This document shows positions 1 to 64,000 of a stretch of 64,000 nucleotides of DNA, piece after piece. Source of the stretch: Acidaminococcaceae bacterium (lineage in GTDB: Bacteria; Bacillota; Negativicutes; Acidaminococcales; Acidaminococcaceae); assembly GCA_036788835.1 (NCBI GenBank), contig DAIQMR010000007.1, positions 14,096-78,095 of the forward strand. Reading direction: 5' to 3'. Numbering within the stretch: position 1 is the first letter of the stretch; the number at the start of each line of letters is the position of its first letter. Both the position numbers and the translations under genes were made by a program. The notes below the pieces were generated by a model, which ran no database searches, was not told the origin of the DNA, and saw only the letters and a program-made list of their open reading frames with translations.

Positions 1-148
1 AAGTTATCTACAACTTTTTTACCAAAAAAATCTAGATAAAATGCGGTTCTAAACCACTTTTCCACATATCCACAAAGCCTAATACTACTAATACTATTTT
101 TTATAAAATATAAAGATAATAGATAATAAATCCTTAAGGAGGAAAAAA
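1..148. promoter_or_regulatory. oriC-like dnaA-dnaN intergenic segment with DnaA boxes, a GC cluster, a TAx trinucleotide run and an AT-rich tract
   Basis: Boxes TTATCtACA at 4-12, TTtTCCACA at 58-66 and aTATCCACA at 66-74 (consensus TTATCCACA). These are followed by aagcc, then taa tac tac taa tac tat (80-97), then nearly pure A/T to ~135. The segment lies directly upstream of dnaN. Confidence 0.6.
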
Positions 149-1261
149 ATGAAATTTTCATGTGAAAGTACCATATTGGCAAAAGAGGTAAATATTGTCA
201 AAAAAGCTATTGCCTCCAGTCCTAATGCACCTATTTTTTCCGGTATCCATTTAATTTTGCAAAGTAATGCTTTAGAAATTATTGCTATGGATGTAAATTT
301 TTTTATGAGTGATATCTGTGAAGTTCAGGGAGAAAGTGATGGAGATATTTTAGTTCCCGCCAGATCATTTTCCGATTTGTTGGCAAAATTTGACAAGGAA
401 ACTATTTTTCTGGAAAAAAATGACACTGATACCGAGTTAAACATTACTTCTCAAAAGGGTAAATTCAGCATCCCTCTGATGGAAAAAGACGATTATCCGC
501 CCTTTCCCGAATTTGCCGCAGACAAAGCCCTTGTTTTCCCGGAAGAAAAAATCAGTGATTTAATTAAAAAGACTATTTATGCTTGTTCTACTGATGAGAG
601 CAGACCGCTTTTTACCGGTGTTTTAATGGAGAAGAAGGGCAATAGCATTACTTGTGTAGGTACTAATACTCATAGGCTGGCAATTAAGACAGTTACTTTG
701 GATAATGCTGATGATACTGAGTATTCTATGATTATTCCTTCTCGTTTATTAAAAGAAATTGCCAATAATTTAAATAAGGATATCCCGGAAGATGTGGAAT
801 TATCTTTACAGCACAGACAGATTCAGGTAAAAATAGGCAGCTTGAAAATTATATCCAGCCTGATTGAAGGGTCTTTCCCCAATTACCGTCGGGTTGTTCC
901 TCCTAATTTTTCCACGAAAGTTACATTCACTTGTCAGGATATGGAAAAAGCTGTACAGAGAGTTTCTCTGTTTTCTAAAGACGATTATAATATTGTTCGT
1001 ATGACTATCGGTAAAGATAATATTATTTTAACCAGTGGTATCAGCGATTTAGGACAAGGCAAAGAAGTAGTGGATTGTACCACTTCCGGAGACGGTTTAA
1101 ATATTGCTTTTAATTCTAAATATTTAATGGATATTCTTAAAAATTCAGGAAGTGAAGGGATTTCCATGGAAATGAATAATTCCTTAAGCCCTGCCTGCCT
1201 GCGTCCTATCAGTGAAGAAGATTATTTGTATATCGTTACTCCTGTAAGGGTAATATTCTAA
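149..1261 (+). CDS. dnaN: DNA polymerase III beta sliding clamp
   Basis: 370 aa. It has the typical DnaN N-terminus and three-domain length, the RBS aaggagg, and sits first in a dnaN-recF-gyrB synteny. Confidence 0.95.
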   Translation: MKFSCESTILAKEVNIVKKAIASSPNAPIFSGIHLILQSNALEIIAMDVNFFMSDICEVQGESDGDILVPARSFSDLLAKFDKETIFLEKNDTDTELNITSQKGKFSIPLMEKDDYPPFPEFAADKALVFPEEKISDLIKKTIYACSTDESRPLFTGVLMEKKGNSITCVGTNTHRLAIKTVTLDNADDTEYSMIIPSRLLKEIANNLNKDIPEDVELSLQHRQIQVKIGSLKIISSLIEGSFPNYRRVVPPNFSTKVTFTCQDMEKAVQRVSLFSKDDYNIVRMTIGKDNIILTSGISDLGQGKEVVDCTTSGDGLNIAFNSKYLMDILKNSGSEGISMEMNNSLSPACLRPISEEDYLYIVTPVRVIF

Positions 1262-1265
1262 GCTT

Positions 1266-2399
1266 ATGAAAATAACTAATTTGCGAATGGAAAATTTTCG
1301 CAATTATGTAAGTGTTAGTTTACCTTTGGATAATAATATAAATATTATTTACGGTGATAATGCCCAGGGGAAAACCAATTTTCTGGAAGCTATTTATTAT
1401 ACTGCTTTTGGTCTGCCGGCCAGAACCAGAAATGAAGATGAATTGGTTAGATTTACCACTGACAGTTTTTGTTCTGAGGTTAAGTTCACTAATAATTACA
1501 CGGAAAATAAAATTACCGTAAAAAGATGGCAGCAACTGAATAAATGGAAAAAAGAAATATTTTTCAATGATAAAAAAATTTCTGCTAAGGAGCATTACGG
1601 ACTGTTTAACGTAGTGCTTTTTGCCCCTGATGATCTACAGATTGTCAAAGGAGAACCTGGTTTAAGAAGAAAATTTTTAGATATGGAAATTGCTCAGACT
1701 AATAAATATTATTACGAGTTATTAGTTAAGTATAATAAAATATTGTCGCAAAGAAATAAATTTCTTAAAAACGCCAGGGAAACAGCAAAAACAGATGAAA
1801 AACAGCTCAAAATTTGGGATGGGGAATTATCTGACGTAGCTGCAGAAGTTGTGATGATTCGCTTGGTTGCCTTGGAGAAAGTCAGCAAAATAACTACAGA
1901 AATTTATAGCAAAATTACCGAAGCTAAAGAAAATTTTAGTATTGATTATCTTTTAAAAACAGCACAAGATAGTGAAATTGAGAATAAATTTCAAGAAAAA
2001 GCAGAATTTAAGGAATTTTATCTGCAGGAATTAAAAAAAAGGCGAAATTTAGATGTTTTACGCGGTTATACCAGTATTGGTCCTCATAGGGATGACTTGG
2101 TTATTAAAGTAAATAACAATAATTTGCGTTCTTTTGGCTCCCAGGGACAACAAAGAAGCGGCGCCTTAGCTTTAAAATTGGCAGAACTGGAATTTATCAA
2201 AGAAAGCAAAGAAGAATATCCTGTGTTGCTTTTAGATGATGTTATGAGTGAATTGGACATTAACAGACGTAAGCAGTTATTAACTTTTATTAATGGTAAA
2301 GTTCAGACTTTTTTGACTGTGAATGATAAAGAATTAGGAAAATATTTACCTGACAGCAAGTTTTTTTATGTGAAAAATGGTAGTATAAGTGAGGAATAA
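1266..2399 (+). CDS. recF: DNA replication/repair protein RecF
   Basis: 377 aa with Walker A GDNAQGKT, the SMC-like signature region GSQGQQRS and Walker B LLLDDV. It lies downstream of dnaN. Confidence 0.95.
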   Translation: MKITNLRMENFRNYVSVSLPLDNNINIIYGDNAQGKTNFLEAIYYTAFGLPARTRNEDELVRFTTDSFCSEVKFTNNYTENKITVKRWQQLNKWKKEIFFNDKKISAKEHYGLFNVVLFAPDDLQIVKGEPGLRRKFLDMEIAQTNKYYYELLVKYNKILSQRNKFLKNARETAKTDEKQLKIWDGELSDVAAEVVMIRLVALEKVSKITTEIYSKITEAKENFSIDYLLKTAQDSEIENKFQEKAEFKEFYLQELKKRRNLDVLRGYTSIGPHRDDLVIKVNNNNLRSFGSQGQQRSGALALKLAELEFIKESKEEYPVLLLDDVMSELDINRRKQLLTFINGKVQTFLTVNDKELGKYLPDSKFFYVKNGSISEE

Positions 2400-3115
2400 T
2401 GTGAAGGAACTGGAAAGTTGGATATTAAAAGGTCTAAAAACCAATTTTTCTAAGGAGAAATACCTTTTGTATTATCTTCGGGCTAATTGGGATAAAATAG
2501 TAGGAGAAGTTACTGCTAAACACGCCCAGCCTGTTCGACTCATTAACGGGGTGTTAACCGTGAATACAGATAATGCTGCCTGGTCCAATAATCTTTTAAT
2601 GTTAAAAAAACAAGTATTGGGAAAAATTAATGGCTTTATGCCTGTGGAAGCTGGACGTAAACATGCTTTTAAGTTAAAAGATTTAAAATTTTTTACAGGA
2701 AGCCTGCCAGCGGAAGAATCTGTAGAGCAAGTAGAAGAAAGACCTTTTATTCCCAAACTTGATCCTAAGCGAAGATGTCCTGAATGTGGCGTGCCTCTTT
2801 TGCCGGGAGAAAAAATCTGCGGCTGTTGCGAAAGAAAAGAGGCCGGCGTTATTCGGCAGCAAATTCACAAAATGTTGTGTAGGGTACCATGGTTACAACA
2901 TAGTGATTGTGTAAAACAGGTAAATTGTGATAGAATAACATTTAATGGTGTTAAAGCTTCTTTGCTGGAAAATGCAATTTGGCAGGCTTTAAAAAAAGAA
3001 GCAACTCCTGCAGAAAAGCTTTTTCCGGTTATGCTGGAAAGATCTTTAACCCCCGATCAAGTTACAGAAGAAATACTGAAGAAAGCTTTGGCAAGATACA
3101 AAAGGAGCAGAATTT

Positions 3116-5310
<2,195 letters not shown>

Positions 5311-5332
5311 TTGAAAGTAGGGTGAAGGAACT

Positions 5333-6037
5333 GTGCAGATTAAGTTACCGGCAGGTACTTTTACAGTGCCTCAAGCCCCATGTTACGAAAAGAAAAGTCT
5401 TATTGTGGCCGGAGGCCGCAGACCTGACAAAAATTGGCTGGCAACTATGGCCCGTGATTGTACAGTGTGGGCGGCAGACCGGGGTGCCGATTATTGCCGG
5501 GAGGCAGGAATCAAAGTTTCCTATCTTTATGGGGACAGAGACAGCGTGAATCCGGCGGACTGGGCGGCTATTGCCGCAACCAATCCTGTGATTAAAACTT
5601 TTCCTCCGGCGAAAAACGATACAGACTTAACCTTAGTTTTGCAGGATTTGCCTCTTTCCGCTGTGGTAATTGCCACCGGTATTTGGGGAGGCAGGGCAGA
5701 TCATCTATATGCTAATATTTTTTCTTTGTATGCGGCTAAACAAAGAGGTCAAGGAGCGGTGCTTTTAGCCGATGCTTCCGAGGTAATGCTGCTTTTGGCA
5801 GCAGGAGAAGAAGCGGCTTTTACGGTAGCGGGTGTTTTGCCTCATGCGGTGAGTCTCTTGCCCCTGGGGCCGGAGAACAAGGTTTCCGTAGAAGGGGTCC
5901 AATGGCCCTTAGAGCAGGCAGATTTGTTGATGACACATCCTTATGCAATCAGTAATGTTATGCAGCAAGAGACCATGACAGTTAGTTGTACGAAAGGCAG
6001 CATTGGTTTTTACCTTAATTTTAAGGATGGTACCTAA
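5333..6037 (+). CDS. thiN: Thiamine diphosphokinase
   Basis: 234 aa. LIVAGG, GDRDS, KNDTD and GGRADH match the TPK catalytic-domain motif series. The start codon is GTG. Confidence 0.7.
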   Translation: MQIKLPAGTFTVPQAPCYEKKSLIVAGGRRPDKNWLATMARDCTVWAADRGADYCREAGIKVSYLYGDRDSVNPADWAAIAATNPVIKTFPPAKNDTDLTLVLQDLPLSAVVIATGIWGGRADHLYANIFSLYAAKQRGQGAVLLADASEVMLLLAAGEEAAFTVAGVLPHAVSLLPLGPENKVSVEGVQWPLEQADLLMTHPYAISNVMQQETMTVSCTKGSIGFYLNFKDGT

Positions 6038-6039
6038 TT

Positions 6040-6807
6040 ATGTGGGAATATGAAACAGGCTGTTTGTTTTTTGTTTTTGGAGCCGGGCTTATCGGTGCTT
6101 TTATTGATGCAGTGGTAGGCGGCGGAGGATTGGTTACTACGCCTGCTTTGTTGGCAGTAGGGCTTCCGGTGGCTACGGCCCTGGGATCCAATAAATTAGG
6201 CAGCGTTTTCGGCACCTTTACCAGCGCTTTTACTTTTTGGCGGCACAATCGTATTGATAAAAAAACCGTCATGAAATTAGTTCCCTTGTCTTTTTTGGGT
6301 TCAGGGCTAGGTGCTTATCTGGTTTATTTATTACCGGAAAAACTTATGAAAAACATCGTTGTGCTGGCTTTGGTGGTGGTAGCGGTGTATACCTATCGCC
6401 GGAAAGACTGGGGCGATGTTAATAAGTTGAAAGACTTTACCTCAGGAGTTGCGGTGCTAGTAGTAACTCTTGCCTTTGGTCTTGGATTTTATGATGGATT
6501 TTTCGGTCCGGGGACCGGCAGTTTTTTAATTTTTATGTTTTTATATTTAGGTTTTAATTTTGTCTTCGCCGCCGGCAATGCCAAGGCCTTAAACCTGGCC
6601 AGCGGTTTGGGAGCACTGTTAGTTTTTAGTTTAACCGGTTCCATTAATATTCCTTATGCCCTTACCATGGCGTCAGGACAGATAATCGGGGCAAGAATGG
6701 GAGCCAAGCTCGCTATTGCTAAAGGAGCATCCTATGTCAAACCATTGTATTTAACAGTAACCACTTTGCTTATTGGCAAACAGGTTTACGATTTATTATT
6801 TAAATAG
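6040..6807 (+). CDS. TSUP (TauE/SafE) family membrane transporter
   Basis: 255 aa, polytopic, with the glycine-rich motif [19 protein letters not shown] repeated in the second half ([14 protein letters not shown]). Confidence 0.8.
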
Positions 6808-6820
6808 AGAAAAAGGATTG

Positions 6821-9313
6821 GTGAAGAAAGTGGACGAAAATCAGAACGGGACACCCATAGCCAGCAAGGTTATTCCTGTCAATTTGGAAGATGAAATGCA
6901 AAAGTCCTATATCGATTACGCCATGAGCGTTATTGTGCAAAGGGCTTTGCCCGATGTTCGGGACGGCCTGAAGCCTGTTCATAGGCGTATTCTTTATGCC
7001 ATGAACGAAGCAGGGATGACACCTACGAAGGCCTACAAAAAATCTGCCCGTATCGTCGGTGATGTTTTAGGTAAATATCATCCCCATGGTGATTCCTCTG
7101 TTTATGATGCTATTGTCCGTCTGGCTCAGGATTTCTCTACCAGGTATTTAATGGTGGACGGCCATGGTAACTTTGGCAGCGTAGATGGTGACCCGGCGGC
7201 AGCTATGCGTTATACGGAAGTCCGTATGGGCAAAATTGCTACGGAGATGCTGGAAGATATCGAAAAAGATACTGTGGATTTCATCCCTAACTATGATGAA
7301 TCTTTGAAAGAACCAGTGGTTCTGCCTTCTAAAGTGCCAGCTCTGCTCATTAATGGTTCTGCAGGTATTGCCGTTGGTATGGCTACCAACATTCCCCCTC
7401 ATAATCTAGGGGAAGTAGTGGACGGCCTGATTATGCTCATTGATAATCCCGAGGCTACCGTGGAAGACCTGATGAGCAAGGTCAAGGGCCCGGATTTTCC
7501 TACAGGAGCTCAGATTCTTGGCTTAAGCGGTATTAAGTCTGCCTATACAACAGGCAGGGGCGTGGTCAAGGTGAGAGCCAAAGCCACTATCGAACCCATG
7601 CCTAAAAATAAGCATAAAATTATCGTTTCCGAAATTCCCTATCAGGTGAACAAAGCAAAATTAATCGAAGATATTGCTCATTTAGTTCAAGATAAGACTA
7701 TTGAAGGGATTACGGATTTACGGGACGAAAGTGACCGTAAAGGCATGCGGATAGTTATTGAGCTGCGGGCCGATGCGGTTCCGGATATTGTTTTAAATAA
7801 GCTGTATAAACACACCCAGATGCAGGATTCCTTTGGTATCATTATGCTGGCCTTGGTAAATAACCATCCCAGGATTTTGAATCTGAAACAAATTATGGAA
7901 TACTATCTGGAACACCAAAAGGTAGTTATTACTCGCCGGACCAAGTACGAACTGGCCAAGGCAAAAGACAGGGCGCATATTTTGGAAGGATTAAAAATAG
8001 CCCTGGATAATTTGGATGCGGTTATTTCTACCATTCGGGAAAGCGAAAACGCCGATATTGCCAAAGAAGCCTTAATGGAGAGGTTCAAGCTTAGCGACAA
8101 GCAGGCCCAGGCTATTTTGGACATGAGACTCCAACGCCTAACCGGTTTGGAAAGAAAGAAGATTGAAGACGAATATCACGATGTGTTGGAAACCATTGCT
8201 TATTTGGAGAGTATTTTGGCAGATGAGCAAAAGGTTTGGGGCATTATCAAAGAAGATATGCTGGATGTGAAAAAGCGTTTCGGAGATGCCAGAAGAACCG
8301 ATATTGTTCCCGATACCAGCGAAATCAATGTGGAAGATTTAATTGCTCAGGAAGATGTGGTTATTACCATTAGCCATCAAGGATACATAAAACGCCAGGC
8401 TTTATCCAACTTCCGGACCATGAACAGAGGCACTAAGGGTGTAATGGGGGGCGGCGGCAAGACCGACGACTTCTCAGAGCATATCTTCATGGCTACTACT
8501 CACGATAATATTCTGTTCTTTACCAACAGAGGCAGAGTGTATAGACAAAAGGGTTACGAAATTCCTGAATTTAAGCGTCAGGCTAAAGGCACGGCTATTG
8601 TTAATCTTCTGCCGGTAACCGGCGGAGAAAAAATTACAGCTGTTATTGCCGTAGCAGATAATATGGAAGCAGATCAGGATAAATTCATGTTCATGGCCAC
8701 CAACCAAGGAACCGTGAAAAAGACCCCTGTTAAGGACTTTAATTCTGCCCGGAGAGCCGGTCTCATTGCTATTAATCTGGATGAAGGAGAGCAGCTCATT
8801 GATGTGAAGCTCACTGATGGCAATAGTCAGGTGCTTTTGGCTACCAACGGCGGCTACGCTATCCGCTTCGGTGAAGAGGATGTCCGTCCTATGGGCAGAA
8901 CCGCTCACGGCGTCCGTGGTATCTCTCTTCGCAAAGAGGACACGGTAGTCTCTATGGACTGCTGCAATGATGAAGCCATAGAAGTACTTACGGCCAGCGA
9001 ATTAGGTATGGGCAAACGTACCAGTCTGGGAGATTACAGAAAGCAAACCAGGGGAGGCAAAGGTATCATCAACCTGAAAATCACTCCTAAAACCGGTGGA
9101 ATTGTAGGCTCTAAGATTATTAATAATGACCAGGAAGTAATCTTTATTACAACCTCCGGCGTTATTAACCGTCAGGAAGCTAAGAATATCTCCACCTATA
9201 AACGGAATACCCAGGGCGTGAAGCTGGTTAATCTGGATGACGGGGACAAGCTTGCTGCTTTGGCCGTAGTGTCTCCTATGGACGACGGGGAAGAAGAAAC
9301 CACTGAAGAATAA
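6821..9313 (+). CDS. gyrA: DNA gyrase subunit A
   Basis: It has the [19 protein letters not shown] and AAMRYTE active-site regions and a C-terminal beta-pinwheel. The ORF opens at 6773, but GTG 6821 follows the RBS aaaagga and removes the overlap with the upstream gene. Confidence 0.95.
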
Positions 9314-9367
9314 ATCTACAAATCTATATCTTGTGGCTCTGGCATAAAATGCAAAATTATACACAAG

Positions 9368-9501
9368 TTATCAACAGGCTGTGGATAATGTGGATAAAGG
9401 ATAGAGTATAGGTAATTTTACCCTAAAAACCTTAAATAAATAGCAAAAACAAGGAGTTATCCACCGTATCTGTGGATAACTCCTTGTTAAATTGTGGAAA
9501 A
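9368..9501. promoter_or_regulatory. DnaA-box cluster (6 boxes) downstream of gyrA
   Basis: Boxes TTATCaACA 9368-9376, TGTGGATAA 9380-9388, TGTGGATAA 9389-9397, TTATCCACc 9457-9465, TGTGGATAA 9471-9479 and TGTGGAaAA 9493-9501. The stretch 9451-9485 is a perfect 14-bp inverted repeat, aaggagttatccac/gtggataactcctt. Confidence 0.7.
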
Positions 9502-9589
9502 CCTAATCAATAGTGAATAGTAAAATCCTAGATATAGGATTAGAAAAGACTCTTTTAGCGTCACCGTCTTACTAAAGCCAAATTCTTTC

Positions 9590-9618
9590 TTGCGCGAATT
9601 CTAAAAAAATGCTATAAT
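9590..9618 (+). promoter_or_regulatory. Sigma-70-type promoter of the rpsF-ssb-rpsR operon
   Basis: TTGCGC (9590-9595), a 17-nt spacer, then TATAAT (9613-9618). Confidence 0.6.
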
Positions 9619-9697
9619 CTTTAAGCTGTATATATGAAAGTATATACTTCTTCTGCTCCCGTGATAGAGGAGCAAATCCAAAGGAGGAGGTGATTTC
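9619..9697 (+). promoter_or_regulatory. Candidate rpsF (S6:S18) autoregulatory leader hairpin
   Basis: The 5' UTR contains the hairpin tgctcc-cgtgatagag-gagca immediately before the RBS aggaggagg. This is the position of the ribosomal-protein leader described for rpsF operons. Confidence 0.35.
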
Positions 9698-9982
9698 GTG
9701 AATAACTACGAAGTCATGTACATCGTTAAACCTATCGAAGAGGACGCATTTGCTGCTGTCGTAAAGAAATTCGATGATTTGCTGGTTGCTAATGGTGCTA
9801 CAGTAGAAAAATCTGAAAAGCTGGGTAAAAAACACTTGGCTTACGAGATTCAAGACTTTAAAGAAGGCTTATATGTTCTGACCACTTTCAGTGCTGAACC
9901 TAAAGCTGTTAAAGAGCTTGACCGTGTAATGAAGATTACTGAAGAACTTTTGCGTCATATGATTATTAAAAAAGACGAATAA
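9698..9982 (+). CDS. rpsF: 30S ribosomal protein S6
   Basis: 94 aa, NYEVMYIVKP ... KKHLAYEI. The start codon is GTG after a strong RBS. Confidence 0.95.
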   Translation: MNNYEVMYIVKPIEEDAFAAVVKKFDDLLVANGATVEKSEKLGKKHLAYEIQDFKEGLYVLTTFSAEPKAVKELDRVMKITEELLRHMIIKKDE

Positions 9983-10002
9983 GCAGAGGGAGGTAGATTA
10001 GT

Positions 10003-10440
10003 ATGAACAGGATTATCCTCATGGGCCGCCTTACCAGGGACCCGGAAGTGCGTATTACACCAACGGAGAAAACCGTTTGCACATTTACCTTAGCTGTTGA
10101 TCGCCCATTCACCGGAAAAGATGGACAAAGAGAAGCAGATTTTATCAACATCGTTGTATGGGGTAAATCTGCGGAATTATGTGGAAACAATGTTTCCAAG
10201 GGACAAAGACTCTTAGTGGAAGGCCGTTTACAACTGCGTAATTACGTAGGCAAAGACGGCAATAAACGCTATGTTACCGAAGTTATCGCAGACCGTATTG
10301 AGTTCATTGAGCGCAAGAGCTCAGGGACTAACCCGGCCGCTGTTAAACCTGCCGGTGGCACAGAGGAAAAAACAGAAGAGAAAACCGGCATGGAGAGCTT
10401 CGGTTCTACCGTTGGTTTTGATGAAGAGATCCCATTTTAA
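10003..10440 (+). CDS. ssb: Single-stranded DNA-binding protein
   Basis: 145 aa with the OB-fold N-terminus MNRIILMGRLTRDPEVR and the acidic tail DEEIPF. Confidence 0.95.
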   Translation: MNRIILMGRLTRDPEVRITPTEKTVCTFTLAVDRPFTGKDGQREADFINIVVWGKSAELCGNNVSKGQRLLVEGRLQLRNYVGKDGNKRYVTEVIADRIEFIERKSSGTNPAAVKPAGGTEEKTEEKTGMESFGSTVGFDEEIPF

Positions 10441-10456
10441 CAAGGGAGGTTAAAGA

Positions 10457-10711
10457 ATGTATAATAATAACAATGCCAATAAACGCGAAAGAGGCGGACG
10501 CCGCCCCAGAAGAAAAGTTTGTTCTTTCTGCGTAGACAAAGTGGAAGATATTGATTATAAGGATGTAGCAAAATTAAGCAAGTTCATTACTGAACGCGGT
10601 AAGATTTTGCCCCGTCGTATCTCCGGCACTTGTGCTAAGCATCAACGTCAACTGACCATCGCTATTAAGCGTGCCAGGAACGTTGCTTTGCTTCCGTTTA
10701 CAGCTGAATAA
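10457..10711 (+). CDS. rpsR: 30S ribosomal protein S18
   Basis: 84 aa with RRKVCSFC ... IDYKDV ... [14 protein letters not shown]. Confidence 0.95.
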
Positions 10712-10720
10712 GCAATCTGA

Positions 10721-10750
10721 AAGACAGACCTTTTATGGTCTGTCTTTTTT
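10721..10750 (+). terminator. Intrinsic terminator after rpsR
   Basis: Stem agacagacc / ggtctgtct followed by a T-run. Confidence 0.8.
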
Positions 10751-10799
10751 AGTGGAAATATAGTAAAATAGGGGTATCTTTTCTTGAGGAGGAACCTAT

Positions 10800-11768
10800 T
10801 TGGTAATCAAAAAAACATCTGCCCTGGTGGAGTCGGCGATTTTAGCCGCCATAGCAGTTATCTTTACTCTAGCGGGGGAATATATTCCCCTTGTGGGCAT
10901 GTTCACTAATTTGTTCTGGCCCCTGCCTATTATCTTATGCGGTCGCCGAAATGGACTGAAATGGAGTACCCTTTGTTTATTGGTTACAGCCGCCATTATC
11001 GCTATGCTGGTTGGTCCTTTGACTGCTTTAACCACAGTACTGCTGCTGGGCATTATTGGCCTGGTAATGGGAGAAGGCATGCGGCGGAACATGAGTCCCG
11101 GGAAAATTCTTCTGGTAGGCACCATGGCTTCTATTGTTTCCATTGTGCTGAGCATTGCCGCCGGGTACTTCTTGCTGCACATTGATGTGGCAAAGAATCT
11201 TACAGATAGTTTGGAACAGAGTTTTTCTCTGACCATGGATTTGTACAAAAAAACCGGCATGTCTTTGGCCCAAATGGGAGAAATGCAAGCCCAGATGGGT
11301 GCCATCACGAAAATGCTGAAAATATCCCTGCCGGCCATTGTTTTTCTTTCTGCCCCTATTACGGTCTTGATTAATTACTGGGGAGCCAGGAAAGTCTTGT
11401 CCAGAATGGGGGAATATTATCCCTGGTTTCCGCCCTTTGCCCAATGGCAGCTGCCTAAAACCGCTATTCTGCCTTATTTATTGGCTATAGGTTTACTTTT
11501 TCTCATGCGGAACCGGCCGGAACATGTTTTGTATATTTTGGGGTACAATTTATTTATCTTTTTTAATGTTATAATGGTAATCAATGCTTTAGCGTTGATT
11601 TATTGGTATACTATTACCAGGCAAAAAAGCAAGGGACTTTTTTATCTCGGTTTGTTTTTAGTGTTTTTCAGTCAGCTGTTTTCTCAGCTGGCAGTTATTG
11701 TTGGGGCATATGATATAATTTTTGATTTTCGCAAATTGCGCAAGCGCCCTACAGAAAGCGAAAAATAG
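10800..11768 (+). CDS. yybS: YybS-like (DUF2232) polytopic membrane protein
   Basis: 322 aa with multiple TM segments. It occupies the Bacillus yybS slot between rpsR and gdpP. The start codon is TTG. Confidence 0.7.
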   Translation: MVIKKTSALVESAILAAIAVIFTLAGEYIPLVGMFTNLFWPLPIILCGRRNGLKWSTLCLLVTAAIIAMLVGPLTALTTVLLLGIIGLVMGEGMRRNMSPGKILLVGTMASIVSIVLSIAAGYFLLHIDVAKNLTDSLEQSFSLTMDLYKKTGMSLAQMGEMQAQMGAITKMLKISLPAIVFLSAPITVLINYWGARKVLSRMGEYYPWFPPFAQWQLPKTAILPYLLAIGLLFLMRNRPEHVLYILGYNLFIFFNVIMVINALALIYWYTITRQKSKGLFYLGLFLVFFSQLFSQLAVIVGAYDIIFDFRKLRKRPTESEK

Positions 11769-11782
11769 AAAGAGGAAGCTAT

Positions 11783-13846
11783 ATGGAGAAAGTGCAAGGC
11801 GGTATTGGGAACTACCTGCAAATAATCGGTGCCGTAGCCGGCGTTGTCATTATTATCTGCGGTGTTATTTACGCCAATATTTTCTGGGCGGCCATTGGTT
11901 GTATTATGGAGCTGGTGGCTTATTATTTCAGTCAGAGGCATTCCAAGATTATGGAAGCCTGGCTTAATCACTATATGGATACTGTGGTCCGTAATATTGA
12001 ACGTGCCAATAGTTATGCCGTTCATCGGATTCCCGTGGGCATCGGGGTTTTTGACAAGCAAGGGCAATTACAGTGGAAAAACAAGCTTTTTGCCGAATGC
12101 ACGGGAACCAGCAGTGAAGTGGGCACGGCCATGGAACTCATTCTGCCGCCTCCGGACAATAAATTTGCCACTTTGCATCTGCGGGATACAGATAAGCAGA
12201 TTAAGATCGGGGACAGATCTTATAATATGCTGGTTCGCCGGATTCTTACATCTGAAGAGAGTAACGACGAGACCGGTGTGGTAGTTTATCTGATGGATGT
12301 TACCGATCGGGAAAGGCAAAAGAAACGCTATGAAGAAGAAAGAGTCTGCATTTGTTACGTGCAGTTTGACAATTACAGTGATGTGATGAAAGGCCTCAAC
12401 GAAAGCACCAGAGCTAATTTGTCCGTAGAAGTGACGAAAGCTATCGGCAGCTGGGTGGATGAAATGAAAGGTATTTACATCCGTTATGCGGATGATTTGT
12501 ATAGTCTGGCTATTAGCAGAAAAGCTTTGGCTGAAACTATAGAACGCAAATTTGATGTTTTAGACAAGGTGAGGGACATTAAAGTCGGTAACAAACTGGC
12601 TCCCACTATTAGTATTGGTATTTCCGGGGAAGAAAAAAATCTTTCCGGGTTAGGGCAAAAGGCCCAGTCCTGCCTGGATTTAGCTTTGGGCAGGGGCGGT
12701 GATCAGGCCGTTGTGGCTCAGGGCGGCGAATTGCTCTTCTTCGGAGCCAAAGGAACTGTGCAGGCCAAGAATACCAGGGTACGGGCCAGAATTGTGGCTC
12801 AGGCTATCCATGAGCTCATAAGCGCTGCCAATAAAGTATTCGTTATGGGGCACATGAACGAGGATTATGATTCCATAGGTGCGTCTATTGGTGTGGCGAA
12901 AATGGCTATGGATCTCCAGAAGGAAACTTATATTGTCACCAGCGGTCAAGGATCTTCTCTGGCAAGACTGGAAACCGTGTCTAAGGATCAGGCTAAGCCC
13001 TATTTGGACTTAGTGGTAAATGAAGAAGAAGCGTTAAAACATATTAGCGATGACAGTCTGTTGATTTTGGTGGACCATCACCGGGAAATGATTACGGCGG
13101 CACCTAAGGTGCTGAAAGCCATTCGCAAAAAGGTTATTATTGACCATCACCGCAGGGCAGAAGATGCCATTAAGGATGTAATCCTTCAATACATGGAGCC
13201 GTCCTCTTCCTCATCCAGTGAGTTGGTAACGGAAATGCTCCAATATTACGATGATAAAATGCAATTAAGCTCCGTGGAATCCACAGCTCTCTATGCCGGG
13301 TTGATTGTGGATACTAAGAACTTTGCCGTGCAAACCGGTCAGCGGACCTTTGAGGCGGCAGCCTATCTGAGAGGCAGCGGTGCTGACCCCAGAATGGTAT
13401 TCCAGCTGTTTAGGGATACAGAACAGACTATTGTTAACCGGGCCAAAATCATTGCGGAAATGAAGGTCCCGCTTCCCGGTGTGGCAATTTCCGTGTTCAG
13501 GGATGCCCCGGAAAGTCCGGAAGTTCCCCTGATAGTAGCTCAGGCGGCTGACGAGCTTTTGACCATGGATGATATTAAAGTCAGCGTAGTTATGAGTGAA
13601 AATGCCCAGGGCGTTGGTATCAGCGCACGAAGCGACGGGACGGTAAATGTTCAGGTTATCATGGAAGAATTAGGCGGCGGCGGTCACCAAACTGTGGCCG
13701 GGGTCCAAGCCAAAGGCGTTACCGCCGATGAATTAATCCCCAAAATTATTGCAATGGCAGAAGAACAAATGAAGGAGAATGATAAAGATGAAAGTAATTC
13801 TACTACAAGACGTGAAGAAGCTGGGCAAAAAGGGTCAGGTAATTGA
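11783..13846 (+). CDS. gdpP: Cyclic-di-AMP phosphodiesterase GdpP (TM-PAS-degenerate GGDEF-DHH/DHHA1)
   Basis: 687 aa with N-terminal TM helices, DHH motifs (LVDHHR, IIDHHRR) and the DHHA1 motif GGGGH. Synteny is yybS-gdpP-rplI-dnaB. Confidence 0.9.
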   Translation: MEKVQGGIGNYLQIIGAVAGVVIIICGVIYANIFWAAIGCIMELVAYYFSQRHSKIMEAWLNHYMDTVVRNIERANSYAVHRIPVGIGVFDKQGQLQWKNKLFAECTGTSSEVGTAMELILPPPDNKFATLHLRDTDKQIKIGDRSYNMLVRRILTSEESNDETGVVVYLMDVTDRERQKKRYEEERVCICYVQFDNYSDVMKGLNESTRANLSVEVTKAIGSWVDEMKGIYIRYADDLYSLAISRKALAETIERKFDVLDKVRDIKVGNKLAPTISIGISGEEKNLSGLGQKAQSCLDLALGRGGDQAVVAQGGELLFFGAKGTVQAKNTRVRARIVAQAIHELISAANKVFVMGHMNEDYDSIGASIGVAKMAMDLQKETYIVTSGQGSSLARLETVSKDQAKPYLDLVVNEEEALKHISDDSLLILVDHHREMITAAPKVLKAIRKKVIIDHHRRAEDAIKDVILQYMEPSSSSSSELVTEMLQYYDDKMQLSSVESTALYAGLIVDTKNFAVQTGQRTFEAAAYLRGSGADPRMVFQLFRDTEQTIVNRAKIIAEMKVPLPGVAISVFRDAPESPEVPLIVAQAADELLTMDDIKVSVVMSENAQGVGISARSDGTVNVQVIMEELGGGGHQTVAGVQAKGVTADELIPKIIAMAEEQMKENDKDESNSTTRREEAGQKGSGN

Positions 13847-14243
13847 GACCGCAGAAGGTTATGGCCGGAATTATTTGCTGCCTAAGGGTTTGGCAGAAGA
13901 AGCCAGCACTCAAAATTTGAACAAAGCGAAACAGACTGCAGAAGTGGCGGAGCACAGAGCTGCCCAAAAAAAGGACGAAGCTGTTCTTTTAGCCTCCCAG
14001 TTAGAGAAGGTTGTTGTCAAAATGAAGGCTAAGGTAGGAGCCAATGGGAAGATGTTTGGTTCCATTACTTCTAAAGATGTGGCAGAAACCTTAGTGCAGC
14101 AGACGGGTCTGGTAGGGGTGGACAGAAGAAAGATTGAACTGCTGGAGCCGGTTAAAGGCCCGGGTAGGTTTAATGCCATCGCTAAATTATTACCGGAAAT
14201 TGCGGCAAAATTTGTCGTAGAAGTAGAGGAAGACAATGATTGA
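13788..14243 (+). CDS. rplI: 50S ribosomal protein L9
   Basis: MKVILLQDVKKLGKKGQV...GYGRNYLLPKGLA. ATG 13788 lies 10 nt after GGAG. It overlaps the gdpP 3' end by 59 nt. Confidence 0.93.
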   Translation: MKVILLQDVKKLGKKGQVIETAEGYGRNYLLPKGLAEEASTQNLNKAKQTAEVAEHRAAQKKDEAVLLASQLEKVVVKMKAKVGANGKMFGSITSKDVAETLVQQTGLVGVDRRKIELLEPVKGPGRFNAIAKLLPEIAAKFVVEVEEDND

Positions 14244-15567
14244 TAGAATACCGCCGCAAAACATTGAGGCAGAGCAAAGTGTCCTGGGGGCTATGCTCTT
14301 GGACGGTAATGCCATAGATCGAGTAGGGGAAATCCTCCGGCCGGAGGATTTTTACCGCCAGGACAATCGGATTATTTATGAGGCCATTCTGTCCCTGAGG
14401 GAGAAAAGTCAGGCTGTGGATTTGGTCACGGTAACGGAAGAATTGCGCCGGTTAGGCAAATTGGAAGAGGTAGGGGGCACTGCTACAATTACCGCCCTCT
14501 CTAATGCCGTGCCTACTGCTGCCAATGTTATGTACCATGCCAAGATTGTGGAAGAAAAGGCTCTCCGCCGTCAATTAATCAGCGCAGCTACAGATGTGGC
14601 CAGCACCGGTTACGAAGAAGAGGCGGATATTGACGAGACCATTGACTCGGCGGAACAAAAGATTATGGCGGTAGCCAATCGGAAAAACACCGGGGAAATA
14701 TCTAAAATAAAAGATGTGGTAAAAGCCGCTATGGGCCGTATTGAAAAGCTATATGATTCTAAAGAAGCTTTTACGGGACTGCCTACCGGTTTTGCAGATT
14801 TTGACAGAATGACCAGCGGGCTCCAGCCTTCCGATTTGATTATTGTGGCGGCCCGGCCCAGTATGGGGAAGTCCAGTCTGGTACTGAATATTGCCCAGCA
14901 TGTGGCTTTAAAGGGCAAGAAGTCGGTAGCATTTTTCTCTTTGGAAATGAGCAAAGAACAACTTGTTCAGAGGCTGCTCTGCTCCGAAGCAGGTATTGAT
15001 GCCTCCCGTTTGCGCATTGGTCAGTTGCAGGATGAGGAATGGCCCAAGCTTGTTCAGGCAGCAGATAGGCTCAGCAATGGGAAAATTATGCTGGACGATA
15101 CTCCCGGTATTACGGCCCTGGAAATGCGCAGTAAGGCCAGACGCTGGAAGAACGAGAATGGGCTGGATCTTATTATTGTGGATTATTTACAGTTGATGCA
15201 GGGAAACAGCAAGCGCAGTTCAGACAACAGGCAGCAGGAAATGAGTGATATTTCCCGGTCCTTAAAAGGTCTGGCCAGAGAGTTGGATGTTCCTGTGATT
15301 GCCTTGTCCCAGTTAAGCCGTAGTGTGGAAAGCCGTACCAGCAAGCGTCCTATGCTCAGTGATTTGCGTGAGTCAGGGGCCTTGGAGCAGGATGCGGATA
15401 TTGTGGCGTTTATTTATCGTGAGGATTACTATGATCCGGAAACGGAAAATAAAAATATTGCAGAGTTTATTATTGCCAAGCATCGTAATGGGCCGGTAGG
15501 AACGGTAAATCTGTTCTTCCAGAAAGAGCTCACAAGGTTTTATGATTTAAGTAAAAATCAAGAGTAA
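14236..15567 (+). CDS. dnaB: Replicative DNA helicase (DnaB family)
   Basis: 443 aa with PPQNIEAEQSVLGAML, Walker A ARPSMGKS and the motif QLSR. Confidence 0.95.
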   Translation: MIDRIPPQNIEAEQSVLGAMLLDGNAIDRVGEILRPEDFYRQDNRIIYEAILSLREKSQAVDLVTVTEELRRLGKLEEVGGTATITALSNAVPTAANVMYHAKIVEEKALRRQLISAATDVASTGYEEEADIDETIDSAEQKIMAVANRKNTGEISKIKDVVKAAMGRIEKLYDSKEAFTGLPTGFADFDRMTSGLQPSDLIIVAARPSMGKSSLVLNIAQHVALKGKKSVAFFSLEMSKEQLVQRLLCSEAGIDASRLRIGQLQDEEWPKLVQAADRLSNGKIMLDDTPGITALEMRSKARRWKNENGLDLIIVDYLQLMQGNSKRSSDNRQQEMSDISRSLKGLARELDVPVIALSQLSRSVESRTSKRPMLSDLRESGALEQDADIVAFIYREDYYDPETENKNIAEFIIAKHRNGPVGTVNLFFQKELTRFYDLSKNQE

Positions 15568-15570
15568 AAG

Positions 15571-15762
15571 AACGACGATTGACACTAAAAGGTCGGTCAC
15601 TCTCCCTACGGCTTGCGCCAATCATCTTCGTGGCTCTTTTTCGTCGCCACTACGAAGAAAGCGATTTGGCACGATTCTTCACTGCGCCTATGGCTTGTGA
15701 GCGAATCGGCAATCTGCTTTTGGTCGAGTATGACCTCCCGTTTTTAGTGCTCCATCGTCGTT
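15571..15762. other. ~190-nt structured non-coding element closed by long-range inverted repeats
   Basis: The left end aacgacgat-tga-cactaaaa-ggtc pairs with the right end gacc...ttttagtg-ctcc-atcgtcgtt. An internal long hairpin is centred near 15645 (gccaatc..cttcgtggc / gccactacgaag..gatttggc). There is also an internal imperfect direct repeat, tcactctccctacggcttgcgccaatc / tcactgcgcctatggcttgtgagcgaatc. Confidence 0.45.
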
Positions 15763-15781
15763 TAAAGTCAGAGATACACGC

Positions 15782-15825
15782 AAAAAAAGAGCTGCGGATA
15801 ATATTGAAAAATTATCCGCAGCTCT
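15782..15825. terminator. Bidirectional terminator between convergent dnaB and nagA
   Basis: A perfect 15-bp stem, agagctgcggataat / attatccgcagctct, with an A-run on the + side. That run reads as a T-run for the minus-strand nagA. Confidence 0.8.
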
Positions 15826-15827
15826 TA

Positions 15828-16973
15828 CTATGTTTTATATACGGACCTGCCTTTGACGAAGGTTTGGCAGATATTGCAGTTTTCGTCGAAGATGGTGATG
15901 TTGGCCAGTTTGTTAGCCTCCAGGGAGCCGATTTGGTCATCTAGGCCGAATTCTGTGGCCGGATTTAGGGTGGCCATGTTGACGACAGTGGGCCAATCGG
16001 CTTTGGTATTGGTCTTAAAGTTGGCTACCACTTTATTCATGGGAGCTACGGAACCGGCCATGGAGCCGTCTGCCAAGGTGGCTTTGCCGTTTTTTACGTA
16101 AACTTTTTGATTTCCCAATTCGCTTTCACAGTCACCTAATAAACAGGCTCGCATAGAATCGGTAATGAGAATAATGTTCTCCGGTGCTTTAGCCTTGAAA
16201 ACTAGCCGTTGTACTGCAGGATGCACGTGGACGTTATCGGCAATAAGCTCGCATTTCACGTGGGTATCCAGGCCTACTCCTACCAGGCCGGGAGCCCTAT
16301 GATGAAGAGGACTCATGGCGTTGAACAGGTGGGTAATATGGGAGGCCCCGGAACGGAGGGCATCCAGAGCCTGTTCGTAAGTAGCGGCACTGTGTCCCAG
16401 GGAAACAATAATGTCATTATCTACACAGGTTTCAATAAAATCGGGGCCAGTCAAGGTTTCCGGTGCCAGAGTCAAAATTTTTATAATATCTTTAAAAGGT
16501 TCCAAAAGACTAAAATCTGCCTTTTGGATATATTTTTCTGCCTGAGCCCCTTTATATCGGGGATTAATAAAAGGGCCTTCCAGATTGGCGCCCCGGACCA
16601 GGGCCCCTTCTTCTTGGTCACGGGCCTTTCTGATATTACTTAAAGCCGTGGCGATTCTGGCAAAATCATAGGTCATAGTAGTAGGCAAAAAATCTGTTAC
16701 CCCGGTAGCAGGCAAAGCTTTAGCCATAGCACCAACGGCAGCAGTAGTTTCGTCCATGGCATCGGCGCCTTTAATACCGTGGAGGTGAATGTTGAAAAAA
16801 CCGGGAGCCACGTAATGACCCTGGGCATCATAAATCCGGTCATAGTTTTCTGCCTGAAAGTTATCTCCGGTTTCTAGGGCTTGAATGGTGTCATTAAAGA
16901 TAAGAATATGTTTTTCCTCTACGCTATGTGGTAAAATAAGTTTACCATTAATAATTGCTTGCATAATTATCAC
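15828..16973 (-). CDS. nagA: N-acetylglucosamine-6-phosphate deacetylase
   Basis: 381 aa of the amidohydrolase fold, with the HLHG metal motif, GHSAATYEQA and ITDSM. Confidence 0.9.
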   Translation of the reverse strand: MIIMQAIINGKLILPHSVEEKHILIFNDTIQALETGDNFQAENYDRIYDAQGHYVAPGFFNIHLHGIKGADAMDETTAAVGAMAKALPATGVTDFLPTTMTYDFARIATALSNIRKARDQEEGALVRGANLEGPFINPRYKGAQAEKYIQKADFSLLEPFKDIIKILTLAPETLTGPDFIETCVDNDIIVSLGHSAATYEQALDALRSGASHITHLFNAMSPLHHRAPGLVGVGLDTHVKCELIADNVHVHPAVQRLVFKAKAPENIILITDSMRACLLGDCESELGNQKVYVKNGKATLADGSMAGSVAPMNKVVANFKTNTKADWPTVVNMATLNPATEFGLDDQIGSLEANKLANITIFDENCNICQTFVKGRSVYKT

Positions 16974-17019
16974 CGCTTTTCTTAATTAATTATAACACAT
17001 TGGCATAGGGGGACAACAA

Positions 17020-17856
17020 GTGATAGATTTAGATAAAATCGCAACGGAACAACGGAATAAAAAAAGCGTTCACATTGACCGGGTTTCTACTTTGGAAATG
17101 GTGAGAATTATTAATAACGAAGACAAAAAAGTGGCAGAAGCTATCACTCCTTTACTGCCTAAAATCGCCCAGGCTGTGGATATTATAGCAGACCGGCTCC
17201 GTCAGGGAGGACGATTGTTCTACGTGGGCAGCGGCACTTCCGGACGGCTGGGGATATTGGACGCAGCCGAGTGTCCTCCCACTTTTAGCACGGAACCGGA
17301 AATGGTTCAGGGGATTATTGCCGGCGGTACACCGGCTATTTTTCGTGCCCGGGAAGGGGCGGAAGATTCCGAGTCAGGCGGCGCTGCAGATTTGGAGGCC
17401 CATAAGATTACCAAGAAAGATGTTGTGGTGGGACTGACTGCTTCCGGGCGGACACCCTACGTGGCCGGGGCTTTGGCCTACGCCAGAAAGCAAGGGGCAC
17501 CAACCATCAGCATTACTTGTACAGATCATCCTGAGGTGGGGAAGTGGGCAGATATTAGCCTGGAGGCCTTGGTTGGACCGGAGGTGGTTACCGGCTCCAC
17601 CCGCATGAAGGCAGGAACTGCCCAGAAAATGATTTTAAATATGCTTTCTACCGGAACCATGATTCGTCTGGGGAAAGTTTACGGAAATTTAATGGTAGAC
17701 GTGAAAGCTTCCAATAAAAAATTAGCAGCAAGAGCCCGGAGAATCGTGCGGACTGCCACAGGATGCACGGACCGGGAAGCAGACCTGGCTTTGACTAAAG
17801 TCCAGGGACGGGCTAGGGAAGCTATTGATTGGTTAAGAGGGAATTATGACAAATAA
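17020..17856 (+). CDS. murQ: N-acetylmuramic acid 6-phosphate etherase
   Basis: 278 aa with a SIS domain, GSGTSGRLGILDAAECPPTF. The start codon is GTG. Confidence 0.9.
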   Translation: MIDLDKIATEQRNKKSVHIDRVSTLEMVRIINNEDKKVAEAITPLLPKIAQAVDIIADRLRQGGRLFYVGSGTSGRLGILDAAECPPTFSTEPEMVQGIIAGGTPAIFRAREGAEDSESGGAADLEAHKITKKDVVVGLTASGRTPYVAGALAYARKQGAPTISITCTDHPEVGKWADISLEALVGPEVVTGSTRMKAGTAQKMILNMLSTGTMIRLGKVYGNLMVDVKASNKKLAARARRIVRTATGCTDREADLALTKVQGRAREAIDWLRGNYDK

Positions 17857-19246
17857 AGAAATTGCTCAGGAAATTTTAAAAATAGTGGGGCCCGCCGGGA
17901 ATGTTACCCAGGCCACAAATTGCATGACCAGGCTGCGTATTCAGGTGGGAGCAGAAAAATTTACCAAAGAGGAACTACAAAAAGTCCCGGGAGTTCTGGG
18001 CGTCAATAAGCAGGGTGAAGAGTGGCAGATTGTGCTGGGGCCGGGGAAAGCAGGATTGGTAACTACTGAGTTCCAAAGCCTTTTGACCCGGCAAGGTTCT
18101 GAGCAGCAAGAGGAAGACGATACGGTGCTGCAGGATGCACCAGAAACAAACGAAGCAATAACGAAGGCACAAGTGGGAGATGGGAAAGTTCTTCATGCGG
18201 CAATACGTGAGAAAAATGCCACACCCTTTAAACTTTTCCTGAAAAAGATTGCCAATATTTTTATGCCGTTAATTCCGGCTTTTATTGGCTGTGGGCTTAT
18301 TATGGGATTGTTGAATATAGCCGTTAAATGGCAGCCGGCCTGGGGTGAGGAGTCGGTGGTCCAGATTTTGGCCATGGCCGGCAGTGCGGTTTTCTGGGGC
18401 ATGAATCTATTCGTAGGTGTTAATGCGGCCAAGGAATTTGGCGGTTCGCCCATTCTGGGCGGCGTACTGGGCGCTACTCTGGCCCATCCTTTGTTAAATA
18501 AGATTACCCTGTGGGGAGAACCTTTGGTCCCTGGTCGAGGCGGCATTATAGCAGTACTTTTGGTAGTAGCTTTTGCGGCTTGGCTGGAAAAGAAGCTTCA
18601 TAAGATAATTCCGGAAATGCTGGATTTATTTCTCACACCTCTTTTGGTGATTACCATAGCGGCTTTAGCAGGTGTTTTTGTTCTGCAGCCCATAGGAGGA
18701 TATATTTCTGAGGGCATTGGCGCAGGGGCTACCATAGCCATTGGTAAAGGGGGAGCTGTTACAGGATTTATCCTGGGGGGCACGTTTTTGCCTTTGGTTA
18801 TGTTAGGTGTCCATCAGGGTTTGACCCCTATTCATGCGGAGCTCTTAAGCCGCTACGGAGTTACGATTTTACTGCCTATTTTGGCCATGGCGGGAGCCGG
18901 TCAGGTGGGAGCAGCTATAGCAGTATATTTTAAGACAAAAAATCCCCGGGTGAAGAAAACCGTGGCTTCTGCCCTGCCGGTAGGCATTATGGGAGTGGGA
19001 GAGCCTTTGATTTACGGAGTGACCTTACCTTTGGGGAAGCCCTTTATCGGAGCCTGCATAGGCGGTGCCATAGGCGGCGCCATTCAGGCAGCAGGAATAG
19101 TGGGGGCTTCGGCCCTGGGCTTGTCCGGTTTGCCCCTGGCGGCTAGTACCGATAACATACCTGTGTATTTAACGGGTTTGGCGGCAGGCTATGCCGGTGG
19201 TTTTATTGCTACTTGGCTTTTAGGTTTTGAGGATCCGGAAAATTAA
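17846..19246 (+). CDS. murP: PTS EIIBC component, MurNAc-type
   Basis: 466 aa with the EIIB cysteine motif NCMTRLR followed by a polytopic EIIC domain. It is adjacent to murQ. Confidence 0.8.
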   Translation: MTNKEIAQEILKIVGPAGNVTQATNCMTRLRIQVGAEKFTKEELQKVPGVLGVNKQGEEWQIVLGPGKAGLVTTEFQSLLTRQGSEQQEEDDTVLQDAPETNEAITKAQVGDGKVLHAAIREKNATPFKLFLKKIANIFMPLIPAFIGCGLIMGLLNIAVKWQPAWGEESVVQILAMAGSAVFWGMNLFVGVNAAKEFGGSPILGGVLGATLAHPLLNKITLWGEPLVPGRGGIIAVLLVVAFAAWLEKKLHKIIPEMLDLFLTPLLVITIAALAGVFVLQPIGGYISEGIGAGATIAIGKGGAVTGFILGGTFLPLVMLGVHQGLTPIHAELLSRYGVTILLPILAMAGAGQVGAAIAVYFKTKNPRVKKTVASALPVGIMGVGEPLIYGVTLPLGKPFIGACIGGAIGGAIQAAGIVGASALGLSGLPLAASTDNIPVYLTGLAAGYAGGFIATWLLGFEDPEN

Positions 19247-19255
19247 GGAGGAAAG

Positions 19256-20299
19256 ATGATGGCAAAAGGCATTGCCCTTTATCCGGGACTGGATAATTCG
19301 GCGGAAGAAAACATTAAATTAATCGAAAATGCAGCAGCATTAGGCTACAGAAAACTTTTCGTTTCCCTCCATATTCCGGAAACCAATAAGGAACAGCTGG
19401 AAAAAGAAATGGCCGGGTTATTGCGGCAGGCGGTAAAGTACCGGATGGAAGTGGTTGCGGATATCGGTCCTGATACACAGGATATGCAGGGCATTACTTC
19501 CTTGCGGCTAGACGATGGTTTCAGTCCGGAACAGGTGGGAAAATTACTGTCGTCCAATGGTAAGCGTAAAATAGTACTCAATGCTTCCACTGTTACAGAA
19601 GAATTTTTGCAGGAATTGCAAAAATCCGGTGTTGATTTCCGGCGTATTACCGCTCTTCACAATTTTTATCCTCGGGAGAATACAGGCTTGTCTACAGGGT
19701 TTTTTGAGGGACAAAATTTTCTCTTGAGCAAGTATGGTATAAAAGCAGGGGCCTTTATTGCCAGTCAGGCAGGCCCCCGGGGTCCTCTTTATGCAGGTTT
19801 GCCTACTCTGGAAAGAACCAGGGAAATGGTATCGGGCCTGGCAGCAAGATATTTGGCTGTTTTGGGGGCGGAAGATATTTATTTTGGGGACGGGCGGCCC
19901 TCGGATCAAGAATTAAGGGAGGTAGCTGCAGTACAAGATGGCAGGGTGGTTTTAACCTTGCTAGGCGTTACCCGGCAGACTCGGCTACGGGAATTTTTGC
20001 AGAATACCTTTATGGTAAGACCGGAAGGGGCGGCAGATTTAATCCGAACAAGGGAAAGCCGCGTATTGCTTAAAGGACAGACCATCGAGCCCAGTGTCAT
20101 GCAAATGCGGCCGGCGGGCACTGTGACCATCGACAATAAATATTTCGGCCGGTATCAGGGGGAACTGTCCATTGTCCGACGCTTACTGCCACCGGAATTC
20201 CGTACAACAGTAGTGGGCCATATTCCCAGGGAGGAACTCTTCCTGCTTCAATTCTTAAAACCGGGGAGCAAGTTTAAATTCCGAACGTTTGCGTTTTGA
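19256..20299 (+). CDS. mupG: DUF871 / MupG-like 6-phospho-N-acetylmuramidase
   Basis: 347 aa with the N-terminal TIM-barrel signature GYRKLFVSLHIPE. Its context with murQ and murP matches the staphylococcal mupG operon. Confidence 0.7.
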   Translation: MMAKGIALYPGLDNSAEENIKLIENAAALGYRKLFVSLHIPETNKEQLEKEMAGLLRQAVKYRMEVVADIGPDTQDMQGITSLRLDDGFSPEQVGKLLSSNGKRKIVLNASTVTEEFLQELQKSGVDFRRITALHNFYPRENTGLSTGFFEGQNFLLSKYGIKAGAFIASQAGPRGPLYAGLPTLERTREMVSGLAARYLAVLGAEDIYFGDGRPSDQELREVAAVQDGRVVLTLLGVTRQTRLREFLQNTFMVRPEGAADLIRTRESRVLLKGQTIEPSVMQMRPAGTVTIDNKYFGRYQGELSIVRRLLPPEFRTTVVGHIPREELFLLQFLKPGSKFKFRTFAF

Positions 20300-20406
20300 T
20301 GGTAAAAAATATTCGTAAGTATTGCGTACAATACAAGAAAATGTTAAAATATTGACTGGTTGTTGCCGGGCAATTAATCCGGCACACGAGAACAGGAGGC
20401 AATACT

Positions 20407-21699
20407 GTGATTCCACGTTATACAAGCAAAGAAATGGGCGCTATTTGGACCGAAGAAAACGAGGACCGCACAATGATGCAGGTGGAAATTCTGGCCTGCG
20501 AAGCCATGAACAAGCTGGGCATCATTCCCGATGAAGATTTAAAAAATATTCAAACTAAGTCTGACTTTGATTTGGACAGAGTCCATGAAATCGAAAAAGT
20601 TACTAACCACGATATTATTTCTCTTTTGACCGCTATCGGCGAGCACGTAGGGGAATCTTCCAAGTATATTCATAAAGGACTCACCAGCAGCGATGTTAAA
20701 GATACTGCTGTGGGAGTTATGATGAAGCAATCTGCGGAGCTGCTGCTGAAACTGGAAAAAGAACTTCGCGAAGTGCTGCGCAAACAAGCTGTTAAATACA
20801 GAAATACCATCTGTGTGGGACGTACCCATGGCATTCATGCGGAGCCTACGATTTTTGGCCTGAAATTCCTCTTGTGGATGGATGAAACAGACAGAAATAT
20901 TGAAAGACTGGAACTGGCCAAAAAATATATTTCCATTGGCAAACTCAGTGGTGCAGTAGGGACTTATTCTAATATTAATCCTTTTGTAGAAGATTATGTC
21001 TGCAAGAAATTAGGTATAGATGCAGCTAAACTTTCTACCCAGGTAATTCAAAGAGACAGACATGCTTTCTATTTGAGCACTATCGCCGTGTGCGGTGCTT
21101 CCCTGGAAAAGATGGCCTTGGAAATCCGCCACCTGCAAAGGACTGAAGTGCGGGAAGCAGAAGAGTATTTTGCTCCCGGCCAAAAGGGTTCTTCTGCCAT
21201 GCCTCATAAACGGAATCCCATTACCTGCGAAAAAATCTGCGGCTTGGCCAGAGTGCTGAGAGGCAATGCAGAAGCAGCTTTGGAGAATGTTGCTCTCTGG
21301 CATGAAAGAGATATTTCCCACTCTTCCGTAGAGCGGATTATCCTTCCGGATTCCACTATTTTGTTGGATCATATGCTGAGAAAGACTACAAACCTTTTGG
21401 ATAAGCTGCTGGTTTATCCTGATGCCATGATTAAGGATTTGAATATAACAGGCGGCCTGATTTACAGTCCTAATGTACTTACTGCCTTGGTGACCAAGGG
21501 AGCAGCCAGGAACGATGCTTATGTCTGGGTTCAGAGAAACGCTATGGCTCGTTGGCTTAAGGGTGAGGACTTCAAAACTAACTTGGAAAATGATGCCGAT
21601 ATTAAGAAATATCTTAGCGATGAAGATATTGAAGCCTGCCTGGAACCAAAACACATGTTGAAGAATGTTGATATGATTTATGCCAGATTTGGTCTATAA
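20407..21699 (+). CDS. purB: Adenylosuccinate lyase
   Basis: 430 aa with the fumarate-lyase signature GSSAMPHKRNP. The N-terminus is IPRYTSKEM with a GTG start. Confidence 0.95.
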   Translation: MIPRYTSKEMGAIWTEENEDRTMMQVEILACEAMNKLGIIPDEDLKNIQTKSDFDLDRVHEIEKVTNHDIISLLTAIGEHVGESSKYIHKGLTSSDVKDTAVGVMMKQSAELLLKLEKELREVLRKQAVKYRNTICVGRTHGIHAEPTIFGLKFLLWMDETDRNIERLELAKKYISIGKLSGAVGTYSNINPFVEDYVCKKLGIDAAKLSTQVIQRDRHAFYLSTIAVCGASLEKMALEIRHLQRTEVREAEEYFAPGQKGSSAMPHKRNPITCEKICGLARVLRGNAEAALENVALWHERDISHSSVERIILPDSTILLDHMLRKTTNLLDKLLVYPDAMIKDLNITGGLIYSPNVLTALVTKGAARNDAYVWVQRNAMARWLKGEDFKTNLENDADIKKYLSDEDIEACLEPKHMLKNVDMIYARFGL

Positions 21700-21711
21700 G
21701 GAGATGCTCAT

Positions 21712-23001
21712 ATGCCATCAGTAGTAGTAATTGGCGCCCAGTGGGGCGACGAAGGAAAAGGCAAGATTGTAGATTATTTAGCACAAAAAGCCGACGGAGT
21801 AACAAGATATTCCGGCGGGTCCAATGCGGGACACACTGTAGTGGTCAATGACGTGGCTTACAAACTGCGCCTTCTGCCCAGCGGTATTTTGTACAAAGAC
21901 AAAACCTGCTTTTTAGGTAACGGCGTGGTTATTAACCCGCGTGTGGTACTTCAGGAAATTGCCGGCATGCACGAAAAGGGCATCGACACAAGCAATTTGC
22001 ACATCAGCGACAGAGCCCATGTGGTGCTGCCCTATCATGAGATGTTGGACGGCCTGCAGGAAGCTGCTTTAGGCGACAGGAAGATTGGTACCACCGGCGG
22101 CGGCATTGGACCTTGCTATATGGACAAAGCAGCCAGAGTAGGCATCAGAATGTGTGATTTCATTAATCCTGAGACTTTCGCCGAAAAATTAAAACGCAAC
22201 TTGGAAGCCAAAAATACTTTGTTCACTAAAGTATACGGTGCGAAGCCTTTGGATTACGATGCTATGCTGAAAGAATATTTAGGCTATGCAGACCAGCTCC
22301 GTCCCTACGTCAGCGATACAGCTGTAGCCTTGGGAGCATTATTGACCGGCGGCAAAAATGTTTTATTCGAAGGAGCCCAAGCTACCTATTTGGACATAGA
22401 CTATGGTACATATCCCTACGTAACCAGTTCCAACCCTACAGCCGGCAATGCAGCAACTGGCAGCGGCATAGGCCCCAGATTCATTGACCATGTGGTAGGA
22501 GTAGTAAAGGCCTATACTACCAGAGTAGGAGAAGGACCTTTTATTACCGAGCTTTTTGATAAAGACGGACCGGGGAATCATCTGAGAGAAAGAGGCCATG
22601 AGTATGGTACTGTTACAGGACGTCCCCGTCGCTGTGGCTGGCTTGATGCCTTCATGGTGAAGAATTCTGTGCGTATTAACAGTCTTGATTATATTGCGGT
22701 GACCCGTCTGGATATTTTGGACGATATGCCTACTATCAAAATGTGCGTAGGCTATGAAATCGATGGGAAACAAATCAGCACCATTCCTGCGGATTTGCAA
22801 ATCTTGGCTACAGCCAAACCTATTTATGAGGAGTACCAGGGCTGGATGACAGACACCAGTAAAACAAGGACCTACGAGGCCCTGCCTGCTGCGGCTAAAA
22901 AATACCTGGAAAGACTAAGTCAGGTAGCCGGAGTAAAGATGGGGATTGTTTCTGTAGGACCCAACAGAGCCCAGACTATTGTCTTAAAAGAATTATTTTA
23001 A
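21712..23001 (+). CDS. purA: Adenylosuccinate synthetase
   Basis: 429 aa with GAQWGDEGKGK and GTTGGGIGP. Confidence 0.95.
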   Translation: MPSVVVIGAQWGDEGKGKIVDYLAQKADGVTRYSGGSNAGHTVVVNDVAYKLRLLPSGILYKDKTCFLGNGVVINPRVVLQEIAGMHEKGIDTSNLHISDRAHVVLPYHEMLDGLQEAALGDRKIGTTGGGIGPCYMDKAARVGIRMCDFINPETFAEKLKRNLEAKNTLFTKVYGAKPLDYDAMLKEYLGYADQLRPYVSDTAVALGALLTGGKNVLFEGAQATYLDIDYGTYPYVTSSNPTAGNAATGSGIGPRFIDHVVGVVKAYTTRVGEGPFITELFDKDGPGNHLRERGHEYGTVTGRPRRCGWLDAFMVKNSVRINSLDYIAVTRLDILDDMPTIKMCVGYEIDGKQISTIPADLQILATAKPIYEEYQGWMTDTSKTRTYEALPAAAKKYLERLSQVAGVKMGIVSVGPNRAQTIVLKELF

Positions 23002-23024
23002 GCTAAAAATCGTTAGATAAATTC

Positions 23025-23054
23025 TTGACATTTATAGGCCGGTACTTGTATAAT
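23025..23054 (+). promoter_or_regulatory. Promoter of tRNA-Lys
   Basis: TTGACA (23025-23030), an 18-nt spacer, then TATAAT (23049-23054). Confidence 0.65.
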
Positions 23055-23071
23055 GGTGGAGTTGCAAAACC

Positions 23072-23147
23072 GATTCACTAGCTCAGTTGGTAGAGCACCT
23101 GATTTTTAATCAGGGTGTCCCGGGTTCGAATCCCGGGTGGATCACCA
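23072..23147 (+). tRNA. tRNA-Lys (anticodon UUU)
   Basis: A cloverleaf is readable: acceptor gattcac/gtggatc, anticodon stem cctga/tcagg, loop ttTTTaa, T-arm ccggg-ttcgaat-cccgg and an encoded CCA. Confidence 0.92.
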
Positions 23148-23158
23148 AATTTGTTGCT

Positions 23159-23200
23159 AAATAACACTTTTACCCATAAGGGGAAAAGTGTTATTTTTTT
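23159..23200 (+). terminator. Intrinsic terminator after tRNA-Lys
   Basis: Stem aaataacactttt / aaaagtgttattt followed by a 7-T run. Confidence 0.85.
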
Positions 23201-23279
23201 GAAAAATATGTGTTGTTAATTAAAAATAATGTTATAATAAAGTATGCAATAAAGCTAAATATAATTGGGGGTGTTACGA

Positions 23280-24317
23280 ATGAACAAAAAATTATTAGCT
23301 TCTTTGGTTGTAGCCGGGATGTGCGTAACTGCAGTGGCAGGCGCCGCCCCTATGACAGATTTCCATGCGGGGGTAGGCCAATTGGACCTAGGTGCTTGGG
23401 ACGTGAAAACTAATGTTGGGGATTATGATTTTGGAACCCATTGGAATTTTGATGGTGGTTTGACCTATGGTCTGGCCGAAAAAATTGGTTTGGGCTATGA
23501 ATATCATGGCTTAAAAGGCGGGGATACTTTAAATATAACCGGGAACAATGTTGAAATGGATGGTAAAGAACATGAAGTAAATCTGTACTATACACTGGAT
23601 CCTAAAGTAGCTGTTTTCGTAGGCTGGCATCGTATTTCCGATGAAGGGGGTTCTAATAACGTAGCTCAACTGGGCTTTGTTGGTAAAGCGCCTCTGGGCT
23701 CTGACAAATTTAATATTTACGGTAAAATTGCCGGTGGCACTAAGAGCACTTGGTTAGGCGAAGCAGGGTTAGCTTATACCTTTGCTAAAGATTTAGACTT
23801 TAATGTTGGCTATCGTTATTTACAAACCGATACTGATTCCGATGCTGGCAAAGCTAAATTCAAAGGCTTAATTATGGGCCTCAGCTATCGTTTCGGCGGC
23901 AAGAAAGCAGCCGCTGCTCCCGTAGCAGAACCTGTGGTTGAGACTCCTGCTGTTGCAGCACCGGCTCCTGTTGCGGCTGCCAACGATTACTATTTCAATA
24001 GCATTCACTTTGACTTCGATAAAGATAATTTGAAGGCTGACCAAGTTCCTAATGCTGACAGCGTAGTTAACGCAGCTAAACAAACCGGTCATGTATTTAA
24101 ACTGGTTGGTAATACCGACGGTATCGGCACCAATGCTTACAATGATGATTTGTCTAAGCGCCGTGTTGACAGAGTGGCAGCTTATGTGAAGGATCATGGT
24201 GTTCCTGCTAATCAAATCGTTACCATTTACAGAGGCAAGACTGATCCTGCCGCTACCAATGCTACCGATGCAGGCCGTGCTACTAACCGTCGTGTAGATG
24301 TTTGGGAACACAAATAA
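23280..24317 (+). CDS. Outer-membrane protein with an N-terminal beta-barrel and a C-terminal OmpA peptidoglycan-binding domain
   Basis: Signal peptide MNKKLLASLVVAGMCVTAVAGA, alternating-hydrophobic strands, an Ala/Pro-rich linker and an OmpA-like domain (GNTDGIGTNAYNDDLSKRRV...NRRVDV). Confidence 0.85.
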   Translation: MNKKLLASLVVAGMCVTAVAGAAPMTDFHAGVGQLDLGAWDVKTNVGDYDFGTHWNFDGGLTYGLAEKIGLGYEYHGLKGGDTLNITGNNVEMDGKEHEVNLYYTLDPKVAVFVGWHRISDEGGSNNVAQLGFVGKAPLGSDKFNIYGKIAGGTKSTWLGEAGLAYTFAKDLDFNVGYRYLQTDTDSDAGKAKFKGLIMGLSYRFGGKKAAAAPVAEPVVETPAVAAPAPVAAANDYYFNSIHFDFDKDNLKADQVPNADSVVNAAKQTGHVFKLVGNTDGIGTNAYNDDLSKRRVDRVAAYVKDHGVPANQIVTIYRGKTDPAATNATDAGRATNRRVDVWEHK

Positions 24318-24372
24318 TAGTAAAAACGACAAGATTTAGCTGATGCTTCGTCAAAATTAAAGGCCCGAGAAT

Positions 24373-24420
24373 GGGATGAACAGCGGTGTTCTATCCCGTC
24401 CACGGGTCTTTTCTTTTTCT
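24373..24420 (+). terminator. Probable terminator after the OmpA-family gene
   Basis: Hairpins gggatgaaca/tgttctatccc and cccg/cggg followed by the T-rich tcttttctttttc. Confidence 0.45.
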
Positions 24421-24457
24421 TCGACAAGAGTTCAGCTCAGTCGCACATTTTCACAGC

Positions 24458-25426
24458 TTATTCATGGGTGGCATCAGGCGGTACTTGAGGACCGGGGTGC
24501 ATGGGGTTAAATTTAGGATTATGCCTGCCCATACCGTTTCTTGGTTCCGGACGGCCATGGACTTCTCCCTGGCAATTAGCAATAAGTTTAGTAACATTAG
24601 CCAAACGTTTATCAGCTTGCTTTTGGGTTAAAACACCATCTTTTACAGCCTTTTCCAAAAAGGTTTTTTCCGTGGACAAGCGTTCTGCTTTATAGGCATC
24701 GAAAACACCTAGTTTTTTGGCCAGTCCTGCACAGGTGAGCTTATTTTTGTAGGCTTCGGCGTAGAGGTCTTGAGGAGTTTTGCCGGTTAATTTGGCCAGA
24801 GTGTCAAAGGGCAGATGTCCATACATAGGATGCTCTCTGTAGGCCATGCCTTCGCAGCCTTGGGCGGTTGAACCATCCGGGTTGCAGCGTACAATCACAT
24901 CTCCTTGGGGACCATCGCAAACAGGCCCTGTTTTGTGCAATATAGTTCTCATAGGACGCTTGGGCCGTTTGCCCTGTCTGGCTAGTTCCAGATTGTCGCC
25001 GACTATCTTGAGAGCATTGTCGGCCTTAGCACGGGTTATTCTACCCTCGGACACAGACCTGTCCAAGCGGGTTTTGGCCAGGGCCAGGCGTTTGGCTTTA
25101 AAAGCGGCGAATTTGCCGGCCTTGTCGGCATATTGAGCCGGATTAATCTTTTGGTCACGACATTCCAGAATAATGGCCTTTTCGTCTTTGCCGGTTAGTT
25201 CTGCCAGAGTATTAAAAGGACTGTTTTTCGGACGCTTGGGCCCATTGATTCTGTGGGGCCTGCCGGCGTCGGTGTTTTTAGCCTGAGTGCTGGCAGCTAC
25301 CAAATCACGCATTTTATGAGGATTTTCCTCGGTAGCAGTTGTGGCTGCATAGGCTGTAGTCAGTCCTAAAGAAGCAACCACTGCAGCTGTTATAGCCAAT
25401 CTCTTCATGTTTTTCATGTTTATCAC
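24458..25426 (-). CDS. Secreted protein with an internal ~90-aa tandem duplication (DUF2680 / LTXXQ-like helical repeats)
   Basis: 322 aa with the signal peptide MKRLAITAAVVASLGLTTAYA. Two repeats are visible: FNTLAELTGK...AFKAKRLALAKTRLDRSVSEGRITRAKADNALK and FDTLAKLTGK...AYKAERLSTEKTFLEKAVKDGVLTQKQADKRLANV. Confidence 0.6.
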   Translation of the reverse strand: MINMKNMKRLAITAAVVASLGLTTAYAATTATEENPHKMRDLVAASTQAKNTDAGRPHRINGPKRPKNSPFNTLAELTGKDEKAIILECRDQKINPAQYADKAGKFAAFKAKRLALAKTRLDRSVSEGRITRAKADNALKIVGDNLELARQGKRPKRPMRTILHKTGPVCDGPQGDVIVRCNPDGSTAQGCEGMAYREHPMYGHLPFDTLAKLTGKTPQDLYAEAYKNKLTCAGLAKKLGVFDAYKAERLSTEKTFLEKAVKDGVLTQKQADKRLANVTKLIANCQGEVHGRPEPRNGMGRHNPKFNPMHPGPQVPPDATHE

Positions 25427-25583
25427 ACTCCTGAATTGTTTTATTGGCTCTTGCCTATATTGTACAATAAATGAATATTATGTCAAAATCATGTTTTTTT
25501 GAAAAAAGTTTCACGAAATTTTCTAAAAAGGACAAAAAAGGCTAAATAATGTATAATAGATAATATGCAAAGGATGGGATGCT

Positions 25584-26282
25584 ATGGGAAAAATATTAAT
25601 CGTAGACGATAACGAACAAATAACCTCTATTTTGGCTACCTATGCCCAAAAAGAGGGAATGGAAACGATTATTGCCCTGGACGGAGAGGACGCCCTAGAC
25701 CAGTTTTATCGTTACCAGACTGCTATTCAGGTTATCTTGCTGGATGTTATGATGCCCAAAATGGATGGTTTCACAGTTTGTAAAACCATCAGGAAAACTT
25801 CCATGGTGCCAATTATTATGATAACCGCCCGAGGAGAAGATTTCGATAAAATTATGGGGCTGGACATGGGTGCCGATGATTATATTGTTAAGCCTTTTTC
25901 TGCCAGGGAAGTTATGGCCAGAATCCGAGCCCTGCTGCGCCGGATTCATTATCAGGAGACAGACGGGAAAGGGTATCAAATTGGCAATCTTACAATTAAC
26001 ATAGAAGATTATAAAGCTTTTATTGACCAGCAAGAGCTGCCATTGACAAAAAAAGAGATTGAGCTGCTTTGGACCTTTGCCAAAAACAAGAATAAAATTT
26101 TTAGCCGGGAAAATCTTCTGGACAGTATTTGGGGCTATGAATACGATGGGGACAGCCGCACGGTAGACTCCCACATTAAGAGGCTCAGGGCTAAACTGGA
26201 CAAGTTTAAACATCCTGAATGGGACATAGAAACCAAATGGGGTGTAGGCTATCGCTTTGAGGATAAAGGTCATGAAAAATAA
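25584..26282 (+). CDS. OmpR/PhoB-family response regulator
   Basis: 232 aa with a receiver domain (ILIVDD ... LLDVMMPKMDG ... KPF) and a winged-helix output domain (TVDSHIKRLRAKL, GVGYRF). Confidence 0.92.
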   Translation: MGKILIVDDNEQITSILATYAQKEGMETIIALDGEDALDQFYRYQTAIQVILLDVMMPKMDGFTVCKTIRKTSMVPIIMITARGEDFDKIMGLDMGADDYIVKPFSAREVMARIRALLRRIHYQETDGKGYQIGNLTINIEDYKAFIDQQELPLTKKEIELLWTFAKNKNKIFSRENLLDSIWGYEYDGDSRTVDSHIKRLRAKLDKFKHPEWDIETKWGVGYRFEDKGHEK

Positions 26283-27822
26283 AATATTCGTTAAAATGTT
26301 TTTGGCGTTTGCTTTTGCTCTGCTGGTTTTTTCTTTAGTAGTAGGCAGCGGGTTTGGCTATTTGTTCAGAGAACATGTTATTAGTGTTAAAAAACAGGAT
26401 ATGGAACAAAGAGCCGTGAAGATTGCTCAAGCTCTGGGAGAGAGCAGGGACCAGTGGCTCACATGGCAGGCCAAGAGGAAAGAAGCCCAGGCCCAGGCTC
26501 AGGAGGACCGTCATCTATTTGGGGCAAATCAACAGGGCGACCTAGTGCGGCCTCAAGGTCCTCTGGGACTGAGCTTCGGCGCAGTGCTGAGGTTCTTGGG
26601 CAGCGCGGCGGCAGATGATGTATGGATTGTAGACAATAATCAACACTTAACCAGTACTGCGAACAACAGACAGGGGAAGCATTCTACTTTCATGTTTAAA
26701 GACCTGCCTCCTGATGCGGCGAAAGTGGTGGATCGAGTTATACAGGGAAACGTTACTACCACCGAAGGTTTTAGTACCTTGCTGGAAGTTCCCACCCTGA
26801 CAGTGGGTGCTCCCGTGAAGGATAAAGACGGCAACATTTTGGGAGCCGTTCTGGTTCATGCACCTATTTCGGGCATGGAAGAGGCGGCCACCCAGGGCAA
26901 TCGGATTTTGCTCATGTGCGGCGGTGCCGCCCTATTGTTATCTTTCATCCTGGCTCTTGGTTTTGCCTGGTGGTTTACCAAACCACTGCGTACTATGCAG
27001 TTAACCGCCGAAGAAATGGCAGAAGGTGATTACGAGGCCAGATGCAACGTGCGTCAGAAGGATGAGGTAGGGGAATTGGGCAGGGCTTTGGATACCTTGG
27101 GGGATAAGCTGCTGGTGGCCAGCAAGGAAAGTGCTCAGCTGGACCAGTTAAGAAAAGATTTTATTGCTAATATTTCCCATGAACTGCGAACTCCGGTAAC
27201 AGTTATCCGCGGCTCTTTGGAGGCCTTGTGCGATAAGGTAGTTATTGCCCCGGATAAAGTAGAGGAATACTATGGGGAAATGTTGAAGGAAACGATTTTT
27301 CTTCAACGGTTGATTAATGATTTATTGGATTTATCCAGATTGCAAAATGTTAATTTTAAAATTGAAATGAGCAAAGTTAATCTTTACGATGTTTTACAGG
27401 ACGTTCTTCATAGTGGCTCCCGTCTGGCTCAGCATAAAAACATTACTGTGGCCTTAAATGCCGATGCTACATGTTACCCTTTGACAGGAGATTACGGAAG
27501 ACTGCGGCAGATGCTCATGGTTTTTGTAGACAATGCCGTGAAGTTCTCTCCCCAAGGCAGCAGGGTAGAAGTGAGCCTGAAGGGCCGGACCATAAAAATC
27601 ACGGACCATGGCTGCGGGGTTCCTCAAAAAGAACTGGCCCATATTTTTGATAGATTCTATAAAACCCGCAACGAACGAAATAAGACCGGCACAGGTCTGG
27701 GTCTGTCTATTGCCAGGGAAATTGCGGAACGTCACAAGATGAGAGTCCATATGGAAAGCCAACCGGAAGTTTATACCAGTGTTGTGGTAGAGCTGCCAGA
27801 GCCTTTGGCAGTCACGACTTAG
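26272..27822 (+). CDS. Sensor histidine kinase (TM-periplasmic-TM-HAMP-HisKA-HATPase)
   Basis: H-box SHELRTP, N-box FVDNAVKFS and G-boxes DHGCGV and GTGLGLSIA. ATG 26272 overlaps the regulator stop codon. Confidence 0.92.
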   Translation: MKNKIFVKMFLAFAFALLVFSLVVGSGFGYLFREHVISVKKQDMEQRAVKIAQALGESRDQWLTWQAKRKEAQAQAQEDRHLFGANQQGDLVRPQGPLGLSFGAVLRFLGSAAADDVWIVDNNQHLTSTANNRQGKHSTFMFKDLPPDAAKVVDRVIQGNVTTTEGFSTLLEVPTLTVGAPVKDKDGNILGAVLVHAPISGMEEAATQGNRILLMCGGAALLLSFILALGFAWWFTKPLRTMQLTAEEMAEGDYEARCNVRQKDEVGELGRALDTLGDKLLVASKESAQLDQLRKDFIANISHELRTPVTVIRGSLEALCDKVVIAPDKVEEYYGEMLKETIFLQRLINDLLDLSRLQNVNFKIEMSKVNLYDVLQDVLHSGSRLAQHKNITVALNADATCYPLTGDYGRLRQMLMVFVDNAVKFSPQGSRVEVSLKGRTIKITDHGCGVPQKELAHIFDRFYKTRNERNKTGTGLGLSIAREIAERHKMRVHMESQPEVYTSVVVELPEPLAVTT

Positions 27823-27840
27823 TGCTAAGGAGGAAGAACG

Positions 27841-28278
27841 ATGGGGATTAGGGAATCCGGGCCTCAGGAAGCAGGGGTACTAGGGCAGCTATGGCTGACC
27901 AGTACTGCTGCATCACATGATTTTTTGCCTAAAACCTATTGGCAGAAGAAACTGCCGTCCATAGAGAAACAATATTTAAAACAGGGCCGGACCTTTGTTT
28001 ACGAAGAAGCGGGAAGGCTTCTGGGCTTTGTGACCTTTCTTAAGCCGGGCTTTATAGGCGGTCTTTTTGTGAGAGAAAGCAACCAGCGACAGGGTATCGG
28101 CACAGAGCTTTTAAACTACGCCAAGGCCATGTACCCTGAACTGGAGCTTGATGTCTATGCCAAAAATCACGAGGCCCTGGATTTCTACGCCAAGGCGGGT
28201 TTTAGGCCCATGCTGCTCCGCCGGGGAGCAGAAACCGGGGAAGACAGTATGCGAATGAGGTGGGAAAGTGAAAGATAA
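27841..28278 (+). CDS. GNAT-family N-acetyltransferase
   Basis: 145 aa with the acetyl-CoA motif QRQGIGTELL. Confidence 0.8.
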   Translation: MGIRESGPQEAGVLGQLWLTSTAASHDFLPKTYWQKKLPSIEKQYLKQGRTFVYEEAGRLLGFVTFLKPGFIGGLFVRESNQRQGIGTELLNYAKAMYPELELDVYAKNHEALDFYAKAGFRPMLLRRGAETGEDSMRMRWESER

Positions 28279-29041
28279 TTTACAAGGCAAGCGGGCCCTT
28301 ATTAGCGGGGGCACATCTGGGATTGGCCTGGCTACAGCCAAAGAGCTGATTAACAAGGGAGCCCGGGTTATAATTGTAGGCCGTGACGGGGCCAAGGGTC
28401 AGCAGGCGGTGCACCAGCTGGGGCCTTTAGCTATCTTTGTCCGGGCAGATTTGAGTACGGCCCAAGGGTGTCACAGTGTGGCTGAGGCCGTAGCCGGTCT
28501 TACAGGCGCCGCTAAAGCCCCAGGTAATCCGGGGCAGGGGCAACTGGACTTTCTAGTTAATTGTGCCGGCACCTATGAAGAAGCAAGTATCGGGCAAATA
28601 ACGGAAGAAGCTTATGAAAGAGTGCTGAACAATAACTTGAAAAGCACCATATTTTTGACTCAGAGCCTAGTGTCTCACTTAAGGGAAGGGGCGGCTATTG
28701 TAAATATAGCTTCTGATGCGGGTATTTCCGGGAACTACGGCTGTAGTCTTTACAGCGCCGCCAAAGGTGCCGTGGTGGCCTTTACCCGGTCCCTGGCTTT
28801 GGATTTGGCACCGCAGGTCAGAGTGAACTGCGTATGTCCCGGAGACGTAGATACGCCTTTAGTGGCAAAGCAATTGGCGGCCGGTAACTATACTAAAGAG
28901 GAAATGGCGGCAGTTTATCCTCTGGGGCGCATCGCCACAGCGGAAGAAATTGCCGCGGTAATCTGTTTTGTCTTGTCACCGGCCAATAGTTTCATGACCG
29001 GGGCCATAATTCCCGTGGACGGGGGTTTAACGGCAAAGTGA
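28268..29041 (+). CDS. Short-chain dehydrogenase/reductase (SDR)
   Basis: 257 aa with GGTSGIGLA, NCAG and the catalytic YSAAKGA. Confidence 0.88.
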   Translation: MKDNLQGKRALISGGTSGIGLATAKELINKGARVIIVGRDGAKGQQAVHQLGPLAIFVRADLSTAQGCHSVAEAVAGLTGAAKAPGNPGQGQLDFLVNCAGTYEEASIGQITEEAYERVLNNNLKSTIFLTQSLVSHLREGAAIVNIASDAGISGNYGCSLYSAAKGAVVAFTRSLALDLAPQVRVNCVCPGDVDTPLVAKQLAAGNYTKEEMAAVYPLGRIATAEEIAAVICFVLSPANSFMTGAIIPVDGGLTAK

Positions 29042-29205
29042 CATAGTCCCACTACCTTAGAAATGGGGGTATTCCCGACAATGTTTAAATAAAACAAGGG
29101 GTTTTGCCATCAGCATAATTTTACTTAAAAAAAAGAAAACTGTTTGCTAAAAAGAAGAAAAATAGTATAATTAGAACATGAAGTATTTTCAGGAGGTTGA
29201 AAACA

Positions 29206-29814
29206 ATGAAAAAAATAATTTTAGGCACATTAGTTGCCGGATTACTGGTATCATCCGTAGGTTTTGCATCACCATTATCTAAAATTGAAGCAGGGAAAGG
29301 CAAAATTGATGCATCTTTGTCTTTTGGTTCCGGATTAAAAGGCGAAGCTAATGACCTCAGTCGGGATTTGAATGGCAAAACAAGATATCGTTTGGGAGCA
29401 ACCTATGGGTTAAGCGATAAATTGGCCGTGGATTATTTGTACGCCGCTCACGCCGGGGACTATGATTCTTCTGTGCAGTCCCATCAGGTAAATTTGCTAT
29501 ATCAATTAAATCCCAATGTTGGGGTTTTCGGTGGCTATGTTCATAATAGAGGCGAAATTAATAACTACAGCAACTCTACCAACGGCTACCAGGTTGGAGC
29601 TCTCGGCAGATTGGCTCTCAATGATAAAACCAGCGCCTGGGCTAAATTTGGCATAGGCAATACCATTACTCAATATGAAGTGGGTGTTGGTTATGAGCTG
29701 ACCAAAGATTGGGAAGCAAATCTGTTCTACAATGATACGAAGTATAGGGATTTCGATAGAGATCTTTCCTTCAAAACCCACAGCATTAATTTGGGTGCTA
29801 CCTACAAGTTCTAA
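29206..29814 (+). CDS. Small outer-membrane beta-barrel protein
   Basis: Signal peptide MKKIILGTLVAGLLVSSVGFA and amphipathic strands. It resembles the barrel half of the 23280 gene (HQVNLLYQLNPNVGVFGGY vs HEVNLYYTLDPKVAVFVGW). The C-terminus is YKF. Confidence 0.8.
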   Translation: MKKIILGTLVAGLLVSSVGFASPLSKIEAGKGKIDASLSFGSGLKGEANDLSRDLNGKTRYRLGATYGLSDKLAVDYLYAAHAGDYDSSVQSHQVNLLYQLNPNVGVFGGYVHNRGEINNYSNSTNGYQVGALGRLALNDKTSAWAKFGIGNTITQYEVGVGYELTKDWEANLFYNDTKYRDFDRDLSFKTHSINLGATYKF

Positions 29815-29832
29815 ACTAGATAAAGGCAAATT

Positions 29833-29861
29833 AAAAACGCTGCTGAAAAAGCAGCGTTTTT
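29833..29861 (+). terminator. Intrinsic terminator
   Basis: aaaaacgctgc-tgaaaaa-gcagcgttttt. Confidence 0.85.
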
Positions 29862-29879
29862 GTTAGAGGACAGGAATAG

Positions 29880-30557
29880 ATGAAAAAGATATTAAGTGTA
29901 TGTTTGGGTATTATTTTGGCGGCCGGGCTCAGCACCGGAGTCTATGCTGCCCAAGAAGAGAGCTCCATAGACAGTATTTCCACAGGAGTGGCAGATACAG
30001 GGGAAACCAAATTCGGCAAGGCTAAAGGAAACATCAAGGCCTCTACAGCCAGCTATTCTGTGGCAGTGCTGCCCTATGTGGATGCTTCCGGACTGGAAGG
30101 ACGCAGCAGGGAAATGGCCGTTAACGCCGTCAAAGGTGCCCTAAAAACCAAATATCCCGGCAAGGGAAAGGTGAAAATAGCCAGCGCCCAATTGGTGGAC
30201 AAGGCCATGAAAGCCTATCCCCTAGAGAATACAGATACACCGGTTTTAAATGAATTGGTTACCCTGGGCCAGGCCATGGGAGTGGATCGGGTCATCTATA
30301 TTAATATGTTGCCCGTTCGTCAGAAAGAAACCGGGTTTATGGTTATCGCCGGGTCTCAAACCTATTCGGCAGTTGTCTCTATGAAGCTCAAGTGCGTGGA
30401 TGTTGCCGCAAAAAAATATTTGTTTAACCAAACTGTAGAAGATATTGGTTCTTCCTCATCCATTAATTTTTGGAAAATCGGCCAGCCCAGCAGGGCAAAA
30501 GCTGTTAAGCGCGGTGCCAGCAACTGTATGCGGGATTTTCTGACAGCCTTTGAATGA
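29880..30557 (+). CDS. Exported protein of unknown function (LpoB/CsgG/TolB-N-like VAVLPY motif)
   Basis: 225 aa with a signal peptide ending VYA/AQEE and the motif YSVAVLPYVDASG, typical of periplasmic alpha/beta scaffold proteins. Confidence 0.5.
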   Translation: MKKILSVCLGIILAAGLSTGVYAAQEESSIDSISTGVADTGETKFGKAKGNIKASTASYSVAVLPYVDASGLEGRSREMAVNAVKGALKTKYPGKGKVKIASAQLVDKAMKAYPLENTDTPVLNELVTLGQAMGVDRVIYINMLPVRQKETGFMVIAGSQTYSAVVSMKLKCVDVAAKKYLFNQTVEDIGSSSSINFWKIGQPSRAKAVKRGASNCMRDFLTAFE

Positions 30558-30592
30558 CGGCAAGGGGACGGCTTTCTTTTGTCACAACAAAA

Positions 30593-30634
30593 ATAGACAC
30601 TATAAACCAATTAAGGTTTGTATAGTGTCTATTC
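30593..30634. terminator. Bidirectional terminator between convergent genes
   Basis: A 17-bp stem, aatagacactataaacc / ggttt(gt)atagtgtctatt. Confidence 0.7.
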
Positions 30635-30651
30635 TAATTTTCCTTTACCTT

Positions 30652-31074
30652 TTATTTCATCATCGTTCTTTGCCGGTTAATCAAGTCGGCTAAAGTAGTA
30701 TTGTCCACTACTTTGTCCACGGCATCCTGAATCTCTTTCCAGAGAACCAGGGTAACACAATTAGCCGCCCGGGTACAGTTCATATGACTGTTTTCCAGAC
30801 AACTGACCGGGGCCAGAGACCCTTCCATAACCCGCAGAACTTCTCCTACGGTAATGTCTTTGGGGTCCTTGGAAAGCTTGTACCCTCCTTGCGCGCCACG
30901 GGCGCTTTGGACAAAATGGGCCTTATTTAATCTGGTAATAATTTGTTCTAAATATTTTTCCGAAATATCCTGTCGTTGAGAAACGCTTTTAATAGTAGTA
31001 AAGGTAGTTGGATCGCTGGTGGCTAAGTCTAGCATCAAACGTAAGGCATAACGTCCTTTGGTAGAAATTTTCAC
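30652..31074 (-). CDS. Rrf2-family transcriptional regulator
   Basis: (V)KISTKGRYALRLMLDLA ... SARGAQGGYKL, with three spaced Cys residues (CLENSHMNCTRAANC). The ORF extends to 31113, but GTG at 31074 gives the canonical Rrf2 N-terminus. Confidence 0.85.
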   Translation of the reverse strand: MKISTKGRYALRLMLDLATSDPTTFTTIKSVSQRQDISEKYLEQIITRLNKAHFVQSARGAQGGYKLSKDPKDITVGEVLRVMEGSLAPVSCLENSHMNCTRAANCVTLVLWKEIQDAVDKVVDNTTLADLINRQRTMMK

Positions 31075-31390
31075 AATATCACAACTTTCTCTTTTGATTG
31101 AATTACAAAGCAACTAGCTTTCCTACTATTTTACTATAAAATCGTCTTTATGAAAAGCAATAATTTTTATTGACATTAACAAGTTAAAAACATAAACTCT
31201 TATGTATACGATAAAAAAGGCAGATACCGCTTTGTTTTGTCGGCCGGTAAAATCTTTTGCGGCTTCACATGTAGCAAAAAGTATTCTCGGCCCTTTCCGC
31301 TGCGCTATGTCTGACCATATGTCGGGGAGCACTGAAAATGGTGTATTGACCGATTTTTTAGTGTTCACGTCGACCAAAAGGAGCTTGTTT

Positions 31391-31957
31391 ATGGAGAAAG
31401 AACCGGTTTTAATTAATGTGCCAGCTGCCAAAGACAGCCACAGATGGGTAGCTGTTACAGCATTATTGTTAGCAATTGGCATAATTTTGCACACCATCAG
31501 TCCGAATGTAGGCGGGGTAACACCGAACTGGACAATTGCCATGTATTCCATTACTATTTCCTTAACTAATCCCAGCTTCAGTCGTGCCCTGGGGATTGGC
31601 TTTGTAGCCGGGATGACCATAGTGCCTTCTTCTAAGTCCGCATTCCCACTGGGAAATATTGCCAGTGAGCTGGCCGGCGCTACTACTGCCTGTCTTTTGG
31701 TGAAATTGTTTCTGGCAGCCCATTTGGACAAATTTAAATTCAAAGGTTTCTTTATTGGCGGCATTGCTACCATGGTCAGCGGGGGTTTGTTTACCTTTAT
31801 CTTAAAATTAGTTCTTAATCTTCCCCTTAAAGTATGGATTACCGCCATGCTGCCCGTAGTTGCCCTTGTGGGTTTGGTAAACGGCATTGTGACTCAGGTC
31901 CTTTACACTCCTGTAAGAAGATTGTTCTTTATGCAGGGAGGTAAAAAAGATGAGTGA
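31391..31957 (+). CDS. ECF transporter substrate-specific (S) component, TrpP-like
   Basis: 188 aa with about 6 TM segments. AIGIILHTISP...GFVAGMTIVPSSKSAFPLGNIASE resembles B. subtilis TrpP/YhaG. RBS GGAG lies 7 nt upstream and ECF A/A'/T genes follow directly. Confidence 0.55.
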   Translation: MEKEPVLINVPAAKDSHRWVAVTALLLAIGIILHTISPNVGGVTPNWTIAMYSITISLTNPSFSRALGIGFVAGMTIVPSSKSAFPLGNIASELAGATTACLLVKLFLAAHLDKFKFKGFFIGGIATMVSGGLFTFILKLVLNLPLKVWITAMLPVVALVGLVNGIVTQVLYTPVRRLFFMQGGKKDE

Positions 31958-32813
31958 GGCTGTTATTAAATTCACGGATTTTTATTTTAAATATTTAGGC
32001 AGCGGCTTAGTTTTGCAAAATGTTAATCTTGCTATTCCCCAAGGTTCTTTTACGGTTATGGCAGGTCCCAGCGGCGCAGGGAAGACAACTCTGTGCAAAG
32101 CCATGCTGGGTATTGTGCCTTTCTACTATGGTGGCAGCTACTATGGTTCTATTGAAGTACTGGGTGAGAATATCCAAGGCAAAAGAGTATCTGATTTGGC
32201 CATGAGAGTAGGCCTGATGCTGGATGATTACGAAAGTCAGCTGGTTTCTCTCACGGCAGGGGAAGAGGTGGCTTTCAGTCTTTTGAATCATGGGTTTGAT
32301 CCCAAAGAAGTGGAAACCAGAACCAAACGGGCTTTGGCAGATGTAGGACTGCCGGGCCGGGAGAACTATCAGCTGGACGAATTGTCCGGAGGCCAAAGGC
32401 AGAGATTGCTGCTGGCTTCGGTACTGGCCGTTCATCCGGAAATATTGGTGCTGGATGAACCCGTTTCCGCCATGGATCCCGACGGAGCCAAGTCACTGTA
32501 TGCTTTGCTCTATAAAATTTACCAAAAATATAATATGACGGTAGTTGTTGTGGAACACGATATTAATAACTTATTGTCCTATGCTACCCACATGGTTATT
32601 GTGGACAAGGGCCGCATTGCTGCCCAAGGTCCTGTTATGGAAGCGGCAAGAACCACCTACGATAATCCGATTTTACGGGAAAATCTGCCCAGATTATGGC
32701 AGATAAAGTTTAATCTGGAACAACGGTTTAATATTCAACTGGGGGATTGGCGCAGCGAAGAAGAAGCTCAGCAGGAATTACAAGAAAAATTTCAGGGAGG
32801 GATGGGTAAATGA
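31950..32813 (+). CDS. ecfA: ECF transporter ATPase component A
   Basis: Walker A GPSGAGKTT, signature LSGGQRQR and Walker B LVLDEP. Confidence 0.88.
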   Translation: MSEAVIKFTDFYFKYLGSGLVLQNVNLAIPQGSFTVMAGPSGAGKTTLCKAMLGIVPFYYGGSYYGSIEVLGENIQGKRVSDLAMRVGLMLDDYESQLVSLTAGEEVAFSLLNHGFDPKEVETRTKRALADVGLPGRENYQLDELSGGQRQRLLLASVLAVHPEILVLDEPVSAMDPDGAKSLYALLYKIYQKYNMTVVVVEHDINNLLSYATHMVIVDKGRIAAQGPVMEAARTTYDNPILRENLPRLWQIKFNLEQRFNIQLGDWRSEEEAQQELQEKFQGGMGK

Positions 32814-33616
32814 TAGAAGCACAAGAAGTTAATTTTGCCTATCGCCGTGGTGAGCCGGTGCTGCACGATATTAGCTGTTCCATTGCAGATGGGGAGAGCC
32901 TGGCTCTTTTGGGGCACAACGGCAGCGGTAAAACCACTCTTACCAGATTGTTTATGGCTTTGGATCATCCCAGAAGCGGGCAGGTCCTGGTGGACGGCAA
33001 CAATATTGAAAAGTGTGAGCCGGCGGATTTGGCTGATAAAATCGGCTATGTTTTCCAAAACCCGGATTTACAAATTCTGGAAGACACGGTTTTCGACGAA
33101 GTCGCCTATGGACTTAAAAACAAAGAACTTTCGGAAGAAAACATTCAACATCAGGTATCCGTGGCCCTGGAAGCCATGGGACTGTCAGAGCTGACGGATA
33201 TTTACCCCAGGAGCCTGTCCTTTGGACAAAAGCGCCGTCTGGGAGTAGCTGCGGCCCTGGCTCTCAATCCCCGGACTCTTATTCTGGACGAGATTACCAA
33301 CGGTCAGGATGAGCAGGAAAAAGAAATGATGATGAATTACCTGAAAAAGTTAAATGAAGAAAAACATATTACTGTTATTCTTATTACTCACGATATGGAA
33401 ATTGCCAGAAAGTATACCAAACGGTCTCTGGTTCTTTATAACGGGGACATGGTGTTTGACGGGGCTACGGAGCAGCTTTTCGATGGAATGAAAGACCTGA
33501 CACCCTGGGGTCTGTCTCAGCCGCCTTTGGCCAAATTAGGCGCAGCCTTCGGGATTAAAGCCCTGAATACGGCGGATTTCTGCGACAGTCTGGCAATTAA
33601 GGAGGCGGCAAAATGA
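32810..33616 (+). CDS. ecfA: ECF transporter ATPase component A'
   Basis: Walker A GHNGSGKTT, signature LSFGQKRR and Walker B LILDEITNG. Confidence 0.88.
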   Translation: MIEAQEVNFAYRRGEPVLHDISCSIADGESLALLGHNGSGKTTLTRLFMALDHPRSGQVLVDGNNIEKCEPADLADKIGYVFQNPDLQILEDTVFDEVAYGLKNKELSEENIQHQVSVALEAMGLSELTDIYPRSLSFGQKRRLGVAAALALNPRTLILDEITNGQDEQEKEMMMNYLKKLNEEKHITVILITHDMEIARKYTKRSLVLYNGDMVFDGATEQLFDGMKDLTPWGLSQPPLAKLGAAFGIKALNTADFCDSLAIKEAAK

Positions 33617-34287
33617 GAATTACTGCTTTTACCCAACTAATTTTGGTCTTGGCTGTTACAGCCTGGGTATTTTTGCTTCCTGTTCCGGCGGTAGCCATGC
33701 TTCTGGCCTTGGAACTAGTGCTGCTCTTGTATATTAAGCATGATAGAATGACCATGGCGGCTATTGGTGCCTTGACAGTATTTACGGGAATGATGATAGT
33801 TCTTCAGTTACTCTTTGGTTCTTCTCTGTACATTTCTTTGACCGGTGGTTTGAGAATGTTCGTAATGACTACGGCTTTTTTGGACCTTTTGGCAGCTACA
33901 AAAATTCAGGATATTGCTCAGGCTTTGGTGGAAAAGTTTCACATGCCCTGTGAATACGCCTTCATGCTGACCACGGCTCTGCGTTTCGTACCTGATTTTC
34001 TGGCAGACAGCGCTAATACCCTGGATGCCCAGTCCTGCCGTGGCTATTCCAATCGGGGCAATGTGCTGAAGCGTCTCTATGCCTATCTGGCAGTGGTAAA
34101 GCCGCTGGTGATGCGGGCCATAGCCAAATCCGATACTTTGGCTCTTTCTATGGAGCTGAAAGGCTTTGGGGCCAATACCTATAAGAATATGCAGCCGCAG
34201 GTTTTGAAAATAATGGATTACTTGGTGCTTTTACTGATACTTTTGCTTAGCACCTACCCATTCTGGCACAAATTAATAGTGAAATAA
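33613..34287 (+). CDS. ecfT: ECF transporter transmembrane component T (CbiQ family)
   Basis: 224 aa, polytopic, with the C-terminal coupling-helix region ALRFVP ... ALSMELKGFG. Confidence 0.8.
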   Translation: MRITAFTQLILVLAVTAWVFLLPVPAVAMLLALELVLLLYIKHDRMTMAAIGALTVFTGMMIVLQLLFGSSLYISLTGGLRMFVMTTAFLDLLAATKIQDIAQALVEKFHMPCEYAFMLTTALRFVPDFLADSANTLDAQSCRGYSNRGNVLKRLYAYLAVVKPLVMRAIAKSDTLALSMELKGFGANTYKNMQPQVLKIMDYLVLLLILLLSTYPFWHKLIVK

Positions 34288-34291
34288 TAAT

Positions 34292-34332
34292 ATTGCACTG
34301 AACACTTTGGAAAAAGGTTTAGTGCAATTTTT
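34292..34332 (+). terminator. Intrinsic terminator after the ECF operon
   Basis: Stem attgcactgaac / gtttagtgcaat followed by a T-run. Confidence 0.6.
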
Positions 34333-34479
34333 ATAAAAATGTGATATTTTTGTAAACAAAAACTAATTCTTCCTATAAATTGAAAAATATAGTATAATTA
34401 TGGTGTATAATTTTATTATACACCAAAAAAATTTAGGATAAAAGGATTTGCATAAAAAATTTTTTGAAAGCTGGGTGGT

Positions 34480-35283
34480 ATGATGTTGACAAAAGAAATG
34501 TCTATCGGTGTTTTAGATTCCGGCGTTGGCGGTTTGACTGTTCTTAAAGAACTTCGTCGGAAGCTGCCTAATGAAAACTTCATCTTTTTGGGAGATACGG
34601 CTCGGGCTCCCTATGGTGTGCGCAGCGAAAAAGAAATCCGTCAATTTGTGGAAGATATGCTGTGCTTTTTTGATACCCAAAATGTCAAGCTGGTAGTGTC
34701 CGCTTGCAATACCATTACCACCTTGGGCATGGACACTTTGCAAAAGGCCCATAAGTTCGGACTCATTGGTATGTCCAAGGGGGAAAAGCTAGTGATGGCT
34801 GCCAGCAAGAAGAAGAAAATCGGTTTATTTGCCACACAGTTCACAGTGAATTCTCACATGCATCAGAAGGCATATAACGCCATAGATGTCAGGGTACAGG
34901 TTTACGGGGTGCCCTGCACGAAGTTCGTGCCTTTGGTAGAGGCTGCTAAGTTCGGTACACCGGAAATGTCCGCGGCTATTATGGAATACACGGATGAAGC
35001 CAAGAAAGACGGAGTAGATGTAGTTCTTCTGGGCTGTACCCATTTCCCGTTTTTGCAGAAGGAAATTCAAAAGGTCATGGGTCCCAATGTGACTGTCATT
35101 GACCCGGCGGCGGAAACGGCCACGGATGTAGAACATTATCTGATAGAAGAAGGCTTGTACAAAATGACAGGTACAGGCAGTACGGTGATTAATTTCACGG
35201 GAGATATGGAAAAGGGTAAGAAACTGGTTTCCTATGGCATGCCCGGTGAAACATTTGTTTTCAATAAAATAACCCTGGGGTAA
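34480..35283 (+). CDS. murI: Glutamate racemase
   Basis: VLDSGVGGLTV, with catalytic Cys motifs SACNT and GCTHFP. Confidence 0.93.
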   Translation: MMLTKEMSIGVLDSGVGGLTVLKELRRKLPNENFIFLGDTARAPYGVRSEKEIRQFVEDMLCFFDTQNVKLVVSACNTITTLGMDTLQKAHKFGLIGMSKGEKLVMAASKKKKIGLFATQFTVNSHMHQKAYNAIDVRVQVYGVPCTKFVPLVEAAKFGTPEMSAAIMEYTDEAKKDGVDVVLLGCTHFPFLQKEIQKVMGPNVTVIDPAAETATDVEHYLIEEGLYKMTGTGSTVINFTGDMEKGKKLVSYGMPGETFVFNKITLG

Positions 35284-35325
35284 AAGACATAAGATAATCT
35301 AGCAAAGGTGGTGATAAAATTGTCA

Positions 35326-35625
35326 ATGATTGAAGAAATTAAGGCAGCAGAAAAGGCGGCTGATGAATCACAACAATTGGCAACCCTGGAAGCCAGAAAT
35401 TTATTAAGAGATGCAGAAGATAAGGCCCGGCAAGAAGCAGAGGCATTACTCGTGACTGCCAGAAACAAGGCCAAGGAAGCAGTAACAAAGGCAGAAACCA
35501 CAGCGAAAACACAAGCTCAGGAGATTTTGACTAAACGGTCTGCGGAGGATGCGGCGCTGACGCAAGCCGCCGAGGGAAACATACCTCAGGCAGTAAAGTA
35601 TATTCTAGAAAAGGTCGTGGTCTAA
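35326..35625 (+). CDS. ntpF: V-type ATPase small peripheral-stalk subunit (G/H-like, NtpF position)
   Basis: About 100 aa of charged coiled-coil (IEEIKAAEKAADES...). It is the first gene of an ntp-type operon. The start is ambiguous between TTG 35320 and ATG 35326. Confidence 0.6.
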   Translation: MIEEIKAAEKAADESQQLATLEARNLLRDAEDKARQEAEALLVTARNKAKEAVTKAETTAKTQAQEILTKRSAEDAALTQAAEGNIPQAVKYILEKVVV

Positions 35626-35626
35626 A

Positions 35627-37483
35627 ATGTTAGTGCCAATGAAAAGACTAACTTTATATGCCCTTAAAGACGACCGGGATGCCCTACTGCTGGCATTGCA
35701 GAAAGACGGAAATGTCATGTTCATCCAAACCGACGATAAAGCGGCCCTGCCCGGAGCAGAAGAGGTCAGCAGTCAATTGGACAAAGCCAAGGAAGTGATT
35801 CATTTCCTGGATAGCCACGGGGCTAAAAAATCCATCCTGGCACCTAAGGCTCCGGTACCGTATCGACAGTTCCTTATTGAATCAAAAAGCGGTCAGGACA
35901 CTATGGGTGAGGCAGAGGCTTTAGCCGGTCAGATTGCTACTCTTCGTAATGAGGAAATGAATTTAAATACCCAGGCGGAAAATCTGGGGCCTTGGCTGAA
36001 TCTGGACATACCCTTGGAAGAACTTAAGGCTACGGAAACAACAGATTGCTTTGTAGGTTACCTGCCGGAAGAAGACTTGGCGGGCTACCTTAAGGCAACA
36101 GAGGAATTTCTGGTGGACACCAATCGTTTAGGCGTTGGCCCGGAAGGCATAGCCATGGTAGTTATTGCCCACAAGAGCCAGGCGCAGGAAATCAAACATA
36201 TTTTGAAAGAGCACAATTTTTCCGATGCTCTTCTGCCCAAACGTACCGGTATGGCTACTCAGGTAGTGGAAGAACTGAAAACAGAAGTTGCTAGGAAAGA
36301 AGAAGAGGTTCAGACCTTAGAAGCCAAGGCTAAAGAAATCGCCGGCCGAAAAGACCAGGTAGCTCTTTATGCCGACCAAATGGCGGCCAAGGAAGCCAGA
36401 CTGGCTAACGGCGGCACTGAAACAGTAAAAACCTTCTGTCTCCATGGCTGGGTACGCAAGGATCGTACGGAACGGGTGGAAACAGCCTTAAAAAGTGTTA
36501 CTGATGCTTATGAACTGGCTTTCAGAGATCCTCAAGAAGGGGAGACACCTCCTTCTGTTATGGAAAACAATAAATTAGTAGCGCCTTACGAATCCGTTGT
36601 AGAATTATACTCCCTGCCTAAAGTCGGCACGGTAGATCCTGATTTAATAATGGCACCTTTCCATTTTATTTTCTTCGGAATGATGTTGTCTGATGCAGGT
36701 TACGGATTGGTTCTCACTATTGCTCTATTTATTGCGGTGAAGTTATTTAAGCCTCAGGGCTTTGCGGGAAAATTAACCATGGTTATTTTTTTCGGCAGTA
36801 TCTCGACGGTAATCTGGGGCGCCATGTTTGGCGGCTGGTTCGGGCTGGAGTGGCATCCGCTGCTTTTTGTTCCCATGAATGAACCTATTAAGATGCTGGC
36901 TTTGTGCTATGGGCTGGGTGTTATTCATCTGGTTTGCGGCATACTCATCAAAGTCTACACACTTATCAAAGCAGGAGATATTATGGGCGCTGTTTGCGAC
37001 CAAATCAGCTGGCTGATTATGTTTACCGGGTTCTTCTTTATGGGAATTATGCCGGGCCCGGCGGGCAAATATATGGCACTCTTCGGAGCGGCTATTATCC
37101 TGCTCTTTGGAGGAAGGGAAAAGAAAGGTATCATTTCCCGGATTATCGGCGGCCTCTTGAGCTTGTATAACATCAGCAGTTACTTAAGCGATTTACTCAG
37201 CTATTCCCGTATTTTCGCTTTAGGTTTGGCTACCGGCGTTATTGCCATGGTACTTAATACCATTGCTAAGATGCTCATCGGCATGGGACCTGTAGGTATT
37301 GTTTTTGCAGTTCTGCTGCTCATAGGCGGACACACCTTTAATATTATCATCAACGTATTAGGTGCTTTCGTACACAGCTCCCGGTTGCAGTACATTGAAT
37401 TTTTTGGCAAGTTTTTTGAAGCCGGCGGCAGAGCCTTTGTACCCCTTGCTTTGAGAACCAAATATACAGACGTAACTAAATAA
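35627..37483 (+). CDS. ntpI: V-type ATPase subunit I (a-type stator)
   Basis: 618 aa with a soluble N-terminal half and a polytopic C-terminal half that carries the conserved Arg region HSSRLQYIEFF. Confidence 0.9.
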   Translation: MLVPMKRLTLYALKDDRDALLLALQKDGNVMFIQTDDKAALPGAEEVSSQLDKAKEVIHFLDSHGAKKSILAPKAPVPYRQFLIESKSGQDTMGEAEALAGQIATLRNEEMNLNTQAENLGPWLNLDIPLEELKATETTDCFVGYLPEEDLAGYLKATEEFLVDTNRLGVGPEGIAMVVIAHKSQAQEIKHILKEHNFSDALLPKRTGMATQVVEELKTEVARKEEEVQTLEAKAKEIAGRKDQVALYADQMAAKEARLANGGTETVKTFCLHGWVRKDRTERVETALKSVTDAYELAFRDPQEGETPPSVMENNKLVAPYESVVELYSLPKVGTVDPDLIMAPFHFIFFGMMLSDAGYGLVLTIALFIAVKLFKPQGFAGKLTMVIFFGSISTVIWGAMFGGWFGLEWHPLLFVPMNEPIKMLALCYGLGVIHLVCGILIKVYTLIKAGDIMGAVCDQISWLIMFTGFFFMGIMPGPAGKYMALFGAAIILLFGGREKKGIISRIIGGLLSLYNISSYLSDLLSYSRIFALGLATGVIAMVLNTIAKMLIGMGPVGIVFAVLLLIGGHTFNIIINVLGAFVHSSRLQYIEFFGKFFEAGGRAFVPLALRTKYTDVTK

Positions 37484-37510
37484 ATCAGAAAATTTAAGGA
37501 GGATTTAATT

Positions 37511-37990
37511 ATGATTACATTAGGAACAGCACTGGCTTTTGCCGGAGCAGCATTTTCAGCAGCCCTGTCAGGTGTGGGCAGTGCAAAAGGATTGGCAATT
37601 GCAGGTCAAGCAGGCAGTGGTGTTGTGGCAGAAGATCCGGATAAGTTCGGTAATGTTTTGGTATTGCAAGCTTTGCCGGGTACTCAGGGCATTTATGGTT
37701 TGCTGATTGCTTTCATTATTTTGTTAAAGATCGGTGCCGTAGGCGGCAGCGGTGTACAGGAATTAACTACTTATCAAGGCTTAGCATTATTTTTTGCAGC
37801 CTTCCCTATGGGCATCGGCGGTTTGCTTTCTGCCATTGCTCAGGGCAAAGTTGCTGCAGCAGGAATTTATCTGACGGCTAAGCGTCCTGAAGAATTTGGT
37901 AAAGGCGTTACCATGACAGCTATGGTTGAAACCTATGCTGTATTGGCTTTGCTTATTTCCTTCTTAATGGTTTATGGTATTAATGTCTAA
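37511..37990 (+). CDS. ntpK: V-type ATPase proteolipid subunit K (4-TM double hairpin)
   Basis: 159 aa. LQALPGTQGIYG, AIAQGKVAAAG and AMVETYAVL closely mirror E. hirae NtpK. Confidence 0.92.
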   Translation: MITLGTALAFAGAAFSAALSGVGSAKGLAIAGQAGSGVVAEDPDKFGNVLVLQALPGTQGIYGLLIAFIILLKIGAVGGSGVQELTTYQGLALFFAAFPMGIGGLLSAIAQGKVAAAGIYLTAKRPEEFGKGVTMTAMVETYAVLALLISFLMVYGINV

Positions 37991-38010
37991 TAAGTAAGGA
38001 GAAAAATACT

Positions 38011-38619
38011 GTGGCAGCAAACAAAATTATCGAAAAAATACAGCAGGAAGCTCAGCAAAACGCTGCGGACATTCGTTCTGCCGCTGAAGAAAAGGCTGCT
38101 GGCCTTAAAGCAAAAATTATGGCTGATGCCAATGAACAAATAAAGGCTATTAATGCCCAAGCCACAATTGATGCGGACGAAGCCGGACGTCGTCAAGTGC
38201 TGATTGCCGAGCTGGATACCAGAAAGAAATCTCTGGGCAGCAAAAGGGATGTTATCGAAAAGGCCTTTGCGGGAGCACAAGAGGCTTTGGCTCAACTTCC
38301 CGAAGACCGGTGGGAAAAACTGATTACCGACATTGTATTGGGTGCCAGTACCACCGGCACGGAAAAGCTTCAAGTACCGGCTCAAGATGCGGATAAATAT
38401 AAAAACGGCTTATTAACCAAGCTAAATAATGCCTTGGTTCAAGCCGGTAAAAAGGGCGGGTTGACTTTAAGCGAGACCCCGGCTGCTTTTAAGGGCGGAG
38501 TTATGCTTATTGGTGAAACCAGTGATTATGATGGTTCTTTTGCAACCCTTCTGCAAGACATCCGTACCCGGGAGGAAAAGAATGTGGCTAACATCCTGTT
38601 TGGTACGGAGGTGAAGTGA
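38011..38619 (+). CDS. ntpE: V-type ATPase subunit E
   Basis: 202 aa with an N-terminal long helix and a C-terminal globular domain. Its operon position matches. The start codon is GTG. Confidence 0.85.
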   Translation: MAANKIIEKIQQEAQQNAADIRSAAEEKAAGLKAKIMADANEQIKAINAQATIDADEAGRRQVLIAELDTRKKSLGSKRDVIEKAFAGAQEALAQLPEDRWEKLITDIVLGASTTGTEKLQVPAQDADKYKNGLLTKLNNALVQAGKKGGLTLSETPAAFKGGVMLIGETSDYDGSFATLLQDIRTREEKNVANILFGTEVK

Positions 38620-38620
38620 T

Positions 38621-39613
38621 ATGCCGCAAAGCAGCTTAGAATATGCTATTGGTAGTATCAGCGTTCTCTCTACCCATTTACTGACCCAGCCGCAGCTGAG
38701 AAGGATTGTGGAAGCACCTACAACGAAAGAAGCCTTGTCTGTGCTTTTGGAAACAGGCTATGCAGAAGGTGTTTCCGAAGCCATTGTGCAAGAAGGGGAA
38801 ATCGATAAAATCATCCGTGAACAAATGCAGCTCTCTCGCAAAAAGATTATGGGCCTGACACCGGATGAGGATTTGACCGGACTTTTTCTGCTGGATGTGG
38901 ATACCCACAACATTAAAACATTGTTAAAAGCGCGTCTTTTAGGTACAGATGGGAGCGAGTTTTTGCGAGATGGCGGTGTCTTTTCCTTAGAATTATTAAA
39001 AGATGCCATTGCTACGAAATATTACGACGATTTGCCGGAAATTTATGCGGTCACCATGAATAAAATTGAGACAGAATTGGTCAGGGGCATTGATCCTCTC
39101 CGCTTCAGCGCTCAAATTGACGGGGCTATGTTCAAGGAAGTGGCAAAAGTTCTGCAAGAAAAAAATGAGCATGGCTTCATTAAAGACTATTTTTCTCTTT
39201 GGGCAGATTTTCTTAATGCAGAAAGTTTGCTCAGGGCCAGATTAATGAAGTGGGATGTTGACAAGCTCCGTTTTGTTCTGGTAGAAGCCGGGGACATGGA
39301 TTTCAAGACATTTACGGAGAATATGGAAACACCCCCAGAGCAATTTGTCCAAAAGCTTAATGTAGGTAAAAATGGCACGCATATAGCTCAGGCCATTAAC
39401 GAATATATGCAAACAAAAGATATGACCATTATTAACAAACACATGCATACAGCTCTTTTAGATATTCTGCGGGAAAAGAAATGGGACTACGAATCAATGG
39501 GTCCCGTTATTGGCTACCTGGTAGCCAGACAGACAGAGGCAATAGCTTTGAGAGCAATCTTTGGTGCAAAGCAAGGTGGCTTTGAAGTGGAATTGCCGGA
39601 ACTCTTTTCTTAA
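38621..39613 (+). CDS. ntpC: V-type ATPase subunit C (d-type)
   Basis: 330 aa, helical, at the expected operon position. Confidence 0.85.
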   Translation: MPQSSLEYAIGSISVLSTHLLTQPQLRRIVEAPTTKEALSVLLETGYAEGVSEAIVQEGEIDKIIREQMQLSRKKIMGLTPDEDLTGLFLLDVDTHNIKTLLKARLLGTDGSEFLRDGGVFSLELLKDAIATKYYDDLPEIYAVTMNKIETELVRGIDPLRFSAQIDGAMFKEVAKVLQEKNEHGFIKDYFSLWADFLNAESLLRARLMKWDVDKLRFVLVEAGDMDFKTFTENMETPPEQFVQKLNVGKNGTHIAQAINEYMQTKDMTIINKHMHTALLDILREKKWDYESMGPVIGYLVARQTEAIALRAIFGAKQGGFEVELPELFS

Positions 39614-39639
39614 AGAAGTTCTGCTAGGGAGGTAAGATT

Positions 39640-39966
39640 ATGGCAAAAAGAAAAATAGCAGTAATCGGTGATCCCAGCTCTGTTATGATTTATAAGGCAG
39701 TAGGCTTTGATGTTTTCTACGAAACAGAAAAAGCAAAAATAGAGCAGAGGATTCACAAGCTGGCTGAGGAAGACTACGTGATTATTTATATTACGGAGAC
39801 TGCCGCCCAGCTGGTACAAGAGGTAATCAACACATATGCGACCGCAACCTTTCCTGCCATCATACCCATTCCTGCCGGAACAAAATCCTTAGGATTAGGT
39901 ATGAAACGGATTAAGTCCAATGTAGAAAAAGCGGTTGGCGCTGATATTCTATTCAAAGAAGGGTAG
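39640..39966 (+). CDS. ntpG: V-type ATPase subunit F
   Basis: 108 aa with [22 protein letters not shown]. Confidence 0.88.
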
Positions 39967-39977
39967 GGAAAAAATCA

Positions 39978-41750
39978 ATGAGTGGAACTATTGTAAAGGT
40001 ATCCGGTCCGTTGATTGTTGCTGAAGGTATGGGCGACGTGCATTTGTATGACGTGGTTCGGGTCAGCAAGCAGCATCTGATTGGCGAAGTAATTGAACTA
40101 AGAGGAGACAAGGCCTCCATTCAGGTTTATGAGGAAACCGCCGGCTTGGGCCCCGGTGAGCCTGTAGAAACCACAGGTGCCCCCTTGTCCGTAGAATTGG
40201 CCCCCGGTCTGATTGAAAGTATCTTTGATGGTATTCAAAGACCTTTGACTGAGATTTATAAACTTACCGGAGACCGCATTACACGCGGTATTGATGTACC
40301 GAAGCTGAACAGAAGCAAAAAATGGGAATTCGTTCCCGTGGCTAAAGTGGGAGAGGAAGTAAGCGGCGGTGACGTGCTGGGTACCGTTCAGGAGACTCCT
40401 GCCGTACTGCACAAAATCATGCTGCCTCCCGGCAAGGAAGGTACCGTGGAATGGATTTATTCCGGTGAGGCAACTATTACCGACCCGGTTTATAAGATTA
40501 AGGATAAAGAAGGAAAAGTTACTGAATATCCTATGCTCCAAACTTGGCCTGTGCGTGTAGCCCGCCCTTATAAGGACAAACAGGCACCCGACGAGCCTAT
40601 GGTTACCGGGCAGAGAGTTATTGATACGCTGTTTCCTATTGCTAAAGGCGGCGTGGCAGCTGTGCCGGGACCCTTCGGCAGCGGCAAGACGGTTATTCAG
40701 CATCAGCTGGCCAAATGGGCCGATGCAGACATTATCGTTTACGTAGGCTGTGGCGAACGGGGTAACGAAATGACGGACGTTCTGAACGAGTTTCCGGCTT
40801 TAAAGGATCCTCGCACAGGACTGCCTTTGATGAAGCGTACCGTTCTTATTGCCAATACTTCCGATATGCCTGTGGCAGCTCGTGAAGCATCTATTTATAC
40901 AGGTATTACCCTGGCAGAGTATTTCCGTGATATGGGTTACAAAGTAGCCATTATGGCTGACTCTACTTCCCGTTGGGCCGAAGCACTTCGTGAAATGTCC
41001 TCCCGTCTGGAAGAAATGCCCGGTGAAGAAGGCTATCCTGCCTACCTGGCATCACGTATGGCTGAGTTCTACGAAAGAGCCGGCGTAGTAGACTGTATAG
41101 GCAAGGAAAAACGCGTAGGAGCAGTTTCTGCCATTGGGGCAGTTTCCCCTCCCGGCGGCGATATTTCTGAACCTGTATCTCAGGCTACCTTGCGTATTGT
41201 AAAAGTGTTCTGGTGCTTGTCAGCATCACTGGCCTATGCCCGTCACTTCCCGGCTATCGACTGGCTTCAGAGCTATTCCCTGTATTCCGATAGATTGAGA
41301 GCCTATTACAATAGCAGCGTTGCACCTGATTGGGGCGAGCTGGTTGGTAAGACTGCGGTCATTCTTCAAGAGGAAGCCAGCTTAAACGAAATCGTCCGTT
41401 TGGTTGGTATTGATGCCCTGGGCTTCAAGGACCGTATTACTATGGAATGTGCCCGTTCTATCCGTGAAGATTATCTTCATCAGAACTCTTTTGATGAAGT
41501 TGATACCTACACTTCCCTGACTAAGCAATACGATATGCTGAAATTAATCATTACCTGGTACGACAAGGCTCTGGCTGCTTTGGAGCAGCATGTCCAATTA
41601 GATAAATTGATTGATATGCCCATCCGTGAGCATATAGGCAGAGCAAAATATATTCCGGAAAAGGAAGAGAAGGAAAAATTTGCCGCATTAAACAAAGAAA
41701 TGGATAAAGCGTTTTCAGACTTAACAGAGGAGGGTGGAGCTAATGCGTAA
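39978..41750 (+). CDS. ntpA: V-type ATPase catalytic subunit A
   Basis: 590 aa with Walker A GPFGSGKT and the non-homologous insert typical of A subunits. Confidence 0.96.
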
Positions 41751-43137
41751 AGATTATAAAACAATTCGCGAAGTAGTAGGCCCTCTGATGATGGTAGACC
41801 ACGTAGAAGGTGTCAAATATGATGAACTGGTAGAAATTTACCAGGCTAACGGAGAAACCCGTAGCGGCAAGGTTTTAACCGTAGACGGGGATAAGGCTCT
41901 GGTTCAGCTTTTCGAAAGCTCTCAGGGTTTAAAGATTGATGACTCCAAGGCTCGTTTCCTGGGCCATGGTATTCAATTAGGCGTATCTCCTGCTATGCTG
42001 GGCCGTGTGTTTGATGGTATGGGCCGTCCTAAGGACGGTGGCGCTCCCATTATTTCCGAGGAATACAAGGACATTAACGGTGTACCTATGAACCCTGCAG
42101 CCCGGGACTATCCTGCCGAATTTATTCAAACCGGCGTTAGCGCTATTGACGGACTGAACACATTGGTACGTGGACAGAAGCTTCCCGTGTTTTCAGGAAG
42201 CGGTTTGCCCCATGCTCAGTTAGCTGCTCAGATTGCCCGTCAGGCCAAGGTGCTGGGCACCGGCGAAGGTTTCGCCGTTGTCTTTGCTGCCGTAGGTATT
42301 ACCTTCGAAGAAGCTAACTTCTTCATGAACGACTTTAACAGAACCGGTGCCTTGGAACGTGCCGTAGTGTTCATCAACCTGGCCAATGACCCGGCTGTTG
42401 AGCGTATCGCTACACCTCGTATGGCTATTACCGCTGCTGAATATTTAGCTTTCGAACTGGACATGCACGTTTTGGTTATTATCACTGATATTACCAACTA
42501 CGCCGATGCCCTTCGTGAAATTTCCGCAGCTCGTAAAGAAGTGCCAGGTCGTCGTGGTTACCCCGGTTATCTGTACACCGACTTGGCAACTATGTACGAA
42601 AGAGCCGGACGTATCAGAAACAAAAAAGGTTCAATTACCATGATACCTATCCTGTCTATGCCGGAAGATGATAAGACCCATCCAATTCCTGACTTAACAG
42701 GCTATATTACGGAAGGTCAGATTATCCTGTCTCGTGAACTGTACAGAAAAGGACTGACGCCTCCTATTGACGTACTGCCTTCTCTGTCTCGTTTGAAAGA
42801 TAAGGGCGTTGGTAAAGGCAAGACCCGTGAAGATCATGCAGATACTATGAATCAGCTCTTCGCCGCTTATTCCCGTGGTAAACAGGCTAAAGAATTGGCT
42901 ACCATCTTGGGTGATGCTGCCTTGAGCAAGGTTGATAAACTATATGCTCAATTCTCTGATGAATTCGAGAAGCAATACGTTTCTCAGGGTTATAACACCA
43001 ACCGTTCTATTGAGGACACTTTGAACCTAGGTTGGAAACTGCTGGGTATTCTGCCCCGCAGCGAACTGAAACGTATCCGCGACGAATATCTGGATAAGTA
43101 TTACAAACCGGCCAACGGTACTACCGAGGGGGAATAA
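41743..43137 (+). CDS. ntpB: V-type ATPase subunit B
   Basis: [18 protein letters not shown]... ATG 41743 overlaps the ntpA stop codon. Confidence 0.96.
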
Positions 43138-43140
43138 CCC

Positions 43141-43782
43141 ATGGCAACTAATGTAAACCCTACACGTATGGAGCTGACCAGGCTGAAAAACAGGCTGGCT
43201 ACGGCTGTTAGGGGGCATAAGCTTTTAAAGGATAAGCGGGATGAAATGGTCCGTCAGTTTATGATTTACATCAGGCGGAACAATGAACTGCGGCAAAAAA
43301 TGGAAGCGCACCTTTTGGAAGTGTCGAAAAACTTCATTAAGGCCAGAGCAGAAATGGGCTATCTCAGCATGAGCGAAGCTCTGCTATATCCTGCTCGCAG
43401 CGCGGAGTTTGAAGTGGGCGAGAAAAACGTTATGAGTGTGGATGTACCGACTATCACTTATACGGGAGCCACAGAAGAGGAAACCACGGAAGTCCCCTAT
43501 GCTTTTGCCTTTACTTCCAGTTATCTGGATAGCTCTGTGATGGATTTAACTAAATACCTACCGGAGCTTTTGGAATTGGCAGAAGTGGAAAAAACCTGTA
43601 ATATGCTGGCGGATGAAATCGAAAAGACCCGCCGCAGAGTTAATGCCCTGGAATATGTTATGATTCCGGAAATGCAGACCAGCATTAAATTCATCACAAT
43701 GAAATTGGCGGAGAATGATCGTGCCAGCACGGTACGGTTAATGAAGGCCAAGGAAATGATGAACAAAGAACAGGAACAATAA
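43141..43782 (+). CDS. ntpD: V-type ATPase subunit D
   Basis: 213 aa with NPTRMELTRLKNRLATAVRGHKLLKDKRDE. Confidence 0.93.
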   Translation: MATNVNPTRMELTRLKNRLATAVRGHKLLKDKRDEMVRQFMIYIRRNNELRQKMEAHLLEVSKNFIKARAEMGYLSMSEALLYPARSAEFEVGEKNVMSVDVPTITYTGATEEETTEVPYAFAFTSSYLDSSVMDLTKYLPELLELAEVEKTCNMLADEIEKTRRRVNALEYVMIPEMQTSIKFITMKLAENDRASTVRLMKAKEMMNKEQEQ

Positions 43783-43809
43783 AAAAGCGCCGCTACGCGG
43801 CGCTTTTTT
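43781..43809 (+). terminator. Intrinsic terminator after the ntp operon
   Basis: aaaaaagcgccgc-tac-gcggcgctttttt. Confidence 0.9.
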
Positions 43810-43826
43810 CCGAGGAGCGTGAGATT

Positions 43827-44552
43827 ATGGTTGAAGCTAATATTGCTAAATTCGTAGAGATGGTCAAAGGGTCGGATAATATAGTCTTCTTCGGCGGGGC
43901 CGGGGTTTCTACGGAAAGCGGGATTCCTGATTTTCGTAGCGTAGATGGGCTCTATAACCAAAAATATAAATATCCCCCAGAAACGATTTTAAGTCATACT
44001 TTTTTTGAAGAGAACACAGAAGAATTTTATAAATTTTATCATGATAAAATGTTGTGCCTGACAGCGAAGCCTAATGCTGCCCATTTAAAATTGGCAGAAC
44101 TGGAAAAAGAGGGCAAGCTGAAAGCTATTGTTACCCAAAACATCGATGGGCTCCATCAGGCCGCCGGCAGCAAAAACGTACTGGAACTGCACGGCAGTGT
44201 TCACAGAAATTACTGTACTAAGTGCCATAAATTTTTCGATGCCAGATATATGAAGGATCATGAGGGCATACCACATTGCGATAAGTGCGGGGGCCTGATT
44301 AAACCGGATGTGGTGCTTTACGAAGAAGGTTTGGATTATGGCATTCTGGAAGCGGCTACTCAGTTTATTGCCGATGCTGATATGCTGATTATTGGGGGAA
44401 CCTCCCTGGTAGTGTATCCGGCTGCCGGATTAGTACAGTATTACAGAGGCCACAAGTTGGTAGTTATTAACAAAGGTGCTACGGGCATGGATGCCAGCGC
44501 AGATCTGGTGATTCCGGCTCCTATCGGTCAAGTGATGAGTGCTATAAAATAG
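43827..44552 (+). CDS. cobB: NAD-dependent protein deacylase (Sir2 family)
   Basis: GAGVSTESGIPDFRS, QNIDGLH, and the zinc cysteines CTKC...CDKCGG. Confidence 0.92.
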   Translation: MVEANIAKFVEMVKGSDNIVFFGGAGVSTESGIPDFRSVDGLYNQKYKYPPETILSHTFFEENTEEFYKFYHDKMLCLTAKPNAAHLKLAELEKEGKLKAIVTQNIDGLHQAAGSKNVLELHGSVHRNYCTKCHKFFDARYMKDHEGIPHCDKCGGLIKPDVVLYEEGLDYGILEAATQFIADADMLIIGGTSLVVYPAAGLVQYYRGHKLVVINKGATGMDASADLVIPAPIGQVMSAIK

Positions 44553-44646
44553 CTAAAAAGCAGTAAATAGTCAGTAAAAACTGTAAATAAACAGCCATTT
44601 GTGCTATAATAGCAGGCATAAAGTTAATTTTTATGGGGGTATTACT

Positions 44647-45918
44647 ATGTTAGACATGAAATTTGTCAGAGAAAATGTGGATAAAGTCGTCCAAGCCATG
44701 AAAAATCGTAACATGGACAGGAATCTGGATGATTTCGTGGAGCTGGAAAAAAGGCGTCGTGAACTGTTGCAAGTTGTGGAAGCAGACAAGAGTGAACGTA
44801 ACAGTGCCAGCCAGGAAATCAGCAAAATGAAAAAAGCCGGGGAAAACGCCGACGAGAAAATTGCTGCCATGCGTGCTTTGGGCGATAAAATTGCCGTTGA
44901 TGACAAAGAACTGAAAACAGTTGAAGATAAGCTCCAAGCCATTATGTACGAAATTCCCAATATGCCGGCGGAAGATGTGCCCATCGGCACCAGTGACGTG
45001 GACAATCCGGTAGTTCGTACCTGGATGGAACCGACTAAATTTGACTTTGAACCGAAGGCTCATTGGGACATTGGTGAAGGCCTGAATATTTTGGATTTTG
45101 AAAGAGCGGCCAAGGTTTCCGGCGCTCGTTTCACTTTCTACAGAGGACTGGGTTCCAGACTGGAACGCAGTGTCTATAACTTCATGTTGGATACTCATAC
45201 TGCCAAACACGGCTACACAGAAATATTCCCTCCCTATATCGTTAACAGAGCCAGCATGGTGGGTACCGGCCAATTGCCTAAGTTCGCAGAGGACATGTTC
45301 AAAGTAGAAAATCAGGATATGTACCTGATTCCTACGGCGGAAGTACCTGTCACCAATTACCACAGAAGCGAGATTTTAAATGGCGATGATTTGCCTATTA
45401 AATACTGTGCTTACAGCGCTTGCTTCAGAGCTGAAGCCGGTAGTGCCGGTCGTGATACCCGCGGCCTGATTCGCCAGCACCAATTCAACAAGGTTGAACT
45501 GGTCAAATTTACCAAGCCGGAAGAATCCTGGACTGAGTTGGATAAATTAACCAATGATGCAGAAGATATTTTGAAACTCTTGAAGCTTCCTTACCACGTA
45601 GTGCGCTTGTGCACCGGGGATTTGGGCTTTAGCTCTGCCACTACTTATGACTTGGAAGTATGGCTGCCGGCGTCCAATTGCTACAGGGAAATTTCTTCCT
45701 GTTCCAATTTCTTGGATTTCCAGGCTCGTCGTGCTGATATTAAATTCCGTCGAACTCCTAAGTCTAAACCAGAATACGTACACACGCTAAACGGTTCAGG
45801 CTTGGCCGTTGGGCGTACGGTTTCTGCTATTTTGGAAAACTACCAGCAAGCAGACGGCAGCGTAATCGTGCCGGAAGTTTTGCGTCCCTACATGGGTTGC
45901 GACGTAATTAAGAAATAA
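44647..45918 (+). CDS. serS: Seryl-tRNA synthetase
   Basis: [12 protein letters not shown]..., an N-terminal coiled coil and class II motifs ([29 protein letters not shown]). ATG 44647 was chosen within the longer ORF. Confidence 0.95.
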
Positions 45919-45921
45919 AAT

Positions 45922-45948
45922 AAAAGAGAGCGCCTAGCGCTCTCTTTT
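45922..45948 (+). terminator. Intrinsic terminator after serS
   Basis: Stem gagagcgc / gcgctctc followed by tttt. Confidence 0.8.
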
Positions 45949-46011
45949 AACATACAAGGTAAAGAAATATTAAAAACTGCAGCGAATTGCTGTACAGGGG
46001 GAGTTAAATTT

Positions 46012-47532
46012 ATGAAAGAATTGTTTGCTGCTATTAACAGCGTTTTGGCTTTTATAGGTCCTTTATCTGATTTCTTCTGGGATTTCCCTACGAATTTTGG
46101 CTGGTACAAAGCTATTCCCGTTATCGGGAACTTTTCCCTGGCTATTGTAGTGCTCATGGGTTCAGGTTTGTATTTCAGTTTTAAAATCGGCTTTATGCAA
46201 TTTACTTATTTAGGACGGGGCTTGAAAATTTTAACTCAGCGCAAACACGTGGAAACCGGTATTTCGCCATTGGCAGCCTTTTTCCTGAGTACAGCTATGC
46301 GAGTTGGACCGGGGAATATTCTGGGTGTTACAGGTGCTATCGCCGTAGGCGGGCCGGGTGCCTTATTCTGGATGTGGACATCAGCCTTCTTTGGTATGGC
46401 TACTGCCTATATGGAAAGTGTTCTGGCACAGATTTTCAAAGAGAAAAAAGACGATGAGTATGTAGGCGGTCTGCCTTTCTATGGACGCAAGCTTTTAGGA
46501 AACAGCGTTTCCGTAGGGGTGGCCTTATCTTGCATCTATATTCTGTACGCTATGTTCTGCCTGCCGGCTCAGGGCTTTAACGTAGTTTCGTCTATCGGTG
46601 CTATGGGTGAGATTCTGACGGGCAGTAAGATTCCCACTGTTTCTACTTTTTACTATGTGACGGCTGCTGCCGTTTTGCTCTTCACGGCAGTTATTGCTTT
46701 TGGTGGTATCAAAAAAGTTACGGCTGTTACGGACAAGATGGTACCTGTTATGGCCGTGGTGTATGTTATTACTGTTATCGTCCTGATTGTCGTTAACGCC
46801 GGAACAGTGCCCTATTTCTTCCATGCGGTATTTACGGGAGCCTTTACCCCGGAAGCTGTCTTTGGGGGTATTTTTGGTACCGCTTTGGTACAGGGTGTAA
46901 AGCGTGGTCTAATGAGCAACGAAGCCGGTCAAGGTACCATTACAATGAGTGCGGCTTCTGCTGATGCGGATCATCCCTGTGACCAGGGGTTGGTTGCCGC
47001 TATCGGTGTTTGGCTGGATACCATAGTTATTTGCACAATGACTGGGTTTATTGTGGTTATGGCTCATTACTGGCATGTGGATCCGGCAGCCTGGAAAGCA
47101 GCAGGGAAGCTGCCCAAGTTCTTATTATCAGTTGCAGAGCTGACACCGGGTACCGATTTTAATGCCATCGTTACCTTCCTACTGACCTTGTGCTTCTGTC
47201 TTTTTGCTTATACTTGTTTAATCGGCATGATTTCTTTCTCGGAAATTGCCGCTAACCGTATCAGCAGAAGTCAGTCCTTTATTAATGGCATTCGCTGTCT
47301 GGGAATTTTCGTAGCGGCTTTTGGTATTTTGGTTAATATCGGCGGTTATGATTTAGGCAATTTGTGGGCATTCTCTGATTTTGCCAATATCGTTATCGTG
47401 TATTGCAATATACCTATTTTGTACATTGGCGCTAAATACGTGTATAAAGCCACGGAACAATACAAGAACCACCCGGGCGAAAAATTCACAGGCGATATTA
47501 TTGGATTGGATGTAGAATGCTGGAAAAAATAG
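46012..47532 (+). CDS. Alanine/glycine:cation symporter (AGCS family)
   Basis: 506 aa, polytopic, with GPGALFWMW and GLMSNEAGQG. Confidence 0.88.
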   Translation: MKELFAAINSVLAFIGPLSDFFWDFPTNFGWYKAIPVIGNFSLAIVVLMGSGLYFSFKIGFMQFTYLGRGLKILTQRKHVETGISPLAAFFLSTAMRVGPGNILGVTGAIAVGGPGALFWMWTSAFFGMATAYMESVLAQIFKEKKDDEYVGGLPFYGRKLLGNSVSVGVALSCIYILYAMFCLPAQGFNVVSSIGAMGEILTGSKIPTVSTFYYVTAAAVLLFTAVIAFGGIKKVTAVTDKMVPVMAVVYVITVIVLIVVNAGTVPYFFHAVFTGAFTPEAVFGGIFGTALVQGVKRGLMSNEAGQGTITMSAASADADHPCDQGLVAAIGVWLDTIVICTMTGFIVVMAHYWHVDPAAWKAAGKLPKFLLSVAELTPGTDFNAIVTFLLTLCFCLFAYTCLIGMISFSEIAANRISRSQSFINGIRCLGIFVAAFGILVNIGGYDLGNLWAFSDFANIVIVYCNIPILYIGAKYVYKATEQYKNHPGEKFTGDIIGLDVECWKK

Positions 47533-47594
47533 AATTTCAAACAAAACAATAAATATTTAATCATTGAAAACTAATATTTATTCATAAAATAAAA

Positions 47595-47626
47595 GGCCAC
47601 TGCTATATATTGTAGTGACCTTTTTT
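47595..47626 (+). terminator. Intrinsic terminator
   Basis: Stem ggccactgc / gtagtgacc (1 mismatch) followed by tttttt. Confidence 0.7.
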
Positions 47627-47710
47627 ATAAAAACGTTTCAAATCTCTTATTTTCGTCCAAAATCTATTCTATACGCCCAATATCGTGTAAATGAGAAAAA
47701 ATTCAGTTTT

Positions 47711-47760
47711 TCCTTTTAAGTCCTCAAAAGTCCTCAATTTTCCTCAATTTTCCTCTTGCA
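47711..47760. repeat. Five tandem 10-bp units in exact helical phase (TCCTCAAnnn)
   Basis: The units are tccttttaag, tcctcaaaag, tcctcaattt, tcctcaattt and tcctcttgca, starting at 47711, 47721, 47731, 47741 and 47751. Confidence 0.85.
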
Positions 47761-47783
47761 CTTTCTGCGTTTAAGTGTATAAT
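47756..47783 (+). promoter_or_regulatory. Candidate promoter of the decarboxylase gene
   Basis: TTGCAC (47756-47761), a 16-nt spacer, then TATAAT (47778-47783). Confidence 0.5.
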
Positions 47784-47842
47784 AAACTACGACAAAGAAC
47801 AGAGAGCGATTGTGTAATTTACACATGCAAAGGGGGATGGAT

Positions 47843-49012
47843 ATGAAAAAACAAAGATATTTTCAGCTGACTCAGGATGTTGTGACAAAGCTGGCGGAAA
47901 ATTATGGAACTCCTTTATTGGTGTTGTCTTTAGAACAAATTGAAAAGAATTATAATTTTTTTAGGGAAAATCTTCCCCAAGTAAAAATACATTATGCTAT
48001 GAAGGCCAATCCGGATTTACGGATTCTGGAAACCTTGGCAGAAATGGGTTCTTGTTTTGATGTAGCCAGTGACGGCGAAATCAGGACATTGGCAGAGCTG
48101 GGTATTAGCGGGGACAGAATGATTTATGCTAATCCTGTTAAAACCGGCTCCGGACTTCAAGCCTGCAATGACAGCGGTGTTTACAGAATGACCTTCGATA
48201 GCGAAGCGGAAATCAAAAAAATTGCAGCCACCTGTCCGGGGGCTACAGTCTTATTGCGCTTGCGCATTGATAATGCCAAGGCTCATGTAGATTTAAATAA
48301 AAAATTCGGGGCACCTGCGGACAGAGCTTTGAGCCTGCTGAAAGCGGCTAAAGATGCCGGACTAGATGCAGCGGGCATTGCTTTTCATGTAGGTAGTCAG
48401 ACTGTACTGGCAGACCCGTATTTGGAAGCACTTGATTTAGTTCGTAAGATTTACGAGGAAGGCGCCAAAGAAGGACTGAAATTCCGGGTTCTGGATATCG
48501 GCGGCGGCTGGCCTATTCCTGAACCGAGAGTACGCTTTAATCTGACGGAAATGATGGCTCAGGTAAAGGCTCGTCTGTATGAGGACTTCTCCGGCGTGGA
48601 AATCTGGGCAGAACCGGGCCGCTATATGTGCGGTACGGCAGTGAACCTGATTACCAGTGTTATTGGTATTAACGAAAGAAATGGTCAGACCTGGTACTTC
48701 TTGGACGATGGTATTTACGGTTCCTTCTCCGGAGTTATTTTTGACCAATGGGATTTTAAATTAATCAGCTTTAAGAACAGCGGGAAAAAGCATCAGGCAA
48801 CCTTTGCTGGCCCCAGCTGCGACTCTTTGGACATTATGTTCAGGGGCAAGATGACCGAGCCTCTTGATATCGGGGATTTGCTGCTGGTACCTTTGTGCGG
48901 AGCCTATACTTCGGCTTCTGCTACAACCTTCAACGGCTTCCACAAGGCCAAGATAGTAGTATGGGAAGAGGTAAGAGAGCAGTTAGGGTTAAGATTGGCT
49001 AAGGCAGTCTAA
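47843..49012 (+). CDS. ldc: Group IV PLP-dependent lysine/ornithine decarboxylase (eukaryotic-ODC-like, Selenomonas type)
   Basis: HYAMKANP (PLP Lys), IYANPVK, FHVGSQ, DIGGGWP, EPGRYMCG, GPSCDSLD and TTFNGF. ATG 47843 lies 6 nt after GGGGG. Confidence 0.85.
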   Translation: MKKQRYFQLTQDVVTKLAENYGTPLLVLSLEQIEKNYNFFRENLPQVKIHYAMKANPDLRILETLAEMGSCFDVASDGEIRTLAELGISGDRMIYANPVKTGSGLQACNDSGVYRMTFDSEAEIKKIAATCPGATVLLRLRIDNAKAHVDLNKKFGAPADRALSLLKAAKDAGLDAAGIAFHVGSQTVLADPYLEALDLVRKIYEEGAKEGLKFRVLDIGGGWPIPEPRVRFNLTEMMAQVKARLYEDFSGVEIWAEPGRYMCGTAVNLITSVIGINERNGQTWYFLDDGIYGSFSGVIFDQWDFKLISFKNSGKKHQATFAGPSCDSLDIMFRGKMTEPLDIGDLLLVPLCGAYTSASATTFNGFHKAKIVVWEEVREQLGLRLAKAV

Positions 49013-49073
49013 ACGTATGAATATTAGCGTGATATTTTGTCAGAGATAGATATCTCGCATCTAATCTTCACAC

Positions 49074-50204
49074 TTAGCCTCTGTGTATTATGTTTTCGCC
49101 GAATTTTTTCTTAAGCGCATCGATAGCGTCGATGCGCTTTTTCTTTTTGGTGTTATCATCCAGCTCCAGGAGCAGTTCTCCTTCCGGAGCAATTTTCCCC
49201 AGGGAAACACCTAAGAGACGCACGGGACGTGACCATTTCACGCTGCCGGTTAACTGCTGAATAAAAGAAAAAATATCTTCGTCCAGACTAACAGGCACTT
49301 CTGTAGTAATGCTTCGGGTAATGGTTTTAAAATCATTGAATTTTACTTTTAATGTAACCGTATGACCGACCTTTTTGTTGAGCCTAATGCGCCAGCCAAC
49401 CTGTTGGCACAAGTCCCAGAGGGCGCTGTGGCGCTCATCTTCTGTGGCCAGGTCTGCCATAAAAGTATTTTCCTTGCCAATGGATTTTTGCTCCCAGTCA
49501 TTAATCACAGGGCGGTCATCCAAGCCCAGAGCCAACTGACGCAATTCCTCCGTGCTGTTACCCAACACCGGCAGTAGATAGGCACCGGGAGCAGCAGCCA
49601 GCTGTCCGATAGTAGTAATACCCAGGCGTTTCAGACCTTCTTGGGTTCGTTCACCTACTCCGAAAATTTTACTGACGGGCAGCGGAGCAATAAAAGCCGC
49701 TGCTTCTTCCTGATGAATAATGACCAAACCATCCGGTTTGTCTAAATCGCTGGCCAGTTTAGCCAGAAACTTATTGGGAGCTAATCCTACTGATGCGGTC
49801 AGCCCCACATCTTTTTTTATTCGTGCTTTTATTTTGGCACCGAGAGATTCTACGTCTCCCACTAACTTTTCCATACCGGACAAGTCCAGGAAAGCTTCGT
49901 CTATGGACAGGGGTTCCACACAAGGTGAGAACTCACGAAAAATAGCCATAATCTCAGAAGAAACCTCTTCATAGCGCCGGTGCCGGCCGGGAATAAAAAT
50001 CCCCTGGGGGCAGAGCAGATGAGCTTTCACTGTAGACATGGCCGAATGAACGCCAAATTTACGAGCTTCGTAAGAACAGGTAGATACTACGCCACGGGAG
50101 GAAAGACCGCCCACAATCAAGGGCTTACCTTGATATTCAGGATGATCCATTTGTTCTACGGATGCAAAAAAAGCATCCATATCCACATGCATAATCCAAC
50201 GCAT
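49074..50204 (-). CDS. dinB: DNA polymerase IV (Y family)
   Basis: IMHVDMDAFFASVEQ ... SIDEAFLD ... little-finger domain. RBS gaggagg. Confidence 0.93.
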   Translation of the reverse strand: MRWIMHVDMDAFFASVEQMDHPEYQGKPLIVGGLSSRGVVSTCSYEARKFGVHSAMSTVKAHLLCPQGIFIPGRHRRYEEVSSEIMAIFREFSPCVEPLSIDEAFLDLSGMEKLVGDVESLGAKIKARIKKDVGLTASVGLAPNKFLAKLASDLDKPDGLVIIHQEEAAAFIAPLPVSKIFGVGERTQEGLKRLGITTIGQLAAAPGAYLLPVLGNSTEELRQLALGLDDRPVINDWEQKSIGKENTFMADLATEDERHSALWDLCQQVGWRIRLNKKVGHTVTLKVKFNDFKTITRSITTEVPVSLDEDIFSFIQQLTGSVKWSRPVRLLGVSLGKIAPEGELLLELDDNTKKKKRIDAIDALKKKFGENIIHRG

Positions 50205-50215
50205 ACTTCCTCCTC

Positions 50216-50282
50216 TGTTACAAAAGGGACAGGTCCCTTTGTAACAATTTTTGTTACAAAAGCACCTGTCCCTTTTGTAACA
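50216..50282. promoter_or_regulatory. Two inverted 31-bp palindromic elements in the dinB 5' region
   Basis: tgttacaaaagggacaggtccctttgtaaca (50216-50246) and tgttacaaaagcacctgtcccttttgtaaca (50252-50282). The second is the reverse complement of the first apart from 3 nt. They provide four TGTTACA/TGTAACA half-sites. Confidence 0.6.
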
Positions 50283-50285
50283 CTT

Positions 50286-50600
50286 TTAGTATCTGATTCC
50301 CAATCTTTCCATTATGAGGACGGTAATGGTCCGCAAAAATTGCAGCTCTTTTTCGCTGTGACGTTTGTCGTCACTCATTTTGCCGAAGACTTCCAAAGCA
50401 GTTTTCAGCATTTTCTTCGTAATACCGTGCTGTTTTACCCCATGGACTTTCACGGAATTGCTGATGCCGGTCAGTACTGTCAGGGCTTCCCGCTTCCGGG
50501 TGCCGGTTAACTTGTCGTTATTCAAAACCTGATTGCGGATTACTATCTCCTGCTCAAAAAAATCTTTTTCATCTAATACTTTTGGTTCTTTCTCTACCAT
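50286..50600 (-). CDS. Hypothetical 104-aa protein
   Basis: An ORF with coding-like composition lying between ppx and dinB on the same strand. I recognise no motif. Confidence 0.5.
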   Translation of the reverse strand: MVEKEPKVLDEKDFFEQEIVIRNQVLNNDKLTGTRKREALTVLTGISNSVKVHGVKQHGITKKMLKTALEVFGKMSDDKRHSEKELQFLRTITVLIMERLGIRY

Positions 50601-50617
50601 AATTTATCTCCTTATGC

Positions 50618-52141
50618 TTATTGATGGATTTTCACAATAAGATTTTTCTTGAAGCTTCTCTTAAACCATTTGCTCACAATTTTCAACTGATGAAGTTCAA
50701 TAGAAGGAAGAATGGGTGAGGTTAGGTTTAAAACAGCACCTTTCTTGCCAAGACTGGCATGAACCGCTGTGAGTGCCCCGGTCTGGGAGTAGTCTAAACT
50801 TTCGGCAATGGACAAAAGCAAAGCACCCTTTCCTAAGTCGGTATATAATTTCTCCGGCAGCAGATTCTTGTAGGCTTTGGAGCGCATGTAGCTCCGGGAG
50901 ATACCATTGTGCCAGGCGGCCATAATAGCAGTGCAAATAATTTCCCAGTGAGTGAGGCCGAAAATCTTGGCATTTTCAATCATATAGCCGCTATGCCTAG
51001 CGTGGCTGTAGTAGTTAATGGTGATACCGATATCGTGAAGCAAGGCGGCGGTTTTCACCAGAGGCCGCCAGGATTTGTCCAGCTTTAGCAGCGGAGCCCA
51101 GGAATCGAATAGTTCTAGGGCGTATTTCGCCACTAAGTGATTGTGCTGAATATCGGAAGCATATAAGGTCATGGTCAGCTCTGTGCTGGTAGTGAGAATG
51201 TCTTTGGAAATAAGAGGACGATGAGTCTTCCGTGTATAGTATTCGGTGAAGAGACCTTCTCTTAGGCCGCAGCCTGACACAATGAACATTTTGGTTTTTA
51301 CCTGTTCTGCCAAGGCCCTGATAATGCCGGCACCGGCTACGATAATATCAGCACGGTCTGCAGACAGCCCGGAAATATTCTTCCTTTCTTCCATGGTTGT
51401 ATTCCGCAGGGTTTTAAAAACCAGTCGTAGGCTGGTCATGTTCATTTGGTAATTGTGAATCTTGGGAGTATAGTATTTAATCCGTTTCTGATCTATTTTC
51501 CCCACACTGCGTGCGGTACCGCCCACACCGATAATGGGCAGCCCTTCAGCTTCTTTCAGCCAGGGAACTTTATTAGTGTAAGAAGCAATAATTTTGTGCA
51601 TTCTGGTTAAGACGGCAGGGGTAATCTTATCGCCGACTTTCGCCAGGCCGGTCAGATTAACGCAACCAATGGGCAAGCTGACGGATTTAACCATCTTGCG
51701 GTTTTTCACTAAAACCAATTCTGTACTACCGCCGCCCAAGTCGAAAATCAGGGCATCTTTCACGGCTAGGGTATTGACCACCCCTAGATAACTCATATAG
51801 GCTTCTGTTTTTCCGGAAATGACTTCTACTTTCATGCCGGTTTCCATACGAATCCTGCTGGCTAGGGCCTTGCCGTTAGGGGCATTGCGAAGGGCAGCTG
51901 TACCTACGGCAATAATGGCCGTAGCGGCATACAGTTTGCACAGAGAAGCAAAATTCCGCAGACACTCTATGGTATCATTGCAGCCCTCTTCGGTAATCTC
52001 ACCTTTTTTATTAACCTTGGAAGCCAGGCGCAGGGGCTCTTTCTGGTTGTACACCAAATTGTAAGCACCGGTTTCGTACATTTCCATAACAACTAAACGT
52101 GCTGAGTTGGAACCAATATCGATAACAGCGATTCTTTGCAT
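50618..52141 (-). CDS. ppx: Ppx/GppA-family phosphatase with a C-terminal HD domain
   Basis: MQRIAVIDIGSNSARLV, DLGGGSTE and the HD region LLHDIG. The ATG at 52141 lies 9 nt after GGAG. Confidence 0.88.
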   Translation of the reverse strand: MQRIAVIDIGSNSARLVVMEMYETGAYNLVYNQKEPLRLASKVNKKGEITEEGCNDTIECLRNFASLCKLYAATAIIAVGTAALRNAPNGKALASRIRMETGMKVEVISGKTEAYMSYLGVVNTLAVKDALIFDLGGGSTELVLVKNRKMVKSVSLPIGCVNLTGLAKVGDKITPAVLTRMHKIIASYTNKVPWLKEAEGLPIIGVGGTARSVGKIDQKRIKYYTPKIHNYQMNMTSLRLVFKTLRNTTMEERKNISGLSADRADIIVAGAGIIRALAEQVKTKMFIVSGCGLREGLFTEYYTRKTHRPLISKDILTTSTELTMTLYASDIQHNHLVAKYALELFDSWAPLLKLDKSWRPLVKTAALLHDIGITINYYSHARHSGYMIENAKIFGLTHWEIICTAIMAAWHNGISRSYMRSKAYKNLLPEKLYTDLGKGALLLSIAESLDYSQTGALTAVHASLGKKGAVLNLTSPILPSIELHQLKIVSKWFKRSFKKNLIVKIHQ

Positions 52142-52332
52142 TTTTTCTCGCTCCATAATTCCGAAATTCAAATCACTCTATACGAACTCACATCATTATA
52201 TATAGTTTACTCTATTTTGGCAAAAATTTCTCTAATTAATTCCCATTATTGTAAATTTTGCGTTAAAATAGGTATAATAAAGGTACTTTTTGCAGAAAAT
52301 TTGTTAGAATAATAGTGTTGGGAGGGAAAGTC

Positions 52333-53883
52333 ATGACCAAGAAAAAAATAGCAACTTTTGCGGCTATACATTTGGGCTCAGAACTTATCAGCCTGAAAAT
52401 AATTGAATATACTGATCTGGATAAAATCAAGGTTTTGGAAGAAGCCACGCAAAGGGTGCGCTTGGGAGAAGAGACTTTTAAAAGCGGTAAAATCTCCTTT
52501 AGTACGATTCTGACTATCTGCGAAATTCTGAAGGGGTACAAACGCCTTATGGCCGAATACGGAGTTACTAAATACGTGCTCCAGGCTACCACCGCCGTTC
52601 GGGAAGCATCCAATCAGATATTTTTCTTGAACCAGATTCAGGTGAAAACCGGGTTTAAAATCGACGTAGTGGATATGCCCCGGGAAATATATACTAAATT
52701 TACTACGGTTATCCGTACTCTGGGTCTTTATGAGAAAAGCGCTGCAGGAAAGGGCATCCTCTATTTGGACATTTCTTCCGGGGGCTTAGGCATTGTGTAT
52801 TTCAAAGATGGTGCCATTAAGTATCAGCAGAATCTCCACATTGGTATAGTACGCATAAAAGAAGCCTTTGACCGGAATCAGCGCTCCAGCATGAATTTCA
52901 GCAAGGCTTTGGAAGAATACATTGCCAGTAGTATCGGTCCCGTGAAAGAAGATATGAGACGTGAGCAGGTGGATTATCTGGTTCTTACCGGTTCCGAAAC
53001 CCAGTTGATTTTAAAAATGATTGATAAAACCTATTGCCCGAATAAAGTAGCAAAACTGGAAGCAGTCAAATTCTCCGCTTTTTACAACAGAGTGCGGAAG
53101 CTGAATATTACTCAGCTAATGAAGGTCTATAATATTGATGAAGAATCGGCGGAAATGGTTTTGCCCACAATTATTCTTTATCAGCAGCTCCTTAGCATTA
53201 CACCAGCGGAAAATATCGTAGTGCCGCCGGATAGGTTTATAGACGGCATGAAGGTGCTCTATGTTGCCAGTGCCAAAAACAAAAAGTTCATTAATAAATT
53301 GACGGAAATGCGGTTGTCCCTGGTTCGCAGTATTGGGGAGCGTTATCACTATGATGCCAAACACGCTCAGGCTGTGGAAAAATTCGCCCTGATGATTTTT
53401 GATGCAGTGAAAGAAACACAGGGACTGGACGAACAGGCCAGGCTTTTGCTGCAAGTGGCCAGCAATCTTATTGACATAGGCAAGTATGTCTGTCTCAGGT
53501 CCCACACAATCTATAGCTATCGGCTGATTAATTCCATTGATATTCTGGGTTTCAGCATGACAGACAAGCGGATTATTTCTCTGGTGACTTATTATCAAGG
53601 CGGTTCATTAAGCGAGCATAGAGCCGTGGACAGGCCTTTTGTGGAAAAAGAGTATTTGTCACTGGTAGCCAAGCTGGCGGCCATCCTAAGGCTGGCAGAT
53701 GCTATGGACCGTAGCTATAAACAGAAGATCAGTAGTTGCAGAGTGGAAATCAACGGCAATACCTTAATGGTAAAGGTAAAAAGTAAAGAAGACCTTTCCC
53801 TGGAGGAATGGAATTTTGGCAACAAGGGCAATTTATTCGAAGAGGCCTTTGGCTTGATGCCTGTCATAGAAAGAGGGTCATGA
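52333..53883 (+). CDS. ppx: Second Ppx/GppA-family phosphatase with an HD-like C-terminal domain
   Basis: IATFAAIHLGSELISLKI, DISSGGLG and a C-terminal helical domain with NLIDIGKY. It is divergent from the first ppx and upstream of ppk. Confidence 0.8.
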   Translation: MTKKKIATFAAIHLGSELISLKIIEYTDLDKIKVLEEATQRVRLGEETFKSGKISFSTILTICEILKGYKRLMAEYGVTKYVLQATTAVREASNQIFFLNQIQVKTGFKIDVVDMPREIYTKFTTVIRTLGLYEKSAAGKGILYLDISSGGLGIVYFKDGAIKYQQNLHIGIVRIKEAFDRNQRSSMNFSKALEEYIASSIGPVKEDMRREQVDYLVLTGSETQLILKMIDKTYCPNKVAKLEAVKFSAFYNRVRKLNITQLMKVYNIDEESAEMVLPTIILYQQLLSITPAENIVVPPDRFIDGMKVLYVASAKNKKFINKLTEMRLSLVRSIGERYHYDAKHAQAVEKFALMIFDAVKETQGLDEQARLLLQVASNLIDIGKYVCLRSHTIYSYRLINSIDILGFSMTDKRIISLVTYYQGGSLSEHRAVDRPFVEKEYLSLVAKLAAILRLADAMDRSYKQKISSCRVEINGNTLMVKVKSKEDLSLEEWNFGNKGNLFEEAFGLMPVIERGS

Positions 53884-53890
53884 AAAAACG

Positions 53891-55996
53891 ATGAAAGCTG
53901 ATTTGGCGAATCCCGAATATTTTTTTAATAGAGAACTTAGTTGGCTGAAATTTAATCTGCGTGTACTTCAGGAAGCGGGGGTCAGGAATATACCCCTGTT
54001 GGAAAGAATGCGCTTTGTGGCTATCAGTGCTTCCAATCTGGATGAATTTTTCATGGTACGGGTGGCCGGTCTCTGGAGCCAGTTCGAAGGCGGCGTAAAT
54101 AAAACAGATGCGGCAGGACTGTCGGTGGAAGACCAGCTCCGGGAAATATCCAAGGCTGCTCATACCCAAATGAAATTAAAGTACCGCTATTTCTTCACGT
54201 TGCTTAATGAACTGGAAAAGTACGGGGTCACATTCAAACGGGTGCGCTCCGTAGACAAGAAGAGCAAGGAATGGCTGGAGAATTACTATCGGGACTATGT
54301 TTATCCTGTGCTGACACCCATGGCAGTAGATGCTTCCCGTCCTTTCCCTTTCCTGGCAAATAAGTCCCTGAATCTGGCGGTAGAACTTAACAATAAAGAT
54401 AAGGAGCATTGCATGGCCTTCGTGCAGGTTCCCTCCCTGTTGCCCAGAATTATTGCTGTAGAGGCAGATACAGCCGGTCACACTTTTGTGTTTTTGGAAG
54501 ATTTAATCTATGAACATTGCAAAGACCTTTTCACCGGCAGCGAGATACTGGACATCGTGCCTTTCCGGATTACCAGAGATTCTGATTTGGATGTGGACGA
54601 AGAGGAAACGGAAGACTTATTAAAAGAAATCGAAAAATCCCTGCGGAAGCGGAAGAGGGGCGCTGCGGTGCGCCTGGAAATTTGCCCCACGGAAAACAAA
54701 TTGCTTAAGGATTTTCTCATTGAAAATCTGAATCTGTCCCCCACGGAAGTTTACGAAATCAAGGGACCTTTGGATTTGACTTTTTTATTTAAATTTTTTG
54801 ATTATCCGGGCATGGAAAAATGGCAGTACAAGCCCTTTGTGCCGGCTCGTCCGGCGGAACTTCCCACTATGGACAATCTCTTTGAGCAAATAAAGGAGCA
54901 TGATATTCTTTTGCACCACCCCTATGAAAGCTTTGACCCTATTGTCAAATTAGTCAGTGATGCGGCAGCAGACCCTAAAGTCCTGGCCATTAAGGCTACT
55001 TTGTACAGAGTCAGCGGTAATTCACCTATAGTAGGAGCCCTGGCCCGTGCTGCGGAAAATGGCAAACAGGTTACGGCCTTGGTGGAATTAAAAGCCAGAT
55101 TTGACGAGGAGAATAATATTGTCTGGGCCAGACGGCTGGAAAAGGCCGGCTGTCACGTAATCTATGGCTTGGTGGGACTCAAGACACACTCCAAGATTAT
55201 TCTGATTGTGCGGAAAGAGAGCAGCGGGATTAAGAGATATGTTCACTTGGGCACAGGAAACTATAACGATAAAACCGCCAAGCTCTATACAGATATCGGC
55301 CTTATGACTGCCAACGATGAATTTGGCAGGGATGCCTCAGCCTTCTTTAACCTGCTCAGCGGCTATTCTCAGCCACCCGTATGGAATAAATTGGTTATGG
55401 CACCTTTGGGCCTCAGAGATAAATTCTATGCCCTGATTGACAACGAAATCGCCAAGGCCAAGGCAGGTAAGGAGGCACATATTATCGCTAAAATGAACTC
55501 CCTAATCGACCAACCCATGATGCAAAAGCTTTACACAGCGTCTATGGCCGGCGTGAGAATCGAGCTCATCGTCAGAGGGATTTGCGGGCTCAGGCCTGGG
55601 CTGAAGGGTGTCAGCGAGAATATTACGGTTCGGTCGATTATTGGCAGGTTTTTGGAACACAGCAGAATTTTTTATTTTGCCAATGGTGGTCAGGAAGAGG
55701 TCTACCTGTCCAGCGCCGACTGGATGCCTAGGAATCTTAACGACAGAGTGGAGCTCTTGTTCCCGGTGGAGAGTGCCGGACATAAACAAAAAATTAAGCA
55801 CATTCTGGAATTGTGCCTGACGGATAACGTGGGGACTCATATTATGTTAGCCAACGGGGGCTATAGAAGAGCCAGCGGCCGGGATAAAAGGCCCATTAGC
55901 GTACAAGAGATACTAGCCAAAGAAGCAAGAGAAGCAGCCAAAGTGGAAAAGCTGCCTATTGAACAAAGATTGCAACCAATCTATCGCAAGGATTGA
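53891..55996 (+). CDS. ppk1: Polyphosphate kinase 1
   Basis: 701 aa with FFNRELSWLKFNLRVLQEA, the autophosphorylation region LKTHSKIILIVR and PLD-like HKxxxxD-type repeats. Confidence 0.95.
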   Translation: MKADLANPEYFFNRELSWLKFNLRVLQEAGVRNIPLLERMRFVAISASNLDEFFMVRVAGLWSQFEGGVNKTDAAGLSVEDQLREISKAAHTQMKLKYRYFFTLLNELEKYGVTFKRVRSVDKKSKEWLENYYRDYVYPVLTPMAVDASRPFPFLANKSLNLAVELNNKDKEHCMAFVQVPSLLPRIIAVEADTAGHTFVFLEDLIYEHCKDLFTGSEILDIVPFRITRDSDLDVDEEETEDLLKEIEKSLRKRKRGAAVRLEICPTENKLLKDFLIENLNLSPTEVYEIKGPLDLTFLFKFFDYPGMEKWQYKPFVPARPAELPTMDNLFEQIKEHDILLHHPYESFDPIVKLVSDAAADPKVLAIKATLYRVSGNSPIVGALARAAENGKQVTALVELKARFDEENNIVWARRLEKAGCHVIYGLVGLKTHSKIILIVRKESSGIKRYVHLGTGNYNDKTAKLYTDIGLMTANDEFGRDASAFFNLLSGYSQPPVWNKLVMAPLGLRDKFYALIDNEIAKAKAGKEAHIIAKMNSLIDQPMMQKLYTASMAGVRIELIVRGICGLRPGLKGVSENITVRSIIGRFLEHSRIFYFANGGQEEVYLSSADWMPRNLNDRVELLFPVESAGHKQKIKHILELCLTDNVGTHIMLANGGYRRASGRDKRPISVQEILAKEAREAAKVEKLPIEQRLQPIYRKD

Positions 55997-56048
55997 AACT
56001 TTGTGTTATAATATACCTCGTGAGCCAAGATATTTGCAGGAGGTTTGT

Positions 56049-56357
56049 ATGGCTAAAAATAATTTCACCATTAACTACAACGGCAATTATGGTGTAGTTT
56101 GTTATGATGACGAAACAAAAGAAATCACGGCACAGATTCCGGATAACGATGCCGTGGCACAAAAAGTTGTGGAATTCCTTTCTGTGCCTCATACTATGGA
56201 GATTCCTAAAAATGAGTTTTTGAAGGAATTTCAAACGATAACCATTAATGCCAAGGACAGTTTGGGAGATTTCAAGCAAACTCTTACTCGTCTCTGGGTA
56301 AATACAGGTGTATTGGTGGAGTGGAGTATGCCTCCCTTTGCCATGGACAGTTTGTAG
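56049..56357 (+). CDS. Hypothetical 102-aa protein
   Basis: It has the strong RBS aggagg 6 nt upstream of ATG 56049 and an extended -10 tgtTATAAT at 56004-56012. I recognise no motif. Confidence 0.55.
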   Translation: MAKNNFTINYNGNYGVVCYDDETKEITAQIPDNDAVAQKVVEFLSVPHTMEIPKNEFLKEFQTITINAKDSLGDFKQTLTRLWVNTGVLVEWSMPPFAMDSL

Positions 56358-56374
56358 AAGAATTATGCACAATT

Positions 56375-56670
56375 TTATCAACAGGAACGCTTGTTTTGTG
56401 GATTAAATAAGACAAAAGTCCTAAAATATAGCTTTTAAACATATTGCCTGTGGATAAGTTTTATAAGCTAAAAATTTGTTTGTGCACTGGACGCAAATTG
56501 TCAGAAATGTTTAGAAAATACGACAAAAGACCTAGGCCACAAGCGGTTCGCCATCATGTACCCACGAAACAACGAAACAAAGCCATTTGTTACAAAATTG
56601 TAAATTAGTGATAAATAAAACCATTAAGATAACAGTTTATCCACAAGCAAAAATTTCAGCCTGTGGATAA
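56375..56670. promoter_or_regulatory. DnaA-box cluster upstream of tRNA-Arg
   Basis: Boxes TTATCaACA 56375-56383, TGTGGATtA 56397-56405, TGTGGATAA 56449-56457, TTATCCACA 56637-56645 and TGTGGATAA 56662-56670. Confidence 0.6.
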
Positions 56671-56684
56671 GTCTTTGATATTTT

Positions 56685-56761
56685 GGTTCCGTAGCTCAGC
56701 TGGATAGAGCGACCGCCTCCTAAGCGGTAGGTCGGCAGTTCGAATCTGCCCGGGATCACCA
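56685..56761 (+). tRNA. tRNA-Arg (anticodon CCU)
   Basis: Acceptor ggttccg/cgggatc, D-arm gctc-agctggata-gagc, anticodon stem accgc/gcggt with loop ctCCTaa, T-arm ggcag-ttcgaat-ctgcc and an encoded CCA. Confidence 0.92.
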
Positions 56762-56769
56762 GAAAACAT

Positions 56770-56803
56770 GCGCCTCTAGGAGAAATCCTAAAGGCGCTTT
56801 TTT
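56770..56803 (+). terminator. Intrinsic terminator after tRNA-Arg
   Basis: gcgcctctagga-gaaa-tcctaaaggcgc followed by tttttt. Confidence 0.85.
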
Positions 56804-56891
56804 AGTTGGTGTGGCATTCTTGTGGCGATGGTGTTGCAAATAAACTGATAAAATGATAAAATATCAGTGTGAAAGCAACGGAGGTAGTATC

Positions 56892-57491
56892 ATGGATTAT
56901 GAGGAGCAAATCAGAAAACATCTCAAAGAGCATGGCGGTATAATCACAGCAGCATTTTGCCGGGAAAATAATATTCCAACAATATACCTGAGCCGGCTTA
57001 CAACGGCAGGAGTGTTGTCGAGAGTAGAAAAAGGAATTTATTTGACTAAGGACGGAGATTTTGACGAGTATTATTTTTTTCAATATAGATATAGCAAAAC
57101 AATATACTCCTACGAAACTGCAATGTATCTTCTTGGCATCACAGATAAGATTGTACAAAAAATGGATGTAACGGTTAGTTCTGATTATAAGATTAATGCT
57201 GCCAAGCTAAATATTAATGCTCACTACGTTAAAAAATCTATGCTAAATGTTGGCGTGATCAATGTAAAAACCATGTTCGGTAATGTAGTAAGGGCATATT
57301 CTTATGAACGGCTTATTTGTGATTTTATTGCTCATAGAAAAGCGATGGATTCTGAGACATATGGAAAGCTGCTACGTTCTTATGTAAAGTATAAAAACAG
57401 GGATATTAAGGAACTATATAAAATTGCAAGGGCAATAGGGATGGAGGGCAAAGTACACGACGTATTGGAGGTAATATATGAACAAGGATAA
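56892..57491 (+). CDS. abiEi: AbiEi-family antitoxin / transcriptional regulator (type IV TA)
   Basis: 199 aa with the N-terminal wHTH-like GGIITAAFCRENNIPTIYLSRLTTAGVLSRVEKGIYL. It overlaps the downstream AbiEii gene by 14 nt. Confidence 0.75.
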   Translation: MDYEEQIRKHLKEHGGIITAAFCRENNIPTIYLSRLTTAGVLSRVEKGIYLTKDGDFDEYYFFQYRYSKTIYSYETAMYLLGITDKIVQKMDVTVSSDYKINAAKLNINAHYVKKSMLNVGVINVKTMFGNVVRAYSYERLICDFIAHRKAMDSETYGKLLRSYVKYKNRDIKELYKIARAIGMEGKVHDVLEVIYEQG

Positions 57492-58332
57492 GTTGACAGC
57501 AATATGCCACAAAGTAAGAAGTAAAACCGGTTTGCCATTCAATTCTGTTTTAATTTATTTTTTCATGGAAAGCATTTTAAAACGTTTGGCCAAAAGCAAA
57601 TACGGAGAAAAATTTGTTTTCAAGGGAGGGTTCCTGCTTTCCAATATTGTAGGACTTAATACAAGAAGTACAGTTGATATTGATTTGCTTTTGAAAAACG
57701 AAATGCTTTCAGAAGAAAATGTCAGAAAAATATTTAGCGAAATTTTGACGAATAATCATGGTGATGGAATTGCATATTCAATACAAAGTGTTGATCCCAT
57801 ACGTGAAGAAGATCCATATGGTGGTTTTAGAGTTGCAATTTTGTGTAAACTGGATAACATAAGGCAGGTGGTGCCGTTAGATATTGCCACAGGAGATATT
57901 ATTACGCCGGGGCCAATGACCTATAAATATACCAGCGTATTTTTCAATGAAGAATTTGTTGTTAAGGCTTATACCTTGGAGACAATATTGGCAGAGAAAT
58001 TGCAAACTCTTTATGTGAGAAATTTCTTAAATAGCAGGAGCAAGGATTTTTATGACTTTTATATAATTTGTAAAATGCAGAAAGAACATCTGGATCAAAG
58101 GCTGTTGCTTAAAGCTTGTGAGAATACCTTTAGATATAGAGGCACAGAATTCAATTTGCCTGAAATAGAAAATTTGCTTTTGCAATTAAAAGGCAACGAG
58201 TCATTTGCTGTACGGTGGAATGCTTATGCAAAGAAAAATTCGTATGTAGGGATAATTTCGTTTAATGATACGGTAGAAGAAATCTTGAAATTAGTGCACA
58301 ATATGCAGAGAAATGATATGAGGAAGAGTTAG
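57478..58332 (+). CDS. abiEii: AbiEii/AbiGii-family nucleotidyltransferase toxin (DUF1814)
   Basis: 284 aa with FVFKGGFLLS...RSTVDIDLL (the NTase G-G / DxD region) and a later LAEKL helix. Confidence 0.8.
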   Translation: MNKDKLTAICHKVRSKTGLPFNSVLIYFFMESILKRLAKSKYGEKFVFKGGFLLSNIVGLNTRSTVDIDLLLKNEMLSEENVRKIFSEILTNNHGDGIAYSIQSVDPIREEDPYGGFRVAILCKLDNIRQVVPLDIATGDIITPGPMTYKYTSVFFNEEFVVKAYTLETILAEKLQTLYVRNFLNSRSKDFYDFYIICKMQKEHLDQRLLLKACENTFRYRGTEFNLPEIENLLLQLKGNESFAVRWNAYAKKNSYVGIISFNDTVEEILKLVHNMQRNDMRKS

Positions 58333-58346
58333 TATTAGCGGATGCA

Positions 58347-58658
58347 TTAATACTTTGAACCTCCCACGACTAAAGTCGCGGGAGGTTCAAGTAATAGGAC
58401 AAAAGTATTGTTTTTGTGGAAAAAATAAAAAATTCTATTATTGCCGGGACGTAATTCCCAAATATCTTCTTCCAGATGTTTTGTGATTTTATCCGGCAAT
58501 AAAGTTCCGTTATCTTGAAGAAGTTGGATATAAAGAGTTATTTGTTTATATTGAATGCGGGCATCTTTACTGGTCTTAGATTTTAAACGGAGTTTTTCCA
58601 TAAAATCCCATAGTTCGGATTGGTCGGGAAATTTTTCGTAGAATATGACTATGTACAT
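58347..58658 (-). pseudogene. Truncated HigB/Gp49-like (RelE/ParE superfamily) toxin remnant without an antitoxin
   Basis: The EDIWELRPGNNRIFYFFHKNNTFVLL core is present. The C-terminus is replaced by the read-through EPPATLVVGGSKY, which is encoded by a hairpin element. There is no HTH antitoxin ORF downstream. Confidence 0.55.
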
Positions 58659-58745
58659 TACTAGGGCACCAAACCCTTCAATATTGAGTTGTAATTATGA
58701 TAGCATAAATGCTATCAGACGTCAAGGCTGGCTATATTATTGAGA

Positions 58746-58789
58746 AAGCGGAGGTCGGCAGTTCGAATCTGCCCGGGATCACCAGAAAA
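58746..58789 (+). repeat. Direct repeat 2: copy of the tRNA-Arg 3' end (att-like)
   Basis: aagcgg-aggtcggcagttcgaatctgcccgggatcaccagaaaa. The 38-nt core is identical to 56729-56766. Confidence 0.9.
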
Positions 58790-58887
58790 TACGCGCCGTG
58801 CCTCAATTGAGACACGGTGTTTTCATATAATAAAATAGCTTGATTTTCACCATATAATCTAATATAATGCGAGTATGAGGTGAAAAT

Positions 58888-59475
58888 ATGCTTAAAACTA
58901 CGGCTATGATTTTAGACGAATTGAAAGAATATGCGAGTCCGGCTGATAAGTTGACCAGAAAGGTCAAGGCAGGGATGTACATTTCCGTTGTCAAAGGATT
59001 GTATGAAACGGACAAAACAACATCGGGCTATTTATTGGCGGGCAGTATTTATGGGCCGTCTTATTTGTCTTTTGAATTTGCCTTGGCGTATTATGGCTTG
59101 ATACCGGAAGCAGTGTATTCTTTTACCTCAGCAACATTTGAGAAGAAGAAAAAGAAATCATATAACACGCCTTTTGGTTTTTTTACTTATCGGGATATTC
59201 CGTCAGCGGCATATCCATACGGTGTGCAATTAAAAGACGAGGGAGAGTACTCCTATTTAATTGCGTGTCCGGAGAAGGCTTTATGCGACCAGCTGTATAA
59301 AAGCAGGAGAATTAGGAATTATCAGGAATTGTGCAGTCTGCTGTTTGATGACTTGCGGATTGACGAACAAGAATTAGCAAAACTTAATCAAGAAGATATT
59401 GCTTTTTTGGCAACTAAATATAGCAGTATAAATGTGAAGAAATTCAGCGGTTGGCTGAAAAAGGAGAGAAGATGA
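58888..59475 (+). CDS. abiEi: AbiEi-family antitoxin-like protein
   Basis: 195 aa with LTRKVKAGMYISVVKGLYE and YGPSYLSFEFALAYYGLIPEAV, typical of AbiEi-type proteins. Its stop codon overlaps the start of the next gene (ATGA). Confidence 0.65.
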   Translation: MLKTTAMILDELKEYASPADKLTRKVKAGMYISVVKGLYETDKTTSGYLLAGSIYGPSYLSFEFALAYYGLIPEAVYSFTSATFEKKKKKSYNTPFGFFTYRDIPSAAYPYGVQLKDEGEYSYLIACPEKALCDQLYKSRRIRNYQELCSLLFDDLRIDEQELAKLNQEDIAFLATKYSSINVKKFSGWLKKERR

Positions 59476-60338
59476 ATACTACAGTGGAAGCAATGGTCAA
59501 AGCATATAATCCAATAACATCCTACGCTAAGAAAAATACCATGAAAGAAATTATGCAGGAGATCGTTCTGTGCGGATTGAGCAGGTCAGGATTTTTTAAA
59601 GAGGCGGCATTTTACGGTGGTACAGCTTTGCGGATATTTTATGGGCTAGATAGATTCTCCGAAGATTTGGATTTCTCTCTAATGCAGAAGCAATCGGATT
59701 TTGCAATGACAGAATATTTTCCTACTTTGGAACGAGAAGTGCGGTCCTTTGGTCTAAATGTGCAAATAGATAAAAGGGAAAAAACAGTTGAGTCCAATAT
59801 CCAATCGGCATTTTTAAAGGGTAATACCAAAGAACATTTGTTACTCTTTTATCCGGAAGATGCGGACTTAACAAACGTTCCGGCCAATGAAATCATAAAA
59901 ATAAAATTTGAAGTAGATGTCAATCCTCCTGAATATGCGGGATTCGAGAAAAAATATCGGCTTAGACCCATGCCCTACGAAGTGAATATGTATGATGAGG
60001 CGTCTTTATTTGCAGGAAAAATTCATGCTGTTTTGGGAAGAAGTTGGAAGAACAGGGCCAAAGGTAGAGATATCTACGATTATATTTTCTATCTTTCCAA
60101 AAACGCCAAGGTCAATTTAAAACATTTACAAGCCAGACTAATTCAATCAGGACATTTAGGAGTAGATAAAGAATTTTCCATAGATATCCTGAAAAAACAG
60201 TTGCGAAATAGGTTTGCCGGCATAGATTATGCACAAGCGAAAGCAGATGTGCTTCCCTTTATCCAAAACGCAGAGGTACTGAATGTCTGGAATGCAGCGT
60301 TCTTCACGCAAATAACAGAAGAATTGAAGGAAGAGTAA
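59472..60338 (+). CDS. abiEii: AbiEii/AbiGii-family nucleotidyltransferase toxin
   Basis: 288 aa with FYGGTALRIFYGLDRFSEDLDFS. RBS aaggag lies 5 nt upstream. Confidence 0.8.
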   Translation: MNTTVEAMVKAYNPITSYAKKNTMKEIMQEIVLCGLSRSGFFKEAAFYGGTALRIFYGLDRFSEDLDFSLMQKQSDFAMTEYFPTLEREVRSFGLNVQIDKREKTVESNIQSAFLKGNTKEHLLLFYPEDADLTNVPANEIIKIKFEVDVNPPEYAGFEKKYRLRPMPYEVNMYDEASLFAGKIHAVLGRSWKNRAKGRDIYDYIFYLSKNAKVNLKHLQARLIQSGHLGVDKEFSIDILKKQLRNRFAGIDYAQAKADVLPFIQNAEVLNVWNAAFFTQITEELKEE

Positions 60339-60345
60339 GATGTAA

Positions 60346-60423
60346 CGGTAGGTCGGCAGTTCGAATCTGCTCGGGAGCACCACATAAGTATGCGCCTTTA
60401 GGAGAAATCCTAAAGGCGCTTTT
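60346..60423 (+). repeat. Direct repeat 3: diverged copy of the tRNA-Arg 3' end plus its terminator
   Basis: cggtaggtcggcagttcgaatctgcTcgggaGcacca (2 substitutions), followed by a near-identical terminator hairpin gcgcctttagga-gaaa-tcctaaaggcgc at 60392-60423. Confidence 0.85.
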
Positions 60424-60432
60424 ATGACCTTA

Positions 60433-60479
60433 CACGCCGCACACTCGTGACTTCAGCCGTGAGTTAGGCGTGCTTTTTT
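60433..60479 (+). terminator. Terminator-like composite hairpin
   Basis: The outer stem cacgcc/ggcgtg encloses ctcgtgacttcagccgtgag and is followed by tttttt. Confidence 0.55.
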
Positions 60480-60538
60480 GTGTGCATAACGTGTGTGCAT
60501 ATGTCATTTTAAATATCTGAATAAATCAGTATAGTTAC

Positions 60539-60567
60539 TTGCTATTAGCATATGCGTATGTTAAAAT
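60539..60567 (+). promoter_or_regulatory. Candidate promoter of the lyase-transporter pair
   Basis: TTGCTA (60539-60544), a 17-nt spacer, then TAAAAT (60562-60567). This leaves a ~230-nt leader. Confidence 0.4.
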
Positions 60568-60803
60568 AAAACTGCAAGCTATTTAAAAATGTAAGTTTTG
60601 TGAGCTACTAATAATGAAACGCACAAAACATCCTTTATTAAACTACCGTAGGAACTACGGGAAGTAACGCTTGCGGAGACGGTGTAAGACGCATGAGCTT
60701 GTGCTATGCGCAGTCGTCAGCGAAGCAAGAATACCGCGACTTCAGTCGTGGGGGGTTCAAAAAGTAACAAGAAAATAATACAAACAGAAAGGAAAGAAAA
60801 TTT

Positions 60804-62453
60804 ATGAAAAAGTACCAGTTGAATGTACCCACACCCCATCGTTTTACCTTTGCTGTCCGCCATATTCCCAGTGTGACAGTGGAACAAAGAGAAAGAGTCC
60901 TAAAAGCCACCCACTACAATGAATTTGCGTTTCCATCCGGCATGCTGACCATAGACATGCTTTCAGATTCCGGAACAACAGCCATGACCAATACTCAGTG
61001 GGCTTCCATGTTTCTGGGAGATGAAGCATATGGCCGCAATACAGGTTATTATGTGCTGCTCGATACCTTCCGGGATATTTTTGAACGGGGCGGCGAGAAG
61101 CATTGGCACAAAGCCTTGGATTTGGTAAGAACTGATTGCCGAGATGTTGAAAAGATGATGAAAGAACTTTATCTTTGTGAATATGAAGGCGGTTTTTTCA
61201 ATGGCGGCAGTAAGCAAATGGAACGTCCCAATGCCTTCATTATCCAACAGGGACGGGCCGCCGAATCTGTTTTAATGGAAATCGTCAAGAACATCTTGAA
61301 CCGCAGAGAACCAGGCAGGAAATATATCATTCCGTCCAATGGACATTTCGACACCACCGAAGGAAATATAAAACAGATGGGTTCCATTCCGAGAAACTTG
61401 TATAATAGAAAGCTATTATGGGAAGTCCCGACAGGCGGGTGCTATAAAAAGAATCCCTTTAAAGGCAATATGGATATGGAAAAATTGGATCAGCTGATTC
61501 AAAATTCCGGCCCGGAAAATGTGCCTCTTGTGTTCTGCTGCATCACGAATAATCCTGTTTGCGGGCAGCCCGTTTCTATGGAAAACCTGAAAGAAATAAA
61601 CCGGGTTGCCCACAAATATAATATTCCTGTTGTCTTTGATGCTGCCAGGTGGGCCGAAAATGCTTACTTTATCAAGATGAACGAAAGTGGTTACGAGGAT
61701 AAATCCATTGGGGAAATCACCACGGAAATGTTCAGCTATTGTGATGTGTTCGCCATGTCTGCCAAGAAGAACGGTCATTCAAATATGGGCGGCATGTTGG
61801 CATTCAGGGATCAAGGTTTGTTTTGGAAAAAATTCTCGGATTTTGCCGAGGATGGGACCATCAAAACTGACGTGGGCGTGTTGCTGAAAGTAAAACAAAT
61901 CTCCTGCTATGGAAACGATTCTTACGGCGGTATGTCCGGTCATGATATCATGGCACTAGCTACGGGCCTATACGAAGAGTGCAATTTTGACTATCAGCAG
62001 GAAAGAGTAGAGCAAGTGGAATACCTAGCACAAGGTTTCTATAATGCGGGTGTAAAGGGCGTAGTGCTTCCTGTCGGTGGTCATGCAGTATATATCAATA
62101 TGGATGAATTTTTTGCTGGCAAGAGAAGTCATGAATCTTTTGCCGGTGCAGGATTTGCCTTGGAATTAATCCGCCGGTATGGGATTCGCGTGGCTGAATT
62201 AGGCGATTATTCCATGGAATATGATTTGAAGACACCGGAACAACAGGCGGAAGTTTGTAATGTTGTGCGGTTCGCCATCGATAGAAGCCGTCTCAGCAAG
62301 GAGCATTTGGACTATGTTATTGCCGCAGTAAAAGAATTATATGATGACAGGGCAACCATTCCCAACATGAAAATAACCTGGGGGGAAAAATTGCCAATGC
62401 GCCATTTCCACGCTTTTCTTGAACCCTACGCTCCCACAGACGCAGAAAAATAG
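60804..62453 (+). CDS. Beta-eliminating lyase family protein (long-form tryptophanase / tyrosine phenol-lyase-like)
   Basis: 549 aa with MLSDSGTTAMT, GDEAYG, the PLP-lysine region FAMSAKKNGHSNMGG, and RFAIDRSRLSKEHLDYV matching the TnaA/TPL C-terminal motif. Confidence 0.85.
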   Translation: MKKYQLNVPTPHRFTFAVRHIPSVTVEQRERVLKATHYNEFAFPSGMLTIDMLSDSGTTAMTNTQWASMFLGDEAYGRNTGYYVLLDTFRDIFERGGEKHWHKALDLVRTDCRDVEKMMKELYLCEYEGGFFNGGSKQMERPNAFIIQQGRAAESVLMEIVKNILNRREPGRKYIIPSNGHFDTTEGNIKQMGSIPRNLYNRKLLWEVPTGGCYKKNPFKGNMDMEKLDQLIQNSGPENVPLVFCCITNNPVCGQPVSMENLKEINRVAHKYNIPVVFDAARWAENAYFIKMNESGYEDKSIGEITTEMFSYCDVFAMSAKKNGHSNMGGMLAFRDQGLFWKKFSDFAEDGTIKTDVGVLLKVKQISCYGNDSYGGMSGHDIMALATGLYEECNFDYQQERVEQVEYLAQGFYNAGVKGVVLPVGGHAVYINMDEFFAGKRSHESFAGAGFALELIRRYGIRVAELGDYSMEYDLKTPEQQAEVCNVVRFAIDRSRLSKEHLDYVIAAVKELYDDRATIPNMKITWGEKLPMRHFHAFLEPYAPTDAEK

Positions 62454-62459
62454 TAAGGA

Positions 62460-62495
62460 GCAGTTTCTTTGATGCGTCAAAGAAACTGCTTTTTT
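62460..62495 (+). terminator. Hairpin with a T-run between the lyase and transporter genes
   Basis: gcagtttctttga-tgcg-tcaaagaaactgc followed by tttttt. Confidence 0.8.
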
Positions 62496-62536
62496 ATACC
62501 CAAATTTCAGATCTAGCACTAGACGAGGAAAACATC

Positions 62537-63886
62537 ATGAAACTAAAAACTACTACGAATGAAGCAAGAGACGGTTTTGCATCAAAATGGGGATTTATTT
62601 TAGCCTGTATCGGCTCGGCAGTTGGCATGGGGAATATATGGAGATTTCCTGTCATGGTTTCCAAATATGGGGGCATGACCTTTGTAATACCTTTTCTGAT
62701 CTTTGTGATTTTAATAGGAGCTACCGGTGTCATTGAGGAGATGTCTTTTGGACGAATTGCCAAGGCCGGACCAATCGGAGCCTTCGGCAAGGCAACAGAA
62801 TTACGCAGCGGCAACAGGAAAAGCGGAGAAATGGTTGGCCTGATCCCGGTCCTTGGTTCTATGGCATTGGCAGTTGGCTATACTTGTGTTGTAGGCTGGG
62901 TTTTCAAGTATACATATATGTCTTTTGCCGGAGAAATCACGGCTATGGAACAGAATATGCAGCAAATTGTGGAGATGTTTTCAACAACGGCAACGATAAT
63001 GGGAAACAATTTTTGGCTTATTGTTGCCTGCCTTGTTTCGTTCCTCATTATGGCACTGGGGATTGCCAGCGGCATTGAAAAGGCGAATAAATTTATGATG
63101 CCGGCCCTTTTTGGCATGTTTGTCCTCTTGCTCTGTTACATTGTTTTCCAAGAGGGAGCAATAGAAGGGTACAGATATATTTTTGCTTTTTCTCCTGAAG
63201 GATTTACAAATCCCCAAGTTTGGATTTATGCCTTTGGACAAGCGTTCTTTAGTCTATCTGTGGCAGGTAGCGGAACGGTAATCTATGGCTCATACTTAAG
63301 TGAGAAGGAAAATGTGAGCGAAGCGGCAAAACATGTGGTCTTTTTCAATATCTTGTCTGCCCTGTTGTCGGCCTGTGTTATCATACCTTCCATAGCGGTA
63401 AGTGGCGGAACCTTATCTTCCGGTGGGCCGGGATTAATGTTCATCCACTTGATCCACGTTTTTAACGGTATGCCGGCGGGACAGCTGGTAGTTATGGTAT
63501 TCTTTGTTTGTGTGCTTTTTGCCGGCGTGAGTTCCTTAATTAATCTATACGAAGCCCCGGTAGCTACCTTACAGGAACAATTTGGCCTTGGTCGTATTCC
63601 GGCCGTATTGGTCATAGGTGTTATTGGCTGCGCATCGGCATTGAGCATACAAGGAATCGTGGCAGAATGGATGGATGTAGTTTCTATCTATATTTGTCCA
63701 TTAGGTGCTTTATTGGCCGGGGTTATGTTTTATTGGGTGGGGGGCAAAGAATTCGCTCTCCAAGCAGTTAACAGGGGGCGCAAGGATTTAATCGGCGCAT
63801 GGTTCTATCCCTTGGGGAAATACGCCTACTGTATAAGTGCCTTGTCAGCCTTACTTATTGGAGCTTTTATGGGCGGTATTGGGTAA
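62537..63886 (+). CDS. Neurotransmitter:sodium symporter (NSS/SNF) family amino-acid transporter
   Basis: 449 aa with the TM1 signature FILACIGSAVGMGNIWRFP and about 11-12 TM segments. Confidence 0.88.
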   Translation: MKLKTTTNEARDGFASKWGFILACIGSAVGMGNIWRFPVMVSKYGGMTFVIPFLIFVILIGATGVIEEMSFGRIAKAGPIGAFGKATELRSGNRKSGEMVGLIPVLGSMALAVGYTCVVGWVFKYTYMSFAGEITAMEQNMQQIVEMFSTTATIMGNNFWLIVACLVSFLIMALGIASGIEKANKFMMPALFGMFVLLLCYIVFQEGAIEGYRYIFAFSPEGFTNPQVWIYAFGQAFFSLSVAGSGTVIYGSYLSEKENVSEAAKHVVFFNILSALLSACVIIPSIAVSGGTLSSGGPGLMFIHLIHVFNGMPAGQLVVMVFFVCVLFAGVSSLINLYEAPVATLQEQFGLGRIPAVLVIGVIGCASALSIQGIVAEWMDVVSIYICPLGALLAGVMFYWVGGKEFALQAVNRGRKDLIGAWFYPLGKYAYCISALSALLIGAFMGGIG

Positions 63887-64000
63887 GGCAAACAAGCAAA
63901 GTTGCTTGCCGGTGTTAAATATTGTATAATTTTTCTGATATATGACGTTTAACTTCATACAATTTTGTGTGTTCATCAGTATTTACGGGTACGTCTTTGG

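Follow-up and report, generated by a model that had tools for sequence, protein, structure and literature searches.

A putative tandem array of small, integrase-less AbiE cassettes at a tRNA-Arg(CCU) gene in an Acidaminococcaceae bacterium

INTRODUCTION

Cis-mobilizable elements (CIMEs) and their tandem accretion have been described previously, with examples including the ICESt1/ICESt3-related elements of Streptococcus thermophilus and the tRNA-Lys islands of S. agalactiae (reviewed in PMC5704250). CIMEs are bounded on both sides by direct repeats (attL/attR) that match the 3' end of the target gene, lack integration and transfer genes, and are stacked in tandem at sites that are also used by integrase-bearing elements. 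Partial-tRNA arrays left by successive integrations have also been reported in a preprint on tycheposons (10.1101/2020.12.28.424599). In the tycheposon islands of Prochlorococcus, each new arrival enters at the tRNA and moves the older elements inward, the units are separated by partial tRNA copies, and degenerated elements accumulate. Integron cassette arrays, including the toxin-antitoxin (TA) cassettes of Vibrio superintegrons, likewise gather integrase-less cassettes at a single platform, and TA cargo is frequent among them.

We analyzed a locus that shares these features, located in a 64-kb stretch (here called the window) of the genome of an uncultured Acidaminococcaceae bacterium of gut type. 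In contrast to described CIMEs, its units are far smaller (0.7 to 1.7 kb), are predicted to be pure TA/defense modules, and have no detectable sequence relation to an ICE or IME parent; their mobilization, in cis or in trans, is putative. It differs from the tycheposon islands in host phylum and recombinase family, in the absence of integrase fragments, and in a cargo consisting only of TA/Abi modules. Unlike integrons, it contains neither intI nor attC sites; the repeated unit is the 3' half of a tRNA, and the cassettes have promoter-like sites and terminators of their own. The cargo resembles the AbiE (AbiEi/AbiEii; AbiGI/AbiGII) type IV TA systems, which are bicistronic and consist of overlapping genes for a winged-helix AbiEi followed by a DUF1814 nucleotidyltransferase. 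Classical AbiE systems are plasmid-borne or chromosomal and lack att flanks, whereas the predicted TA pairs described here are att-flanked.

RESULTS

Three tRNA 3'-half copies, each followed by a terminator hairpin, enclose unrelated low-GC cargo. The intact tRNA-Arg(CCU) gene (56685..56761, forward strand; ARAGORN; Rfam RF00005, 65 bits) was called as tRNA-Arg(CCT) by both programs, and its acceptor stem (GGTTCCG/CGGGATC) is common to the window and its relatives. Its 3' half from the anticodon loop onward, together with 5 flanking nucleotides, constitutes att copy 1 (attL; 56717-56766, forward), and BLAST equates this same segment with the second copy in L087, the corresponding locus of another species. 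The original prediction had reported a 38-mer (56729-56766) recurring exactly at 58752-58789, a copy with two substitutions at 60346-60382, and a duplicated terminator, all of which we reproduced. The exact repeat is far beyond chance expectation in 64 kb. Att copy 2 (58746..58789, forward; AAGCGG(-T)AGGTCGG...CACCAGAAAA) extends back to AAGCGG at 58746 when a 1-nt deletion is allowed. Att copy 3 (60343..60382, forward; TAA(-G)CGGTAGG...CACCA), in which similarity starts at 60343, differs by exactly two substitutions, one in the T-stem (C->T) and one at acceptor position 71 (T->G), has a flank unlike those of copies 1 and 2, and is probably the displaced original tRNA 3' half (attR). Terminator T1 (hairpin and T-run; 56768..56803, forward) directly follows the tRNA and is also found 3' of the tRNA in a cassette-free relative (L196). 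T2 (58796..58825, forward; hairpin at 58796-58817, then a T-run) is different from T1. T1' (60390..60423, forward) is identical to the T1 hairpin (56768-56801) at 33 of 34 positions and is probably the native tRNA terminator. The G+C content falls from about 45% in the flanks to 33 to 40% within the array.

An array of this kind could be an artefact, produced either by misassembly across the repeated 38-mer or by simple local duplication of the 3' end of the tRNA in which mobile elements played no part; the repeats are longer than common assembler k-mers, and Logan contigs break at them. However, both 56737-58382 and 58760-60471 were recovered in an independent Logan assembly of run SRR2043641, the latter in one contig that runs from cassette 2 across copy 3 and T1' into downstream sequence and contains the cassette 2-copy 3-terminator junction, which makes misassembly unlikely. 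In several samples, the equivalent tRNA-AbiE-1-copy structure is present on long JGI/ENA contigs, which together with the spanning contig contradict misassembly. The cargo between the copies is unrelated and lower in G+C, and we regard either form of artefact as extremely improbable.

Each unit encodes its own AbiEi/AbiEii pair, and there is hardly any similarity between the two pairs (BLASTP E values of 0.004 and 0.014), as originally predicted; on sequence evidence they belong to different subfamilies (PADLOC E values for AbiEi/AbiEii of both pairs, 1e-61 to 1e-107). The AbiE-1 control region (56808..56862, forward) consists of TGTGGC-type tandem repeats (56808-56838) and a promoter-like site, TTGCAA-17-TAAAAT (56834-56862). 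It is followed by AbiEi-1, a predicted winged-helix antitoxin/repressor (56892..57491, forward; PF13338, E 3e-8; PADLOC AbiEi, E 9e-61; PDB 6y8q and 9hlo_A, E about 4e-54), and AbiEii-1, a predicted DUF1814 nucleotidyltransferase toxin (57478..58332, forward; PF08843, E 6e-44; PADLOC, E 1e-91; PDB 9hlo_B [AbiGII], E 1e-90) with a GG...DID motif. The two genes overlap by 14 nt, and the pair as a whole matches solved AbiEi (6y8q) and AbiGI/AbiGII (9hlo) structures at E values of 1e-54 to 1e-90. Unlike classical AbiE systems, the second pair represents a distant subfamily that is recognized only by profile searches: AbiEi-2 (58888..59475, forward; PADLOC AbiEi PDLC02230, E 5e-67) had no match in Pfam or PDB sequence searches, and AbiEii-2 (59472..60338, forward; PF08843, E 3e-31; PADLOC PDLC02293, E 6e-107), a predicted DUF1814 nucleotidyltransferase, contains a GG...DLD motif. 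These genes overlap by 4 nt (ATGA), and only 4 nt separate the AbiEii-2 stop codon from att copy 3. Upstream, a promoter-like site, TTGATT-17-TATAAT (58840..58887, forward), overlaps an inverted repeat, TTTTCACC...GGTGAAAA, which is a candidate AbiEi operator; the same inverted repeat precedes a 68%-identical pair in another locus (L218).

The prediction of two cassettes held for the two AbiE pairs and missed a third module, since unit 1 is a composite of AbiE-1 and a HigBA-like remnant. A 15-nt stub of a HigA-like helix-turn-helix antitoxin gene (agcggatgcattaat; 58337..58351, reverse) was recognized by comparing the window with L087 (11085-11363 and flanks); at this site, an att copy, its terminator, and most of higA are present in relatives and deleted in the window. 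Unit 1 also contains a Gp49/HigB-like toxin pseudogene with a truncated C terminus (58347..58658, reverse; PF05973 partial, model positions 11-67 of 90 only), which has a promoter-like site at 58725-58697 (promoter scan) and 73% DNA identity to a Monoglobales phage gene. The segment at 58597-58752 is 90% identical to L087 11376-11530. The further tRNA copy between AbiE-1 and the HigBA-like module in relatives makes this an array of three modules. A REP-like perfect hairpin (58355..58390; strand not assigned) occupies the deletion scar. A related copy of this hairpin occurs at 60744-60760.

The locus is polymorphic among relatives, which the original prediction had proposed as a check. L196 has the tRNA and T1, no cassette, and an intact metQ, and L087 and others carry AbiE-1 as the sole AbiE pair between two tRNA copies. 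The order in L086-L092 is tRNA-T1-AbiE-1, a 50-nt copy from the anticodon loop, a different terminator, higA, and a higB stub. Decay alleles were also found: AbiEii-1 is interrupted by IS21 in L096, and in L227/L228 it is truncated, with the second copy absent and metQ intact. Between the window and L087, the backbone genes ppx/ppk share 79% DNA identity (53% at third codon positions), whereas the stretch from the tRNA through AbiEi-1 shares 97% (92% at third codon positions) and AbiEii-1 shares 93%. These identities show that AbiE-1 was recently exchanged horizontally between the lineages.

This distribution could also have arisen by homologous recombination after transformation or transduction, with the tRNA, terminator, and copies serving as portable flanking homology and the repeats being old scars rather than active sites. 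The sharp rise in identity begins at the tRNA itself, AbiE-1 has the native-like terminator T1 and adjoins the HigBA remnant in both lineages, which would fit inheritance or transfer as a single block, and illegitimate deletions are numerous at the locus. However, the available homology is short, with about 120 nt on the left and little on the other side, on which the lineages differ, and the process does not account for the ending of each module at a tRNA copy. Integrase-type events would still be needed to generate the copies, given that these share their left boundary with integrase-bearing elements. We consider this explanation improbable.

Those elements, which are mobilizable, occur in gut Phascolarctobacterium-like genomes, in which orphan tRNA copies have the same starting point (CTCCTAAGCGG...) and are found at distances of 3.2 to 49 kb from the tRNA. 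Several of the islands encode PF00589 tyrosine integrases and a MobA/MobL relaxase. In related genomes, the integrase-bearing elements at this tRNA share the repeat boundaries seen in the window and use the same att; no sequence relation was seen between the window cassettes and these elements of related genera. One gut island, of 3.2 kb, lacks an integrase and carries the candidate defense system PDC-M48. No integrase, transposase, or relaxase Pfam domain was detected in any window open reading frame of at least 150 amino acids, and tblastn with the gut-element integrases found no match in the 64 kb, in agreement with the predicted absence of an integrase from the units. An integrase of this att specificity was likewise not found in the window's own lineage, for which these 64 kb were covered, and its species, which is known from one sample, showed neither an excision product nor an empty site.

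DISCUSSION

The 3.7 kb following tRNA-Arg(CCU) is probably a tandem array of small, integrase-less, CIME-like cassettes that were integrated by a tyrosine recombinase and then partly decayed. The array clearly represents an integration-hotspot array of an essentially known kind. Serial accretion of minimal TA/defense cargo at one tRNA, as originally proposed, is supported by the existence of cassette-free, one-AbiE, and decay alleles alongside the window's multimodule array, by the transfer of AbiE-1, and by the use of the same site by gut elements. Several observations weigh against this model, among them the lack of a matching integrase in the 64 kb covered, of any sequence relation between the cassettes and the integrase-bearing elements of related genera, and of excision products or empty sites in the window's species. 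In addition, the AbiE-1 terminator is 97% identical to the presumed native one, so that an extra assumption is needed (i.e., that the element arose within the clade, or gene conversion), and the 4 nt after the AbiEii-2 stop codon leave no room for a classical attP arm beside copy 3.

For this lineage, we infer that a tyrosine recombinase, encoded elsewhere or since lost, would have joined the element attP to the tRNA 3' half from the anticodon loop onward. Every new element would supply its own 3'-half copy and terminator, thereby keeping the tRNA intact, and the previous copy would be displaced rightward. The likely order of arrival is AbiE-2, then the HigBA-like module, and then AbiE-1; in the window, later deletions between AbiE-1 and copy 2 would have removed most of higBA together with an att copy. 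The surviving AbiE pairs are each self-contained and have a promoter-like site of their own. AbiEi would repress the operon and neutralize AbiEii, a DUF1814 nucleotidyltransferase that may arrest growth, leading to abortive infection and addiction, and that, by analogy with MenT toxins, may modify tRNA acceptor ends. Such addiction would explain why the modules outlast the rest of their carrier.

Abundant deletion variants favor reduction from larger islands, and precise, compact boundaries favor small cassettes moved in trans. Under the latter explanation, the cassettes would never have been larger: each would be a complete cargo unit equipped with a promoter, a tRNA 3' half, and a terminator, and a tyrosine integrase encoded elsewhere (e.g., on an integrative mobilizable element) would now be moving them. 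All three modules measure 0.7 to 1.7 kb with a TA pair as sole content. The left boundaries of AbiE-1 are identical, at 93 to 97% identity, in two lineages with a 79%-identical backbone, and in L087 AbiE-1 is precisely bounded by two 50-nt copies. A 20- to 22-nt motif, GTGTGGCATT(2-3 nt)TGTGGCGA, lies just inside both ends, placed like arm-type sites, its near copy at the opposite cassette end in L087 being about 40 nt before copy 2; however, an AbiEi operator is an equally possible role for the TGTGGC motif. The integrase-less 3.2-kb PDC-M48 cassette has precise att boundaries in two different gut contigs. In an unrelated genome, an AbiE-2-type pair lies between 54- to 58-nt direct repeats of the ugd 3' end with no integrase within 6 kb, but another AbiE-2-type locus (L223) has no convincing flanking repeat. 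Against this explanation, the 64-kb window yielded no cognate integrase, no AbiE-1 copy was found at other sites or outside this clade, AbiE-2 has no close relative anywhere, so that its movement cannot be documented, and many alleles are plainly decaying (copies lost, toxins truncated, and an IS inserted). We consider it unlikely, and less so than homologous recombination. Were it true, the tRNA-Arg(CCU) gene would serve as a cassette platform resembling an integron and not as a graveyard of decayed islands.

Copies of the tRNA-Arg(CCU) 3' half and the modules between them

The intact tRNA-Arg(CCU) gene (56685-56761; ARAGORN and Rfam) contributes the first of three att-like direct repeats that reproduce the tRNA 3' end (copies 1 to 3; 56717-56766, 58746-58789, and 60343-60382). 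A 38-nt segment comprising the tRNA 3' end and its flank (56729-56766) is repeated exactly at 58752-58789 and recurs at 60346-60382 with two substitutions, both within the tRNA part. When one-base deletions are allowed, copy 2 can be extended to AAGCGG at 58746 and copy 3 to TAA-CGG at 60343, so that both begin in or beside the anticodon loop. The terminator hairpin after the tRNA (T1; 56768-56801) is identical at 33 of 34 positions to the one after copy 3 (T1'; 60390-60423), whereas the hairpin 3' of copy 2 (58796-58817) is unlike T1. The G+C content drops from approximately 45% in the flanks to 33 to 40% between the copies. In an independent Logan assembly of SRR2043641, one contig matches 56737-58382 and another 58760-60471 with full identity; the second crosses copy 3 and its terminator. 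The repeat structure is real and lies well past chance expectation; both the location of the repeats and the independent assembly confirm the original prediction that tRNA 3'-end repeats bound AbiE cassettes.

The T-stem pair 56733/56749 is G-C in the window tRNA and in copy 2, A-T in the related lineages L087 and L196, and a mixed G-T in the orphan copy 3. The difference between the window and its relatives has the form of a compensatory change, and the pattern across the copies indicates that the expressed tRNA 3' half was replaced as a unit. The idea that the orphan halves are functional RNAs or decoys for a tRNA-modifying toxin is unsupported, as Rfam finds the intact tRNA only and the att explanation is sufficient. 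A weak Rfam match to psRNA14 (58349-58413; 28 bits versus a threshold of 60) was also dismissed.

The window contains seven perfect DnaA boxes (TTATCCACA; 0.48 expected) in two clusters, one located after gyrA (9380-9479) and the other directly upstream of tRNA-Arg (56449-56670; boxes at -23, -48, and -236). Relatives have four boxes at matching positions upstream of tRNA-Arg in a spacer that is only ~77 to 82% identical. The tRNA-adjacent cluster may act as a promoter under DnaA control or as a titration site.

AbiE is an established type IV toxin-antitoxin (TA)/abortive-infection system; MenT toxins, its DUF1814 relatives in mycobacteria, modify the acceptor ends of tRNAs. The pair of cassette 1 (AbiE-1) consists of AbiEi-1 (56892-57491; PF13338; PADLOC AbiEi, E = 9e-61) and AbiEii-1 (57478-58332; PF08843, E = 6e-44; PADLOC AbiEii, E = 1e-91), and that of cassette 2 (AbiE-2) consists of AbiEi-2 (58888-59475; PADLOC AbiEi, E = 5e-67) and AbiEii-2 (59472-60338; PF08843, E = 3e-31; PADLOC AbiEii, E = 6e-107). 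Only the AbiEi of pair 1 matches PF13338. The genes overlap by 14 nt in pair 1 and 4 nt in pair 2, each pair is preceded by its own promoter-like site, and translations of both toxins retain the nucleotidyltransferase motif GG...DxD (KGGF...DID in AbiEii-1 and YGGT...DLD in AbiEii-2). Pair 1 is close to solved proteins (AbiEii-1 to 9hlo_B of the AbiGI/AbiGII complex, E = 1e-90; AbiEi-1 to 9hlo_A and to the AbiEi 6y8q, E ~4e-54). The best PDB sequence matches of AbiEii-2 are weak (4o8s/4ok0, E = 0.006), and AbiEi-2 has none. The two pairs show hardly any alignable similarity, and AbiE-2 belongs to another AbiEi/AbiEii subfamily than AbiE-1. The PF08843 and PADLOC matches in both pairs thus bear out the presence of two mutually dissimilar AbiEi/AbiEii pairs. 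Candidate AbiEi operators are the TGTGGC repeats at 56808-56838 for AbiE-1 and, for AbiE-2, an inverted repeat (58843-58859/58871-58887) that is conserved in the unrelated genome L218.

A third module lies between AbiE-1 and copy 2. It comprises a minus-strand Gp49/HigB-like toxin ORF with a truncated C terminus (58347-58658; PF05973, model positions 11-67 of 90), a promoter-like site on the same strand (58725-58697), a 15-nt higA remnant recognized by comparison with relatives (58337-51), and an adjoining REP-like hairpin (58355-58390). In place of the intact toxin gene and adjacent HTH antitoxin gene of a HigBA-like type II TA system, the window has a partial toxin and 15 nt of antitoxin; relatives retain the antitoxin gene, and their toxin is reduced to a 22-codon stub. 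The HigBA-like module is thus a remnant. Because the window retains only 15 nt of higA and the N-terminal part of the toxin, the first of the two predicted units comprises what were once two modules, the att copy between them having been deleted. The tandem att-bounded arrangement of the original prediction therefore stands, and its count of two cassettes gives way to three modules with one att copy lost; the description of unit 1 as an AbiE cassette alone had overlooked the minus-strand ORF.

The REP-like hairpin (TTGAACCYCCCACGACT and its complement) occupies the deletion scar in cassette 1 and recurs at 60744-60760 upstream of a beta-eliminating lyase gene (3 matches versus 0.16 expected). 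This gene (60804-62453; tryptophanase/tyrosine phenol-lyase family) lies ahead of one for an SNF-family transporter, and the long leader of the lyase gene contains a 17-codon ORF (MKRTKHPLLNYRRNYGK; 60615-60668) that may encode a regulatory leader peptide.

Host background and absence of a recombinase

The window DNA comes from an uncultured bacterium of the family Acidaminococcaceae. At its start are dnaN (at 149), recF, gyrB, gyrA, and dnaB, which place it close to the origin, and it also encodes outer-membrane beta-barrel proteins. A scan of the species-representative genome set with the window PPK returned no close relatives, the best match (70% identity) being to Phascolarctobacterium-labelled contigs and to one that evidently carries the wrong label, Duodenibacillus. 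In the protein collection, besides close lineages at 90 to 91%, PPK is 71 to 72% identical to named Acidaminococcus sequences and at most 76% identical to unnamed ones. A ppk, small ORF, and tRNA-Arg(CCU) arrangement of Phascolarctobacterium-like type occurs in contig L004, which is labelled Duodenibacillus sp. (a betaproteobacterium) and probably entered that MAG as a contaminant during binning.

Annotation of all ORFs between the copies revealed no integrase, excisionase, transfer, or replication genes, and no integrase, transposase, or relaxase domain was detected in any window ORF of at least 150 aa. The predicted lack of an integrase in the units is thus borne out. A tblastn search of the window with integrases of gut elements likewise gave no matches.

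Allelic states of the locus and exchange of AbiE-1

A related species with a PPK 91% identical to that of the window is present in many metagenomes (L084 and L086-L092). Its contigs share the order ppk, small ORF, DnaA-box region, and tRNA-Arg, followed by the same T1, AbiEi-1, AbiEii-1, a 50-nt tRNA 3'-half copy with its start precisely at the anticodon loop (CTCCTAAGCGG...), and another terminator; in L087, both 3'-half copies are 50 nt long. After the second terminator comes a minus-strand gene for a 92-aa HigA-like HTH protein, preceded by the 22-codon Gp49-like toxin stub; this HigBA module is followed immediately by the 3' portion of a metQ-like gene. The promoter region of higB shares 90% identity with window positions 58597-58752. 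Other contigs of this species carry disrupted forms: in L096, an IS21 element (IstA/IstB; 2519-4866) is inserted at the 3' end of AbiEii-1, and in L227/L228, AbiEii-1 is truncated by a deletion of ~55 nt to a 231-aa form, the second copy and higA are absent, and metQ is intact. Both variants are predicted to inactivate the AbiEii-1 toxin. In a third lineage (L196), the tRNA and T1 are present without any cassette, and metQ is intact. The allelic polymorphism that the original prediction had looked to relatives for is therefore present, in cassette-free (L196), one-AbiE (L086-L092), and decaying (L096 and L227/L228) states.

In two of these lineages, the MetQ-like lipoprotein gene is immediately preceded by a Met/Cys-rich 38-aa ORF (MKTYSNVSNMNMMMMCMLNSMCTVVMSSNV...; L196, 1148-1264; L228, 1836-1952) with a terminator-like hairpin after it. 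This ORF may encode a leader peptide that senses methionine.

Between the window and L087, ppx and ppk share 79% DNA identity (53% at third codon positions), and the stretch from the tRNA through AbiEi-1 shares 97% (92% at third codon positions); AbiEii-1 shares 93%. The jump in identity is located at the tRNA. AbiE-1 has been exchanged recently between lineages approximately a genus apart, and the HigBA module perhaps moved together with it. No relatives of AbiE-2 above 70% identity were found among 5.8 billion proteins outside its own sample, and exact-protein look-ups of both AbiEii proteins and the lyase returned SRR2043641 as the sole sample. Scans of viral contigs with the att pattern, the TGTGGCATT motif, and AbiEii-1 gave no matches, and AbiEii-2 matched one uninformative provirus end (L231). 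Plasmid and phage collections contained no matches to the cassettes above ~75% DNA identity.

tRNA-Arg(CCU) as an integration hotspot in gut relatives

When metagenomes were scanned for the T-arm/acceptor pattern, 120 loci were recovered. Many are Phascolarctobacterium-like contigs from the human gut, in which tRNA-Arg(CCU) is preceded by the same small ORF. Approximately 30 orphan tRNA 3'-half copies share a start at the anticodon-loop position and are preceded by unrelated AT-rich sequence; on single contigs, they lie 3.2, 9.9, 12, 15.6, 15.7, 27, and 48.7 kb from the tRNA. Several of these gut islands encode a MobA/MobL relaxase and, beside the tRNA, a PF00589 tyrosine integrase; they are integrative mobilizable elements (IMEs), and the att position of the window is thus one shared with integrase-bearing elements of related genera. 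Empty sites were also found (L106 and others). Every copy in the gut contigs has its own terminator on its 3' side, and the terminator after the tRNA at the empty L106 reappears 3' of the distal orphan copy at occupied sites (L099, L100, L103, and others). This pattern fits the classical model in which an element brings a new 3' half and terminator and displaces the native ones to attR.

The smallest of these distances corresponds to a 3.2-kb island, found on two contigs (L115, oriented 1933-5201; L140 plus L099), that is bounded by tRNA-Arg(CCU) on one side and a 47-nt orphan copy on the other. It lacks an integrase and encodes PDC-M48A and PDC-M48B (a candidate defense system) and a Zn-dependent phospholipase-C-like protein, indicating that integrase-less, att-bounded defense cassettes recur at this tRNA.

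Origin of the array

The array would have been built by successive integrations at the intact tRNA, the newest element lying nearest to it. AbiE-2 adjoins copy 3 and T1', which would be the original 3' half, displaced and slightly decayed, and the native terminator; the HigBA module would have arrived after AbiE-2 and AbiE-1 after HigBA, and a later deletion would have removed the AbiE-1/HigBA junction. The AbiE-1 terminator, 97% identical to the native one, would require an element origin within the clade or gene conversion. The mechanism was probably accretion by a tyrosine recombinase followed by decay. Serial accretion of TA/defense modules at one tRNA hotspot, as originally proposed, is supported by the allelic states, the exchange of AbiE-1, and the att position shared with integrase-bearing elements.

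The cassettes may be the decayed remains of larger carriers. Decay is active at the locus, which is rich in deletions and truncated toxins and has acquired an IS insertion (L096 and L227/L228), and addiction modules are expected to outlive their carriers; however, no sequence relation was detected between the window cassettes and the integrase-bearing islands that could represent an ICE/IME parent. It is also possible that small cassettes were moved in trans by an integrase encoded elsewhere, given that all three modules are bare TA operons and the AbiE-1 boundaries are precise in two lineages. In L087, a 20- to 22-nt motif, GTGTGGCATT(2-3 nt)TGTGGCGA, occurs just within each end of the cassette, where arm-type sites would be placed, although it is equally explicable as an AbiEi operator. 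Movement in trans would also account for an AbiE-2-type pair (68% identical) in L218 (5219-7097), which lies between ugd and wzi, flanked by direct repeats, 54 to 58 nt long, that copy the 3' end of ugd (4 nt are inserted in the right-hand one), has no integrase within 6 kb, and shares the candidate inverted-repeat operator upstream. L218 is one clear case, however, and another AbiE-2-type locus (L223) has no convincing flanking repeats, which argues against a general rule for such mini-cassettes.

Decay after accretion, the preferred reading, places the array among known phenomena. Cis-mobilizable elements (CIMEs) keep attL and attR, have lost integration and transfer genes, and are stacked at the 3' ends of tRNAs and other genes by accretion (PMC5704250), and tycheposon islands contain arrays of partial tRNAs from successive integrations (10.1101/2020.12.28.424599). 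The window units resemble CIMEs in being bounded by direct repeats of the target 3' end and free of integration and transfer genes. The array is probably an instance of this CIME/accretion phenomenon, unusual mainly in the small size and uniformity of its units. We regard as rather unlikely a broader reading in which tRNA-Arg(CCU) across the Acidaminococcaceae serves as an integron-like platform, where promoter-bearing minimal defense/TA cassettes with their own tRNA 3' half and terminator are inserted, stacked, and exchanged by an integrase encoded elsewhere, and AbiE pairs flanked by target-gene 3' ends (tRNA-Arg; ugd in L218) form one widespread class. Integrons have an intI integrase, an attI site, and mostly promoterless cassettes ending in attC; in contrast, the window has no integrase, its repeat is a tRNA 3' half, and every cassette comes with a promoter-like site and a terminator of its own.

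The locus provides a clean, small example of defense/addiction modules accumulating at a tRNA hotspot, with empty, single-module, multiple-module, and decaying states spread across related uncultured Negativicutes, and it shows that one TA operon plus an att copy can suffice as the unit that persists or travels. If the modules are only scars, the locus illustrates how addiction modules outlive their islands of origin; if they do move in trans, tRNA hotspots would be cassette platforms for defense genes, which would bear on the exchange of phage resistance among gut anaerobes.
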